Of a DNA stretch of 64,000 nt, positions 1-64,000 are shown one piece after another; position 1 is the first letter of the stretch, and each line of letters starts with the position of its first letter. Position numbers and translations under genes: made by a program. The notes beneath the pieces are model-generated. The model did not search any database, was not told the DNA's origin, and worked only from the letters and a program-made list of their open reading frames with translations. The DNA lies in NCBI RefSeq assembly GCF_000143415.4, contig NW_003314262.1, positions 4,226,021 to 4,290,020 of the forward strand, given 5' to 3'. This DNA comes from Selaginella moellendorffii (Eukaryota; Plantae; Lycopodiophyta).

Positions 1-207
1 GGGGATTGGGAGAGATTTGGGAATCTGTAGATGGATGGCTAACACTCCGTTGCTCGTGCAGTAAGCAGCTGAAACCAAGTAGGACCAAGTAGGAGCTGGT
101 ACCATAGGCGAGAACCTTGGCGAGGGAACTTAGCACAAGCCAAGGCAGAGTTGGTCGGATAGGCGAGGTAAGCTGGCAAATTGGAAAGGAAAAATTTGTG
201 GCTTACA
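1..207 (+). repeat. 3' part of the 5' LTR of element A
   Basis: Ends ...GTGGCTTACA, followed by ATT and the PBS; same end as the LTR finishing at 12160. Confidence 0.95.
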
Positions 208-210
208 ATT

Positions 211-222
211 TGGTATCGGAGC
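211..222 (+). promoter_or_regulatory. Primer binding site (tRNA-iMet type)
   Basis: TGGTATCGGAGC 3 nt after the LTR end; one mismatch to canonical TGGTATCAGAGC. Confidence 0.9.
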
Positions 223-347
223 CTCTTCCTCACTTCTAGCGAAGGATAGAGGCGGATTGCTGAGAGAGGGCAAGGGCAGGACGTAAGCGAACCCAGGCAG
301 AGACGGAACCTCCTCCAGAGCTGGAGCCTCCGGTCGAACAGGAGGCG

Positions 348-3300
348 ATGGATGAGGAATCCTTGCATGAGGAGGACTCCAGTGACGCAACTTCCAAACA
401 GGAGTCTAGTGGTGAGGTTCGGTCATCCAAGGCTCGATTGGATGTTCTAGAAGGACAATTGGCACAGACCAATGCCCTGCTAGAGACTCTCGTACGCAAG
501 CTAAAGCGTGATGAGAAGCGGAAGAAAAAGCGAAAGACTACGGATGCTGGCAGTGCAGAAGGTGCGGACCCTTTGGCAGGGACTGAGGCAAAACCAAACA
601 AGGTCGAACAGACCGAAGTGGAATCAGTCCCTCAGGCAGTTCCCAAGTACAAACCAAAGCCCCCACCGGTCTTCAAGGGAGTGAACGACTATAAGGTGGT
701 GGAGGATTGGTTTTACGATATGGAGGACTACTTCCGAGCGTTGCGATTACCAAGCTCGGAGAAAGTCCCATGTGCAAAACCATACTTGGCAGGATAATGC
801 CAAGTCTTGGTGGAGAACGACAGAGGCCAACGAAGGACCGGTGGCCACTTGGGAAATGATGAAGGCGAGGATCCGCGCAACTTACGTTCCTCCAAATGCT
901 ACTCTGCATCTAAGGGACGAGCTGAGTAGGCTGAAGCAGACCGGAACCATTCAGGAGTATGTGAATGGGTTTATGGCAAAGAGAATACTTGTCACGGACA
1001 TGGGGGATATGGATGCGTTCCATGCCTTCATATCAGGTTTGCAAACCTGGGCTCGCGGTGAAGTAATGCGGTGGAACCCGACCAACTACAAAGAAGCGTT
1101 GGATGCGGCCATCAAGGTGCATTTCAACGATAACCTGCGAAAGGGGAACACGACGGGGTCGGGATCCACGTTTAGCAAAGGGGCCAAACCAAGGGGAACG
1201 TTTAGCAGAGGGAAATTCAAGACGAGTTTCTCTAAGAATGAGTCCTCGGGGTTCCGGAAAGGCAGATCCGGTGGCCAGCAAGCGAGTACGTGGGGGAGTC
1301 AAGCGAAAAGAGACAAACCCACGGATAAGAAGGTCAAGTCGTATAGCAGTGTGGGAAACAACGTATGCTACAACTGCGGTGAAGCGGGACACTTCTCGAG
1401 GGAATGTCCCTACCCGAAGAAGGCCAGAGCCAATATGGCCATCAAGTCGGGTGAAGTCCAAACTGAGGTATGTGATCCAGTCCCTAACTCAAAGTTACTC
1501 ATTACACGAGCAACTTTGGTAGAGAGTCGTTTGCGACATCTACTAGCCCTCCGAGGGAAGCTCGGAGGTAGCTTTGTTAAAATCCTTATTGACACGGGTG
1601 CTTCGGATAATTTTGTGGCTGCAGACATAGTCCGGCAAGCCGGACTAACGGTGCAGCGGCTAGGCGAACCAAGGACTATAGAGTTTGTTCAAGGTAGCCA
1701 AAGCACCGATGAGGTACTTCGACAAGCGAGAGTCGAAGTGGGGACTTGGAAGGTGGACATGGACTTCACCGTGTTGGACATGGCGGGATTTGACGTGATC
1801 TTCGAAATGGGCTGGTTCAATCGATTCGTGGTAGCCCTGCATGGACAAGGTAGAAACCTTGTGGTACTGGCGAATGCCCAAGGAAGAAGATCTAGGGTGG
1901 AGGCCCAAGATCTAAAGGTAGGGCAAAGCAAGGCCAAAGATTCCTACTTAAACCTGGTGTCCACAAGAGGACAACTCACTAAAGGAACTAAGGCGGCCTT
2001 TTTGTGCTTACTCTCGGTGAAGAGTGACAAAAAGACAGGAATGGAAGAAGTACCTTTAGTGATCCAGTGGGTGTTGGACCAATTCCAGGATACCATGCCG
2101 GAGGAGCTACCGGTGGGGCTACCCCCAGCACGACCGATAGAACATAAGATTGAGCTGGTCGAGGGTGCTGAGGCAGTGGTTCGTCCCCCTTATCGTTTGA
2201 ACGAAAAAGAACTCAAGGAGCTCAAGTGCCAACTAGAGGAGTTGGTGGACAAAGGGTATGTTAGGTTGAGCAAGTCGCCGTATGGGGTGCCGGTGTTATT
2301 TGTGAAAAAGAAAGATGGATCTATGCGCATGTGCATAGACTACCGGTTGCTCAACAAGTATACAAAGAAGAACAAGTACCCTTTGCCAAGGATTGAGGAC
2401 CTGTTCGATAGGTTGGGAAAGGCAAAATACTTCTCGAGGATTAACCTAAGGTCAGGATACTACCAGATCAGAGTAGCCGAGGAAGATGTCGAGAAGACAA
2501 CCTGTCGAACGAGGTATGGGAGCTTTGAGTTTCTGGTGATGCCCTTCGGGCTATATAATGCACCGGCAACGTTTTCGGTGCTAATGAACCACATCTTTGT
2601 ACCCTATCTGGATCACTTCGTGGTCGTTTATATCGACGACATCCTGATCTATAGTGAGATGCTAGAGGAGCATGCCGAACACTTGGCGAAGGTGTTTGAG
2701 AAACTAAGGGAACACAAGCTGTATGCTAAAGAGAGCAAATGTGACTTTGCTCAACAAGAGGTAAAGTTTCTCGGGCATGTGGTGGGCCAGGACGGGCTCA
2801 AGGTGGACCCGGAGAAGGTCCAAGCGATCCAGGAATGGGAGCGACCATCCAATGTACACGAGTTGAGGGCATTCCTGGGGCTATGCAACTACTATCGAAA
2901 GTTTATCAGACACTATTCGAGAGTAGCCCTGCCCTTAACGGACCAAACAGGAAAAGGGAAGATGGTGTGGACAGCGGAATGCGAGGCGGCATTCATCCAC
3001 CTCAAAGGGAAGTTGAGGAAGGCTCCCGTATTGGCATTACCAGACTTTGGTAAGGACTTTGAGGTAGAAACGGATGCTTCGGACTTTGCGTTGGGCGCAG
3101 TTTTGAAGCAAGACTACCATCCGGTAGCGTTCTTCTCGAAGAAGCTGGACAAGGCTCAACAGAAGTGGCCTGCCCACGAGAAGGAATTGTTTGCGGTGGT
3201 CAAGGCGCTCAAGGAGTGGCGACACTACCTTGGGAGACACTTCAAGGTTTACACGGACAATGTGGCAATGAAACACTTCTTGTCACAGCCCGACCTAAGA

Positions 3301-4444
3301 GGGAAACAAGGTCGGTGGGCCAATGCCTTGGCCGAGTTTGATTGCGAAATTCTGTACAAGCCTGGGAAGAGCAACATCGTGGCGGATGCGCTAAGTCGAA
3401 AAGCGAGCTTGAGGTTGGCAATATCCAGCGCAATAGCAACCTTCTGGGACGATGTGCGGACAGCATATGAGAACGATGGTCTAGCACAGGAAGTGTTGCT
3501 GAGGAATCTAGAGGCGCGGGAAGCTCACCAGAGAGGTGAGCTGCCAACGGAAGAGAAAACGGGCTATGCGGAACACAACGGACTCATTTATTACAAGCAA
3601 ACGAGGGTGTATGTTCCAGAAGGGGAACTAAGGAAGGTGGCCTTAGAAGAGTGTCATGACGGACCTCTTGCGGGACACGGTGGAGTGCCCAAGACGATAG
3701 GCTTACTCAAAAGGAAGTACCATTGGCCAGATATGGCTAAGGACGTCCAAGACTATGTAAAGACATGTCCAACATGTCAGCAGGTAAAAGCCGTGACTAA
3801 GGCTAGTGGGGGCTTGTTGCAAAGCATCCCAATTCCAGATCGCCCGTGGAAATGTCTTACGATGGACTTCATCACGGGACTCCCCCCAAGCGAGGGGTTT
3901 GATGCGATATTCGTGGTGGTGGACCGATTTTCGAAAATGGCACACTTCATACCCACCACAACGGAGGTGGATGCGGAAGGTGTGGCGAAGCTGTTCTTCG
4001 AGCAAGTGGTTCGAGTGCGGGGAAGACCAGAAGATATCATCTCAGATCGAGATAAGATCTTCACTAGTAGGTTCTGGAGGACTCTCCTAGAACAGTATCG
4101 CACCAAGTTGAAATTCAGCACAGCCTATCACCCACAGACAGGTATGGGGTATTAAGTCAAGTTGTTGGCACTAACACTTCTTGACAGACGGACAAACGGA
4201 AAGGGTGAATAGGCAGTTGGAGGATTATTTGCGATGCTATGTCTCGGGAAACCAGACCGATTGGGTAAGTCATTTGGGACTTGCGGAAATGTGTTATAAC
4301 AACTCACCACATTCGAGTATCGAGGTGAGTCCATGGGAAGTTATCAATGGGCGAGCTATTGAAGGTCCTGTGGAACTCGGCGTGGCCGAGTATCATGGAG
4401 AGTTGCCCACAGTGGAGGCATTCACGGTGGAAAGACTCAGCATT
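348..4444 (+). CDS. Gag-Pol polyprotein of element A (gag, CCHC, protease, RT, RNase H, integrase N/core); 1-nt frameshift near 790; intron 4142-4187; cut by the PLE at 4445
   Basis: [14 protein letters not shown] knuckle, LIDTGAS protease, YIDD RT, ETDASD RNase H, H-H-C-C zinc finger, MDF / SDRD integrase residues; HPQT-DGQTER rejoined by splicing. Decayed copies near 56830 and 58750 lack the extra base at about 790. Confidence 0.92.
4142..4187 (+). other. Spliceosomal-type intron 1 in integrase (46 nt)
   Basis: GTATGG...CACTAAC...TTGACAG; removal gives ACA G|AC GGA CAA ACG GAA AGG = HPQTDGQTER; in-frame TAA inside. Confidence 0.85.
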
Positions 4445-4447
4445 AAT

Positions 4448-4758
4448 CACACAGGAGTTCGCGATTAATCTCCCCGACAAGATCACCACAATCTATACGG
4501 GAGATATCACAAAGTGCTACGAGGCCATCCCCCTCGAGGGAGATCAAGGCCTCACGACAGCCATGACAAACCTCGTCAATTTGGCTTTCGCGCACCAAAA
4601 CCACCTCCATAAGGACCTTTTTCTGATTCAAAAGAAGAACGGCGAGCTTGAGGCCGAATGGAAACCTCTACGCCACTCATCAGTGAAGGCCACCAGAATG
4701 GATCCAACAAAAGTCATCGAGCTAAATCACTTCATTATCCGGAACACATACGTCCGGC
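4448..4758 (+). repeat. 311 bp direct repeat, left copy (RT coding sequence)
   Basis: Matches 9686-9996 with 5 transitions. Confidence 0.97.
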
Positions 4759-5510
4759 TGGGTGACAGAGTATGGAGACAAGTCCGAGGGATTCCTATGG
4801 GCTTCTCGTGCTTGCCTCTGTGGTGTAACCTGTACCTATTCTATTTCGAGTATAACTTTATCACTCGACTCGCTCGTCTAGGCCGGTATGATCTGCTGCG
4901 CTTATTCGAACATACATTCCGATACATGGACGATCTGGCGTCAATGAATAACCCCATGATCCTCCGATTCCTTGACCCCGATCAAGTCGAATCCGAAGGA
5001 AATCCATTCTGGATATATCCATTACGTTTCCTGGCCATGCAGAACGAGATGGATAATCCATTCGTGAACACGGACGGCTCGCTCGTGAATCTGTCTGCTC
5101 ACTTCTTGAGCCTTCAGATTCAGATCATACGAGTTGATGGTACCTTCTTAACCACAAAATATGACAAGCGCCGATCACTTCCATTCAAAGTCTCGCTGTA
5201 CATTCATCGAGATTCAAACCGGCCCGTTGCAAACTCATCCAAGGTGATCCTGGGGCAAGTCTTTGCGCTTTTCTATCTGATTAATACCGCCGGTGGTGTC
5301 GTCCTTGAGATTGATAATCTCGTTGAATGCTTCGTGGAAAAAGGATTCCATCGCTATGCATTGAGACGACTCATCCTCAGTGGTCTGGATCGTATCATTC
5401 TCACCAGCCCCCTGACACCGGTACAAGCAGTCTTGGAAATTCTCTTTGACATCTGGAGAGAACCAGCCAATAGGCCACCACAGCTCGACGACTCAGCAAT
5501 TTCAAGCTGA
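4448..5510 (+). CDS. PLE reverse transcriptase, C-terminal half (palm and thumb)
   Basis: YTGDITKCYEAIP, WRQVRGIPMGFS, FRYMDDL, YDKRR, YIHRDSNRP; stop at 5508-5510 with no endonuclease after it. Confidence 0.9.
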
Positions 5511-6991
5511 GCACCAGGAACTCTGTCCTCTAGACAGGACGATCCATCAATTTAGCATCATATCGAAACATAATAGATTCGATATTTATGCCGTTTTGGA
5601 TTGTGAACAACAAAAGAATTAGTTCCCCCAAACTTACCATGCAGTCCTTGGTTACGCGCTGAACTAAAAAACGCAAGCGCACCTTTGACTACAACTGTGT
5701 TTTGATTGATAAAAATTAAAAAACAACACAAGTTGCTGTTCTCTCACTCTGAGACAGATCCCACGCCTTAACCACAGCAAGGTCTTCCTTAAAAACAAAT
5801 TTTTAAAGGAAACCTTACTTACAGAAAACTCTGTTTTCCCATGAATAAACTAATGGGACACATGAGTAGACGTGGCATGGTAAAAAACAAAACCTTGGAT
5901 TCCTCACAGAATCTCGCGCGAAGAAACACGCCGTACGGATTGGCAAACCTAATTACAAGCTATAGCTATTCGACTTCATGGCTGCGGGCGCTGGATTTTC
6001 TCACACCGAAAGGTATGAAGCGACGGGAAAAACCCTAATGTTAGGGTTTCTCGCTTGCATCCGCCGCCGCCGCATTCTCCAGGAGCGCATCCACAAGCAG
6101 AGCAATCTTGGGCCGCTGCAAGGCTGTGTGCTAGCACAACCACGCACACTTCTCGCCCACTCCAGGATCAACAGCCGCTTCATTGCGCACCGCAAGAATG
6201 AGCAGCGCCAACGAAGTGCTTGTTTGGGGATAGCTCAAAACGAGCTTACACCCACCACTAAGGTCGCGAGGAATCTCACTACCGCATTCCTGGCCACGCA
6301 AAAACAGGTACAAACGATTCGTTTTGCTGCTTTTTTTTTACCCTTGGCCTGTAGGAATCTCTCTCGGCCAGAGCGCTGGAACTAAACACCACAGCGACAC
6401 AAGGGGTTCTTACTGACTCTGCCCAGGTAGTGCTTGTACTCTCGACTGTTCCAGCTTCTAATCATCCGCTTAGAAAAAAGACGGGATGACAGCGACTGGT
6501 CCAGACGGCGAGATCCATGAGTCAACGGATAGCGATCAGGTTGAGCATGTTCCTTAGCTCTAATCTTTGGAAGTCACTTCTGATGTGCAGCCGGACATGT
6601 ACCTGAGTACATTGGCTCGTGAGCATCAGTCGCGCAAATCTCAGTTCAGTTTTGAGACCTAGCTTTGTACTTTCACAAAATGAGAGATAGAGCTAGCGGA
6701 GATTGCATTACTAATCCTCGTCTTCCATGATACAGGTACCCCCCGGACACCCAAACCGTAGGAGGTGACATAGGAATTGTCTAGGGAAATCGTTATGGTC
6801 GTGGTCGGTACCGGGTTACCGGGCGGATGATCCTATGCCTCGGACGAATGTACCGAAAACGACCTAGTCGATCTGCTTAACCAAAAATACCCACGAGGGA
6901 CAGCTGTGCCAGGGTGTGATACCTGGCTGCCGATACAAAATGCCATGCGATCCATCCCTACTTTCCCGCCGTACCGGATATGGACTGATGC

Positions 6992-8560
6992 GTGGCTTTC
7001 CAGGATTTCTGGCTACCCGAGATGACGGAGTACGCGAACACTGATGATTTTGTGGCTCCCGTCCCGGCAGTGCAGTACTTCTTACTGCTGTTAGCCGCAA
7101 AGAAACCTGAGCGCTTACGTGAGATTTTTGCATATGAGAAAAACATTGCGGACAAGCTGCTCACGGTGCCGGAATCCGAGGCAGTTGGCGAGAACAAGCG
7201 ATACCTCTGCCTCTTCCAGCAGGTTGAAACCAAAGAATGGTGGTGCCTAGTCTGGACACTCCTTACCGATCGAGTCAATGATAACCAGGCTCTACTACGA
7301 CAGTGGATGGCGGACATGGAAAAAGAACTCGTTAATTTCTCCTCCGCCGAACCAAGGATCACTTGGAAAATGCTCCAATGGTCCCAAGAATACAACCGGG
7401 TTACAGGGTATAAAGGCTCGTACGGGAAAGGTATTGATCTGGGAAAACCACAGATCGACCTCAGCAATGGTTTTGAGTTCCTGAGCCAGAGTGCACGGAC
7501 GCTCATGACTGGACTCATCCCATCACAGCCGGATACTCTAGAAGGAGCAAACGTGGACCGCATTGATAATGGTCGTATCATGTTTGACCCGTTGGAGAAT
7601 TTGAGTGGATGGAAATTTCCCTTCGCCACCACAAGAGTTCTCAATGCAGCCTCCCACCGCCTTCCAGAACCGCATAAGTTTTGGACGCTAACGAATCCTT
7701 TAGGATGGACATCCCCCTTGGAGGCATCCGACTGGATCCAGATGGTGGCTTTGTTACGACCGGATGCAGTACAGTGGTCAAAACAGACACTGGAAGCATC
7801 TTACCGACATGCAACGTTGGGAAACTATGCTTACAAACCAGCAATCCCGTTCCAAAAGACCGCGGATGAGGTTTTCAAGCAGGCTGCTTTCCATGGACGC
7901 TGTGATGGCGATGCCTTTTTGAATACAAAAAGCTGGAACCTATCACAAGGAGATCAACATACATGGAATCAGCTTCGACCGTACTGTCGCTGCGATTGCC
8001 AGGGATGTGAAGGAGGAATTGTCTGGCTTGACTCCTTGTTCTGGTACATGCTTAACAACCTGGACAAGTACTGGCCAGATTCAAGCTTGACGTCGTCAGA
8101 CCGCCTCGCCATCTTCCTGTCCCTACTTACGGCTAATCCGCAAGTGATCCTCCAGATAGCTGCCTTCCTTCAAATTCGAGAATGGATGCAAGCAGCGGCT
8201 ATTGAGGTGGCGAAAAAACCAGCCAACCCGGATCTGGAGTTCATCCCGCATGGGCAGACCAAGATGAATATATGCAAGTTCATCCCCGTCCAACAGTACC
8301 GATCCCCAACGACTTCACGATGTGATGGTAGCGAAAGCAATGGAGCTTTCTCACCCACACCGTCCTCACAACGCACGCTGGCGAGGTCTCGAGGCTTACC
8401 ACCTAATCGGAAACGTGATCGTCCCGATGGACAAACATCCACGGGGCTGACATCACAGGAGACGGGCACACCACCATCAATCTCCAAGACATCCGAGGCC
8501 AATGCAAGCTCAAACAAACAGAGGCTACGCAAAAGGCTCGGTGCAAGAAAGCAGCGATAA
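6992..8560 (+). CDS. PLE ORF1, unknown function (probably begins near 6795 across a nonsense codon and a frameshift)
   Basis: 522 aa open frame inside the PLE with a CRCDCQGC cluster and a basic NLS-like tail; an upstream frame (6831-7023) would join it through a 1-nt indel near 6997. Confidence 0.7.
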   Translation: MAFQDFWLPEMTEYANTDDFVAPVPAVQYFLLLLAAKKPERLREIFAYEKNIADKLLTVPESEAVGENKRYLCLFQQVETKEWWCLVWTLLTDRVNDNQALLRQWMADMEKELVNFSSAEPRITWKMLQWSQEYNRVTGYKGSYGKGIDLGKPQIDLSNGFEFLSQSARTLMTGLIPSQPDTLEGANVDRIDNGRIMFDPLENLSGWKFPFATTRVLNAASHRLPEPHKFWTLTNPLGWTSPLEASDWIQMVALLRPDAVQWSKQTLEASYRHATLGNYAYKPAIPFQKTADEVFKQAAFHGRCDGDAFLNTKSWNLSQGDQHTWNQLRPYCRCDCQGCEGGIVWLDSLFWYMLNNLDKYWPDSSLTSSDRLAIFLSLLTANPQVILQIAAFLQIREWMQAAAIEVAKKPANPDLEFIPHGQTKMNICKFIPVQQYRSPTTSRCDGSESNGAFSPTPSSQRTLARSRGLPPNRKRDRPDGQTSTGLTSQETGTPPSISKTSEANASSNKQRLRKRLGARKQR

Positions 8561-8627
8561 ATAAATTTCTGTTTTCTTCTTCCATGATTGGTAGCTAATG
8601 AAAGTGCTCTCGTGATTGCTTCCACAG

Positions 8628-9996
8628 TGTACTTTACACTACATCCATCATTTGGCCGGACGTAAATGGTTGGTCAAAGAGGGAACGGAGTGTGAACGAA
8701 AATTCGTACACCTCCGATATATTAGCGCCGGATTCGAGAGGATCAGTATCCGCACCCTTATGAGGGAATGCCTGGAAATGATTGGCCTAGATGCGGAACT
8801 CCTGGATCCCATCGTATTTTGCTGGAGGTATGAACCCCAGATCAAACACGACTTTTATAAACCCAAGGAGGTTTTCTGTAACTGGGACACTCATGCACCA
8901 CTGGTTTGCGAATGCAAACGATGGCCATGGGTGGCTTACCTCGACGAGACTGGACATGTGCGTACTTTGGATCCAAAGATCCTTGGCTCACGCATACTCA
9001 CGACTGTCATCGAGAAAGGTCTCAATCACATCACCCCAAAACCACTCCAGACAGCAAAAATCATTGCTGAAGTCTGTGAAGCCTGGGATCGGATTGCCAG
9101 TATGATCCCCGATGTCTACATCCGTAACTGGCCTAGCAACGAAGCTGCTGTTAAACAGCATATCAATTACCGGGTCCGAATGGCAGTACAAAATTGTCAG
9201 ACCACCCTGATGGTAGATGTGATGACCACCCCTGAGGCAAAGCGGCAATTAGAGTGGGTACATAAACACTTGTACATCAGTGGCGCCGATAAAGCGGCCA
9301 ACACACCCACCTTCTTTTGCAAAACGTTGGCCCGGGAGCAAGCGCTTGCACGGATGAATAGTGACGACTTTTCACTAGTAGTCTCGGACAATAATGTCCC
9401 TGAGACGCCTGAGCAAGTTGTAAAACAACTGCTCGGTGAACCACCCTTACAGGAATTCCCGCCGCAGAAACCAGATCTCCCTTACCTTATGGGAATCTAT
9501 AAAGCGCACAAGAATAAAATGCACTGGTTAACGAATGCGGATGGATGTGTCTTCTCTGAAATCACATTTTGCCTCACAGCTATCCTGAAAGGAATACAGG
9601 AGGCGCTACAAAACGTAGCCGATGATTTCTATGCACGGGCAAAATTCTTTGGAGGAAAAACGAACACGTGCTGGATCCTTGGATCCACACAGGAGTTCGC
9701 GATTAATCTCCCCGACAAGATCACCACGATCTATACAAGAGATATCACAAAGTGCTACGAGGCCATCCCCCTCGAGGGAGATCAAGGCCTCACGACAGCT
9801 ATGACAAACCTCGTCAATTTGGCTTTCGCGCACCAAAACCACCTCCATAAGGACCTTTTTCTGATTCAAAAGAAGAACGGTGAGCTTGAGGCCGAATGGA
9901 AACCTCTACGCCACTCATCAGTGAAGGCCACCAGAATGGATCCAACAAAAGTCATCGAGCTAAATCACTTCATTATCCGGAACACATACGTCCGGC
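8628..9996 (+). CDS. PLE reverse transcriptase, N-terminal half
   Basis: CECKRWPW..GHVRTLD..KGLNH, GADKAAN, PYLMGIYKAHK; preceded by a GCTAAT...TCCACAG acceptor; runs into the repeated RT segment. Confidence 0.85.
9686..9996 (+). repeat. 311 bp direct repeat, right copy
   Basis: Matches 4448-4758. Confidence 0.97.
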
Positions 9997-10539
9997 ATTT
10001 GGAATCTAGAATCATGAGGGATTCCTTGGAACGGGCTCAACAAAGGCAAACCAAATACGCGAACCAGAAGCGTCGGGATGTAGAGTTCCAAGCTGGGGAG
10101 AAGGTGTGGCTGAACACCAAGAACCTCAAACTACCAAGTGGGATCAGCCGAAAGTTGACCCAAAGGTAAAGATGCATGTATTCCTGTAAATGAATTGATC
10201 TTGAGTTCCTTAAGCAGATTCGCGGGGCCTTACGAGATTGAGGCACGAATCGGTAAAGTGGCTTACCGACTCCGACTTCCTCGAGAGATGGGGAAGATGC
10301 ACCCAGTGTTCCACGTGAACTTACTCAAGCCGTACTTTGAGGATCCGCTTCGGAAGGACCAAGTGAGACTTTTACCTGAGGTTATCCAAGGGGAAGAGGA
10401 ATACGAAGTCGAGGCCATCCTCAATGCGCGCAAGAGCAAGCGACAAGGACACGAGGTGAGAGAGTTCCATGTGAAGTGGAAAGGATTTCCACACTGCGAA
10501 GCAACATGGGAACCGGAGGAGAACCTAGCGAACGCGTGA
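9997..10539 (+). CDS. Integrase C-terminus (GPY/F module) and chromodomain of element A, with intron 10166-10217
   Basis: KLTQR|FAGPY, YRLRLP, HPVFHVNLLKPY, EYEVEAILN..FHVKWKGF..ATWEPEENL; the TGA at 10537 is probably a CGA>TGA change. Confidence 0.92.
10166..10217 (+). other. Spliceosomal-type intron 2 in integrase (52 nt)
   Basis: AG|GTAAAG...TAAGCAG|A; removal gives CAA AG|A TTC GCG GGG CCT TAC = QRFAGPY; AT-rich with an in-frame stop. Confidence 0.85.
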
Positions 10540-10990
10540 GATCTAGTAGAGGAATTTCTGCAAGGCAGAACTCTATGTACTTATGCAAAATTCAATTAAA
10601 AATATCAATTTGCAAAGTTGAGCAAGTGGCATATGTTGGGACCCGAAGGCACGCCAAAGGTAAGCTAATTAGCATGGGTTGGATAGGTCGACCAGGCGTA
10701 GGGCACTACGCCCAACTCCCCGCGGGGATGTTGAATCCGTAGACGTATTCTATGGAGGTTGGGTTCGAGTCCCAACCCCCTAGTAAAGCAAGGCTGGGTT
10801 CAAGTCCTGACCCCATACTAGGGCGTGGTGAGGTGAGGAGTATAGGGACACCTATATTCCGTTGTCATGGGCTCTTGGCCGGGGAGGCTAACTTAGGCAC
10901 ACCGCTAAGTGGGGGGATGCCCCCGGAGACATGGTCAACAAGTCGTAGGATAAAACGAGACGTTCGATGTGGGCATCGAACTTCTTCTAT

Positions 10991-11001
10991 GGGTGGTGGA
11001 G
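10991..11001 (+). promoter_or_regulatory. Polypurine tract of element A
   Basis: GGGTGGTGGAG just before the TG of the 3' LTR. Confidence 0.75.
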
Positions 11002-11002
11002 T

Positions 11003-12160
11003 TGTAAGGAACCGACTCCCCGAGATGTCGTAGGCTAAAGGATCCCCAAAAGCTTGACCGAAATGACAAAGAGTTCATCGGATGGGACCAAGTTGAGAAT
11101 CGAGTCCAAGACCGACTCTAGGACCGAGTTCGAGATAGAGTCCGGAATCGAGTCCGAGACCGACTCGGGGACCGAGTTCGAGTCCGAGTTCGAGACCGAG
11201 TTCGAGATGGAGTCCGAAATCCGAAATCGGGTCTGAGACCGAGTCCGAGGTCGAGTCCGAGGTCGGGTCTGAGATCGGGTCCGAGATCGAGTCCGAAATC
11301 GAGTCCGAGACCGAATCCGAAGTCGGATCCGAAATCGGGTCCGAGATCGAGCCAGAGACTAAGTCCAAATACTAATACGGGTCAAGGGGTGAAAGCCCAA
11401 AGCGTGCGTCTCCCAGGGGGGGGGGGCTGCAATGGGTTCCAAAAGTATAGTAGGGATAGTGAGGTCCAGGAACCAGTTTTGAAGGGACTCTCCAGTTGGG
11501 CTTCCAAACCGACTTGAGGTTGAGACTGGGACCGAGGGGCCTTGGGTGGGAGTGAGCATGGACTTGGCTGGTGCCGGAGGGGCCATCCAAGGAAGTGCTC
11601 AAGAGCAGCTCCCACTCCCAAAAGGGAAACCGACTGCGGTGCTCCCGGCTCAGGTGGAGTGGTGCCCCACTTGAGTACCTTGTGGCTCATTGGTCCTCGC
11701 CCTTCCGGGGGCTTGGGCCTTCCCTTCGGGATGGAAGAGGGGGGGTAGAGGTACCCATACCGGGCCGTTAGGCCATGGTGTTTCGCCCCGACGTCCCGAA
11801 GCAAGTGCTGCACCCAAGGCTTGGGATTTAGAGGGTCCCATGATCAAGTCTTGTGGTACCAAGGAGTGTTAGGAATCTGGAGGCTTGGTGTGCTTGGCTG
11901 CTTGTGCCTGCGGGGAGTGTAGCCGAACCTTAAGTCCAGTCTAACTCGGGGAGGGGGATTGGGAGAGATTTGGGAATCCGTAGATGGATGGCTAACACTC
12001 TGTTGCTCGTGCAGTAAGTAGCTGAAACCAAGTAGGACCAAGTAAGAGCTGGTACCATAGGCGAGAACCTTGGCGAGGGAACTTAGCACAAGCCAAGGCA
12101 GAGTTGGTCGGATAGGCGAGGTAAGCTGGCAAATTGGAAAGGAAAAATTTGTGGCTTACA
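11003..12160 (+). repeat. 3' LTR of element A (1158 bp) with a CCGAGN hexamer array
   Basis: TGTAAG...CTTACA termini; same boundaries as the solo LTR at 44632-45788. Confidence 0.95.
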
Positions 12161-15100
12161 CACTACTCATTCTCGAATAGTCTCAAATTCCATCGACATA
12201 ACCTTTTCACTTTGGAACTTTTAATTTTGACTTCTCAGAGTCAATTTCCTAGGTGTCTTTGACACCTTACATTGCACATGGTGCAACTCCAGTTCCCCAT
12301 CCTATGAAGTTTTTTACTTGAGGGCACCATCATCCTTTCTTCGATATCGTGCCACCTTTGGCACTAAGTTCCAGTTATTATAATTTGTGCTAGGGCTGCC
12401 CACAGCCTTATTATTTGGCTACCTTACCGCTCCCCCTTTTGGAGTATCCACTTTTGCCAAATCAAAGCGGTTAGGAATCCATCCTTGGGGAAACATTGCC
12501 TTTCCCACAATCCGTTAGCACTCAACACATTAATGTTCTTGCTTAACTTTGCCATTTGGATTCTTTTCTATAATTCCCATGGCTCTTTTCTTAGCCACTA
12601 GTCTTTTGCTCCTATCCTTGATTGTTGCACCCAGCAACATAGGATCACTACCTCCATTTTCGAGGTTTCTTTTCGGTTCCATAGCAACACTTTGCTTTGC
12701 CAAGTCCAAAGGGTGTTCACCCTTAGTACCCCTCTTTAATATTTTCTGTTGTGGGCTCTATCCACGGCCCAACTTTTAAGACCCTCCCTTGGATCTCTTG
12801 TAGAGACTACTTTCCTCATACTTACTATGCCATCACATTAACATAGCTCATTTCCCTTAGGTGTTCTTCCCACCTGATCACCTTGACCAAGCTATACCAT
12901 CATCAATAATTCAAATCAACACTTTTGAACTAGGAACTTTATCCCTTAAACTCACAAGGACCTTGTCCTTATTTTAGCCATAAGACCACCTAATGATCTA
13001 ACCTTGGCACCTTAACAGGTTTGCCAATAGGTATTAGGTCTTCCAGACCTTTAAGTTGTTGACCATGACCCCGGGGGCATCCCCCACACTTGGCGGTGCA
13101 CTCAAGCCAGCCCTTCCGGCTAAGGGTCCATAGCAACTGAGACTGGGTGTCCCCATTTCATTCACCACGTCCTTGGTGCCACTCGCACCAAAGTGTTCAA
13201 GTTAGATATGCCGAGCCACACTAAGCAATCTAACTGTGCATCACAACTCCGAGGCATCCCTCGCTTGGTGGTGTGCCCAAACCAATCTCCTCACTGAGAG
13301 TCCATGACCACCGAAAAATGAGTGTCCTCATATTCCAAACCATCACCACACCCTAGTGATTTGGGACTCGAACCCAAGCACTAGAGGGTCGGGACTCGAA
13401 CCCAACCTCCGTATATGCATCTATGGATGGCATCACACAGGATGCCTGGTGTGACTCCCCACGCCGGTGCACCATCATGTACTTAAAGCGTGTTATAGAT
13501 CACAGCTTAGGAACCGAGTTCCTCTGCACTGTTAAATCCTCTCACTTGACAAGTCTGTGATCATGCATGGACTCCTCTATGCTCGGCCCCATGGGCTACC
13601 CCTTTTGAAGTTAGCACCTTTAATTAGGGGATTTGTTCCCCTGACTTGCCAATCTCACTTAGCAAGTCATCCGGCCACCATAATATGGTTCATGCATAAG
13701 CGTGAAAGTCCTTAACCATCGACTTTCATTCAAAGCCCTCTTCTTTGAACACTCAAGAACTACTTCTCCAACCTTGATAGCCTCACCTCATGGCTAGCTT
13801 CAAGACCACGCTTCTGCTGCGCCACTCCGATTTCGCGCACTCTAGGAACCATTTACACTTGGCTTTCTAGATACTTATCTACCTAGAATTGTCTTTAGGA
13901 ACATTCAAGGAACTCTGTTCCTTAGCTTGCCAAGGCTTCTCCTTCGCAAGCTCCCTACTCCCCATATGGTCTAACATGGATAATTCCACATTTTAGACTC
14001 TCTATGGCATCGTAGTTGCTAGTAGTAATATCCTTGAGCACCCTTTTGATTCTCCACTCCCAACTTGCATAACCACTGTTGGTTATGCCCTTCAATTTTT
14101 ATGGTTCAGTTCCATCCCAATACTACTTACCTTTTGGCCTTATATGTTTCCTTTGGTTATTCTCCTCCAAACTAGGAGGATAGCTTTGCACCTTCTACCA
14201 TGCCTTAGCAAGTATTCATAGGGATGAACCTACCCAATAGCTTAGGGAGTGGTTCCTCAATCTGGGCATGCTCACCTTATAATCCCACATATCGGGATTA
14301 ACGTTGCTACTTATAGGCCTCTATATGCCTATTACTAGCCTTGCCAAAATCCCATTTTTTGTTTTATCCAAATCAAGTAGACGGATTTCTTCTGTCTCCA
14401 GAACCTTGGACGTTTGGATAGCACCTTCTATCCATCATTTGCTAGGGACTTAGTCTCTTGGGCATTATCTAATGCCCTTGTGACTCCAAACACCACCTCT
14501 TGGGGTTCTAGAGTGTTTGGGTGTCCCAATGATGGCGTCCTTGACAATGAGCATTTCCTTTTATTATGACATTGACTTACTATATTGCAACATAAGCAAC
14601 TTATCCCCGATAAGGGTATATTTAACTTTTTTATGCTATTAAAAAGTCTTGGGTAGCTATCTTCTACCCGTTTAACCAATTACCTGCATCTCATGCTTAG
14701 TTGCCTCATAGTTGTCAAGTCCTACAACTCATTGCTTAGTGCTTCCACACCTCCATCATTATTTGGGTCACCACACTCCAACCACATGCCTTCCTGTATA
14801 AGCTATGCCATTCCCATTTCCATTGGGATTCCCTTGGCAAGGGGTTCTCATGAACCCATCAACATAACCTCAAGGCATCACACCTTGGCCCATTTGGTGT
14901 CTCCACACCATCGGCTCCATGCATCTGCCTTTATGATACTTTGCATTTGTGTCTAGGTCTTTGCCAAGACCAACCCAATTGTTTCTTATGCTAACTATCC
15001 GTTAGCACTACACCATAGTGTTCGCACACAACTCTGCACCAAAGTTGCTTTTTCTAGGAACACCTTTCCCAACACTTTAGCATGGCACATTCTGCCATCA

Positions 15101-17646
15101 ATGAGATACCCTCTATTCTCATCCTTGGATCCTATGATCCCCCCCTATCATTTGTGGGGTACAACACACGTCAGTCCAAATGCTTCCATCAATCCTTCAT
15201 GATTATTCCTTGACTCTATTTGAGTCCTCCAGCTTTTTGGACTTTGTCATCCGACGACCCATGAGGTCCCACCTTTGAGGTGTCAGCTCACTGGAATACA
15301 ACTTCTTGTATTCAAGTCCTACTCACAAGGACCATCTTTGCAAGTGTTACTCCGACACTTGATTTGTTCTCTTGGGGCAACCTTTTGCCCCTTAGGACCA
15401 CTTGTCCATATGATGAGAATACCAACTCATCCTCTAAGTACACCCCCAACTCCTTGGGTTGTTCCAACATTTATTAGAGGTAGCCCTGACTACCATTTCA
15501 AAGACTTATGTCCTCTTCCGTATTTGACCTTCCACAGTCATTAATTCCGATCTCAAATTCATGAGCACCAGCCTCAACTATATGAGGGTAATCTTGTGAC
15601 TCCATTATCGTCTTGGAGTTTGCATCTTTCCCGTGATCCCAACTATAGTTGTTTACCATAACTACATTAGCCCGTTTGTCGCATCAAATGCTCATCTGGA
15701 TCACATCCTCAACTCTCTGAGAAAACCCTCATACTATTCCCAAGATCCCAAAGTCATTCCCTTACTGGCCCTTTTCCATCCACCACATCGTGCACAAGTT
15801 CACACATGAAATCGAGTGGAGAGCCATGTCCTCTCGACATGCTACTCCTCGAGGATAGGTCCATACCTAGGACTTTCCAATTCCAATACAAGTGGTGATA
15901 TACTTGGCCACCAATAAGAGTCGGACTAAGGAGCAGCTCTGATACCAAATTGTAAGCGACTAAATTTTCCATTCTACTTTAGTCACTTAACCACACCTTT
16001 GACCACTTGGAGGAGTCTCACTCACAACCTCCATAAGTCCTATTTTGGATTGGGCTTGCTAGCCCAGAGAATGGCATCTTCACCACTCAACCTTTGCACT
16101 TGGTCCAAGTGCTTCATGTATCTTATCCCATGACCGACACCCCAAGGTACCACCGACGCATCAGCCCGTTACGCTAAGGCCATGCCCATTCACCTTGGTC
16201 ACACTGGTGGTTTAACCCCACCTACACCATAGTCCCGTCTAAGACTGGGTCATCTGTCCATGAGTGATCATCCCAGATCCACTCCTTAGCATCCTTAGGA
16301 TGCCCATAGACATGGGGAATAGCCTTCCCTAATATCCCCTTTCACGTCCCCACCAAGTCCCTTTCTGCCCATGGCCGTGTTCGCCAACACTGCCACTAGA
16401 TCAAGGCCCACAGGCCTGACCACTAAATCCCACGGTCCTCTGGGACTTCCTCACCACACGACTGTATCCTTGGTCATTACACCAGAGGACTACTCCTCTT
16501 CCTTTCCACATTTTAGGCCTTCGGGACAACATTTCGGAACACCATGGCCTTACACAAGCCTCGTGGGTACTCTCCCTGCCTTCCACCTTTGGGTGCTCTA
16601 GCCATGGGCTTAGAGTGAGGTTCCGTTGAGCCACGCCTGGTATCCAAGTAGGTAGTGCCACCCACACTTAGACTGGGAGCATCGGCTAGTCGATCTCCCG
16701 GGGGAACTAGAGCCTGCTCTTGAACACTTCACCAAGCTACCCCGCTTGTCGGTCCATGTTCACTTTAGTCTTGGACTTCCTAGTGGGCAGCTCATCACCC
16801 AACACTGGGTACAGCCTTCCTGGGCCAAACTGGCCTTTCCTGGCCAAACTAGCTCCACTACAGTCCTCCCCCTTACTATACTTTTGGAGTACACCAAACC
16901 CCCCAAGGTCTGGGAGACGAACACTTTGGGCTTTCACCCTCTCAGACTCGAACTCAGACTCAGACTCAGACTCGGGCTTGGGCTCGGTCTCGGCCTCGAC
17001 CTTGGTCTCGATCTCGGTCCCGGTCTCGGTCTCGGTCTCGATTTCGACTTCGGACTCCATCTCGGATCCATCTCAAACTCCATCTCGGACTCCATCTCGG
17101 GTCCATCTCGAACTCCATCTCGGACTCCATCTCGGACTCAATCTCGGATCCATCTCAGGTCCACCTTGGACTCCACCTCGGACTCCATCTCGGACTCCAT
17201 CTTGGACTCCATCTCGGGTCCATCTCAAACTCCATCTCGGGTCCGTCTCGGACTCAACCTTGGGTCCATCTCGGGTCCATCTCGGGTCCACCTTAGACTC
17301 CACCCTGGGGTCCTTCTCGGACTCCACTTCGGACTCCACTTTGGACTCCAACTCGGGTCCATCTCGGACTCCATCTCAAACTCCATCTTGGTCCATCTTG
17401 GACTCCATCTCGGACACTTCCACGTGTCATGTGTTGGTCCTTTTGGGTCCCTTTTTAGAGCCTCGCTTATTGCTCGCTTCGTGCTCATTCCTCGACCACT
17501 TTGTTGGGAGTTCCACTCCCGCTCTCGACCTTTCAAGTCGGAGCTTTTAGTCTAAACATGTTACACTCGTTTGGCTTTCGCTTCAGCCACTACCACATGG
17601 CACCCTTCCAGCTCCACTTTGGGGCCTAGGGATTTTGTGTCTCACA
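12161..17646 (-). mobile_element. LTR retroelement family B, decayed internal region plus 5' LTR; no RT or integrase recognised
   Basis: LTR 15951-17646, PBS TGGTATCAGAGC on the minus strand at 15936-15947, stop-riddled internal frames; interrupted by element A. Confidence 0.8.
15951..17646 (-). repeat. 5' LTR of family B with GGACTC / GGTCTC / 12-mer arrays
   Basis: TG...CA termini; homologous to the solo LTR at 46488-48260. Confidence 0.92.
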
Positions 17647-20100
17647 GCCATCTCCTTCTTCTCCCCCTTAGGACATGGTTGATGTACTTTGGAGAGCTTG
17701 TTGAATTGGAGTGCTAGAGTCGAAGTTGGGTATACAGTAAAGAAACCACTATATTCCTTGATAAGACTTAAAATATACTGATTTTTCCCATCATATATGC
17801 CCAAATAAAAGGAAATTTACCATGTTTGGAGAGTTGTTCTTTAAACCATTTAAGACTTGCTGTCCTTCAGGCCATTATGAGATTGTCAACATAAACACAC
17901 ACGACAATAAGTGAGCCATCATGAAAACAATAATGTAGATTCCAATCTGCTTCTACATGAGAAAAACTATAGTTAGAAAAAACTTGTGCAAAGTATTATA
18001 CCAAATCCTTAGTGATTGTTTTAATCCATAAATGAGTTTATAAACTTCCTTTAGATTTGGAGGCTGTTGCTCATACACCAGTTCCTCCAATTGGCCATTG
18101 AGAAATGCATTCCTGACATCCATTTGCTCAATCTCAAGGTCTAAATGATTAGCAATTGCAAGAATAAACAAATAGAAACCATCTTAACTATGGGTGAGAA
18201 ATTCTCACTATAATCAATTCCATGTGTATCCTTTTGTGACTAACCATACTTTATACCAATTAATCTCACCTGTCTCCTTATATTTTATTTTGTGAACCCA
18301 CTTACATTGTATGATTGAAACTTTGCAAGGAACCTCCTATGATGAAATGAGTGTCCAAGAACCACTCTCCAATTGAGCATGATATTCATCTTGCATTGCT
18401 TCTCGCCAATGAAAATGTTGCAATCCAAAGTGTGCTTCATCTAAATTTGTTGGCTCGTGAATGACTTGTGTGGCTTGTGCATAATAATGTAGAATGTGGG
18501 ATGTAGGTTTCCAAGGTTTGAGAGAATGTCTTGGTAGTGAACTAGCATTTGGAGCATCCAAAGATTCACCATTCTCTCACTCTAATAAGCCACTTTCTCT
18601 AGATCTTCATGAATAATATCCAATCACTAGAATTCTGAAGTGAAGTACCTTGTTTTTAGAGTTTAGAGCCATTATCATCCATAGCTAGAGAAAAAACTTC
18701 TTGAGGTAGTAGTGGATCCTCAGGTGGTGGTTCAAGAGGTAGTGGTAGTGGTGGTTCCATTGAAGAAGCCTCTGGAGTTGATACCACTTCCTCATCACTA
18801 TTATTTCCATGTGCATTGATTAGAATTGAATGTAAAAAATACCTGGTGTCTTTCTTATTACTAATTGATGAAATAGATTACACTGGTACATCTTCTCGAA
18901 AGAAAATAGTACACCTAACCAGCACCTTCTTTTGACTAAAAATCCAAACCCAAGCCACCTCTAGTATTCTCACTATAGCCAAGCATCATGCATCTCATTG
19001 AGTGATCTTCCCATTTATTTTGTCTTTCCTCAACTGAAATGTATGCTACACACTCAAACACACATAAGTATGTAGTAGATGGTTTCGAACCTATCTAAAT
19101 TTTGTATAACATTTTTATCCAGTATTGCTTTTGTAGGCAGAATATTTTGCACATGAACTGTAATATTCACAACCTTGGCCCAAAAGAATACTGAAACATT
19201 TTGATCTGGCTGCATTAAGGACTATTAACATCTTTCGCTCCACGACCCCATTTTGACCATATTCATATGGTGTAGAGATTTGGAGGAAGATACCACATGA
19301 TGCAAGGATTGTCCAGAATTCTCATGAGAGAAGTTCCCATCCTCCATCGACTCTGAGTGTGCGGATTATCATTGCATATTTATTTTCTAACTCTCAAATC
19401 CATTCCAGAAACTTATGAGGCACCTCAAATTTCTGTCATAAGAAATATAATGACTTAGATCGTCCACAATTAGTAGGAAAGAACAAACACCATTGAGTGA
19501 CTTTACTGGTGATGCTCCCCAAATGTCGACATAAACTAAATCAAAAACATTTTACCTCAAGTAGACACTTTTTTTGAAGGTGGCTTTTTTTTCATCTTAA
19601 CTTGAAGATATACCTCACATGTCATACTGTCGCTAATATGCTTGTTTTTGCTCCATTCACACCCCATGACCACTCCCAATACCTTCTTCTTAGAGAACTT
19701 GGCTTCCATGATGGAAAACCATCGAAATGCATTATCATGAGAAAGAAGAAACTTCCCTTCTTCCTTTCCCCTCAGCCTGAGCCCTTACTGTCTAGTCTAT
19801 TCTTGCCTTGAAGGAGAAACATTCAGATCCATATTGGAAAAGCCAGAGCCCGAGAAAAGAGAATCTTTTGATTTCTCTGATACTATGATGAAACAAGTGT
19901 AAAGGAAAAGTACTGGGCTTGTATTGATACTCCACTTCTTGATTTATAGTTCCTTTGATTGCACCTTGATCTCTCCTTGGTTCCAACAATCCACTTAGTA
20001 GGCCCAGTGGGCGACAGTTCCAGAACCCCAGCCTGTATCTGGTTACAGATGCTCAACTTTTGGAACCATGGTATTGCTCATGCTCTTGCTTTCGTTTTTC
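17647..20100 (-). mobile_element. Decayed Ty1/Copia element
   Basis: IEQMDVRNAFLNG and YGLKQS RT motifs (17953-18171), QNGVVER-like integrase motif near 19240, PBS-like CTCTGATACTA at 19875-19885; right boundary approximate. Confidence 0.8.
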
Positions 20101-21082
20101 ATAGTGTACTTTTCCTTGCACAGGGTGACACCCTGCTCAAAAGAATAGTGAGCAATGGAAGCACATAGGAGGTAAGGAGCGATCCCGCTTTGCCCTATAG
20201 TTGCTCACGTGAAAGTGTGACGTGAAATTCACTGGCAAAAGTTTTCCTTTAGCAAGGACACCGGGATTCCTTCCGGGAAAACCAGGCAATGCCTTCCCTG
20301 CGAACAACACCTTTCGGAATCCTCACCTCCGCGTTCCAACAACCTTCTCCTTTTCGTCCTTCAGAGTTTTTAGCAAGATGCCGAACTTCGGTATTTTCTG
20401 CATGCTTATTTTGTCTCAAAGCCGGAACTTATTCTGAAACTCAGGTATCCAATCGCAGCACTCGTGATTTGAACCCCAAAGTTATTGAATCTCCTCGTTG
20501 CTTCCAGTCATCAGCTTGGAATTTACCAGACAATAGTTCCCTTATCCATCCCGCTGCAAAGCAGCTTGGACTGGAGAGCACCCTGGTCTCGCTGGCCTCA
20601 ATGGCCCAGCGAATCATTTCCAAAACGAAGCGGCTAATCACCACCCTTCCAGTGAAGTCCCCAACTCCGACCTGGGCCGATAGACGGGCACCAAGTTCCT
20701 CTCCTCGCCCCTCTCCGCTCACAGGCAATTGTCATCGGTGGCAATGCTGGAGGGAGAAAACCCCCAAGAAATGGTGGCATGATCTCAGTGATCCCACAAT
20801 CTTGTAAACAAGGGGATTGTTTTCCTCCGCTGCTATTCTCACCCCTCACGCCCGGATCTCGTTGAGCATCTCTCGAGCGAAGGAAGGTGAAAAGGTTGCG
20901 AGGATGGCGATATGGAGAGGACGATCCTCATCCAGAACTGGATCAAGGAATATGCTAATTTTAAATTGATTCAATCTGTTATAATAAATGTAAATTGTTT
21001 TCCACGGGATTAACGACCGAGCAAAAATGAGCCTCAAGAAACAATCCTGCTGTGGGAAAAACCAACCTCTTTTTTTTTTACT

Positions 21083-23363
21083 TTACGAGGAGGATGCGTG
21101 CTTCGAAACCCATTCCACCAAGGTCCCCACAGCGAATCCAGTCGCCATTTTCTTCTTCTCGTTCCACACGGGTCCGGCGATGTCGAGATGAGCCCAAGGA
21201 ATTTTCTCATCGACAAACTATCCATCCATCAAGAATGGAAGAGATTAGAAGTTCTTCCACAAGAACAAAACGAAAGAAGTACCTGTTTCAAGAAGAGCGA
21301 CGCCGTTATGGATCCGCCAGGACGTCCACCCGTGTTCACCATGTCCGCGATTCCCGACTTCATCATCTCCCAGTAGTTTTCTTCCATTGGCATCCGCCAT
21401 AGCTTCTCTCCGGCGGCGCTTGACGCTTGGGACAGTTCCTCCGCGAGCTCGTCGCTGGGAGTAAACATGCCTGTTTTGCCATGGAGTTAGAAAAACAACT
21501 CTAGGAGAGGACGTTACCTCCAATCTCGTTGCCCAACGCGATAATGCACGCTCCTGTCAAGGTTGCCAAATCCACGATCTGTTTTTGCAAAGAAGTTTAG
21601 CTCAGATACTTGGTAGCTGCAAAAAAGTAGCTTTTACCTTGTCAACCTTGAGGTTGCAAGCATATACAAGCGCGTCCGCCAACGTTAGCCGGCCTTCGGC
21701 ATCAGTGTTGTTTACCTGAAACAACACAATTAAACCATTTGTGTGTTCTCAAAATCTTCGCACCTCAATCGTTTTCCCATTTGAAGCAGTGAGGATGTCG
21801 CCGGGTCTCATGCCCGCACCACTGATCATGTTTTCGCATGCCGCAACTATGAAATGGACCTGCAAGCATTCCCTCAGCACAATTATACGTAGCGAACGTG
21901 TGGAGAGTTACCTCCACTCCGAGAGGCTGAATAGCTCCAAGAGCTTTTGCTGCACCCAAGGCAGCTGCTGCGCCACCCATGTCAAACTTCATGAGCTCTA
22001 TGCTCGAGCCTTGGATCTTCAAATTGTAGCCACCACTAGTTTAGCAAAAACGTTATAGCAAACCACAATAACATGGAAGCAATGAAAGATACCTGTCAAA
22101 TGTAAGTCCCTTGCCAATAATTGCCAGCTTCGTCTTGACATCCCCACTTGGTGGCTTGTACTGCAAATGGATGAACTTCGGAGGATTCACCGAAGCAGCA
22201 GCGACTCCAAGGTAAGATCCCATCTTCAGCTCCTTACACTCGGCTTCGTCAAGAATTTTGGCCGTGAAAACATCACTGTGAGAGGATGCTATACTTACAG
22301 CCTCCTCGGCGAGCGCACCTAGAATTTTCGACCAAAGGTTACGAAGGAAAGAGAGTTTTCCAAGTCTAGAACTTACTAGGCGTAAGAACATTGGCAGGTG
22401 CATTGACGAGCTGCCTTGCTGATATCACTCCAGTGCAAACTTTCACCAAGTTTTGGAGTTTTTTCTCTAGTTCCGGTGCCGACCCAAGGCCCAAAATCTC
22501 CACTCTCTTCAACTTAGGTGCCTTTGGCTCTGATTTGAACCTTGTATCCTCAAAAGATCCCAGAATCACTCCTGCAAACTTAAAACGTTAGAGCGATCAC
22601 GAACAATAGTTCGCGATACCTGAGGTAATGCCGGACGCTCCAGCGTTTGAATCAACTCCTTCTTGATCCAAAGCCGAGAGAACGATACCAACAGAGCTAG
22701 CTTGTGCTGTCTTTGCAGCAGCTGCAATGGATTCCCCAACTCCCTTCCACGGTCTGGCCAGCGAGCTCTTCTCCAATTTGCCAAGCCCGACAAGGCCAAT
22801 CCTCTTGAAGCCCTGCCCGGGGATCCGCACAAACGATGCCTGGCCGGATTTCCCAGTGAAATCCTCCTCCGCTGCGACATCGGCCAGGAGCCCGTTTAAA
22901 TCCTTGTCGAGAATTCCAAATGCCTCATCGCTCATCCCGCCCTCGAACACGGCAATTGCGAGCAAATCCCCCTTCCACTGCGATACGTCCAGCTCCGAGA
23001 CGCGCACTTCCAGCTAGAATCATCACAAAGAAGAAAAGAAAAAGAAATCCCGACAGTCAGCCAAGAGAGATCGAAAAACCTTCGCTCTACCTCTGGAATC
23101 GGCTGCTCCGATGCCTTGGTGAGGCCGACCGTGGCAAGATCAGCCGCTGGAGACGACGAATCGAGCACCGTGCGCGCGTTTCCCACCTTTGTGGACATAT
23201 CGCGCGTCATGGCGGCGTAGCGGAGGCGAGGAGGAGGACGACGATTGGAAGCGCTGGCGCACAGACAGTGTGATGCGGCGCCTAGAACAGCGTCCGCGCC
23301 TAACCTCACAGAAACCCTAGCCAAAACGTAGGCCCGGCCCCAAGCACATAGAGTGGCCGCCAT
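21083..23363 (-). CDS. LAP: M17 leucine aminopeptidase with organellar transit peptide (multi-exon)
   Basis: [41 protein letters not shown] and WAHLDIAGP motifs across short GT-AG introns. Confidence 0.95.
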
Positions 23364-24362
23364 AGCCTATGTTATACTCGCCTTGGCTATATGACATGGT
23401 TCCCAGGGGAAAACGCCGACGTGGACATAAAAGTGCCGCTAGCGTGGCAAAACACAATCACTATGACATGATTAAAGTCCTGAAGAACACCGTCTCGTGT
23501 TTTCCGCCTGACACAAAGTTCATTTCGCCCATGCTAGGCAATTCTTCGTACGATCACCGCAGGCCTAGATCGATCCATTCTCTGTTAGCGAGCGCTAGAA
23601 GTGGAGAACCAAAAAATTCTTACTTCACGCTGCCAAAGTTTTGTCCCGCTCGCTCGAGATCGCAAGTTGCAAATCTGGCACAGTGCCAGAGATTTTAGTC
23701 ATGAAATGAAACAGTGTGTGGCTCCAAGAAGAACTCTTACTGCTGGCCAGAGCTTTCCTCGATCGAATGCGACTGGATAATCAATCCACCAAAGTTTTAA
23801 GACGCTAGAGCGAGATGATCCAAAGGAGCAAAGGCGGTATCTAGTGACAAAGAGATACTTGCTTGGAGAAAAAAGACTCTTACTTCGAGGAACTCGCAGC
23901 GAGCGCTGATTGATGGACTGCTTTTTAAAAGCTCGCTAGCTAGTACTCGTACGTGGATATGTTCTTCCCGAGGAGGCTAGAAGCAAGGAAACAAACAGGG
24001 AATTAGGCAAAAGAAGAGCCTCAATCAGAGCCACCGACCATTCAGTGCATCAAAGAGCTGGCTGTGCGAAAGAAGACACTGGCCTGGTAGATCCGTTCGT
24101 AGTCCATTCCCATCGCCTCTCTCGCCTCGATTCTCGCTCGTTCTACCCCGTTTCTACACGAAATATCAATTGAATATTGCGCAATCGCCAAATCCCTGGA
24201 AAAAAAGCTCTAAGATCATGCTTGCCGGCGCCATTGGCACCTAGATCTAGCGCCAGCGCTCTCAACCTCGACGAGAAATCTCTCGCATTGTCCAGCGCCA
24301 CTCCAAGAGCCCTAAAAATACAAACAAATAGATTCCCACTTTTAAAAATCAAACGTTCCTTC

Positions 24363-26061
24363 CTATTGGTGGCTCCCTTGTTGCTTGCCCGACGCGAAGC
24401 TTACACCGTTGCATGGAGATGCCGACGCCGATGCCAAAAGATTCTCGCCGGTCGATCCACTCCTGGCCGCTGCTGCCGCCTCCAATCTCCTCCACTTGGC
24501 CTCCCTCTTGTCCTCCACCACCTTGTGCTTGGCCTCCTCCTCCTCAAACCTCTTCTGGCACTCGCTAAACAGCTCGGGATCCATCTCTACCAGCATCTTG
24601 CGGACGTTGAGCGTCAAGTTGTGGACCGTCTGGTTCCAGTGGCTCCGGCTGTTCTTCTCCAGCGAGCTGAACACCAGCGGAAGAATCACTTGCCGGTTCT
24701 GCGCAACCAGGTTGACAATGTGATCGTTGTTCCAGAGAAACAGCGCTCTCTCGGCTACCTGTGCGAGAAAGAAAAACCAGTTTTTGTTAGCTTTCGATCC
24801 TGGCAGCGTGAACACTACTGACCTGGAAGTGAGAGCTGTTGAGGCAGCGCGCGAGCTGACGAAACAACGGGACCATACAGCGCTGGAACTCGGCGGCTTG
24901 AGTTCCTTCCAGGATCTCCTCCATCTCGCCCAGGAAGAGCACCTCTTTCTGGCTGTTGACAACGGGCCAGTATTTGAGAAGCCCCCGGATGACCGTGTCC
25001 GCCAGCTTCAGATCCTTCTCCACGAACTGCGTGATGCAGTACGAGAGCTGCTGGTGGTACTGCGACACGAACCTCGGCTTGTGCAGCGGGATGAGCGCCC
25101 GGACGAGGAAGAGCTTGTGTTCTTCCTTGAGCGGCAGCGCGAAGCCGTTGATGATGCTCCCCAGGATCTCGAGCAGCTCCGCGATGCCGTTGTGCCTCTC
25201 GGTCTCGAAGATGAACCGATAGAAGATGTTGTTGATGGCCTTCCGGATGAATGGCCGGTGGACCATGAACTTGCCGTAAATCCTGTGAAGGATGGTCTTG
25301 AGGTAGTCCCTCTCCCTGGGATCGTCCGAGTCGAACAGGTCCAGAAGCCTCAGGACGAAGGCGTGGTCGACGTATCTCTTGGCGATCTTGGCGTCCGTGT
25401 CAGTCGAAACCACGTAGCGCAGCAAAAACTCGTAGACGAGCTGCAAGTGTGGCCATGCAGGATCCATGATCGGCTCCTCCTCCTCTTGCTCCAAGCTCTC
25501 CGACGACCCCGACAAATCCCTCGCGGATGGCGGCAAAGATCGGTGGATGTTGGCTGTGACCATCTTCACAACCTCCTCCGACACCACCTCGTTGAGCTTC
25601 CCCGTCGTCCCCGAGGAGATGTAGTCGACGAGCTCCAGCAGCGTCTGGCGCTTCATCTCTTTCTCCTTTGGATTCTTGGACGAGTCCGTGAAGTCGAAGG
25701 TGATGGAGCAGAGCTTGAGCTTCCGGACGAGTAGCGCTTGGCGGTCGGAGCTGGGAACGTCCTTGAGCGACACTAGCGGATCTGAGAAAGAGGTGGGTTG
25801 TCCATTCAAGGAGCTCTGGAGCTCCAGAGGCTTCGCTTGCAAGCTCTGGTACTGCTGCTGCTGCTGCTGCTGCTGCTGTATCAAAGGGCCGGAGCTACTC
25901 CTATAAGCGGTGGCAGCAGTAGCGCTGGATTTCCCGGCCGCCGCGCCCGCGCGACCATTCTGATGAGCTACCCCATTGGATTTCCTATCCCCGGACGATT
26001 CATTGTCCACTTTGGTCGATGCCGAGAGCTTGGGAAACCAATACCGCCATTTCTTCTTCAT
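24363..26061 (-). CDS. PP2A regulatory subunit B' (B56), intron 24759-24822
   Basis: [60 protein letters not shown]|[11 protein letters not shown]. Confidence 0.97.
25852..25878 (+). repeat. (CTG)9 microsatellite encoding poly-Gln in PP2A B'
   Basis: Nine CTG units, read as Q9 on the minus strand. Confidence 0.95.
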
Positions 26062-26551
26062 CCCTGCGCAGGGCGAGCCTCACATCTAGCAATGTATCCT
26101 TTCCCTGCCGCAGATCCTTGCCCCAGCGGCGGCCTAAAACCCTCAAATTCCGGAGATCCACGCCGATCTTACCTCGCAGCCAGCGAATGCGCGGCATTCT
26201 CCATACCTCGCGAAGAACAGCCGGATCTGTGGCCGGCAGATCCAGCCCATGGGGAGGCGACCCCCGCCGATTCGTGGCCACAGTAGGGATTGCAGCCGCG
26301 GCAGCTCAATCGCGAGCGGATCTTCGCTGCTCGTCCCTCAAACCCTAGGCGCTATCTACCTATCCATCGCAGCCGCAAACAATACTCTAGCAATGAGATA
26401 GAATATATAAGTGATTATAGCCCCAAAGCTCTGGCAAAATAAATGAGAGGATTCTAGATCCTTGGAATCTCCCCCCACGAAAGAAGAGCTCTTCTTCCAA
26501 TCTTGCTTTCGATCGTTCGTTCGTCATGCTACATTTCTCGATCCGGGAGGA

Positions 26552-28636
26552 ATGCCAGCTCCAAGCGCGCAGGATCTCGCGGCGGCGGCGCGGCAGTGCG
26601 GCGGTGCCAGGGATCTCGCCTCCGCCCGACGCCTGCACGCTAGGGTTTGCTCCAGCGAGCACCGTGCGAGCCTCTTCCTCGCGAATCTGCTCATCGAGAT
26701 GTACGGGCGATGCGGCGGCGTGGAGGACGCGCGCCAGTTGTTCCTCTCGCTGCCGGATCCCAATGTTTTCTCCTGGAATATCATGATCCAGTGCCTGATC
26801 CAGAATGGACTCGTCGAGGAGGCAGCGGGGACGTTTGATCAGATGCCGGTCAGGAGCATCGTCTCCTGGAATTCGATGATCGCGGCGAATGCTCACGCTG
26901 GAAACATGCGCCAGGCACTGGATCTCTTCGATCGGATGCCGCAGAAGGACATCGTCTCTTGGAACTCGATCATCTCTGGCTACGTCCAAAACGGAGAAAT
27001 CTCGAAAGCGCTAGCTCTCTTCGATCGGATGCCCGAGCACGATGTTTTCTCTTGGTCAGCGGCGATCATAGCAAATGCCCAGATAGGGAATCTTGCGGCC
27101 GCTGTGATCATCTTCTCCACAATGGCGGAGTGGAATGTGATCGCCTGGAACTCCATGATCACCTTGTACGCGCAGAATGGATTCCTCCGTCACGCCAAGA
27201 GCTGCTTCGATTCGATGCCCGAGCGAGACATGGCTTCCTGGAATGCGATGCTGGCAGCATTTGCCCATGGCGGGATGATCCAAGAGGCGATCGATCTCTA
27301 CCACCTGATGCCACGATGGGACACTCTCTCCTGGAACGTAATGATCTTCGTGTTCGCGGCGGCAGGAAAGATCCACAGAGCCAGGGAGATCTTCGACAGC
27401 CAGCGAGAGAGAAGCCCGAGCTCTTGGAACTCGATGATCGCGGCCTACGCGCAGATGGGCGATTTGGAAGAAGCTCGCAGGCTGCTGGAAGCGATGGCGC
27501 TGCCGGATCCTCTGTCCTGGGCACCACTGCTAGCTGCTTACGCACAGAAGGGAGAGATCGCGGAAGCAAAATCCCTGTTTGATCGGCTGGATCGCAACAA
27601 GAGCATCGTCTCCGCAAACTCGATGATCTCGGCCTACACGATCTCCGGCAAGATCGACGCGGCTGCCACGATCTTCGACCAGATGCCCCAGAGAAATACC
27701 GCTACTTGGAACGCGATGCTCGCGGCGTATGCCCAAAGCGGCGATGTCTCCATCACGACCAGATTCTTCCACTCCATGCCGGCTCGCAGTGTCGTCTCGT
27801 GGACCACCATGATCGCGGCAGTGAGCGAGAGCGGCGATCCAGGCCTGGCCAGGAAGATCTTCGACGGAATGTTGGATCGAAGCACTGTCTCCTGGAACTC
27901 GATGATCACGGGGTATGCCAGTAACGATCTCTCCGACCAAGCGATTGTGCTCTTCCAGCTGATGATCGCGGAAGGAGTCCAGCCCGATGAGATCACTTTC
28001 GTGGCTGCTCTAGCCGCTTGCGCCGACTCGCAAGACTTAGAACAAGGCCAGCGAATCCATAGCATGATCGCGGAGTACGATTCCAAGGCAACTTCCACCA
28101 CCATCGCCACCAGCGTTTCTTCGTCTCTCATCGCCATGTATGGGAAGTGTGGCTGCCTCGAGACCGCTGCTCACGTCTTCCACAGCGTTGCTCGCAAGGA
28201 TCTGGTCTGCTGGAACGCGATGATCGCGATTTACGGCCAAGCTGGTCACATCGTCCGGTCCCTCGAGACCTTTCACAGCCTACACCTGGAAGGAATGCTG
28301 CCGGATCAAGTCACGTTCGTCTGCGTTCTAGCTGATTGTAGCCACGCTGGTCTGCTCGAAGTTGGCTACCAGATCTTCTGCTCGATCACTGTGAGCTACG
28401 GACTATCCTTGCTCGGAGATCACTGCCGCTGCATGGTTGATCTCCTCGGACGCTCTGGCCGGCTGGAAGAGGCCGAGGAGTTGATACGTTCCATGCCATC
28501 CCAGGCGGGGAGCTCCGCCTGGACGAGCCTGCTTGCTTCTTGCCGGATCCATAGCGACGCACGGCGAGCCGCCAGAGCCGGGCGGTATGCTAAAGCACCA
28601 GTTTTGCTCACCAATATCCTCGTCGAAAGTCACTGA
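26552..28636 (+). CDS. PLS-class pentatricopeptide repeat protein, truncated E domain, no DYW
   Basis: Many 31-aa S-type motifs (SWNSMI..YAQ.G..A..LFD.MP); CSHAGL..CMVDLLGRSGRLEEA..W.SLLASCRIH; first in-frame ATG at 26552. Confidence 0.93.
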   Translation: MPAPSAQDLAAAARQCGGARDLASARRLHARVCSSEHRASLFLANLLIEMYGRCGGVEDARQLFLSLPDPNVFSWNIMIQCLIQNGLVEEAAGTFDQMPVRSIVSWNSMIAANAHAGNMRQALDLFDRMPQKDIVSWNSIISGYVQNGEISKALALFDRMPEHDVFSWSAAIIANAQIGNLAAAVIIFSTMAEWNVIAWNSMITLYAQNGFLRHAKSCFDSMPERDMASWNAMLAAFAHGGMIQEAIDLYHLMPRWDTLSWNVMIFVFAAAGKIHRAREIFDSQRERSPSSWNSMIAAYAQMGDLEEARRLLEAMALPDPLSWAPLLAAYAQKGEIAEAKSLFDRLDRNKSIVSANSMISAYTISGKIDAAATIFDQMPQRNTATWNAMLAAYAQSGDVSITTRFFHSMPARSVVSWTTMIAAVSESGDPGLARKIFDGMLDRSTVSWNSMITGYASNDLSDQAIVLFQLMIAEGVQPDEITFVAALAACADSQDLEQGQRIHSMIAEYDSKATSTTIATSVSSSLIAMYGKCGCLETAAHVFHSVARKDLVCWNAMIAIYGQAGHIVRSLETFHSLHLEGMLPDQVTFVCVLADCSHAGLLEVGYQIFCSITVSYGLSLLGDHCRCMVDLLGRSGRLEEAEELIRSMPSQAGSSAWTSLLASCRIHSDARRAARAGRYAKAPVLLTNILVESH

Positions 28637-28699
28637 TATTTTTTTTTTAGTTTTCCATAGATCATAGGCGAGAAGTATCGATGAAGAACACGAAACAAT

Positions 28700-28852
28700 A
28701 TCCTCCGCGTAGAGCTGGAAAACGTTGAATGCTTCGATGCTGCAAACTTGAAAGTTGTAGCAAAATAGACTACCTCTTCCCACAGGAGCAGCGTTTCGCA
28801 GGCGTCAAATTCATATTCCAGTGGCTCGTAGATTTTAGATTGCCTCCTTAAC
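28700..28852 (-). pseudogene. Fragment of GT29 sialyltransferase-like gene
   Basis: [18 protein letters not shown] matches an exon of the gene at 31117-33150. Confidence 0.85.
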
Positions 28853-29128
28853 ATATTTCTATGTCGTGCACAAGTGTGTTTATAGTCCTACTGTGAAGCA
28901 TTCCACTAGGAACTGTAGTGTTCGTCAGCGAATTGTTGTTAACAAGCAAGTAGCAAGAAAAAAAATTGAAGAAAGCACAACATGAGTTTGATAAAACCAC
29001 TGTAGTGTTTGACTCCTCGGAATCCATTTTTTTTATGTTCCCATGCGCTCCACGTGGTTGTGGTAGTATAAAATGGCGCAGTTTCCAGCCTAACTCTCAC
29101 TCCTCTCTAGTGTGTTTCTTATAAGATC

Positions 29129-30441
29129 ATGGCTCTCACAGCAGCTCCAAAGTTCTACAGCATCGAGTCAGTTGCTTATCCTGGCTACTATGTTACTCAG
29201 CAAGGCACCCAGATTGTTCTCAAGTCCAAGGACGCGCTCAATCCCTTCCAGGTAATCCGTGATCCAGATCTCGAACTTATCAAGATCACGTAGAACTGAT
29301 CAAAGTTTTTATCATCTTGGTTTTGATGGGTAACTCTTCTGCAGCTGTGGTACAGGGACGAGTCATGGCAGTTCCTGACCCAGGAGATCAGTGACCTCTC
29401 TGCGTTCGTGTTTATAAACCACGGCTCCAAGAAAGCTCTCCGCTCCCAGGAAATCGCAACTTCTCGACACTTTGCCAAGGTATAGCATCACTGCAAGTTT
29501 GTCTCACTTAAATACGTTTGCTCAAAATGAAATGAAAGGCTACTGTTCGAGACTATGATCCGGCTGTCGAGGACGATTCTCTCCTCTGGTCTGTTAGCCG
29601 AAGCTCGGACGATCAAGTTTCGATCACAATGACTGGGAATTCGTCTGTGTTCTTGAGCCACACTTCCTCAAGTTCCAACTTCAAAGACGGGGTACCGGTG
29701 GTGACATCCACCAGCGGTGGAAGCTCCCGGTGGAAGCTCGTCACTTACGGTAATCCTCTGGACTTGTGGCCAATTCCCTTTGATCTTCTCGTTGTGCTGC
29801 ACAGAGCCTTCTCAAGTGTACAGGATTCTGTGTCACTGGTTTGGGCAGTACTTGACTTGGAAGCAGCAAAATGTGGACGTAACTTTCAAGGATGCAATCA
29901 AGCACAACGACGAGACAAACGTGGTGGCTGTTAGTCCAAACAACATTTCTCTCGACGGCATGGTTTGTAACTTTGATCTGACACTATCATCTTGGATCTC
30001 AAATGTGTTATCATAATAGATATGGTACAAGGTTCCTGCCGGAGGCCGAGACGATACTACGTACTTCACCTCGTTCATCCTCATAAACAAGGTGACTGGT
30101 TTAGCACTGAAAGGGTCGACAAAGCCGGGAGACAAGGTACTCTTTGAAAACTTTGAGGAACTTTGCAAACTAAACTTGGACGATCGTCGCAGGTGCTCTT
30201 GACTCAATATGATCCTCTCGACTACGGTTTCGTGTGGTCTGAGAACCGATTCCAGGCTTCAAACACGGACTATCTCGCAATCAATCTGGATGGAACAAAC
30301 TTGCAGTGGGCTCTGCAGAACGATGATCAGTACCAGAACAGTGCGTGGTACCATCCTCTCACGCTCCGCCCGGCATCTGCAAACCAAGGATATCTTGAGC
30401 AGCAGGCCTGGAAATTCAATCCAGTGGTGGCAGGCAGTTAA
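29129..30441 (+). CDS. Two-domain Euonymus-type (EUL, ricin-B-like) lectin L1, 6 exons, intact
   Basis: Exons 29129-29251, 29345-29479, 29539-29749, 29805-29962, 30020-30135, 30193-30441; motifs QLWYRD..AFVFINHGSKKAL and IWYK..FILINKVTGLALK..QQAWK resemble the EUL consensus. Confidence 0.75.
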
Positions 30442-30490
30442 CCATGAACCATGCTGTACTCATTACCAGTTTTCTTCTTGCAAATAAAAC

Positions 30491-31100
30491 TCCCTGTTTG
30501 ATTATGATCGGCTCGATCATCGTCTCCGCAAACACGATAATCTCAGGCTAATCTCCGGCAAGATCGCCTCAGCTCCCAGAATCTTCGAGATGTCCCGCGA
30601 CTTCGTAAGCCCAAAGCGGCGATGTCTAGATTCTTCCACTCCATGCCGGCTCGCAGCGGCGTCTTGTGCTCCAGGCCTGGCCAGAAAGATCTTGTTTGAT
30701 CGAAGTCCTGTCTCTTGGAACTGTCTCTTGGGTGATCGCGATTTACGGCCAAGCTGGTCGCATCGTCCGGTCCCTCCAGATCATTCACAGCTTCCACTTG
30801 AAAGGAATGCTGCCGGATCAAGTCACGTTCGTCTGCGTTCTAGCTGCGTGTAGCCACGCTGGTCTGCTCGAAGTTGCGTACGAGAACTTCTGCTCCATCA
30901 CTGTGAACTACGGGCTTTCCTTGCTCGGAGATCACTGCCGCTGCATGGTTGGTCTCCTCGGATGCTCTGGCCAGCAGGAAGAGGCCGACGCATGCCATCG
31001 CAGCCGGTGCCTGGACGAGCCTGCTAGCTTCTTGCCGGATCCATAGTGACGCACGGCGAGCTGCCAGAGCCGGGCGGTATGCTAAAGCGCCAGTTTTGCG
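30491..31100 (+). pseudogene. Deleted 3' copy of the PPR gene
   Basis: Collinear with about 27572-28605, with multiple deletions and frameshifts. Confidence 0.9.
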
Positions 31101-31116
31101 TCCTCGTCGAGAGTCA

Positions 31117-33150
31117 CTATTTCCCATGGCTGCGTTGCTCCTCCTGCTGTGGTCTGATGCACACTAGGTCCTCGAGCTTGTTGCCGTCGATCTTGTACAT
31201 GGTGACGCCTTCCATGGCGCGGTAATGGTGTTGAGCTTGACTCCTCAGGGAGTTCACGCTTGTTTTCTCCCACTTTGCGTAGTTTGAGTTCTTGCGGGTC
31301 TCGCTCATGTCTTTTGATCCTGACAGGCGTCCATTTCGAGATGAACTTCCCCATACTTTGCAGTTCTTGAAAGCTCCATGGTCTTTGCCAGGCTTTCGTT
31401 TGAGTCCCATTGCTGCGTAGTAGGCTGCGTTTACTGTCGCTCGGGTCGGAATGACCGACCAGTCTTGCTTTCTGGCTTCTCGCATTGGAGAATGCAGCCT
31501 CATTGTCTGTATACACGGAGACTGTCAATGATAATCCATAGTCGTTCTTCTTACCCCGAGGCACTCCAACAGTTGATAGTAGGCTCTGCCTTGTAGTGGA
31601 TTGTGTCCCTTGCGAGGAGCCGAGAAGTAACGAGTCCTATAGATGAAAAGAATGGTACAATGATAAGAAGTTGGAAGAAGTGTGAGTCAATACCATTCCG
31701 TGTAGCCTGGATCCACCGTAAAACCATACATATCCACCGAGTCACACATTGACAAGGCGAGCTCCAAAGACTTAATGCCTGTCCCTTTCGCTCCCCGACG
31801 GAAAACTACACCTTGGAACAAGTAGACAGGATTCGGAAGAAGCTGTAAAAGATAAAACTCAGTTAGCAAACAGCATAGCAAGCGTCAAAGGCCCTATTAC
31901 TTTTATTTTAGCGTTGAAGTCCCGATGTATAACACTCTTGATAATCAACACTTCATCATCTGCAAAAATCCTCTTTTGCATTAAGCCAGTACTTCGTTCA
32001 TAGACTTCTAGTACGTACCAGATCCCTTTGCAACCTCAAGCAGGTTTCTTACTACTCCACGAGCCATCAATCGAAAACTCCGTTTCATGCCAACATGCTT
32101 TGCGTATTTCTGTGAAAAGAAAGCAACTTTTGCGAGCTCAGTAGTACGCAACCTTTGTGAGGTGATTACCGTGGTCACTGGTGCCTCATTGTCTCGGATG
32201 ACAATATCGTGAGCATCTATCTCCTTTCCAAACTCCGTCTTTAAAAGGTCTCCCGAGTTCCCCACCACCGCACAGGTCCTAAACTGGCGCGGCCAAAACG
32301 GTGGCTTTGGCGGTAGTATCAACTCGAGATGTTCTTCGCACAGGCTTCGATTGGAACAGTTAGCTGCACCCCTGCACAACTAGATTAAAAACTTCCATCA
32401 ACATCAAGCTTAGCTTACAGTTGAGCTATTCGTTTCGCAGCGTAGTCCATCCACCCATCGGGACGTGCATCCAAATACTCGCGAGTCAATATCGTTGTGA
32501 CGTTTCGATACTGCAAACTCAAAAGCGTTATTTGAATCAAGAGCAAAATTTGCAGCAAATTACCTGTTCCCACAGGAGCAGCGTCTCGCAGACGTCAAAT
32601 TCATACTCCAGTGGCTCGTAGATTTTGAACTGCTCATTACGCTGTACCGAGTAAACTTGTAAGCTTCGATCACGCAAAAATATTGCTAGTTACTTACCCA
32701 GGTACTATTTGTTCCCTCCGGATATTTCAGCACGATCTTGCAAGCATCCTTCACGGTTGCAGTCAATCCAAGCCCATTTCTCTCCTGTAAAAAGAAAGCA
32801 TTGAAGCATCACTACTCTCCAACGAAGAAAACAAAGGAAAAAACATATAAGATCGAGAAAACTTACCACGCATTTTTGGACTTGACGCTGGAACGAATCA
32901 AGTGTAGAAGCGTCCCGATCTCGCAAGAAAAAGAAAAATCCCGGGCGCTGCAAGCCTACATTTCTCCCGCAACAAAGATCGATCGATCCACATCCAACAA
33001 TCGCAGCGAGATACCTTCCAAGAAGAAGAGCCCTTGGGGCGCCAGGAACAGGAGGCAGATCAGGGACACCAGCGCCGCAATCGCAAGTGGGAGCGACAGT
33101 AGCAAGGCTCGCTGCCGCCGCTGCTGCTTGGGCGGCTGCTTCCACGCCAT
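31117..33150 (-). CDS. Plant sialyltransferase-like protein (GT29, SIA/MGP2-like), multi-exon, apparently intact
   Basis: N-terminal TM anchor; sialylmotif-like [23 protein letters not shown]; [27 protein letters not shown]; [18 protein letters not shown]. Confidence 0.88.
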
Positions 33151-33261
33151 TTTTCGCCCCCTCCTACGCACGGATCAAGCGAGCTCCTCCCTGTAAACCT
33201 AGCTCGGGGAGCAATGCTCAGCTGTCAGATTAAAGCAGGCTCAGTTAATTAACATGTTAAT

Positions 33262-33310
33262 GGAGGTATAGCTCAGCGGCTGCAGTCCGATAGGTCACCA
33301 GTTCAATCCT
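33262..33310 (+). pseudogene. tRNA-Cys pseudogene with two internal deletions
   Basis: Same as 43487-43558 but missing 12 nt and 11 nt. Confidence 0.9.
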
Positions 33311-33580
33311 TCGCCAATAAATTCTTCTATCAAAACAAATCTGTCAGCGTTGGTCTTTATAAGCTGGACGCCACCATCGATAACCTTTCAGCCAACGCTA
33401 CAAAGTCAGTGTAAGAAGTGTAAGAAGTGTAAGGAAGTGGAAGGCAGTGTGAAACACATGGGATAATGCGAGAGAAGCTTGCCACTATATAAATTGGCAT
33501 ACGTTCAAAGAGCTCTATAACTTCACACTCATCCCTTTGGCTTCTCAAAAGCTTTAGTCTTTTCTTAAGAGTTTAGAGAC

Positions 33581-34868
33581 ATGGCTCTCACAGCAGCTCC
33601 AAAGTTCTACACCATCGAGTCCGCTGCTTATCCTGGCTATTGCATTACTCAGCAAGGCACCCAGATTGTTCTCAGGTCCAAGGACGCGCTCAACCCCTTC
33701 CAGGTAAAATCTTTGAAAATCTTTGCCGGTTGTCGATCATCATGGGAAACTCTTGTGCAGCTGTGGTACCGGGATGAGTCATGGAACTTGCTGAACCAGG
33801 ACTCCGCGTTCGTGTTTGTAAACCACGGCTCTAAGAAAGCTCTCCGGTCCCAGGCACACTCAACGTCTCGAAGCAAGGTAAACAGAAAACAGTATTCATA
33901 CTATACACTGTTGCTGATCATATGGAATTTTGATGGCAAAAGGCTACTATTGGAGACTATGATCCGGCAGTCCAAGACGATTATCTCCTGTGGCGTATTT
34001 CCGGGAGCCACGAAAATCAAGTCTTGATCACCATGACTGGAAACAAGTCATTTTTTCTGAGCCACACTTCCTCAAGTGCTAGCTTCAAGGATGGGGTGCC
34101 AGTGGTGACATCCAACAGCGATGGAAACTCTCACTGGAAGCTCGTCACTTACGGTAAGCTCATGAATCATATGATTTGTTCTTCTCGGTTGTGGCTCATA
34201 TATATGATGATGATGCACAGAGCCTTCTCAAGAGTACAGGATTCTATGCCACTGGGTTGGGCAGTACTTGACTTGGAAGCAGCAAAATGTGGATGTAACT
34301 TTCAAGAATGCAATCAAGCACAACGACGAGACAAATGTGGTGGCTATTCATCCAAGCAACGTTCCTCTCGACGGCATGGTTTGTACTTTTGTCGTTCTTT
34401 GTAATCTTATCTCATTCTATTTGATTACATATAGACATGGTACAAGGTTCCCGCTGGAGGAAGAGATGATACCACGTACTTCACCTCGTTCGTTCTCATA
34501 AACAAGGTGACTGGTCTTGCTCTCAAGGGGTCAACCAAGCCGGGAGACAAGGTAACTAGTGCACACTGTTGAAAACTTGAAGAAGTTTGCAAACTAAACG
34601 AATTGGATGATCATGGCAGGTGCTCTTGACTCAATATGATCCTCTCGACTACGGTTTCGTGTGGTCTGAGAACCGATTCCAGGCTTCACTCACGGACCAT
34701 CTCGCGATCAATCTGGATGGAACCAACTTGCAGTGGGCTCTGCAGAACGACGATCAGTACCAGAACAGTGCGTGGTATCATCCTCTCGTGCTTCGCCCGG
34801 CATCTGCAAACCAAGTATTTAATACGCAGCAGGCCTGGAAATTCAATCCAGTGGTGGCAGGGAATTGA
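33581..34868 (+). CDS. EUL-like lectin L2, apparently intact
   Basis: Same 6-exon layout as L1; in-frame 12 nt deletion in exon 2. Confidence 0.75.
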
Positions 34869-35079
34869 CTATCAGCCATGTTGTATACATAAGGGACACG
34901 CTTACCACTTTTCTTCTTGCAAATAACAAGACTTTTCACGGGAAAAAGAAGCTGAGCACTCCCCATTTGTTTCCTTTTCCCATGGAAGCCATGAGTTTTC
35001 GTTCATTTCCAGTGTCTGCAAGGATCGACGATTTAAGATAAAACAAAAACATTATGACTATCGACTATCATTCCATATA

Positions 35080-35700
35080 GACCATAAAACCATACATATC
35101 CACCGAGTCTAGAATTTACTACGTACCAGATCCCTTTGCAACCTCAAGCAGGTTTCTTACAACTCCACGAGCATCAACCGAAAACTCCGTTTCATGGCAA
35201 CATGCTTTGTGTATTTCTGTGAAATGTAAAATAAATAAATAAATCAACTTTTGTGAGCTCTCAGTAAGATGCAAGCTCTAGATGATTACCGTGGTCACTG
35301 GTGCCTCATTGTCTCAGATGACAATATCGCGAGCATCTATGTCCTTTCCAAACTCCGTCTTCCAAGTTTCCCACCTGTCTCAAACTGGCGCGGCCAAAAC
35401 AATGGCTTTGGCGATAGTATATGTTCTTGGAACAGTTAGCTGCACCCCTGCACAACGATATAAAAAACTTCCATCAACGTGAAGCTTAGCTTACAGTTGT
35501 GCTATTCGTTTCGCAGCGTAGTCCATCCAGCCATCGGGAAGTTTCCGATGCTGCAACCTCAAAGTGTTACTTCCAGAGCAATGAAGAGCAAGAAAGACCG
35601 ATCAATTCACATCCAACAATCGCGGCAAGATCTTGCCTCACCTTCGCAGATCAGGGACGCCAGCGCCGCAATCGCTGCCGGCTTCTTCTACGCCATTTCT
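35080..35700 (-). pseudogene. Collapsed GT29 sialyltransferase-like remnant
   Basis: Patchwork of matches to 31720-33150. Confidence 0.85.
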
Positions 35701-35736
35701 CGCTCCCTCCTCCCTCGCATTCTCTGTCAACCTAGC

Positions 35737-35785
35737 CAATCGCCTGCAGTCCGATAGGTGACTAGTTCGATCCTAGTTGCCTCCT
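35737..35785 (+). pseudogene. tRNA-Cys 3' half
   Basis: Anticodon arm, T arm and 3' acceptor strand only. Confidence 0.85.
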
Positions 35786-35867
35786 TATCCGATGAATCCC
35801 ATGCGCTCCACGAGGTTGTGGTGGTATAAAATGGGCCTAGATCTCAGAGTTACTCTAGATCTTAAGA

Positions 35868-37100
35868 ATGGAACCTCTCACAGCAGTTCCAAAGCTCTAC
35901 ACCATCGAGTCCACTGCTTATCCTGGCTACTGCATTACTCAGCAAGGCACCCAGATTGTTCTCAAGTTCAAGGATGCGCTCAATCCCTTCCAAGTATCAA
36001 TCTGTATCAATCCAGATCTAGCATCTTGGTTTTGATCTCTTGTGCAGCTCTGGTACAGGGATGAGTCATGGCAGTTCCTGGGCGAGGATAACAGTGACCT
36101 CTCCGCGTTGGTGTTTATAAACCACGGCTCCAAGAAAGCTCTTCGCTCCCAGTCATCCTCAACTTCCCGGAGCATTGCCAAGGTATATAAATCACTACAA
36201 GTTTGTCTCACACTTGAATTTTTCTCTATCCAGCTTACTGTTGGAGATTATGATCCGGCAGTCGAGAACAATTCTCTCCTCTGGTCTATTTCCGACGATC
36301 AAGTCTTCGTCACAGAGACTGGGAATTCGTCCGTGTTTTTGAGCCACACTTCGTCTTCGAGGTCCAGCTTTAAAGACGGGGTGCCAGTGGTGACATCTGC
36401 CCAGGGTGAAAACTCTAGGTGGAAGATCGTTGCTTATGGTAATCCTCTAGACTTGTGGTCAATTCCTTTTGATTTTCTCGTTGTGCTGCACAGTGCCTTC
36501 TCAAGTGTACAGGATTCTGTGTCACTGGTTTGGGAATTACTTGACTTGGAAGCAGCAAAATGTGGACGTAACTTTCAAGGATGCAATCAAGCACAACGAC
36601 TAGATAAACGTGGTGGCTGTTAGTCCAAACAACATTTCTCTCAACGGCATGGTTTGTGACTTTGTCTGATACTATCATCTTGGATCTCATTCGTATTATT
36701 GTAATAGGCATGGTTCAAGGTTCCTGCTGGTGGCCGAGACAATACCACGTACTTTACCTCGTTTATCCTAATAAACAAGACTGGTCTAGCACTCAGGAGA
36801 CAAGGTAAGTCCTAAAACTTTTGAAGGACTTTGCAAGCTAAACGAAAGATACCTTTTTCATGGCAGGTGCTCTTGACTCAATTTGATCCTCTCGACTACG
36901 GTTTTGTGTGGTCTGAGGACCGATTCCAGGCTTCAAACACGGACTACGTGGCCATCAATCTGGATGGAACGAACTTGCAGTGGTCTCTGCAGAACGACGA
37001 TCAGTACCAGAACAGTGCGTGGTATCATCCTCTCGTTCTTCGCCCAGGATATGTTGAGCAGCAGACCTGGAAATTCAATCCAGTGGTGAACAATGTTTAG
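35868..37100 (+). pseudogene. EUL-like lectin L3 with a premature TAG at 36601
   Basis: GAG>TAG in exon 4; deletions in exon 5. Confidence 0.8.
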
Positions 37101-39525
37101 CTGGGACTTTTATGTTCATAAATGAGATGAGAAGATGCTAGATCTATGCATGAATGTTCATATGAATAATTACACTTCTAAATGTTTAATCAGCTGCAGT
37201 ATGATCAATATGTCATCAGTTTTTCCCAACAAAACGAATGTGTTTTAGGTTGACAAAAATGGAGCTAGGTGAGCCAAGACGGTTTACTAAAAAATATTCT
37301 CTATTAGCGTTCTTCAAATATGCTAAAAATATTCTTAAAATTTGAAATATTTTGTCATTATAGCTATATATTAAATCATATATTAATAACAACTATACCT
37401 TATGTTGTAACTATAAACTATTTTATAATATAAGATATTATCATAATTACAAATTATATCTCAATCCTTACAAAATCCACACAATCTATACATATAGAAG
37501 TATTATGTTGCTTTCTCCTTCTCTCTCACTTTTTTGCCTTTCTTTCTTCATTCTCTTGTGTATGATCATTGATAATGAAAGTTGACTTCTCTTTAATACA
37601 CTTTAATACACTAAAAGATCGAATGGCTGTGAGTGGCACTACCTAAACCCAGAATTTAGGGTTGCCCGGAATCATTTAGAATTGACACTTCTATGGTTGT
37701 TACATCATAGCTCAATGCTTCTACTTTTGGAATTGACCAGCATTAGAATTACTCTAGAGCTTCCAAGATCGAGACCAAAAAAGTAAGTCAGGCATTGACA
37801 TTGAGTGCAATTTTCCTTTTTTCTTGCAGTTTCAATGTGACAAACAGGAAGAAGCCAGTCATAGGTGTCAGTAGCTAGAATGCTGGGAGAAGGTGTCTTG
37901 ATGGGCTGGCCACACAATCAATAATAGTGGCCACTAATTTGGCCCTAAACCACAGTAATCTGGCCTTAATAGACATTTGAGACGTGTTTGTTTGGGTTTG
38001 TGGACACCATTGAGCGGCAGAGCTGGAGCCAGAGCCAGCCTTCAACACGGCCAGAATCATCAGAGCCATGTTCTTCCGTAAGAGAGAACAAGCCCAAGGT
38101 GAGTTCTCAAAGCCATAGCTTGCAAACCCTATCCACCTCTCACAACCCAAGCGTCATTGTATTCTCCAAAACTTTGACGAGCTTCCCATTGAGCTCCTTG
38201 CCTTCTCCAGCTGCCAGGCCCTTGAAAGCAGCAGCATAGCTTGCATCATCTGTTACACAGTTGCCCACATCCTCATCAAGATGCATATACCTCCTAGTGC
38301 CTACTGGCTAAAACTTGAACTCTTCTAATGTTGCAAAAGCCTCCTTTAACTTGCCTCTTGTACCCTTGTTTCTGCTGTGCCACTTTGAGATTCTATAGCT
38401 GCTGGTGGTGGAATCTCTCCAACATGTTCTTCTTCATTTATACATTCTAAATATTGCATTGCTAGCCTTCAAAACATCCCCTCTTCCCTTGAAAAAGACT
38501 TCCCATCTTCTATGGAGTAAATTCAAAAGATTCCAAAAAATCTAAAACACAAACTTGTCATTATTGAAAATGACATGAATTGATATGCCCTTTCACAAAA
38601 CACGTAAGAGGTGTCCTCTAGCAACTCTTCCAATGGTTTGTATGTGTGCCTCTCATTGATATCCATTCAATATGTATAAGTGGATCATCCAAAATTGTAT
38701 TTGTAGCAGATGGATTGGAGCAAGGTGAACATTAAATTTTTCTCTTGAGTTGCCCAGGGCCACTATGTTCCCAGCCAATTGCAAGATTCCCTTGCCCAGC
38801 TCATCAAGCCTTTTCTTGCATCAAAACTCTTCTCTGGCTGCTCCAACTCTTTGGAGATGTCCTCCAACAGCATAGCTAATTGGAGGTACTCACCATGCAT
38901 GAAAGGTTTGTGCTTTGGTTTTTCATGTGCAGTGAAAGAGTCTACAGAATTTAGCCAAGCTCTCCCACTCAAGCAAACAGTTCAGATATTCTTCAACACA
39001 CTTAGATAGCAACAACAAGGCTTGAATTGCAATTGTTCGAAAAGATTTTACTAAAATGAAAACACACTAATTCCTAAAACCAAAGTGTTGCAGTTTTCCA
39101 AGAAGCAAACCTGACCTCCCATCACTCCAGCAGCACCTCCAAGATTGAAATTCTTGAATGATGCTACCATGTTTAACTCATGACATCCTTTTTACATGCT
39201 TTTAGCGTATTGATCTTATGCTAAACTCTTGAGATCTCCAATTCTTTCCTATCAAAATTCTGATCTCCCACTACAACAATGATGGTTTGCTACCACCTCC
39301 ATACTTTGCTAGTGAAGCTTCTAGACCTCCCATGTTGATCAAACCATAGTTTACACTCTCCAACCTTGATCTTAACAATAAGATACAAGAATAAATAAAA
39401 GAAAACATGACAAAAAGAAACTGTATGCTATTGACTTGAACCTTTAAAAATAGTATGCGGCATAGTTTTGAGCTTAATCTCAGTCCAGCTTCTATATTCT
39501 CTGGAATGTTTCTAAGATTTTAAGA

Positions 39526-40686
39526 ATGGCTCTCATAGCAGCTCCAAAGTTCTACAGCATCGAGTCCATTGCTTATCTTGGCTACTTCATTACTCAGCAC
39601 GGCACCCAGATTGTTCTCAAGTCCAAGGACGTGCTCAGTCCCTTCTGATCATCAAACTAAATGATCTTTGTCCTTGTGCAGTTGTGGTACAGAGACGAGT
39701 CTTGGCAGTACCTGAGCAGGATGTCACTGGCCTTCTCTGCTCCCAGTTATCCTCAACATCTCGGAGCGTTGTCAAGGTATAAAGTACTGCATGCTTGTCT
39801 CACACTTCATTGGTCTAAATGAAATCTTCAAGGCAACTGTTGGAGACTATGATCCGGTAGTTGAGGACGATCCTCTCCTCTGGTCTGTATCCGCAAGCTC
39901 GGACGATCAAGTCTCCATCACAATGACTGGGAATTCGTCCGTGTTCTTGAGCCACACTTCTTCAAGTTCCAGCTTTAAAGACGGGGTGCCAGTGGTGACA
40001 TCCACCCATGGTGGAAACTCCCAGTGGAAGCTCGTCACTTACGGTAAGCTCATGAATCATATGACTTGCTCGTCTCGGTTATGCTTATATAATCTCTTTG
40101 TGCCACAGTGCCTTCTCAAGATCACACTGGTTTCGAAATTACTTGACTTGGAAGCAGCAAAATGTGGACGTAACTTTCAAGGATGCAATCAAGCACAACG
40201 ACGAGACAAACGTGGTCCAAACAACATTTCTCTTGACGGCATGGTTTGTAACTTCGATCTGACACTATCATCTTGGATCTCACATGTGTTATCATAATAG
40301 ATATGGTACAAGGTTCCCGCCGGAGGCCGAGACGATACCACGTACTTCACCGTTCAGACTGGTTTAGCACTCAAAGGGTCGACAAAGCCGGGAGACAAGG
40401 TACTCTTCGAGGAACCTTTGCAAACTAAACTTGGACGATCATCGCAGGTGCTCTTGACTCAATATGATCCTCTCGACTACGGTTTCGTGTGGTCTGAGAA
40501 CCGATTCCAGGCTTCAAACACGGACTATCTCGCGATCAATCTGGATGGAACAAACTTGCAGTGGGCTCTGCAGAACGATGACCAGTACCAGAACAGTGCG
40601 TGGTACCATCCTCTCACGCTCCGCCCGGCATCTGCAAACCAAAGCAGCAGGCCTGGAAATTCAATCCAGTGGTGGCAGGCAGTTAA
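39526..40686 (+). pseudogene. EUL-like lectin L4 pseudogene
   Basis: TTC TGA at the end of exon 1, lost splice donor, several deletions. Confidence 0.85.
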
Positions 40687-40745
40687 CCATGAACCATGAT
40701 GAACCATGCTGAACTCATTACCAGTTTTCTTCTTGCAAATAAAAC

Positions 40746-41362
40746 TCCCTGTTTGATTATGATCGGCTCGATCATCGTCTCCGCAAACACGATAATCTCA
40801 GGCTAATCTCCGGCAAGATCGCCTCAGCTCGCAGGATCTTCGAGATGTCCCGCGACTTCGTAAGCCCAGAGCGGCGATGTCTAGATTCTTCCACTCCATG
40901 CCCGCTCGCAGCGGCGTCTTGTGCTCCAGGCCTGGGCAGAAAGATCTTGTTGGATCGAAGTCCTGTCTCTTGGAACTGTCTCTTGGGTGATCGCGATTTA
41001 CGGCCAAGCTGGTCGCATCGTCCGGTCCCTCAAGATCATTCACAGCTTCCACCGGAAAGGAATGCTGCCGGATCAAGCCACGTTCGTCTGCGTTCTAGCT
41101 GCGTGTAGCCACGCTGGTCTGCTCGAAGTTGCGTACGAGAACTTCTGCTCCATCACTGTGAACTACGGGCTTTCCTTGCTCGAAGATCACTGCCGCTGCA
41201 TGGTTGATCTCCTCGGATGCTCAGGCCAGCAGGAAGAGGCCGATGCATGCCATCGCAGCCGGGGAGCTCTGCCTGGACGAGCCTGTTAGCTTCTTGCCGG
41301 ATCCATAGTGACGCACGGCGAGCTGCCAGAGCCGGGCGGTATGCTAAAGCGCCAGTTTTGCG
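40746..41362 (+). pseudogene. Second deleted PPR 3' copy
   Basis: Near-identical to 30491-31100. Confidence 0.9.
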
Positions 41363-41378
41363 TCCTCGTCGAGAGTCA

Positions 41379-43400
41379 CTAAGATTTTTTTCGTTTCCCA
41401 TGGCTGCGCTGCTGCTCCTGTTGTGGTCTGATGCACACCAGGTCCTCGAGCTTGTTGCCATCGATCTTGTACATCGTGACGCCTTCCATGGCGCGGTAAT
41501 GGTGTTGAGCTTCACTTCTCAGGGAGTTCACGCTTGTTTTCTCCCACTTTGCGTAGTTTGAGTTCTTGCGGGTCTCGCTCATGTCTTTTGATCCTGACAG
41601 GCGTCCATTTCGAGATGAACTTCCCCATACTTTGCAGTTCTTGAAAGCTCCCAGGTCTTTGCCTGGCTTTCGTTTGAGTCCCATTGCTGCGTAGTAGGCT
41701 GCGTTTACTGTCGCTCGGGTCGGAATGACCGACCAGTCTTGCTTTCTGGCTTCTCGCATTGGAGAATACAGCCTCATTGTCTGTATACACGGAGACTATC
41801 AATGATAATCCATAGTCGTTTTTCTTACCCCGAGGCATTCCAACAGTTGATAGTAGGCTCTGCCTTGTAGTGGATTGTGCCCCTTGCAAGGAGCCGAGAA
41901 GTAACGAGTCCTATAGATGAAAAGAATGGTACAATGATAAGAAGTTGGAAGGAGTGTGAGTCAATACCATTCCGTGTAGCCTGGATCCACCGTAAAACCA
42001 TACATATCCACCGAGTCACACATTGACAAGGCGAGCTCCAAAGACTTAATGCCTGTCCCTTTCGCTCCCCGACGGAAAACTACACCTTGGAACAAGTAGA
42101 CAGGATTCGGAAGCTGTAAAAGATAAAACTCAGTTAGCAAACCGCATAGCAAGCGTCAAAGGCCCTATCACTTTTATTTTAGCGTTGAAGTCCCGATGGA
42201 TAACACTCTTGATAATCAACACTTCATCATCTGCAAAAATCCTCTTTTGCATTAAGCCAGAGACTTCTACTACGTACCAGATCCCTTTGCAACCTCAAGC
42301 AGGTTTCTTACTACTCCATGAGCCATCAATCGAAAACTCCGTTTCATGCCAACATGCTTTGCGTATTTCTGTGAAATGAAAGCACCTTTTGCGAGCTCAG
42401 TAGTACGCAACCTTTGTGAGGTGATTACCGTGGTCACTGGTGCCTCATTGTCTCGGATGACAATATCGTGAGCATCTATCTCCTTTCCAAACTCCGTCTT
42501 TAAGAGGTCTTCCGAGTTTCCCACCACCGCACACGTCCTAAACTGGCGCGGCCAAAACGGTGGCTTTGGCGGTAGTATCAACTCGAGATGTTCTTCGCAC
42601 AGGCTTCGATTGGAACAGTTAGCTGCACCCCTGCACAACTAGATTAAAAACTTCCATCAACATCAAGCTTAGTTTACAGTTGAGCTATTCGTTTTGCAGC
42701 GTAGTCCATCCACCCATCGGGACGTGCATCCAGATACTCGCGAGTCAATATCGTTGTGACGTTTCGATACTGCAAACTCAAAAGTGTTATTTGAATCAAG
42801 AGCAAAATTTGCAGCAAAGTACCTGTTCCCACAGGAGCAGCGTCTCGCAGACGTCAAATTCATATTCCAGTGGCTTGTAGATTTTAAACTGCTCATTACG
42901 CACCGTGAAGGATGCTTGCAAGATCGTTCTGAAATATCCGGAGGGAACAAATAGTACCTGGGTAAGTAACTAGAAATGTTTTTGCGTGATCGAAGCTTAC
43001 AAGTTTACTCGGTACATGCAGTCAATCCAAGCCCATTTCTTTCCTGTAAAAAGAAAGCATTGAAGTATCACTACTCTCCAACGAAGAAAACAAAGGCAAG
43101 AACATATAAGATCGAGAAAACTTACCACGCATTTTTGGACTTGGCGCTGGAACGAACCAAGCGTAGAAGCGTCTCGATCTCACAAGAAAAAGAAAAATCC
43201 TGGGCGCTGCAAGCCTACATTTCTCCCGCAACAAAGATCGATCGATCCACATCCAACAATCGCAGCGAGATACCTTCCAAGAAGAAGAGTCCTTGGGGCG
43301 CCAGGAAGAGGAGGCAGATCAGGGACACCAGCGCCGCAATCGCGAGTGGGAGCGACAGTAGCAAGGCTCGCTGCTTCTTGGGCGGCTGCTTCCACGCCAT
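41379..43400 (-). pseudogene. GT29 sialyltransferase-like copy disabled by a 115 bp inversion
   Basis: Collinear with 31117-33150 except 42902-43016 is inverted; VGNSG changed to VGNSE. Confidence 0.88.
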
Positions 43401-43486
43401 TTTTCTCCTACGCACTGATCAAGCGAGCTCCTCCCTGTAAACCTAGCTGTCAGATTAAAGCAGACTCAGTTAATTAACATGTTAAT

Positions 43487-43558
43487 GGAGGTATAGCTCA
43501 GCGGTAGAGCAATCGGCTGCAGTCCGATAGGTCACCAGTTCAATCCTGGTTGCCTCCT
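43487..43558 (+). tRNA. tRNA-Cys(GCA)
   Basis: Full cloverleaf: GGAGGTA/TGCCTCC, GCTC/GAGC, ATCGG-CTGCAGT-CCGAT, ACCAG-TTCAATC-CTGGT. Confidence 0.93.
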
Positions 43559-44631
43559 TCGCCAAATAATTTCTTCTAACAAGACAAATCTGTCAGCGAT
43601 AAAATAATGATTTTGAAGTTTTTATATGTATTTTTTAACTTACATTTATTATTATTACTAATTTTCATCTTTTTATGACTTTACCCTTATCAATAAATAA
43701 ATTTAATATTATGAGTGCTTGGAATATGGAAAGGGAATACAGAAATGTGTATATCAATTAGCCCAAAAACTCAAGCTTATATACAAGAGCAAGTTGTCCG
43801 GATTGAAACAAATCCGATAGCTACCAAAATCCCACTACACTAATATTAATATACAGTATCGTAGCTATACACTTGGCCCTCACATCATCTCCTCCTCTCG
43901 GAATAATGGAAGACTATCAGGGTTCTCTTGTAGATGGGCTAGGATCTGGAGGAATGTCAGGAGGAGGTATCGGCAGATCTGTAGGTGGTATTAATTGCTC
44001 CTGATCCCTTTGTATGAAGCGTTTCAACCGCTGCACATGCACAATCTCTGAAGGATCGGCTTGCTGGACATTATGCCGAACCTCATAAACTTGTGGTCCA
44101 ACTTGCCGCAACACTCGATACGGTTCTTTCCACTGTGCAAGGAGCCCCTTAGATAAACCACATATCGTAAGATGGGGAAAACGGACTAACACTAAATCAT
44201 CCACTTTGTACTCCGTAGGTGGACGATGATGGGAGTTGTACTGCCGTTGTTGTCCCACGTGTACACGGCCTAAGTGTTCGGCAGACTCCGCTCGGACAAG
44301 TGGAAGAATGGTCATCAAATACTGATCCCACGACCTAGCATCTGCAACTCGTGGCAATCACGAAGGTAAACCTAGCTTCGTTGGTAATATTGGATCATGA
44401 CCATATAAAAGTTTATATGGTGAAACACCAACAGAACTCTACACCCCTGTGATATATGCATATCGAAGAGATGGCAAATAACCATCCCAATCCGAATGCT
44501 AAAAGTTCACATACTTCGCAATCATCCTCTTAAATGTCTGAACGAGCCATTCCACCAGATCATCTGATTGTGGATGATAAGCACTCGTGAAAGTGTGGCA
44601 TATCCCCAGCCGAGACGTCAAAACATGAAAT

Positions 44632-45788
44632 TGTAAGGAACCGACTCCCCGAGATGTCGTAGGCTAAAGGATCCCCAAAAGCTTGACCAAAATGACAAAG
44701 AGTTCATCGGATGGGACCAAGTCGAGGATCGAGTCCAAGACCGACTCTAGGACCGAGTTTGAGATAGAGTCCGGAATCGAGTCCAAGACCGACTCGGGGA
44801 CCGAGTTCGAGTCCGAGTTCGAGACCGAGTTCGAGACGGAGTCCGAGATCCGAAATCGGGTCCGAGACCGAGTCCGAGGTCGAGTCCGAGGTCGGGTCCG
44901 AGGTCGGGTCCGAGATCGAGTCCGAGATCGAGTCCGAGACCGAATCCGAAGTCGGATCTGAAATCGGGTCCGAGATCGAGCCAGAGACTAAGTCCAAATA
45001 CTAATACGGGTCAAGGGGTGAAAGCCCAAAGCGTGTGTCTCCCAGGGGGGGGGGCTGCAGGGGGTTCCAAAAGTATAGTAGGGATAGTGAGGTCCAGGAA
45101 CCAGTTTTGAAGGGACTCTCCAGTTGGGCTTCCAAACCGACTTGAGGTTAAGACTGGGACCGAGGGGCCTTGGGTGGGAGTGAGCATGGACTTGGCTGGT
45201 GCCGGAGGGGCCATCCAAGGAAGTGCTCAAGAGCAGCTCCCACTCCCGAAAGGGAAACCGACTGCGGTGCTCCCGGCTCAGGTGGAGTGGTGCCCCACTT
45301 GAGTACCTTGTGGCTCATTGGTCCTCGCCCTTCCGGGGGCTTGGGCCTTCCCTTCGGGATGGAAGAGGGGGGGTAGAGGTACCCATACCGAGCCGTGAGG
45401 CCACGGTGTTTTGCCCCGACGTCCCGAAGCAAGTGCTGCACCCAAGACTTGGGATTTAGAGGGTCCCATGATCAAGTCTTGTGGTACCAAGGGGTGTTAG
45501 GAATCTGGAGGCTTGGTGTGCTTGGCTGTTTGTGCCTGCGGGGAGTGTAGCCGAACCTTAAGTCCAGTCTAACCCGGGGAGGGGGATTGGGAGAGATTTG
45601 GGAATCCGTAGATGGATGGCTAACACTCCGTTGCTCGTGCAGTAAGTAGCTGAAACCAAGTAGGACCAAGTAGGAGCTGGTACCATAGGCGGGAACCTTG
45701 GCGAGGGAACTTAGCACAAGCCAAGGCAGAGTTTGTTGGATAGACGAGGTAAGCTGGCAAATTGGAAAAGAAAAACTTGTGGCTTACA
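44632..45788 (+). mobile_element. Solo LTR of family A
   Basis: Matches 11003-12160; 5-bp TSD GAAAT. Confidence 0.96.
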
Positions 45789-46487
45789 GAAATGCATCAG
45801 TCATAAATGCGGGACCATTATCCGAAAGAATCCGCTCTAGACAAAAATGCTGGAACACCACTCGACTGAGGAGGAAGTATCCAATAGCAGTTACAAAGGC
45901 ACTAGCAAAAGCACCAACTTCCACCCAATGAGTCAAGTAGTTAGAAGTAATAATAACATACTCATTGCCAGCACTCAACCATGGAAAAGGTCCCATAAGA
46001 TCAAATGCCACCAACTCAAACGCACGGGAAACTGTAATTGACTCCAACTGTCCTTCTGCAGCCCGAGGGGGAGTATTACGAGCTTGGCACCAAATACAGT
46101 TACGCACATACCGAATAATATCACGTCGCATCTCCGGCCAATAGAAAGACCTGCGTAGCTTCTCAATTACATGACGATGTCCCATATGCCCATCTAGAAT
46201 AGGAGAATCATGGTAGGCATGGAGAAACCGCGGAATAAAGATAGAAAGCACCACCAGCCGTAAATGATTATCAGGATCCGTCCCTATAAAATAAAGAAGG
46301 CTGTCTTTGAGGCAATATTGAGAATGTAAATGCCGGAAAGGCAAGTCATCAGCAAGTGATGCAGGATTCTCAAACCCATCTCGAAGCCTTCAAATCCACG
46401 GCTCAAGCTTTTGAGCCTCGTTAACCTCACCAAGAGAAGGTAGATTTTGCTCTGCACCTTGTGGACACTGAACGTCAAGTACAGCAA

Positions 46488-48260
46488 TGTAAGCGACTAA
46501 ATTTTCCATTCTACTTTAGTTACTTAACCACACCTCCGACCACTTGGAGGAGTCTCATTCACAACCTCCATAAGTCCAATCCAGGACTTGGGACTTGCTA
46601 GCCCTGAGAATGGCATCCATGCCACTCAACATTTGCACTTGGTCCAAGTGCTCCACGTGTCCGATCCCATGACCGACACTCAAAGGTACCACCGACATAG
46701 CAGCCTGTTACGCTAAGGCCATGCCCAATCACCTTTGCCACACTGGTAGTCCAATACCCCTTGCATCACAGTCTTGGCTCCCCAAGACTAGGCAAACCAT
46801 CCGTGAGTGGTCATCTCAGATCCACTCCTTAGCATCCTTAGGATGCCCACCGACAAGGGGAATAGCCTTCCCCAATATCCCTCTGTCAGTCCCCACTAAG
46901 TCCCTTTCTGCCCCTGGCCGTGTTTGCCAACACTGCCACTGGACCGAGACCCACAGGCCCGACCACTAAGTCCCACGGTCCTCTGGGACTTCCTCACCAC
47001 ACGACTGTGTCCTTGGTCACTACCCCAGAGGACTGCTCCTCTTCCTTTCCACAGTCTGGGCCTTTGGGACAACATTTCGGAACACCGTGGCCTTACGCGA
47101 GCCACCTAGGTACTCTCCTCGCCTTCTGCCCTTGGGTGCTCTAGCCATGGGCTTAGAGCGGGTTCCATTGAGCCACACTAGGTATCCAAGTAGGTAGTGC
47201 CACCCACACTTGGACTGGGAGCATCGGCCAGTCGATCTCCCGGGGGAACTAGAGCCGGCCCTTGAACACTTCACCAAGCTACCCCGCTTGTCGGTCTGTG
47301 TTCACTCTAGTCTTGGACTTCCCAGTGGGCAGCTCATCACCCAACACTGGGTCTGGCCTTCCTGGGCCAAACTGGCCTTTCCTGGCCAAACTGGCTCCAC
47401 TGCAGTCCTCCCCCTACTATACTTTTGGGGCTCACCAAACCCCCCAGGGTCTGGGAGACGAACGCTTTGGGCTTTCACCCTCTCAGGCTCCGGACTCGGA
47501 CTCGGACTCGGACTCGGACTCGGACTCGGATTCGGACTCGGACTCGGGCTCGGGCTTGGTCTCGGCCTCGGCCTCGGTCTCGGTCTCGGTCCCGATCTCG
47601 GTCTCGGTCTCGGTCTCGGTCCCGGTCTCGGTCCCGGTCTCGGTCCCGGTCTCGGTCTCGACTTCGGACTCCATCTCGGACTCCATCTCGGACTCCATCT
47701 CGGGTCCATCTCGGGTCCATCTCGGACTCCATCTCGGACTCCATTTCGGGTCCATCTCGGGTCCACCTCGGACTCCATCTCGGACTCCATCTCGGACTCC
47801 ATCTCGGGTCCATCTCGGACTCCACTTCAGACTCCAACTCGGGTCCATCTCGGGTCCACCTCGGACTCCATCTCGGACTCCACTTCGGACTCCAACTCGG
47901 GTCCATCTCGGGTCCACCTCGGACTCCACTTCGGACTCCAACTCGGGTCCATCTCGGACTCCACTTCGGACTCCAACTCGGGTCCATCTCGGACTCCACT
48001 TCGGACTCCAACTCGAGTCCATCTCGGACACTCCCACGTGTCATGTGTTGGTCCTTTTGGGTCCCTTTTTGGAGCCTTGCCTTTTGCTCGCTTCGTGCTC
48101 GTTCCTCGAGCACTTTGTTGGGAGTTCCACTCCCGCTCTTGACTTTTCAAGTCGGAGCTTCTGGTCCAAACGTGTTACGCTCGTTTGGCTCTCGCTTCGG
48201 CCACTACCATGTGGCGCCCTTCCGGCTCCACTTTGGGGCCTAGGGATTTTGTGTCTCATA
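46488..48260 (-). mobile_element. Solo LTR of family B
   Basis: Matches 15951-17646; 5-bp TSD AGCAA. Confidence 0.95.
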
Positions 48261-51200
48261 AGCAACCGCCGATGGCATAGAATCCTCATCTAGAAAATCC
48301 ATAGAGGCTGGAATAACAGGCTCGTCAGAAACATGAGAAAAGAATGGAGAAGGAAGAGGAGCCCGAGAAAGGGCATCAGCATCAGCCAAAGAACTCCCTG
48401 GGCGATGAACAACATCAAAATCATATATTTGAAGCTTCAAAGCCCATCGAGCAGTATGACCAACCAAGTTTTTTTGCTTCAATAATGAAGTAACAGCAGC
48501 ATGATCACCTTCAAGTAACGTCCAAAAACCATGTAGATATGCATGAAGTTTCTCGAAACCCCAAACTGCTGCTAAACACTCATTCTCTGTCGTGGAGTAA
48601 TTCATTTCCGCTGGTTGTAATGTACGGCTTATATATGCAATGGGATGGCGCTGACCAGGCACACTCGAGCTCTTTTGCATCAACACACCTCCAAGACCAA
48701 TGTCAGAAGCATCCACGTGCAAAATAAAAGGTCAAGTGTAGTTAGGATATGCCAAAACCGAAGGAGTCATCAATAGCTCTTTGAGATCCTTGAACGCCCG
48801 CTCACAATCTGGAGACCAGATGAAAGATGATGTTGACGACTTCAACAACGCTCGCAACAGTGCAGTGCAATCAGAAAGATGATCCACAAAACGACCGAGA
48901 TACTGCACCTTGCCCAAGAAGCACTGCACATCATTCACACACCTCGGAGTAGGGAACTTCAGAACAGCCACAAGTTTGTCAAGATCAACTTGCAAACTCT
49001 CACGAGAAATACGGTATCCAAGATAAGTTGTATCCTTGGACCCAAACACGCACTTCGTCCGCTTCAGCTTTAAACCAACATCGCGTAGCCGATCTAACAC
49101 TTTACAAACATCACGAACGTGTTCCTCCCACATTCCCTTCGAGTGGATCAAGACATCATCAATGAAGTCAACAGTCACCTCTGGCATATCGCAAAGAACC
49201 TCGTCCATCATCCGTTGGAAAGTTGCTGGAGCATTGTTTAAACCAAACGGCATCACCAAGAACTCGTACAAACCAAATGGTGTACGAAATGCAGTCTTAG
49301 GAATATCTTCTTCGGCCATCGGTACATGCTAGTACCCAGAAGCAAGGTCTAGCTTGGTGAACCAACAACTTCGCCCTAGACGATCCAAGAGATTTGCAGT
49401 GTGAGGAAGAGGATACACATCTGGGATCGTCACTTCGTTTAACAGACGATAGTCGATACAAAAACGAATACTCCCATCAGGCTTCGTCACAAGATGACAT
49501 TCACATGCCCAAGGACTCCACAACTTCCAAATAACACCCTTCTCCAACATCTCTTTGACATTTGCACGTAAAATCTTGATCTCCTTGGGTGACCGACGAC
49601 AAACGAGAACCTTGATTAGATGAGCATCCTTGGTTAGAATTAGATGATGTGTGGTAATCTTGGCCCCAGACGATAGGTCAAATTCAAAGAGATCAAAATA
49701 CTCCTTCATCAACCGGTCCACCGCTGCAACACAAAGATCGTCGGAGGGATCGGAAAAGGGAAGAGCAGAATAAGATGGAAACACAGGAGGAAATAGTGGG
49801 GAAACAAAAGTAATGGAAGCAGAGGTAGAAGTAGAGGGACGAAGAGGTATAGAAGTGAGAGGAATGGATGAAACATAAGGAAATATGAGACAAGGGGGAG
49901 AAGCTTCAAAATCACACTTAGCATGATTGCATTGCAACTAATCCATACCAAGAATGAGGTCAAAAGCTTGACTTGGCACCACCCGCAATGACTGCAACTC
50001 AAGCTCGAGATCACCCACACGCACAACCCCTCATCCCGTGCACATGCATGTGTATGGCCTTTGCCATAAAGAATGAAAACTGGTTTCGCCACATGACGCA
50101 AGTGTAGACGGCAACGTGTGGCAATAGGTCGAGCAATAAAAGATAAACTCGAACCTGTATCAACTAACATGGAGAGAATAATAGGAGACCTTTTGTTATA
50201 AAAACGAGCTTGGAAAGTAAACACTAAATGAACCGGTGCCGAGTGAACCCCTTGATGATACTCCTGAAAGAAAGGAGGGGTCACTGACTTATTCACGCAA
50301 GGTCCCTCCGTTACTCGTGCGACTCCTCGTTTCCCGGATGTATCTCGGTGTCCAAACCGTCCACTGCAGCAACACCAACGGGACGTTGCTGACGCCAAGG
50401 TCTCCACCCAGGAAATGGAGGTCGCCAATCCGGAAAACGCCGACAACGCCGATAAGTATGACCAACTTCATCACATGCCCAGCAGCGAACATCAAGGCCA
50501 CGACCACGTCCTCGCCCTTGTCCTTGGACTCGAGCAGCAGCAGCATCAACCTCCATTGGAACAGGACCATCACTTATAGGAAGTGGAGCTGAAGGACGTG
50601 CAGCGAGAAGTGGAAGAGGTGACATCTTATAACGTTGTGCCAAGTGAAGAGCATCGTCAAGGGTGGCGGGAGCAAGTGCATGCACAAGTTCGACAAGATC
50701 TTAACGAAGTGCTGGCCACAACATTCTTAGCTTGATCCGCTCCGACATATTTGGCTCTGCACGAAGCAAAAGACTTCGGAAACAAATGCCAAATTGCATC
50801 ACTGACTCAGATGGCCCTTGGCGAAATGATGCAATTGTTGGAAGGCATCATCACAGTCATTGGCATTTCTGAAAGCGCGTTTGAAGACGTTCGGGAGAAC
50901 ACTCCAATCCCCACGAGTGGTTGCACTCAAACCATTGTACCACTACAATGCCGTCCCTTGAAGACACGTGGGAAACTCACACAAATGTCAAGCATCATCC
51001 CAAGAATGATATGTGGCAATCACCGTGAAGTGATCGAACCAATTGTACACATCATCCCCAGGATTCCCGCGAAAGAACTCCGGCCAAACGCAAGGATTGG
51101 CACCAAGAGTAGAAGGAGTTGTACCACATGCCGTGAACACCGCCATCAATTGAGTTTGGTTATTCAATTGCAAGCACATAGCATCAAGCAATTGTACCAA

Positions 51201-51938
51201 CTGCTGCTCCAGAGTCAAAGGAGGAGATTGTTGATCTGCCATGAAGACGAATGAAAAAGAAAGAAAAAAAGAAGAGAAATAACAAAAAGCTAGAAGGAAA
51301 TGATAGATCTAGACAATGCAAAAAGTTAGATCTAAACCAAAATCCTAAAAGGAAAGAACAAAAGAAAGAAAATGAAAAAAGCTAGATCTAAACTAAAATC
51401 CCAAATCCAAGCATTCCTCAGGGATAATCAAAAGTGCCCCTTATCTCCACCAATGTGAGTGCTTGGAATATGGAAAGGGAATATAGAAATGTGCATATCA
51501 ATTAGCCCAAAAACCCTAGTTTATATATAGAAACAAGTGGTCTGGATTGAAACCAATCCGACGGCTATCAAAATCCCACTACGCTAATATTAGTATACGG
51601 CATCATAGCCGTACATTTGGCCCTCACAATATTTGTTATATATTATATCACTAATATATTCATTATAAATTATTTTAAAACATTTTTTATTACACCATGG
51701 ATAAGCTTATAACTCAACCTTTCAACTAACGCTACAAGGCAAAAAAAACACATGGGATATGGCAGGCACAAAGTCAGTGTAAGAAGCGTAAGGAAGTGGA
51801 AGACAGTGTGAAACACATGGGATAATGCAAGAGAAGCTTGCCACTATATAAATTGGCATACGTTCAAAGAGCTCTATAACTTCACACTCATCCCTTTGGC
51901 TTCTAAAAGCTTTAGTCTTTTCTTAAGAGTTCAGAGAC

Positions 51939-53225
51939 ATGGCTCTCACAGCAGCTCCAAAGTTCTACACCATCGAGTCTGCTGCTTATCCTGGCTATTG
52001 CATTACTCAGCAAGGCACCCAGATTGTTCTCAGGTCCAAGGACGCGCTCAACCCCTTCCAGGTAAAAATCTTTGAAAACTTTGCCGGTTGTCGATCATCA
52101 TGGGAAACTCTTGTGCAGCTGTGGTACAGGGATGAGTCATGGAACTTGCTGAACCAGGAATTCAGGGACAGCTCCGCGTTCGTGTTTGTAAACCACGGCT
52201 CTAAGAAAGCTCTCCGGTCCCAGGCACACTCAACGTCTCGAAGCAAGGTAAACAGAAAATAGTATTCATACTATACACTGTTTCTGATCATATGGAATTT
52301 TGATGGCAAAAGGCTACTATTGGAGACTATGATCCGGCAGTCCAAGACGATCATCTCCTGTGGCGTATTTCCGGGAGCCACGAAAATCAAGTCTTGATCA
52401 CCATGACTGGAAACAAGTCATCTTATCTGAGCCACACTTCCTCAAGTGCTAGCTTCAAGGATGGGGTGCCAGTGGTGACATCCAACAGCGATGGAAACTC
52501 CCACTGGAAGCTCGTCGCTTACGGTAAGCATATGATTTGTTCTTCTCGGTTGTGGTTCATATGATGATGCTACACAGAGCCTTCTCAAGAGTACAGGATT
52601 ATATGCGACTGGTATGAGCAATACTTGACTTGGAAGCAGCAAAATGTGGACGTAACTTTCAAGAATGCAATCAAGCACAATGACGAGACAAATGTGGTGG
52701 CTATTAGTCCAAACAACGTTCCTCTCGACGGCATGGTCTGTACTTTCGTCGTTCTTTGTAATCTTATCTCATTCTATTTGATTACATATAGACATGGTAC
52801 AAGGTTCCCGCTGGAGGAAGAGATGATACCACGTACTTCACCTCGTTCGTTCTCATAAACAAGGTGACTGGTCTTGCTCTCAAGGGGTCAACCAAGCCGG
52901 GAGACAAGGTAGCTAGTGCACACTGTTGAAAACTTGAAGAAGTTCGCAAACTAAACGAATTGGATGATCATGGCAGGTGCTCTTGACTCAATATGATCCT
53001 CTCGACTACGGTTTCGTGTGGTCTGAGAACCGATTCCAGGCTTCAAAAACGGACTATCTCGCGATCAATCTGGATGGAACAAACTTGCAGTGGTCTCTGC
53101 AGGACAACAATCAGTACCAGAACAGTGCGTGGTATCATCCTCTCGTGCTTCGCCCGGCATCTGCAAACCAAGGATTTGTTCAGCAGCAGGCATGGAAATT
53201 CAATCCAGTGGTGGCAGGGAATTGA
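51939..53225 (+). CDS. EUL-like lectin L5, apparently intact
   Basis: Paralog of L2; 6 exons remain open after splicing. Confidence 0.75.
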
Positions 53226-53435
53226 CTATCAGCCATGTTGTATACTGAGGGACACGCTTACCACTTTTCTTCTTGCAAATAACAAGACTTTTCACGGGAA
53301 AAAGAAGCTGAGCAGTCCCCATTTGTTTCCTTTTCCGATGGAAGCCATGAGCTTTCGTTCAATTCCAGTGTCTGCAAGGATCGAAGATTTAAGAAAACAT
53401 AAAAACATTATGACTATCGACTATCATTCCATATA

Positions 53436-54060
53436 GACCATAAAACCATACATATCCACCGAGTCTAGAATTTACTACGTACCAGATCCCTTTGCAACCT
53501 CAAGCAGGTTTCTTACGACTCCACGAGCATCAACCGAAAACTCCGTTTCATGGCAACATCCTTTGTGTATTTCTGTGAAATGTAAAATAAATAAATAAAT
53601 AAACTTTTGTGAGCTCTCAGTAAGATGAAGGCTTTAGATGATTACCGTGGTCACTGGTGCCTCATTGTCTCAGATGACAATATCGCGAGCATCTATGTCC
53701 TTTCCAAACTCCGTCTTCCAAGTTTCCCACCTGTCTCAAACTGGCGCGGCCAAAACAATGGCTTTGGCGATAGTATATGTTCTTGGAACAGTTAGCTGCA
53801 CCCCTGCACAACGATATAAAAAACTTCCATCAACGTGAAGCTTAGCTTACAGTTGTGCTATTCGTTTCGCAGCGTAGTCCATCCAGCCATCGGGAAGTTT
53901 CCGATGCTGCAACCTCAAAGTGTTACTTCCAGAGCAATGAAGAGCAAGAAAGACCGATCAATTCACATCCAACAATCGCGGCAAGATCTTGCCTCACCTT
54001 CGCAGATCAGGGACGCCAGCGCCGCAATCGCTGCCGGCTTCTTCTACGCCATTTCTCGCT
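53436..54060 (-). pseudogene. Collapsed GT29 remnant
   Basis: Near-identical to 35080-35700. Confidence 0.85.
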
Positions 54061-54092
54061 CCCTCCTCCCTCGCATTCTCTGTAAACCTAGC

Positions 54093-54141
54093 CAATCGCC
54101 TGCAGTCCGATAGGTTACTAGTTCGATCCTAGTTGCCTCCT
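54093..54141 (+). pseudogene. tRNA-Cys 3' half
   Basis: Copy of 35737-35785. Confidence 0.85.
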
Positions 54142-54231
54142 TATCCGATGAATCCCATCGGATAAGGCGCTCCACGAGGTTGTGGTGGTATAAAATGGGC
54201 CTAGATCTCAGAGTTACTCTAGATCTTAAGA

Positions 54232-55461
54232 ATGGAACCTCTCACAGCAGTTCCAAAGCTCTACACCATCGAGTCCACTGCTTATCCTGGCTACTGCATT
54301 ACTCAGCAAGGCACCCAGATTGTTCTCAAGTTCAAGGATGCGCTCAATCCCTTCCAAGTATCAATCTGTATCAATCCAGATCTAGCATCTTGGTTTTGAT
54401 CTCTTGTGCAGCTCTGGTACAGGGATGAGTCATGGCAGTTCCTGGGCGAGGATAACAGTGACCTCTCCGCGTTGGTGTTTATAAACCACGGCTCCAAGAA
54501 AGCTCTTCGCTCCCAGTCATCCTCAACTTCCCGGAGCATTGCCAAGGTATATAAATCACTACAAGTTTGTCTCACACTTGAATTTTTCTCTATCCAGCTT
54601 ACTGTTGGAGATTATGATCCGGCAGTTGAGAACAATTCTCTCCTCTGAAGCTCGGACGATCAAGTCTTCGTCACAGAGACTGGGAATTCGTCCGTGTTTT
54701 TGAGCCACATTTCGTCGTCGAGGTCCAGCTTTAAAGACGGGGTGCCAGTGGTGACATCTGCCCAGGGTGAAAACTCTAGGTGGAAGATCGTTGCTTATGG
54801 TAATCCTCTAGACTTGTGGTCAATTCCTTTTGATTTTCTCGTTGTGCTGCACAGTGCCTTCTCAAGTGTACAGGATTCTGTGTCACTGGTTTGGGAATTA
54901 CTTGACTTGGAAGCAGCAAAATGTGGACGTAACTTTCAAGGATGCAATCAAGCACAACGACTAGATAAACGTGGTGGCTGTTAGTCCAAACAACATTTCT
55001 CTCAACGGCATGGTTTGTGACTTTGTCTGATACTATCATCTTGGATCTCATTCGTATTATTGTAATAGGCATGGTTCAAGGTTCCTGCTGGTGGCCGAGA
55101 CAATACCACGTACTTTACCTCGTTTATCCTAATAAACAAGACTGGTCTAGCACTCAGGAGACAAGGTAAGTCCTAAAACTTTTGAAGGACTTTGCAAGCT
55201 AAACGAAAGATACCTTTTTCATGGCAGGTGCTCTTGACTCAATTTGATCCTCTCGACTACGGTTTTGTGTGGTCTGAGGACCGATTCCAGGCTTCAAACA
55301 CGGACTACGTGGCCATCAATCTGGATGGAACGAACTTGCAGTGGTCTCTGCAGAACGACGATCAGTACCAGAACAGTGCGTGGTATCATCCTCTCGTTCT
55401 TCGCCCAGGATATGTTGAGCAGCAGACCTGGAAATTCAATCCAGTGGTGAACAATGTTTAG
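54232..55461 (+). pseudogene. EUL-like lectin L6 pseudogene
   Basis: Copy of L3 sharing its TAG (54962), plus an extra TGA at 54646. Confidence 0.85.
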
Positions 55462-55714
55462 CTGGGACTTTTATGTTCATAAATGAGATGAGAAGATGCT
55501 AGATCTATGCATGAATGTTCATATGAATAATTACACTTCTAAATGTTTAATCAGCTGCAGTATGATCAATGTCACCAGTTTTTGTAATCAATTCATATAC
55601 TTCCCAACAAAACGAATGTGTTTAGGTTGGCAAAAAGGGAAGACGGTTAACTAAAAAATATTCTGTATTAGCGTTCTTAAAAAATATTCTTGTGTAATAA
55701 ATTAAAATTTGAAT

Positions 55715-56405
55715 TGTCAAGGTATAAATTACTGCATGCTTTCCTCACACTTCATTGCTCTAAATGAAATCTTCAAGGCAACTGTTGGAGACTATGATCC
55801 GGTAGTTGAGGACAATCCTCTCCTCTGGTCTGTATCCGCAAGCTCGGATGATCAAGTCTCCATCACAATGACTGGGAATTCATCCGTATTCTTGAGCCAC
55901 ACTCCAGCTTTAAAGACGGGTCCCAGTGGTGACATCCACCCATGGTGGAAACTCCCAGTGGAAGCTCGTTACTTACGGTAAGCTCATGAATCATATGACT
56001 TGAGTTATGCTTATATAATCTCTTTGTGTCACAGTGCCTCTCAGGATCACAGGATCCTGTGTCACTGGTTTCGAAATTACTTGACTTGGAAGCAGCAAAA
56101 CGTGGACGTAACTTTCAAGGATGTGGTCAAGCACAACAATGAGACAAATGTGGTGCTTGTCAGTCCAAACAACATTTCTCTTGATAGCATGGTCTGCAGC
56201 TTTGATTGTAACACCATGATCTTGGATCACAAACTAATGTTAATAGCCATACACATGGTACAAGGTTCCTGAGGGAGAGACAATACCACACACTTCACCT
56301 TATTTGTCCTTGTGAACAAGATGATTGGTTTGGCACTCAAGTGGTCAACCAAGCTAGGAGATTCATGGTACTTTTGAAAAATGTGAAGAACTTTGCAAAC
56401 TAACA
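55715..56405 (+). pseudogene. EUL-like lectin L7 fragment (L4-like)
   Basis: Matches from about 39770 onward; truncated by element A debris. Confidence 0.82.
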
Positions 56406-58529
56406 CTTTCCGAAACTTTGAGGACTCATTCTTAAAGAAACTTTTTTTAAATTTCCCTTTGCCATATGTCTTTCTTAGTTTGGCTATTCTATTTTTTAGG
56501 GTTAGGTTATAGGAGCACTGGCACACTTTGATAGTTACATTTAATGCTTCATTATAGTTGGTTGGGCATCACTTCACCTCAAGCCTAGATTTGCAAGCTT
56601 GATATGAAGGCATTGCATACATCCATGTTCGTGACAAAGATCCTCTTCGCCATGAGCGCATTCATATATTCTTGAATGGTTCCCACTTGCTTCAGTCTAC
56701 TTAGCTCATCCTTTAAGTGCAAAATAGCATTTGGTAGAACATAGGTTGCACAGATCCTTGCCTTTATCATTTCCCAAGTGGCCACCGGTCTTTCGTTGGC
56801 CTCTGTTGTTTTCCACTAAGATTTAGTATTATCTCCTAAGTATAGTTTTGCACATAAGACTTTCTCCGAGTTCGGTAACCGCAACACTCGGAAATAATCC
56901 TTTATATTGTAAAACTAATCCTCTACCACCTTATAGTTGTTCACTCCCTTGAAGACTGGTGGGGGCTTTGGTTTGTACTTGGGAATTGTTTGGGGGATTG
57001 ATTCCACTTTAATTTTTTTTAACTTTGTTCAGTTTTGCCTCAGTCCCCATTAAAAAGTCCACACCTTTTATGCTATTAGCATATATAGTTTTTTGCTTTT
57101 TCTTTCACTTCTCGTCATGTTTTAGTTTGTGTACGAGGGTCTTTAGTAGGGCATTGATTTGTGCCAATTGTCCTTCTAGAACGTCCAATCAAGCCTTGGA
57201 CAATCGAACCTCTCCACTAAACTTCTGTTTGGAAGATTCTTCACTGAAGTCTTCTTTGTGCAAGGATTCCTCATCCATAGCTTCTTGTTTGATTGGAGGC
57301 TCCATCTCCACCTTAATTTTGTTATGCCCTGCCTTAGCCATCTCTCAACAATCCACTTTTATCCTTCACTAAAACTGAGGAAAAGGCTTTAATACCAAAT
57401 TGTAAACCACAAAATTTTCCTTTTCAATTTGCTAGCTTACCTTATCTATCCGACTACCATGACTTTGGCCTTAGTTAAGTTCCTTCGCCAAGGTTCCTAC
57501 CTATTGTACTACCTCTTACTTGGTTTTACTTGGTTTCAACTACTCACTACATGAACAATAGAGCATTACCCATCCGTCCATGGATTCCCAAATTCTTTCC
57601 CAATTAGACTTAAGGTTCGCCTATAGTCCCCACAAGCACAAGCAGTGAAGCACACTAAACCTCCAGATTTTTAACATCCCTTGGTATAACAACACTTGAT
57701 CATGGGACCCCTAAATCCCAAGCCTTTGATGCATAACTTGCTTCGAGAAACTAGGGGAAAACATTGTGGCCTAACGGCCCAATATGGGTACCCCTACTCC
57801 CTCAATTCCATCTTGAAGTAAAGGCCTAAACCCCTAGAAAAGGTAAGGACCAATGAGTTGCAAAGTACTCAAATGGGGCATCACTTCACATAAGCCGGAA
57901 GCACCACAGTCAGTTTCCCTTCTAGGAGTGGGGGTTGCTCTTGAGCTCTTTCTTGGGTGGGCCTTTTGGCACCACTCGAGTCCATGCTCACTCCCACCCA
58001 AGGCCCCTAAGCCCCAGCCTCAACCTCAAGTTAGTTTAGAAGCACTATTGGAGAGTTCCTTCAAGATTGCTTCTTGAACCTCACTATCTCTACTATACTT
58101 TTGGAACCCTTGCAGCCCCCCCCCCCCTCGAGAGACACATACTTTGGTCTTTCACCCCACGACCTGTATTAGTCTCGGACTTGGTCTCAGACTCAATCTT
58201 GGACTTGACCTCGAACTCGGTCTCAAACTCGATCTTGGATTTAATCTCGAACTCAATCTTGGACTTGACCTTGGACTCTATCTCGGACTCAATCTTAGAC
58301 TCAGTCTTGGACCCGATCTTGAATCTTGGACTCGGTCTCAAACTCGGTCTTGGACTCGGTGTTGAACTTAGTCTCGGATTTGGTTTCGGACTCGATCTCG
58401 AACTTGGTCTCAAACTCGATCTCAAAGTCAGTCTCGAACTCGATCTCAGACTCGATCTCATTTGATAAACTCTTTGTCATTTTGGTTGTGCTTTTGGCTA
58501 ACGACACTTCGGGGAGTTGGTTTTTTACA
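56406..58529 (-). mobile_element. Decayed family A: 5' LTR (57401-58529), PBS and gag
   Basis: Reverse complement of the A LTR and of about 211-1260, with many C>T / G>A changes. Confidence 0.9.
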
Positions 58530-60421
58530 AGAAGGCATAGACCCTTTGGCAGTGATTGAGTAAAAATTGAACAAAGTCGAACAAACCAAAATAGAATTAG
58601 TCTCTCAAGTAGTTCCCAAGTACAAACCAAAGCCCCCACCAGTCTTCAAGGGAGTGAAAGACTCTAAAATGGTGGAGGATTAGTTTTACAATATGGAGGA
58701 TTACTTCTAAGCATTGCAATTATTGGGCTTGGAAAAGGTCCCATGTGCAAAACTATACTTAGCTAATAATGCTAAGTTTTGATGGAGAATAACAAAGGCT
58801 AACGAAGGATTAATAGCCATTTGGAATGATGAAGGTGAGGAACAATATAACTTATATTCCTCCAAATGCTACTCTTGAATGGGTTTATAGCCAAAAGGAT
58901 CTTTGTCACAAACATGGGTGACATAGATGTGTTCCATGCTTTCAGGCTTATAGGCTTGGGCTTGAGATGAGGTGATGTGTTGGAATTTTACCAACTACAA
59001 GGAAACATTGGATGCAGTTATTAAGGTGCATTTCAATAATAACTTGCAAAAAGGGAACACAATATGATTGGGGTCCACATTAAGCAAAAGAGCCAAACCA
59101 AGGGGGCATATGGCAAAGGGAAATTCAAAATGAGTTTCTCTAAAAATGAGTCTTTAAGGTTTTGGGAAGGTAGATCTTGTGGCTAAAGAGCAAGTATGTG
59201 GGGAAGTCAGGTAAAAAGGGACAAACCCATTGATAAGAAAATAAAATTTACCAGCAACATGGGAAAGAATATTTGTTTCAATTGCAATGAAGTAGCACAC
59301 TTTTCGAGAGAATGTCCCTACCTGAAAAAGGCCAGAGTCAATATAACCATCAAGTTGGGTGAAGTCTAAACTGAAGTATGTGATCCAGTCCTTAGCTCAA
59401 AGTTACTTATTACATAAACAATTTTGGTAGAGAGTTGTTCACGACATCAACTAACCCTCCAAAGGAAGCTTAGAGGTAACTTTGTTAAGATCTTTATTAA
59501 GATGGGTGCTTCAGATAATTTTATGGCTATAGATATAATCCAACAAGCCAGACTAATGGTGTAGTGGCTAGGTGAACTAAAGACTATAAAGTTTATTCAA
59601 GGTAGTTAAGCACCGATGAGGTACTTTGACAAACAAGAGTCGAAGTAGAAACATGAAAAGTGGATATGGATTTCACTGTATTAGACATAACGAGATTTGA
59701 TGTGATTTTCGGGATGGATTAGTTCAATCAGTTTGTGGTAGCCTTGCATGGACAAGGTAAAAACCTTGTGGTACTGGCGAATGCCCGAGGAGAACGATCT
59801 AGGATTTAAAGGTAGGACAATGTAAGGCCAAAGACTCCTGTTTGAACTTAGTGTCCACAAGAGGACAATTCAATAAAGGAACCAAGGTAGCATTTTTATG
59901 TGCTTACTCTCAATGGGGAGTGACAAAAAGATAGGAATAGATGAAATATTTTTAGTGATACAGTAGGTGTTAAACCAATTTCGTGATACCATACCGGAGG
60001 AGTTACCGACAGAGTTATCCTCCACACGACTAATAGAATATAAGATTGAGTTGGTCGAGGGTGATAAGGCAGTGGTTTGTCCCCCCTATCAGTTGAACGA
60101 AAAGGAACTCGAGGAGCTCAAGTGCCAACTTGAGGAGTTAGTGGATAAAGGGTATGTTAGGTTGAGCAAGTCGCTGTATGGGGCACTAGTGTTATTTGTG
60201 AAAAAGAAAGATGGCTCTATGCATATGTGCATAGACTATTCGTTACTCAACAAGTATACAAAGAAGAACAAATGCCCTTTACCAAGGATTGAGGACATAT
60301 TTGATAGGTTGGGAAAGGCCAAATATTTCTTGAGGATTGACCTAAGGTAAGGATATTACCAAATTAGGGTAATAGAGGAAGATGTCGAGAAGATAACTTA
60401 TCGAACAAGGTATAGAAGTTT
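58530..60421 (+). mobile_element. Decayed family A gag-PR-RT fragment
   Basis: Collinear with about 557-2525; many stops. Confidence 0.9.
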
Positions 60422-60815
60422 CCACTGCACATGCATAATCTCTAGAGGATCGGTCTACTGGATGTCATGTCGAACCTCATAAACTTGTGGTCCAACTTGC
60501 CGCAACACCCGATATGGTCCTTTCTACTGCGCAAGGAGCCCCTTAGATAAACCACGTATCGTAAGATGGGGAAAATGAACTAACACCAAATCATCCACTT
60601 TGTACTCTGCAGGTGGACAATGATGGGAGTTGTACCGCCGTTGTTGTCCCACTTGTATGCGGCCTAAGTGTTCAGTAGACTCCGCTCAGACAAGTGGAAC
60701 GATGTTCATCAAATACTGATCCCACGACCTAGCATCCGTAACTTGTGGCAATCGCGAAGGTAAACCTAGCTCTGTTGGTAATATTAGATCATGACTATAT
60801 AGGAGTTTATAATGC
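60422..60815 (-). mobile_element. Family C integrase 3' fragment
   Basis: Matches about 44028-44415. Confidence 0.88.
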
Positions 60816-60824
60816 ATAGCCAAG

Positions 60825-61945
60825 TTGAAATACAAATTCCTGAGCCCCAAAGTGGAGCTCAAAAGGTGCCATATGGTAATGGTTGAAGTGGAAGCCTAAC
60901 ATGTGTGACATGTTTGGACCAAAAGCTCTGACTTGAAAAGTTGAGAGAGGGAGTGGAACTTCGAATAAAGTGCTTGAGGAATGAGCACGAAACAATTAGT
61001 GAATGAGTCTCTAGAAAGGGGACACAAGAAAGATTGACACATTGTCAGTGTTATGACACATAGAAGTGTCAGGAACAAGTTCGAGATGGGACCTGAGAAA
61101 GAGTCCGAGGTGGAGTCCAAGAAGGAGTCTGAGATGGACTTGAGATGGAGTCTGAAATGGACCCAAGATGGAGTCTAAGATGGAGTCTGATATGGATCTG
61201 AGATGGACCTGAGATGGAGTTCAAGATGGACTTGAGATGGAGTCTAAGATGGACCTAAGATGGAGTCTAAGATGGACTTGAGATGGAGTTTAAGTTTGAG
61301 TCCAAGATGCAGTCTGAGATCGAGACCGAGATCTAGTCTGAGATTGAGACTGAGATCCAGTATGAGATTGAGACCGAGACCGAGACCAAGACCGAGACCA
61401 AGATTGAGACTGAGAGTGAGACCGAGATTGAGACTAAGAGCGAGGTTGAGACTAAGATTGAGACTGAGACTGAGACCATGTTTGAGTTCGAGTCCGAGTC
61501 TGAGTCTGATTCTAATTCTGATTTCAAGTCCAAGGGTGAAAGCCCAAAGCATTCATCTCCCAAACAATAGGGGGTTTGGTGAGCTCCAAAAGTATAGTAG
61601 AGGGAGGCCTCTAATAGAGCTAGTTTGGCCAAGAAAGGCCAATATGACCAAATAAGGCTATACCCACGTGGTAGGTGATGATATAACCATTAAAGAGTTC
61701 AAAGCTAGAGTGAATATAGATAAATAAATGAAGTAACTTAGTGAAGTATTTAAGAGTTGGATCTAGCTCCCTTGGGAGATTGAATGGCTAATGTTCTCAA
61801 TCCAAGTGTGGGTGGCACCACCTACTTAGATACCTAGATGTGGTTCATTAGAACCTTACTCTAGCCACATAGCTAGGGCACCTAAAGGCAAAAAGTGTGA
61901 GTACCCATGAGGCTCGTGTAAGGCTATAATGTTTCAAAATGACAT
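60825..61945 (+). mobile_element. Decayed partial family B-like LTR
   Basis: Reverse complement of about 47070-48255, including degenerate hexamer arrays. Confidence 0.82.
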
Positions 61946-62469
61946 GGAAGACCAAGATTTAAGGAAAATTCCTCATCACTCAACATAATAATTTTATCTC
62001 CATTAGCACAAGTGTTAGCAAAGTTAATGCCTTAACAACACATCCTCTTCATCCAACAATCTATTCCAAGTGCTAATAGATCAATTAACAAGTTATAACA
62101 AATAAACACTATAACTCTTTTTCAACTCCTCAATGGGCAAACCCTCAAGGAAACAAGGTACCAACTTAAGTTTAGCATAATAGATCACCATTGAGAATTT
62201 AGTCAAAGCTTCTATAATGCTATTACATGTAAGTAAATTAGCTTCATTATCAATCATTTTGGGGTTAATCATTGTAACCAAGCAACTTCGTAAAGACATT
62301 GCTTATTATCACATGAAAATGATAAAAAATCACAATGATTTGATCATCAATTGAGCAACACCATGAGCAATACCCGTGTCATTACTTTAAAAGTTTATAT
62401 GAGTATCAAGTGTTAACTCAATTTAATAAATGTAACATAAATACCACACCCACCAATTACCCATATCGA

Positions 62470-62849
62470 GCTGTTAGGCCATGGTGTTTCCCTCTAGTGT
62501 CCCGGAGCAAGTGTTGCACCTAAGGCTTGGGATTTAGAGGGTCCCATGATCAAGCGTTATTGTACCAAGGGATGTTAGGAATTTTGAGGCTTGATGTGCT
62601 TGGCTGCTTGTGTTTGCGAGGAGTGTAGCCAAACCTTAAATCCAATCTAACCCAGGGAGGGGTATTAGGAGAGAATTTGGGAATCCGTGGATGGATGGCT
62701 AACACTTTGTTGCTCGTGTAGTGAGTTGCTGAAACCAAGTAGGCCCAAGTAGGGAACCTTAGGCAGAGAACTTAACTAATGCTAAGGTCGTAGTGGTTGG
62801 ATAGACGAGGTAAGCTAGCAAATTAGAAAGGAGAAATTTGTGGCTTACA
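62470..62849 (+). mobile_element. 3' part of a decayed family A LTR
   Basis: Matches about 11765-12160; ends GTGGCTTACA. Confidence 0.88.
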
Positions 62850-64000
62850 TATGTGTCTCATAACTCCATCACCCATAGACGAAGTTTGATGTCCTCATCG
62901 AACGATAAACTATTTTATAAAATAACCCTATCATGGATTATAATTTTTCATCATTGGCACCTAACCAATATTCATCAATGGTTTGACACCAAAGGCTCAT
63001 CATACCTTGCCCATCCTTTAAGGAACATAGTCTCACCAACTTACAAATTCATTAGACCACTTATGGTGGTTCTCTCCCTTTATTTGGTTTAGTTCTTGCT
63101 AAACCCATTAGAAACACCTTCTCTATCTCAATCTCACTACTCATTTCTGAGTAGTCTTAACTTCTATCAACATAGCCATTGCACTTTAGAACTTTTATTT
63201 TGACTTTTCAAGTCAATTTCTTAGGTGTCTTTGACACCTTGCATTGCACATTTAGTGCAAACTCCACTTCCCCATCCTAGGAAGTTTTTTACTTGAGGGC
63301 ACCATCATCCTCTCTTCTCTTTTATTCTACATTTGGCACTAAGTTCCATGTATTTATAATTTGTGTTAGGATTGCCCATAACCTTATCATTTGGCTATCT
63401 TGCTACTCCCTCCTTTAGAGCTTTCACTTTGCCAAATTGGAGCATTTAATAAATCCATCATTGGAAATATATTTCTTTTTCCACAATCTGTTAATATTAA
63501 ATACATGAGTGTTCTTCGCCTAACTTTTCCATTTGAATTCTTTTCAATGATTTCCATGGCCCATACTTAACCACTAGTCTTTTTCTTTTATCCTTTGAGT
63601 GTTGCATCAAATAACATAAGATCACTATCTCCATCCTCAAGATATCCTTTCGATTCCATGGCAAAGGTTTTGCTTTGCAAAGTTTAAAGGGTGTTCATCC
63701 CTAGTAGGTCTATTTAGCGTTTTCTACTATGGGTTCTATGCACGGTGCAACGTAGTGACACACCCATGAGTCCCTTCCTTAGATTTGTAATACCACTACA
63801 TTGTTGTAATTCATTTTCCTTAGATGTCTTTCCCACTTAGTCACTTTGACTAAGCCACACTATTATCAATAGTTCAAATCAACAATTTGAACTAGAAACT
63901 TTATTACAAGGATTTTATCTTTATTTTAGCCATAAGATTACTTAGTGATTTAACCTTGACACTTTAATAGGTTTGTCAATAAGTATTAAGTCTTCCAAAC
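62850..64000 (-). mobile_element. Decayed family B internal region
   Basis: 63135-64000 is collinear with about 12161-13050. Confidence 0.85.

What the first reader, a model, noticed from the sequence alone, without database searches (positions are those of the whole stretch)
4445..9996. Circularly permuted endonuclease-less Penelope-like element with both ends inside RT
Seen: the order is RT C-half, 3' UTR, 5' region, ORF1, RT N-half, bounded by a 311 bp direct repeat made of RT coding sequence. That is about 1.06 turns of a 5238 bp unit, complete only as a circle or tandem array. The tail-to-head junction (about 5510-6400) has no telomeric array and no poly(A). Known: PLE partial-tandem insertions usually end at the element 3' end, and endonuclease-less PLEs are mainly described at telomeres. 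Inference: the template was a circular or multimeric RNA entered at an arbitrary point (rolling-circle-like reverse transcription). Recombination between the repeats would release a circle with an intact RT gene.
Basis: partly seen in the sequence, partly recalled or inferred. Interest (0 to 1): 0.85.

Follow-up and report, generated by a model that had tools for sequence, protein, structure and literature searches.

The report
Rotated off-target copy of rDNA retroelement
A 5.5-kb copy of a published spikemoss jumping gene sits inside another jumping gene with its gene order rotated. The rotation follows from the family's habit of forming head-to-tail chains; only its end point inside the reverse-transcriptase gene is unusual.

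Summary
Window 4448-9996 (5549 bp) is 1.06 turns of a 5238-bp unit, bounded by a 311-bp direct repeat of RT coding sequence (5 mismatches). It is nested in the integrase of a Ty3/gypsy chromovirus of Selaginella moellendorffii.

The element is an endonuclease-less Penelope-like element, but not a telomeric one. It matches the published 28S-rDNA-targeting spikemoss family (Craig et al. 2021). Earlier scan notes on other DNA had already recorded this family's arrays and its 17-nt 28S mimic.

I mapped 13 further copies at 11 other loci of the same genome.
- Eight end at one 3' terminus, unit 6888, whose last 17 nt mimic the 28S target.
- Three loci hold head-to-tail arrays with the same 5238-bp period, one of at least 3.3 units.
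- The tail-to-head junction (6888|6889, not 5510-6400) is identical in all 13 crossings.

So a junction-containing template is normal for this family, and a circle is not required. No hammerhead ribozyme was found. The unusual part is that copying began inside the RT gene. One other copy (L003) also has a unique internal end, and two more share a second end point at unit 6296/6297. The integrase is contiguous across the insert, so this is not a deletion product.

RNA-templated and DNA-level origins could not be separated, and sequencing reads were unavailable. Interest is modest.

The parts
4448..9996 (+). Whole insertion: 1.06 turns (5549 bp) of a 5238-bp unit of the rDNA-targeting endonuclease-less Penelope-like element
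   Evidence: Searches give the repeat and spacing. Searches show collinearity with other copies of the family at 80-97% identity.
4448..4758 (+). Left copy of the 311-bp terminal direct repeat (RT coding sequence, motif A region)
   Evidence: It has one private G>A change relative to the family consensus.
9686..9996 (+). Right copy of the 311-bp terminal direct repeat. Its last base (9996 = unit 4758) is the non-canonical 3' end of the insertion.
   Evidence: It has four private transitions. In arrays the RT reading frame continues from 9685/9996 into 4448/4759 (L008 7546-9534, 662 aa).
4448..5510 (+). C-terminal part of the RT gene (motifs A to E and thumb), stop codon at 5508-5510
   Evidence: ORF list; weak RVT_1 match; homologues at E=1e-193 in Selaginella and 1e-69 in moss; alignment A2.
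5511..6888 (+). 3' untranslated region of the unit, ending at the family's canonical 3' terminus (6888)
   Evidence: Eight other copies end at unit 6886-6888, each with a different flank.
6872..6888 (+). 17-nt 3'-terminal mimic of the 28S rRNA target site (antisense), with one extra A
   Evidence: Copy L005 sits in 28S on both sides. cmscan aligns the element's last bases to LSU model positions about 1130-1146. All copies carry the mimic.
6888..6889 (+). Tail-to-head junction (3' terminus directly followed by the 5' end ACCC(A/G)CGAGGG)
   Evidence: The junction is the same, with no length variation, in all 13 crossings in the window, L002, L003 and L007-L011.
6992..8560 (+). ORF1 (522 aa, function unknown, contains CRCDCQGC). 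It corresponds to the N-terminal extension with a CxCX1-8C motif described for the published family.
   Evidence: homologues only in Selaginella; no Pfam or Atlas match.
8616..9996 (+). N-terminal part of the RT gene (CxC motif VCEC, HVRT, GLNHI, ADKAAN, LPYLMG..HK..RWLTNA, motif A)
6033..6052 (.). Conserved palindrome of two inverted telomere-repeat / telo-box units (AAACCCTAA-YG-TTAGGGTTT)
   Evidence: It is conserved in all subfamilies, down to about 80% overall identity.
4786..4796 (+). GAGGGATTCCT in the element, 27 nt downstream of the base equivalent to the right end. It is identical to 11 nt in the gypsy flank.
   Evidence: Empirical P = 6.5e-4 for a match of 11 nt or more between random 60-mers of the two elements.
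10016..10026 (+). GAGGGATTCCT in the gypsy right flank, 19 nt from the junction
1..4447 (+). Left part of the host Ty3/gypsy chromovirus: end of the 5' LTR (1-207), gag-pol (772-4155), a 46-nt GT..AG intron-like gap (4142-4187), and integrase to codon ..LSIN at 4447
   Evidence: Pfam, LTR match 1-207 = 11954-12160, translations.
9997..12160 (+). Right part of the same gypsy element: rest of the integrase (HLESRIMRD..), SH3 and chromodomain, and the 3' LTR (11002-12160)

Best explanation
This is an off-target insertion of the published 28S-rDNA-targeting, endonuclease-less Penelope-like element of Selaginella into the integrase gene of a Ty3/gypsy element. What is shown: normal products of the family are 5'-truncated copies and head-to-tail arrays. 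These all end at one 3' terminus, a 17-nt mimic of the 28S site that most likely anneals to the target and lets a free DNA 3' end prime. They all share one invariant tail-to-head junction. What is inferred for the window copy: it was made by the same RT on the same kind of junction-containing template. That template was either a more-than-unit-length RNA read from an array or pseudo-LTR copy, or a unit RNA followed by a jump from its 5' end to an RNA 3' end. The difference is that a free DNA 3' end at a break in the gypsy integrase started copying inside the RT gene (unit 4758) instead of at the 3' terminus. Synthesis then ran 5549 nt through ORF1, across the junction, through the 3' region and 311 nt past a full turn, and was joined to the other side of the break. 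The 311-bp repeat is therefore terminal redundancy of the cDNA. A covalently circular RNA is compatible but not needed.
For: Family identity: closest proteins are Selaginella, moss and lycophyte hypothetical RTs. The fold search ranks eleven TERT structures first, E 4e-8 to 2e-4, ahead of group II intron and R2 RTs. The CxC and DK motifs are present. No endonuclease or other Pfam domain was found. Copy L005 lies in 28S on both sides, and L001 and L005 share the same 28S breakpoint. These features match the description in PMC8557442. Normal behaviour of the family: 8 of the 12 copies whose 3' end could be read (13 mapped; L009's lies beyond the fetched DNA) end at unit 6886-6888 with unrelated flanks, and 5' ends are scattered. 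Arrays of 1.7 or more and 3.3 or more units have a 5238-bp period. The junction is identical in 13 crossings from about seven independent insertions. Primary internal end: the gypsy integrase halves abut within about 4 residues in five homologues and stay in frame, with a target duplication of 2 bp or less and no filler. Redundancy was identical at birth: the five differences between the repeats are all private transitions from the family consensus. The repeat divergence (1.6%) does not exceed the host LTR divergence (1.9%). Internal ends recur: L003 ends at unit 7525, and L001 and L010 end at 6296/6297. An 11-nt identity lies next to the priming-side junction only.
Against: Nothing here shows that RNA rather than DNA was the immediate source. 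There is no base pairing at the very junction (0-2 nt). The 11-nt match is offset by 19 and 27 nt, so it cannot have primed directly. Only 13 other copies were sampled, and they were reached through annotated gene models, which favours long copies with open reading frames. The published family is said to carry canonical hammerhead ribozymes, and none was found in this subfamily. The unit number could be under-assembled. The RT model is of moderate quality (mean pLDDT 64).
Confidence: 0.5

Rival explanations
1. Rolling-circle reverse transcription of a covalently circular unit-length RNA, entered at an arbitrary point and stopped just after one turn. This is the first reader's preferred reading, and Cervera and de la Pena proposed it for PLEs in general in 2014.
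For: It explains the invariant junction, the arrays, and two copies with arbitrary ends and about one turn (1.06 and 0.96). The idea is in the literature (PMC4209133; the retrozyme preprint).
Against: No hammerhead or other ribozyme was found on either strand of the unit or of relatives. The junction region has no unusual fold (z = -1.0). Eight copies end at one defined 3' terminus, so linear RNA with a fixed end is the usual template. Turn counts of junction-crossing copies are spread (0.96, 1.003, 1.06, 1.10, 1.34, at least 1.7, at least 3.3) rather than fixed.
Confidence: 0.15
2. DNA-level origin. A fragment of a genomic head-to-tail array, or a unit circle (eccDNA) excised from one and opened at a random point, was captured at a double-strand break in the gypsy element.
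For: Suitable arrays with 99% identical units exist. L003 has filler DNA of 28 and 8 nt at its two junctions, as in end-joining repair. Earlier scan notes report other rotated insertions in this genome (not checked by me).
Against: A monomer circle opened once gives exactly one unit, not plus 311 bp. A random array fragment has no reason to be near one unit. The window junctions are clean. The family otherwise shows the hallmarks of retrotransposition.
Confidence: 0.2
3. Copy-choice capture inside a gypsy virus-like particle. The gypsy RT switched from gypsy RNA to a co-packaged PLE RNA and back, and the chimeric cDNA was then integrated as an LTR element.
For: Both elements are in the same orientation. 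The 11-nt identity lies behind the switch point, where invasion-driven strand transfer by an RNase H-containing RT would place a docking site. The LTR divergence (1.9%) and repeat divergence (1.6%) are alike.
Against: The return switch would have to land within about 12 nt of the departure point. There is no microhomology at the return junction. It still needs a junction-containing PLE RNA.
Confidence: 0.07
4. Secondary product or artefact. Either a conventional partial dimer that later lost its 3' part by deletion, or an assembly chimera.
For: Conventional dimers and arrays are common in the family. Internal deletions occur in them (L007). Reads could not be checked.
Against: A deletion would have to end exactly at the element/target boundary, because the integrase is contiguous and in frame. 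The two gypsy halves belong to one element with matching LTRs. The two repeat copies carry different private mutations.
Confidence: 0.08

Closest known systems
EN-less 'PLE-X' families of Selaginella (Chlamys-related Penelope-like elements targeting 28S rDNA; Craig, Yushenova, Rodriguez and Arkhipova 2021, PMC8557442)
   Same: Same host genus. No GIY-YIG endonuclease. CxC motif upstream of the RT. DK motif. A separate N-terminal ORF with a CxCX1-8C-type motif. Relatives in mosses. Insertion at one site of the 28S gene in relatives L001 and L005. Partial tandems.
   Different: No canonical hammerhead ribozyme was detected in this subfamily, although the paper reports them for these families. 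The window copy is outside rDNA and lacks the family's 3' end at its right edge. I could not compare it with the published consensus sequences because no supplement was held.
Pseudo-LTR / partial-tandem insertions of Penelope-like elements in general (Evgen'ev and Arkhipova 2005, as summarised in PMC8557442)
   Same: A head-to-tail junction inside the insertion, a variably truncated upstream copy, and direct repeats made of element sequence.
   Different: In the classical form the downstream copy is complete and the insertion ends at the element's 3' end, so the repeat contains that 3' end. Here the downstream copy is cut short inside the RT gene and the repeat is internal coding sequence.
Telomeric EN-less PLEs (Athena, Coprina; Gladyshev and Arkhipova 2007, as cited in PMC8557442)
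   Same: There is no endonuclease. The RNA 3' end carries a short copy of the target that can anneal to a free DNA 3' end.
   Different: The target mimic is 28S rDNA rather than telomeric repeats. There is no terminal telomeric repeat run and no ribozyme. The copy is not at a chromosome end.
Endonuclease-independent LINE-1 insertions at DNA breaks (my own knowledge: Morrish et al. 2002)
   Same: Use of a pre-existing DNA end, an internal (3'-truncated) start on the RNA, and no or minimal target duplication.
   Different: It is a different RT lineage, and L1 events do not cross a tail-to-head junction.
Circular-RNA retrozymes thought to be mobilised by PLE RTs through rolling-circle copying (PMC4209133; PMC7761336; bioRxiv 10.64898/2026.07.22.740005)
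   Same: Tandem head-to-tail genomic copies, and the proposal of more-than-unit reverse transcription.
   Different: Retrozymes are small, non-coding and defined by hammerhead ribozymes. This unit is 5.2 kb, coding, and has no detectable ribozyme.

Membership tests
Penelope-like elements | RT closer to telomerase RT than to other RTs | tested here: met
   The AlphaFold model of the intact 662-aa RT from array L008 (mean pLDDT 64) matches TERT chains at ranks 1-11 (E 3.6e-8 to 1.6e-4). Group II intron RT scores 6e-4 and R2 scores 3e-3. Sequence searches against PDB found nothing.
Penelope-like elements | Conserved N-terminal DK(G) motif upstream of RT motif 1 | tested here: met
   SG(L/A)DKA is nearly invariant in alignment A2. 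The window has SGADKAAN.
Penelope-like elements | Frequent 5' truncation with a common 3' end, and partial tandems (pseudo-LTRs) | tested here: met
   Eight copies share the 3' end at unit 6886-6888 and have scattered 5' ends. L002 has a 520-bp pseudo-LTR. L007-L009 are arrays.
Penelope-like elements | Hammerhead ribozyme in the pseudo-LTR / 3' region (common but not universal) | tested here: not met
   There is no Rfam hammerhead hit at E up to 10 in the unit and none at gathering score in 11 loci. A motif scan found only coding-sequence matches.
EN-less 28S-targeting PLE-X (Craig et al. 2021) | No GIY-YIG endonuclease | tested here: met
   Pfam scans of all ORFs of 80 aa or more on both strands of the unit, and of the intact RT, found only a weak RVT_1 match.
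EN-less 28S-targeting PLE-X (Craig et al. 2021) | CxC motif N-terminal to the RT, and an N-terminal extension with CxCX1-8C | tested here: met
   VCEC in the RT ORF aligns with CxC in homologues. ORF1 has CRCDCQGC. How ORF1 and the RT are joined was not resolved: they are in different frames, and the one GT..AG candidate is out of frame in this copy.
EN-less 28S-targeting PLE-X (Craig et al. 2021) | Insertion at one precise site of the 28S rRNA gene | tested here: met
   This is met for the family. L005 is flanked by LSU model positions about 1174-1352 on one side and up to about 1146 on the other. L001 has the same left breakpoint. The window copy itself is not in rDNA.
EN-less 28S-targeting PLE-X (Craig et al. 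2021) | Clustering with the published PLE-X consensus sequences in an RT tree | not testable with these tools
   No supplementary sequences are held for PMC8557442.
Telomeric EN-less PLEs (Athena/Coprina) | 3' end with reverse-complement telomeric repeats next to a hammerhead ribozyme, and location at telomeres | tested here: not met
   The 3' end is a 28S mimic. The window has no telomeric repeat run, and none lies at the element ends in the loci. No ribozyme was found.
DIRS/Ngaro-type elements with circular intermediates | Tyrosine recombinase, gypsy-like RT with RNase H, and split or inverted terminal repeats | tested here: not met
   No recombinase or RNase H domain was found. The RT is TERT-like. 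No inverted repeats were found.
Endogenous pararetrovirus-type integrations | Capsid, protease and RT-RNase H genes on a circular genome | tested here: not met
   None of these domains is present.

The most novel reading that the evidence does not exclude
The family replicates from a closed, or end-to-end held, unit-length template. The RT can enter it at any point where a free DNA end happens to pair, and can run round it once or many times. This would happen without a ribozyme, and one mechanism would explain the invariant junction, the multi-unit arrays and the rotated copies with internal ends.
Probability: 0.12. Interest if true: 0.7.

Novelty: new member of a known kind. Interest (0 to 1): 0.35.

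Why it matters
How Penelope-like elements build their tandem and pseudo-LTR structures, and how endonuclease-less ones find a primer, are open questions. Craig et al. 2021 say so explicitly for this spikemoss group. This copy contributes two points, together with L003 and the invariant junction in about seven independent insertions. First, the tail-to-head junction is part of, or precisely regenerated on, the template. Second, the RT can start away from the 3' terminus at an ordinary chromosomal break. That makes the family a usable natural system for testing template jumping against multimeric or circular templates. On its own, the window copy is one aberrant, dead-on-arrival insertion of a known family.

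Tried and rejected
- **Empty site of the gypsy element.** The third protein search returned only distant plant gypsy proteins. No other copy of this integrase lies in the window or in the 11 loci. I used protein-level continuity instead.
- **Hammerhead ribozymes.** None was found by Rfam or by a motif scan.
- **Sequence link to solved structures.** None was found, either with the single protein or with a profile. Only the fold search worked.
- **ORF1 function.** There was no Pfam or Atlas lead.
- **ORF1-RT splicing.** The only GT..AG pair (8541-8627) is out of frame in this copy, and no slippery site was examined further.
- **RNA fold of the junction region.** It is not unusual.
- **Telomeric, DIRS-like and pararetroviral readings.** These were rejected on domain content and end structure.
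- **Reverse nesting (gypsy inserted into a PLE array).** Rejected, because the two gypsy halves with their LTRs lie outside the PLE.
- **'Once around' length argument.** It was weakened once L010 (1.34 turns), L011 (1.003) and the arrays were mapped.
Full report
**Observation**

A repeat search of 3000-12000 finds one long direct repeat, 4448-4747 / 9686-9985, with 5238-bp spacing. Alignment and BLASTN extend it to 311 bp, 4448-4758 = 9686-9996, with five mismatches. Between the repeats the + strand carries these features:
- an ORF ending at 5510 that holds RT motifs (..DITKCYEAIPL.., GIPMGFSC.PLWCNLYL, FRYMDDL);
- about 1.5 kb without a credible ORF;
- ORF1 at 6992-8560;
- an ORF from 8616 that runs into the right repeat.

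The right repeat continues the N-terminal RT frame and the left repeat opens the C-terminal one.

**Context**

The flanks are two halves of one Ty3/gypsy chromovirus. On the left are gag, protease, RT, RNase H and integrase core; on the right are the integrase SH3 and chromodomain. The LTRs match, 1-207 = 11954-12160 at 98.1%. The integrase reads ..TVERLSIN up to 4447 and HLESRIMRDSLERAQ.. from 9996, in frame. In five homologous polyproteins the two pieces abut within about four residues. There is no filler and at most a 2-bp target duplication. The element is thus a clean, primary insertion into the gypsy integrase. It is not the remnant of a larger insertion trimmed by a deletion.

**What the element is**

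The RT fragment's best matches are hypothetical proteins of Selaginella moellendorffii (up to 83% identity). Next come a moss (Ceratodon), a lycophyte (Diphasiastrum) and many environmental contigs at about 40%.
- Pfam sees only a sub-threshold RVT_1 match and no endonuclease, RNase H, integrase or recombinase, in any ORF of the unit on either strand.
- An alignment of the intact 662-aa RT from an array with 17 homologues shows a CxC motif, HVRTMD, GLNHIPL, SGLDKA (the PLE 'DK' motif) and the RT core.
- Sequence and profile searches of the PDB are blank.
- A model of the RT (mean pLDDT 64) matches telomerase RTs at ranks 1-11 in a fold search, ahead of group II intron and R2 RTs.

This is the signature of a Penelope-like element.

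**Other copies in the same genome**

I fetched 11 loci of the public S. moellendorffii assembly through annotated proteins. I mapped the copies they hold, 13 in all, on the unit. All positions are in window numbering.

| Class | Copy | Path on the unit | Note |
|---|---|---|---|
| One shared 3' end (6886-6888), unrelated flanks | L004 | 4525 to 6887 | |
| | L005 | 4821 to 6888 | |
| | L006 | 7792 to 6886 | |
| | L011 | 6870 to 6886 | 1.003 turns |
| | L002 | 6370 to 6887 | 520-bp pseudo-LTR, interrupted by an LTR element |
| | L007 | ends at 6888 | |
| | L007, second copy | ends at 6888 | divergent copy in the same locus |
| | L008 | ends at 6888 | |
| Head-to-tail arrays, 5238-bp period (subset of the above, plus L009) | L007 | about two units | has deletions |
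| | L008 | at least 1.74 units | start lies in an assembly gap |
| | L009 | at least 3.3 units | runs off the fetched DNA |
| Second shared end point, different flanks | L001 | ends at 6297 | |
| | L010 | ends at 6296 | 1.34 turns |
| Unique internal end, crosses the junction | L003 | 7742 to 7525 | 0.96 turns; 28-nt and 8-nt fillers |

A further divergent fragment at the start of locus L007 (unit 7706 to 4750, about 74-77% identity) was mapped, but its ends were not examined, so it is not in the table.

Array units differ by 0.1-0.9% from each other, and the window copy differs by 2.8% from them. The sequence across 6888|6889 (..CTTAACCAAAAAT|ACCC(A/G)CGAGGG..) is identical in length in all 13 crossings, which come from about seven independent insertions. 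The tail-to-head junction is therefore at 6888|6889, not at 5510-6400.

**Target of the family**

L005 lies in a 28S gene, antisense, with rRNA on both sides. L001 and L005 share the same left 28S breakpoint.
- cmscan aligns the last bases of the element itself to the 28S model. The element's final 17 nt (6872-6888) equal the 28S sequence next to the site, except for one extra base, and that extra base is present in the L005 junction.
- So the element's RNA, not the target, templated that stretch.
- This fits priming by annealing of the RNA 3' end to a free DNA end. It is the rDNA counterpart of the telomeric-repeat tails of Athena and Coprina.
- Together with the CxC motif, the missing endonuclease, the extra N-terminal ORF with a CxCX1-8C-like motif and the moss relatives, this matches the EN-less 28S-targeting spikemoss families described by Craig et al. 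2021 (PMC8557442).

One discrepancy remains. That paper reports canonical hammerhead ribozymes, and I found none by Rfam or by a motif scan. Earlier notes of this scan on other DNA reached the same identification and the same 17-nt mimic. I re-derived both independently here.

**How the window copy arose**

Two facts are shown. Templates or products containing the junction are the rule in this family, and the window copy's right end is a primary, non-canonical end inside the RT gene.

The five differences between the two 311-bp repeats are all private G>A or C>T changes from the family consensus, one in the left copy and four in the right. Three of the five changed positions sit in CpG dinucleotides. 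The two copies were therefore identical when inserted. Their divergence (1.6%) is no greater than that of the host LTRs (1.9%).

The most economical reading runs as follows.
- A free DNA 3' end at a break in the gypsy integrase started reverse transcription at unit 4758, not at the 3' terminus.
- Synthesis crossed the junction. This happened either because the RNA was longer than one unit (read from an array or a pseudo-LTR copy) or by the precise 5'-to-3' end jump that also builds the arrays.
- Synthesis stopped 311 nt beyond a full turn.

A covalently circular RNA would give the same product, but nothing requires it.
- There is a well-defined linear 3' end in eight copies.
- No ribozyme was found.
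- The junction region has no special fold (z = -1.0).
- Turn numbers are spread (0.96, 1.003, 1.06, 1.10, 1.34, at least 1.7, at least 3.3).

The circular-RNA idea for PLEs is also not new (Cervera and de la Pena 2014; retrozyme literature).

**Alternatives I could not exclude**
- Capture of an array fragment or of eccDNA at a break. The arrays are suitable donors, and L003 has end-joining-type fillers.
- Copy-choice by the gypsy RT inside a particle. The two elements have the same orientation. An 11-nt identity (GAGGGATTCCT, 4786-4796 / 10016-10026) lies beside the priming-side junction only. Its empirical P is 6.5e-4 per comparison, and four comparisons were made.

The offset of that identity (19 and 27 nt) means it cannot be the primer-template duplex itself. 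It remains unexplained.

**Limits**
- The sample of copies is small and biased towards annotated ORFs.
- No empty site of the gypsy element was recovered.
- No published consensus was at hand for a tree.

**Verdict**

The copy belongs to a published family, and its rotated order follows from that family's ordinary head-to-tail habit. The interesting residue is the internal start of copying and the invariant junction. These bear on the unresolved mechanism of PLE tandem formation but do not settle it.

Noticed in passing
window 6033-6052 (also in L001-L011): A 20-nt palindrome made of two inverted plant telomere-repeat / telo-box units (consensus AAACCCTAACGTTAGGGTTT). It is conserved in every subfamily of the element, down to about 80% overall identity. 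It lies about 850 nt upstream of the tail-to-head junction. It could be a promoter element or a relic of a telomeric past.
   Followed up: partly
window 4142-4187 and about 10170-10215: The host gypsy integrase is interrupted by a 46-nt GT..AG segment whose removal restores ..[12 protein letters not shown]... A second such gap seems to lie before the SH3/chromodomain part. Another finding of the scan (s1-411642) covers this.
   Followed up: partly
window 4786-4796 and 10016-10026: An 11-nt identity (GAGGGATTCCT) between the element just beyond its right break-point equivalent and the gypsy flank. Empirical P is 6.5e-4. The other junction has no counterpart.
   Followed up: yes
L001 12573 and L010 14509: Two copies with unrelated flanks end at unit 6296/6297, about 590 nt before the usual 3' end. 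This may be a second RNA 3' end or a preferred internal start.
   Followed up: no
L002 3445-8748: A gag-only LTR retrotransposon with 113-bp LTRs sits inside a PLE copy. It is flanked by a 317-bp duplication of PLE sequence (unit 7508-7824) instead of a short target duplication. Possible causes are integration of its two ends into neighbouring array units, or recombination between two insertions.
   Followed up: partly
L003 4433-7352 and 13670-16679: The rotated PLE copy in L003 lies between two 90% identical copies of a 3-kb stretch. That stretch is a repeat also present at window 12161-14792, and each copy carries the same nested insertion. The PLE seems to bridge a gap between two old tandem copies.
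   Followed up: partly
L001 7695-8907; L005 10062-10253 and 12316-13743: Fragments of 28S and 5.8S rRNA genes, broken at the PLE target site, lie outside the rDNA arrays, next to ordinary genes.
   Followed up: no
L011 9835-9864: A nearly full-length single copy starts with a 19-nt copy of the element's own 3' end. A degenerate second copy of that motif (CCTGCTTAAAT) precedes it, as if the 3' tail had been copied repeatedly.
   Followed up: no
window 11069-11370: A 12-nt periodic repeat (about 25 units of TCCGAGACCGAG-like sequence) lies inside the gypsy 3' LTR, and similar tracts occur elsewhere in the window.
   Followed up: no
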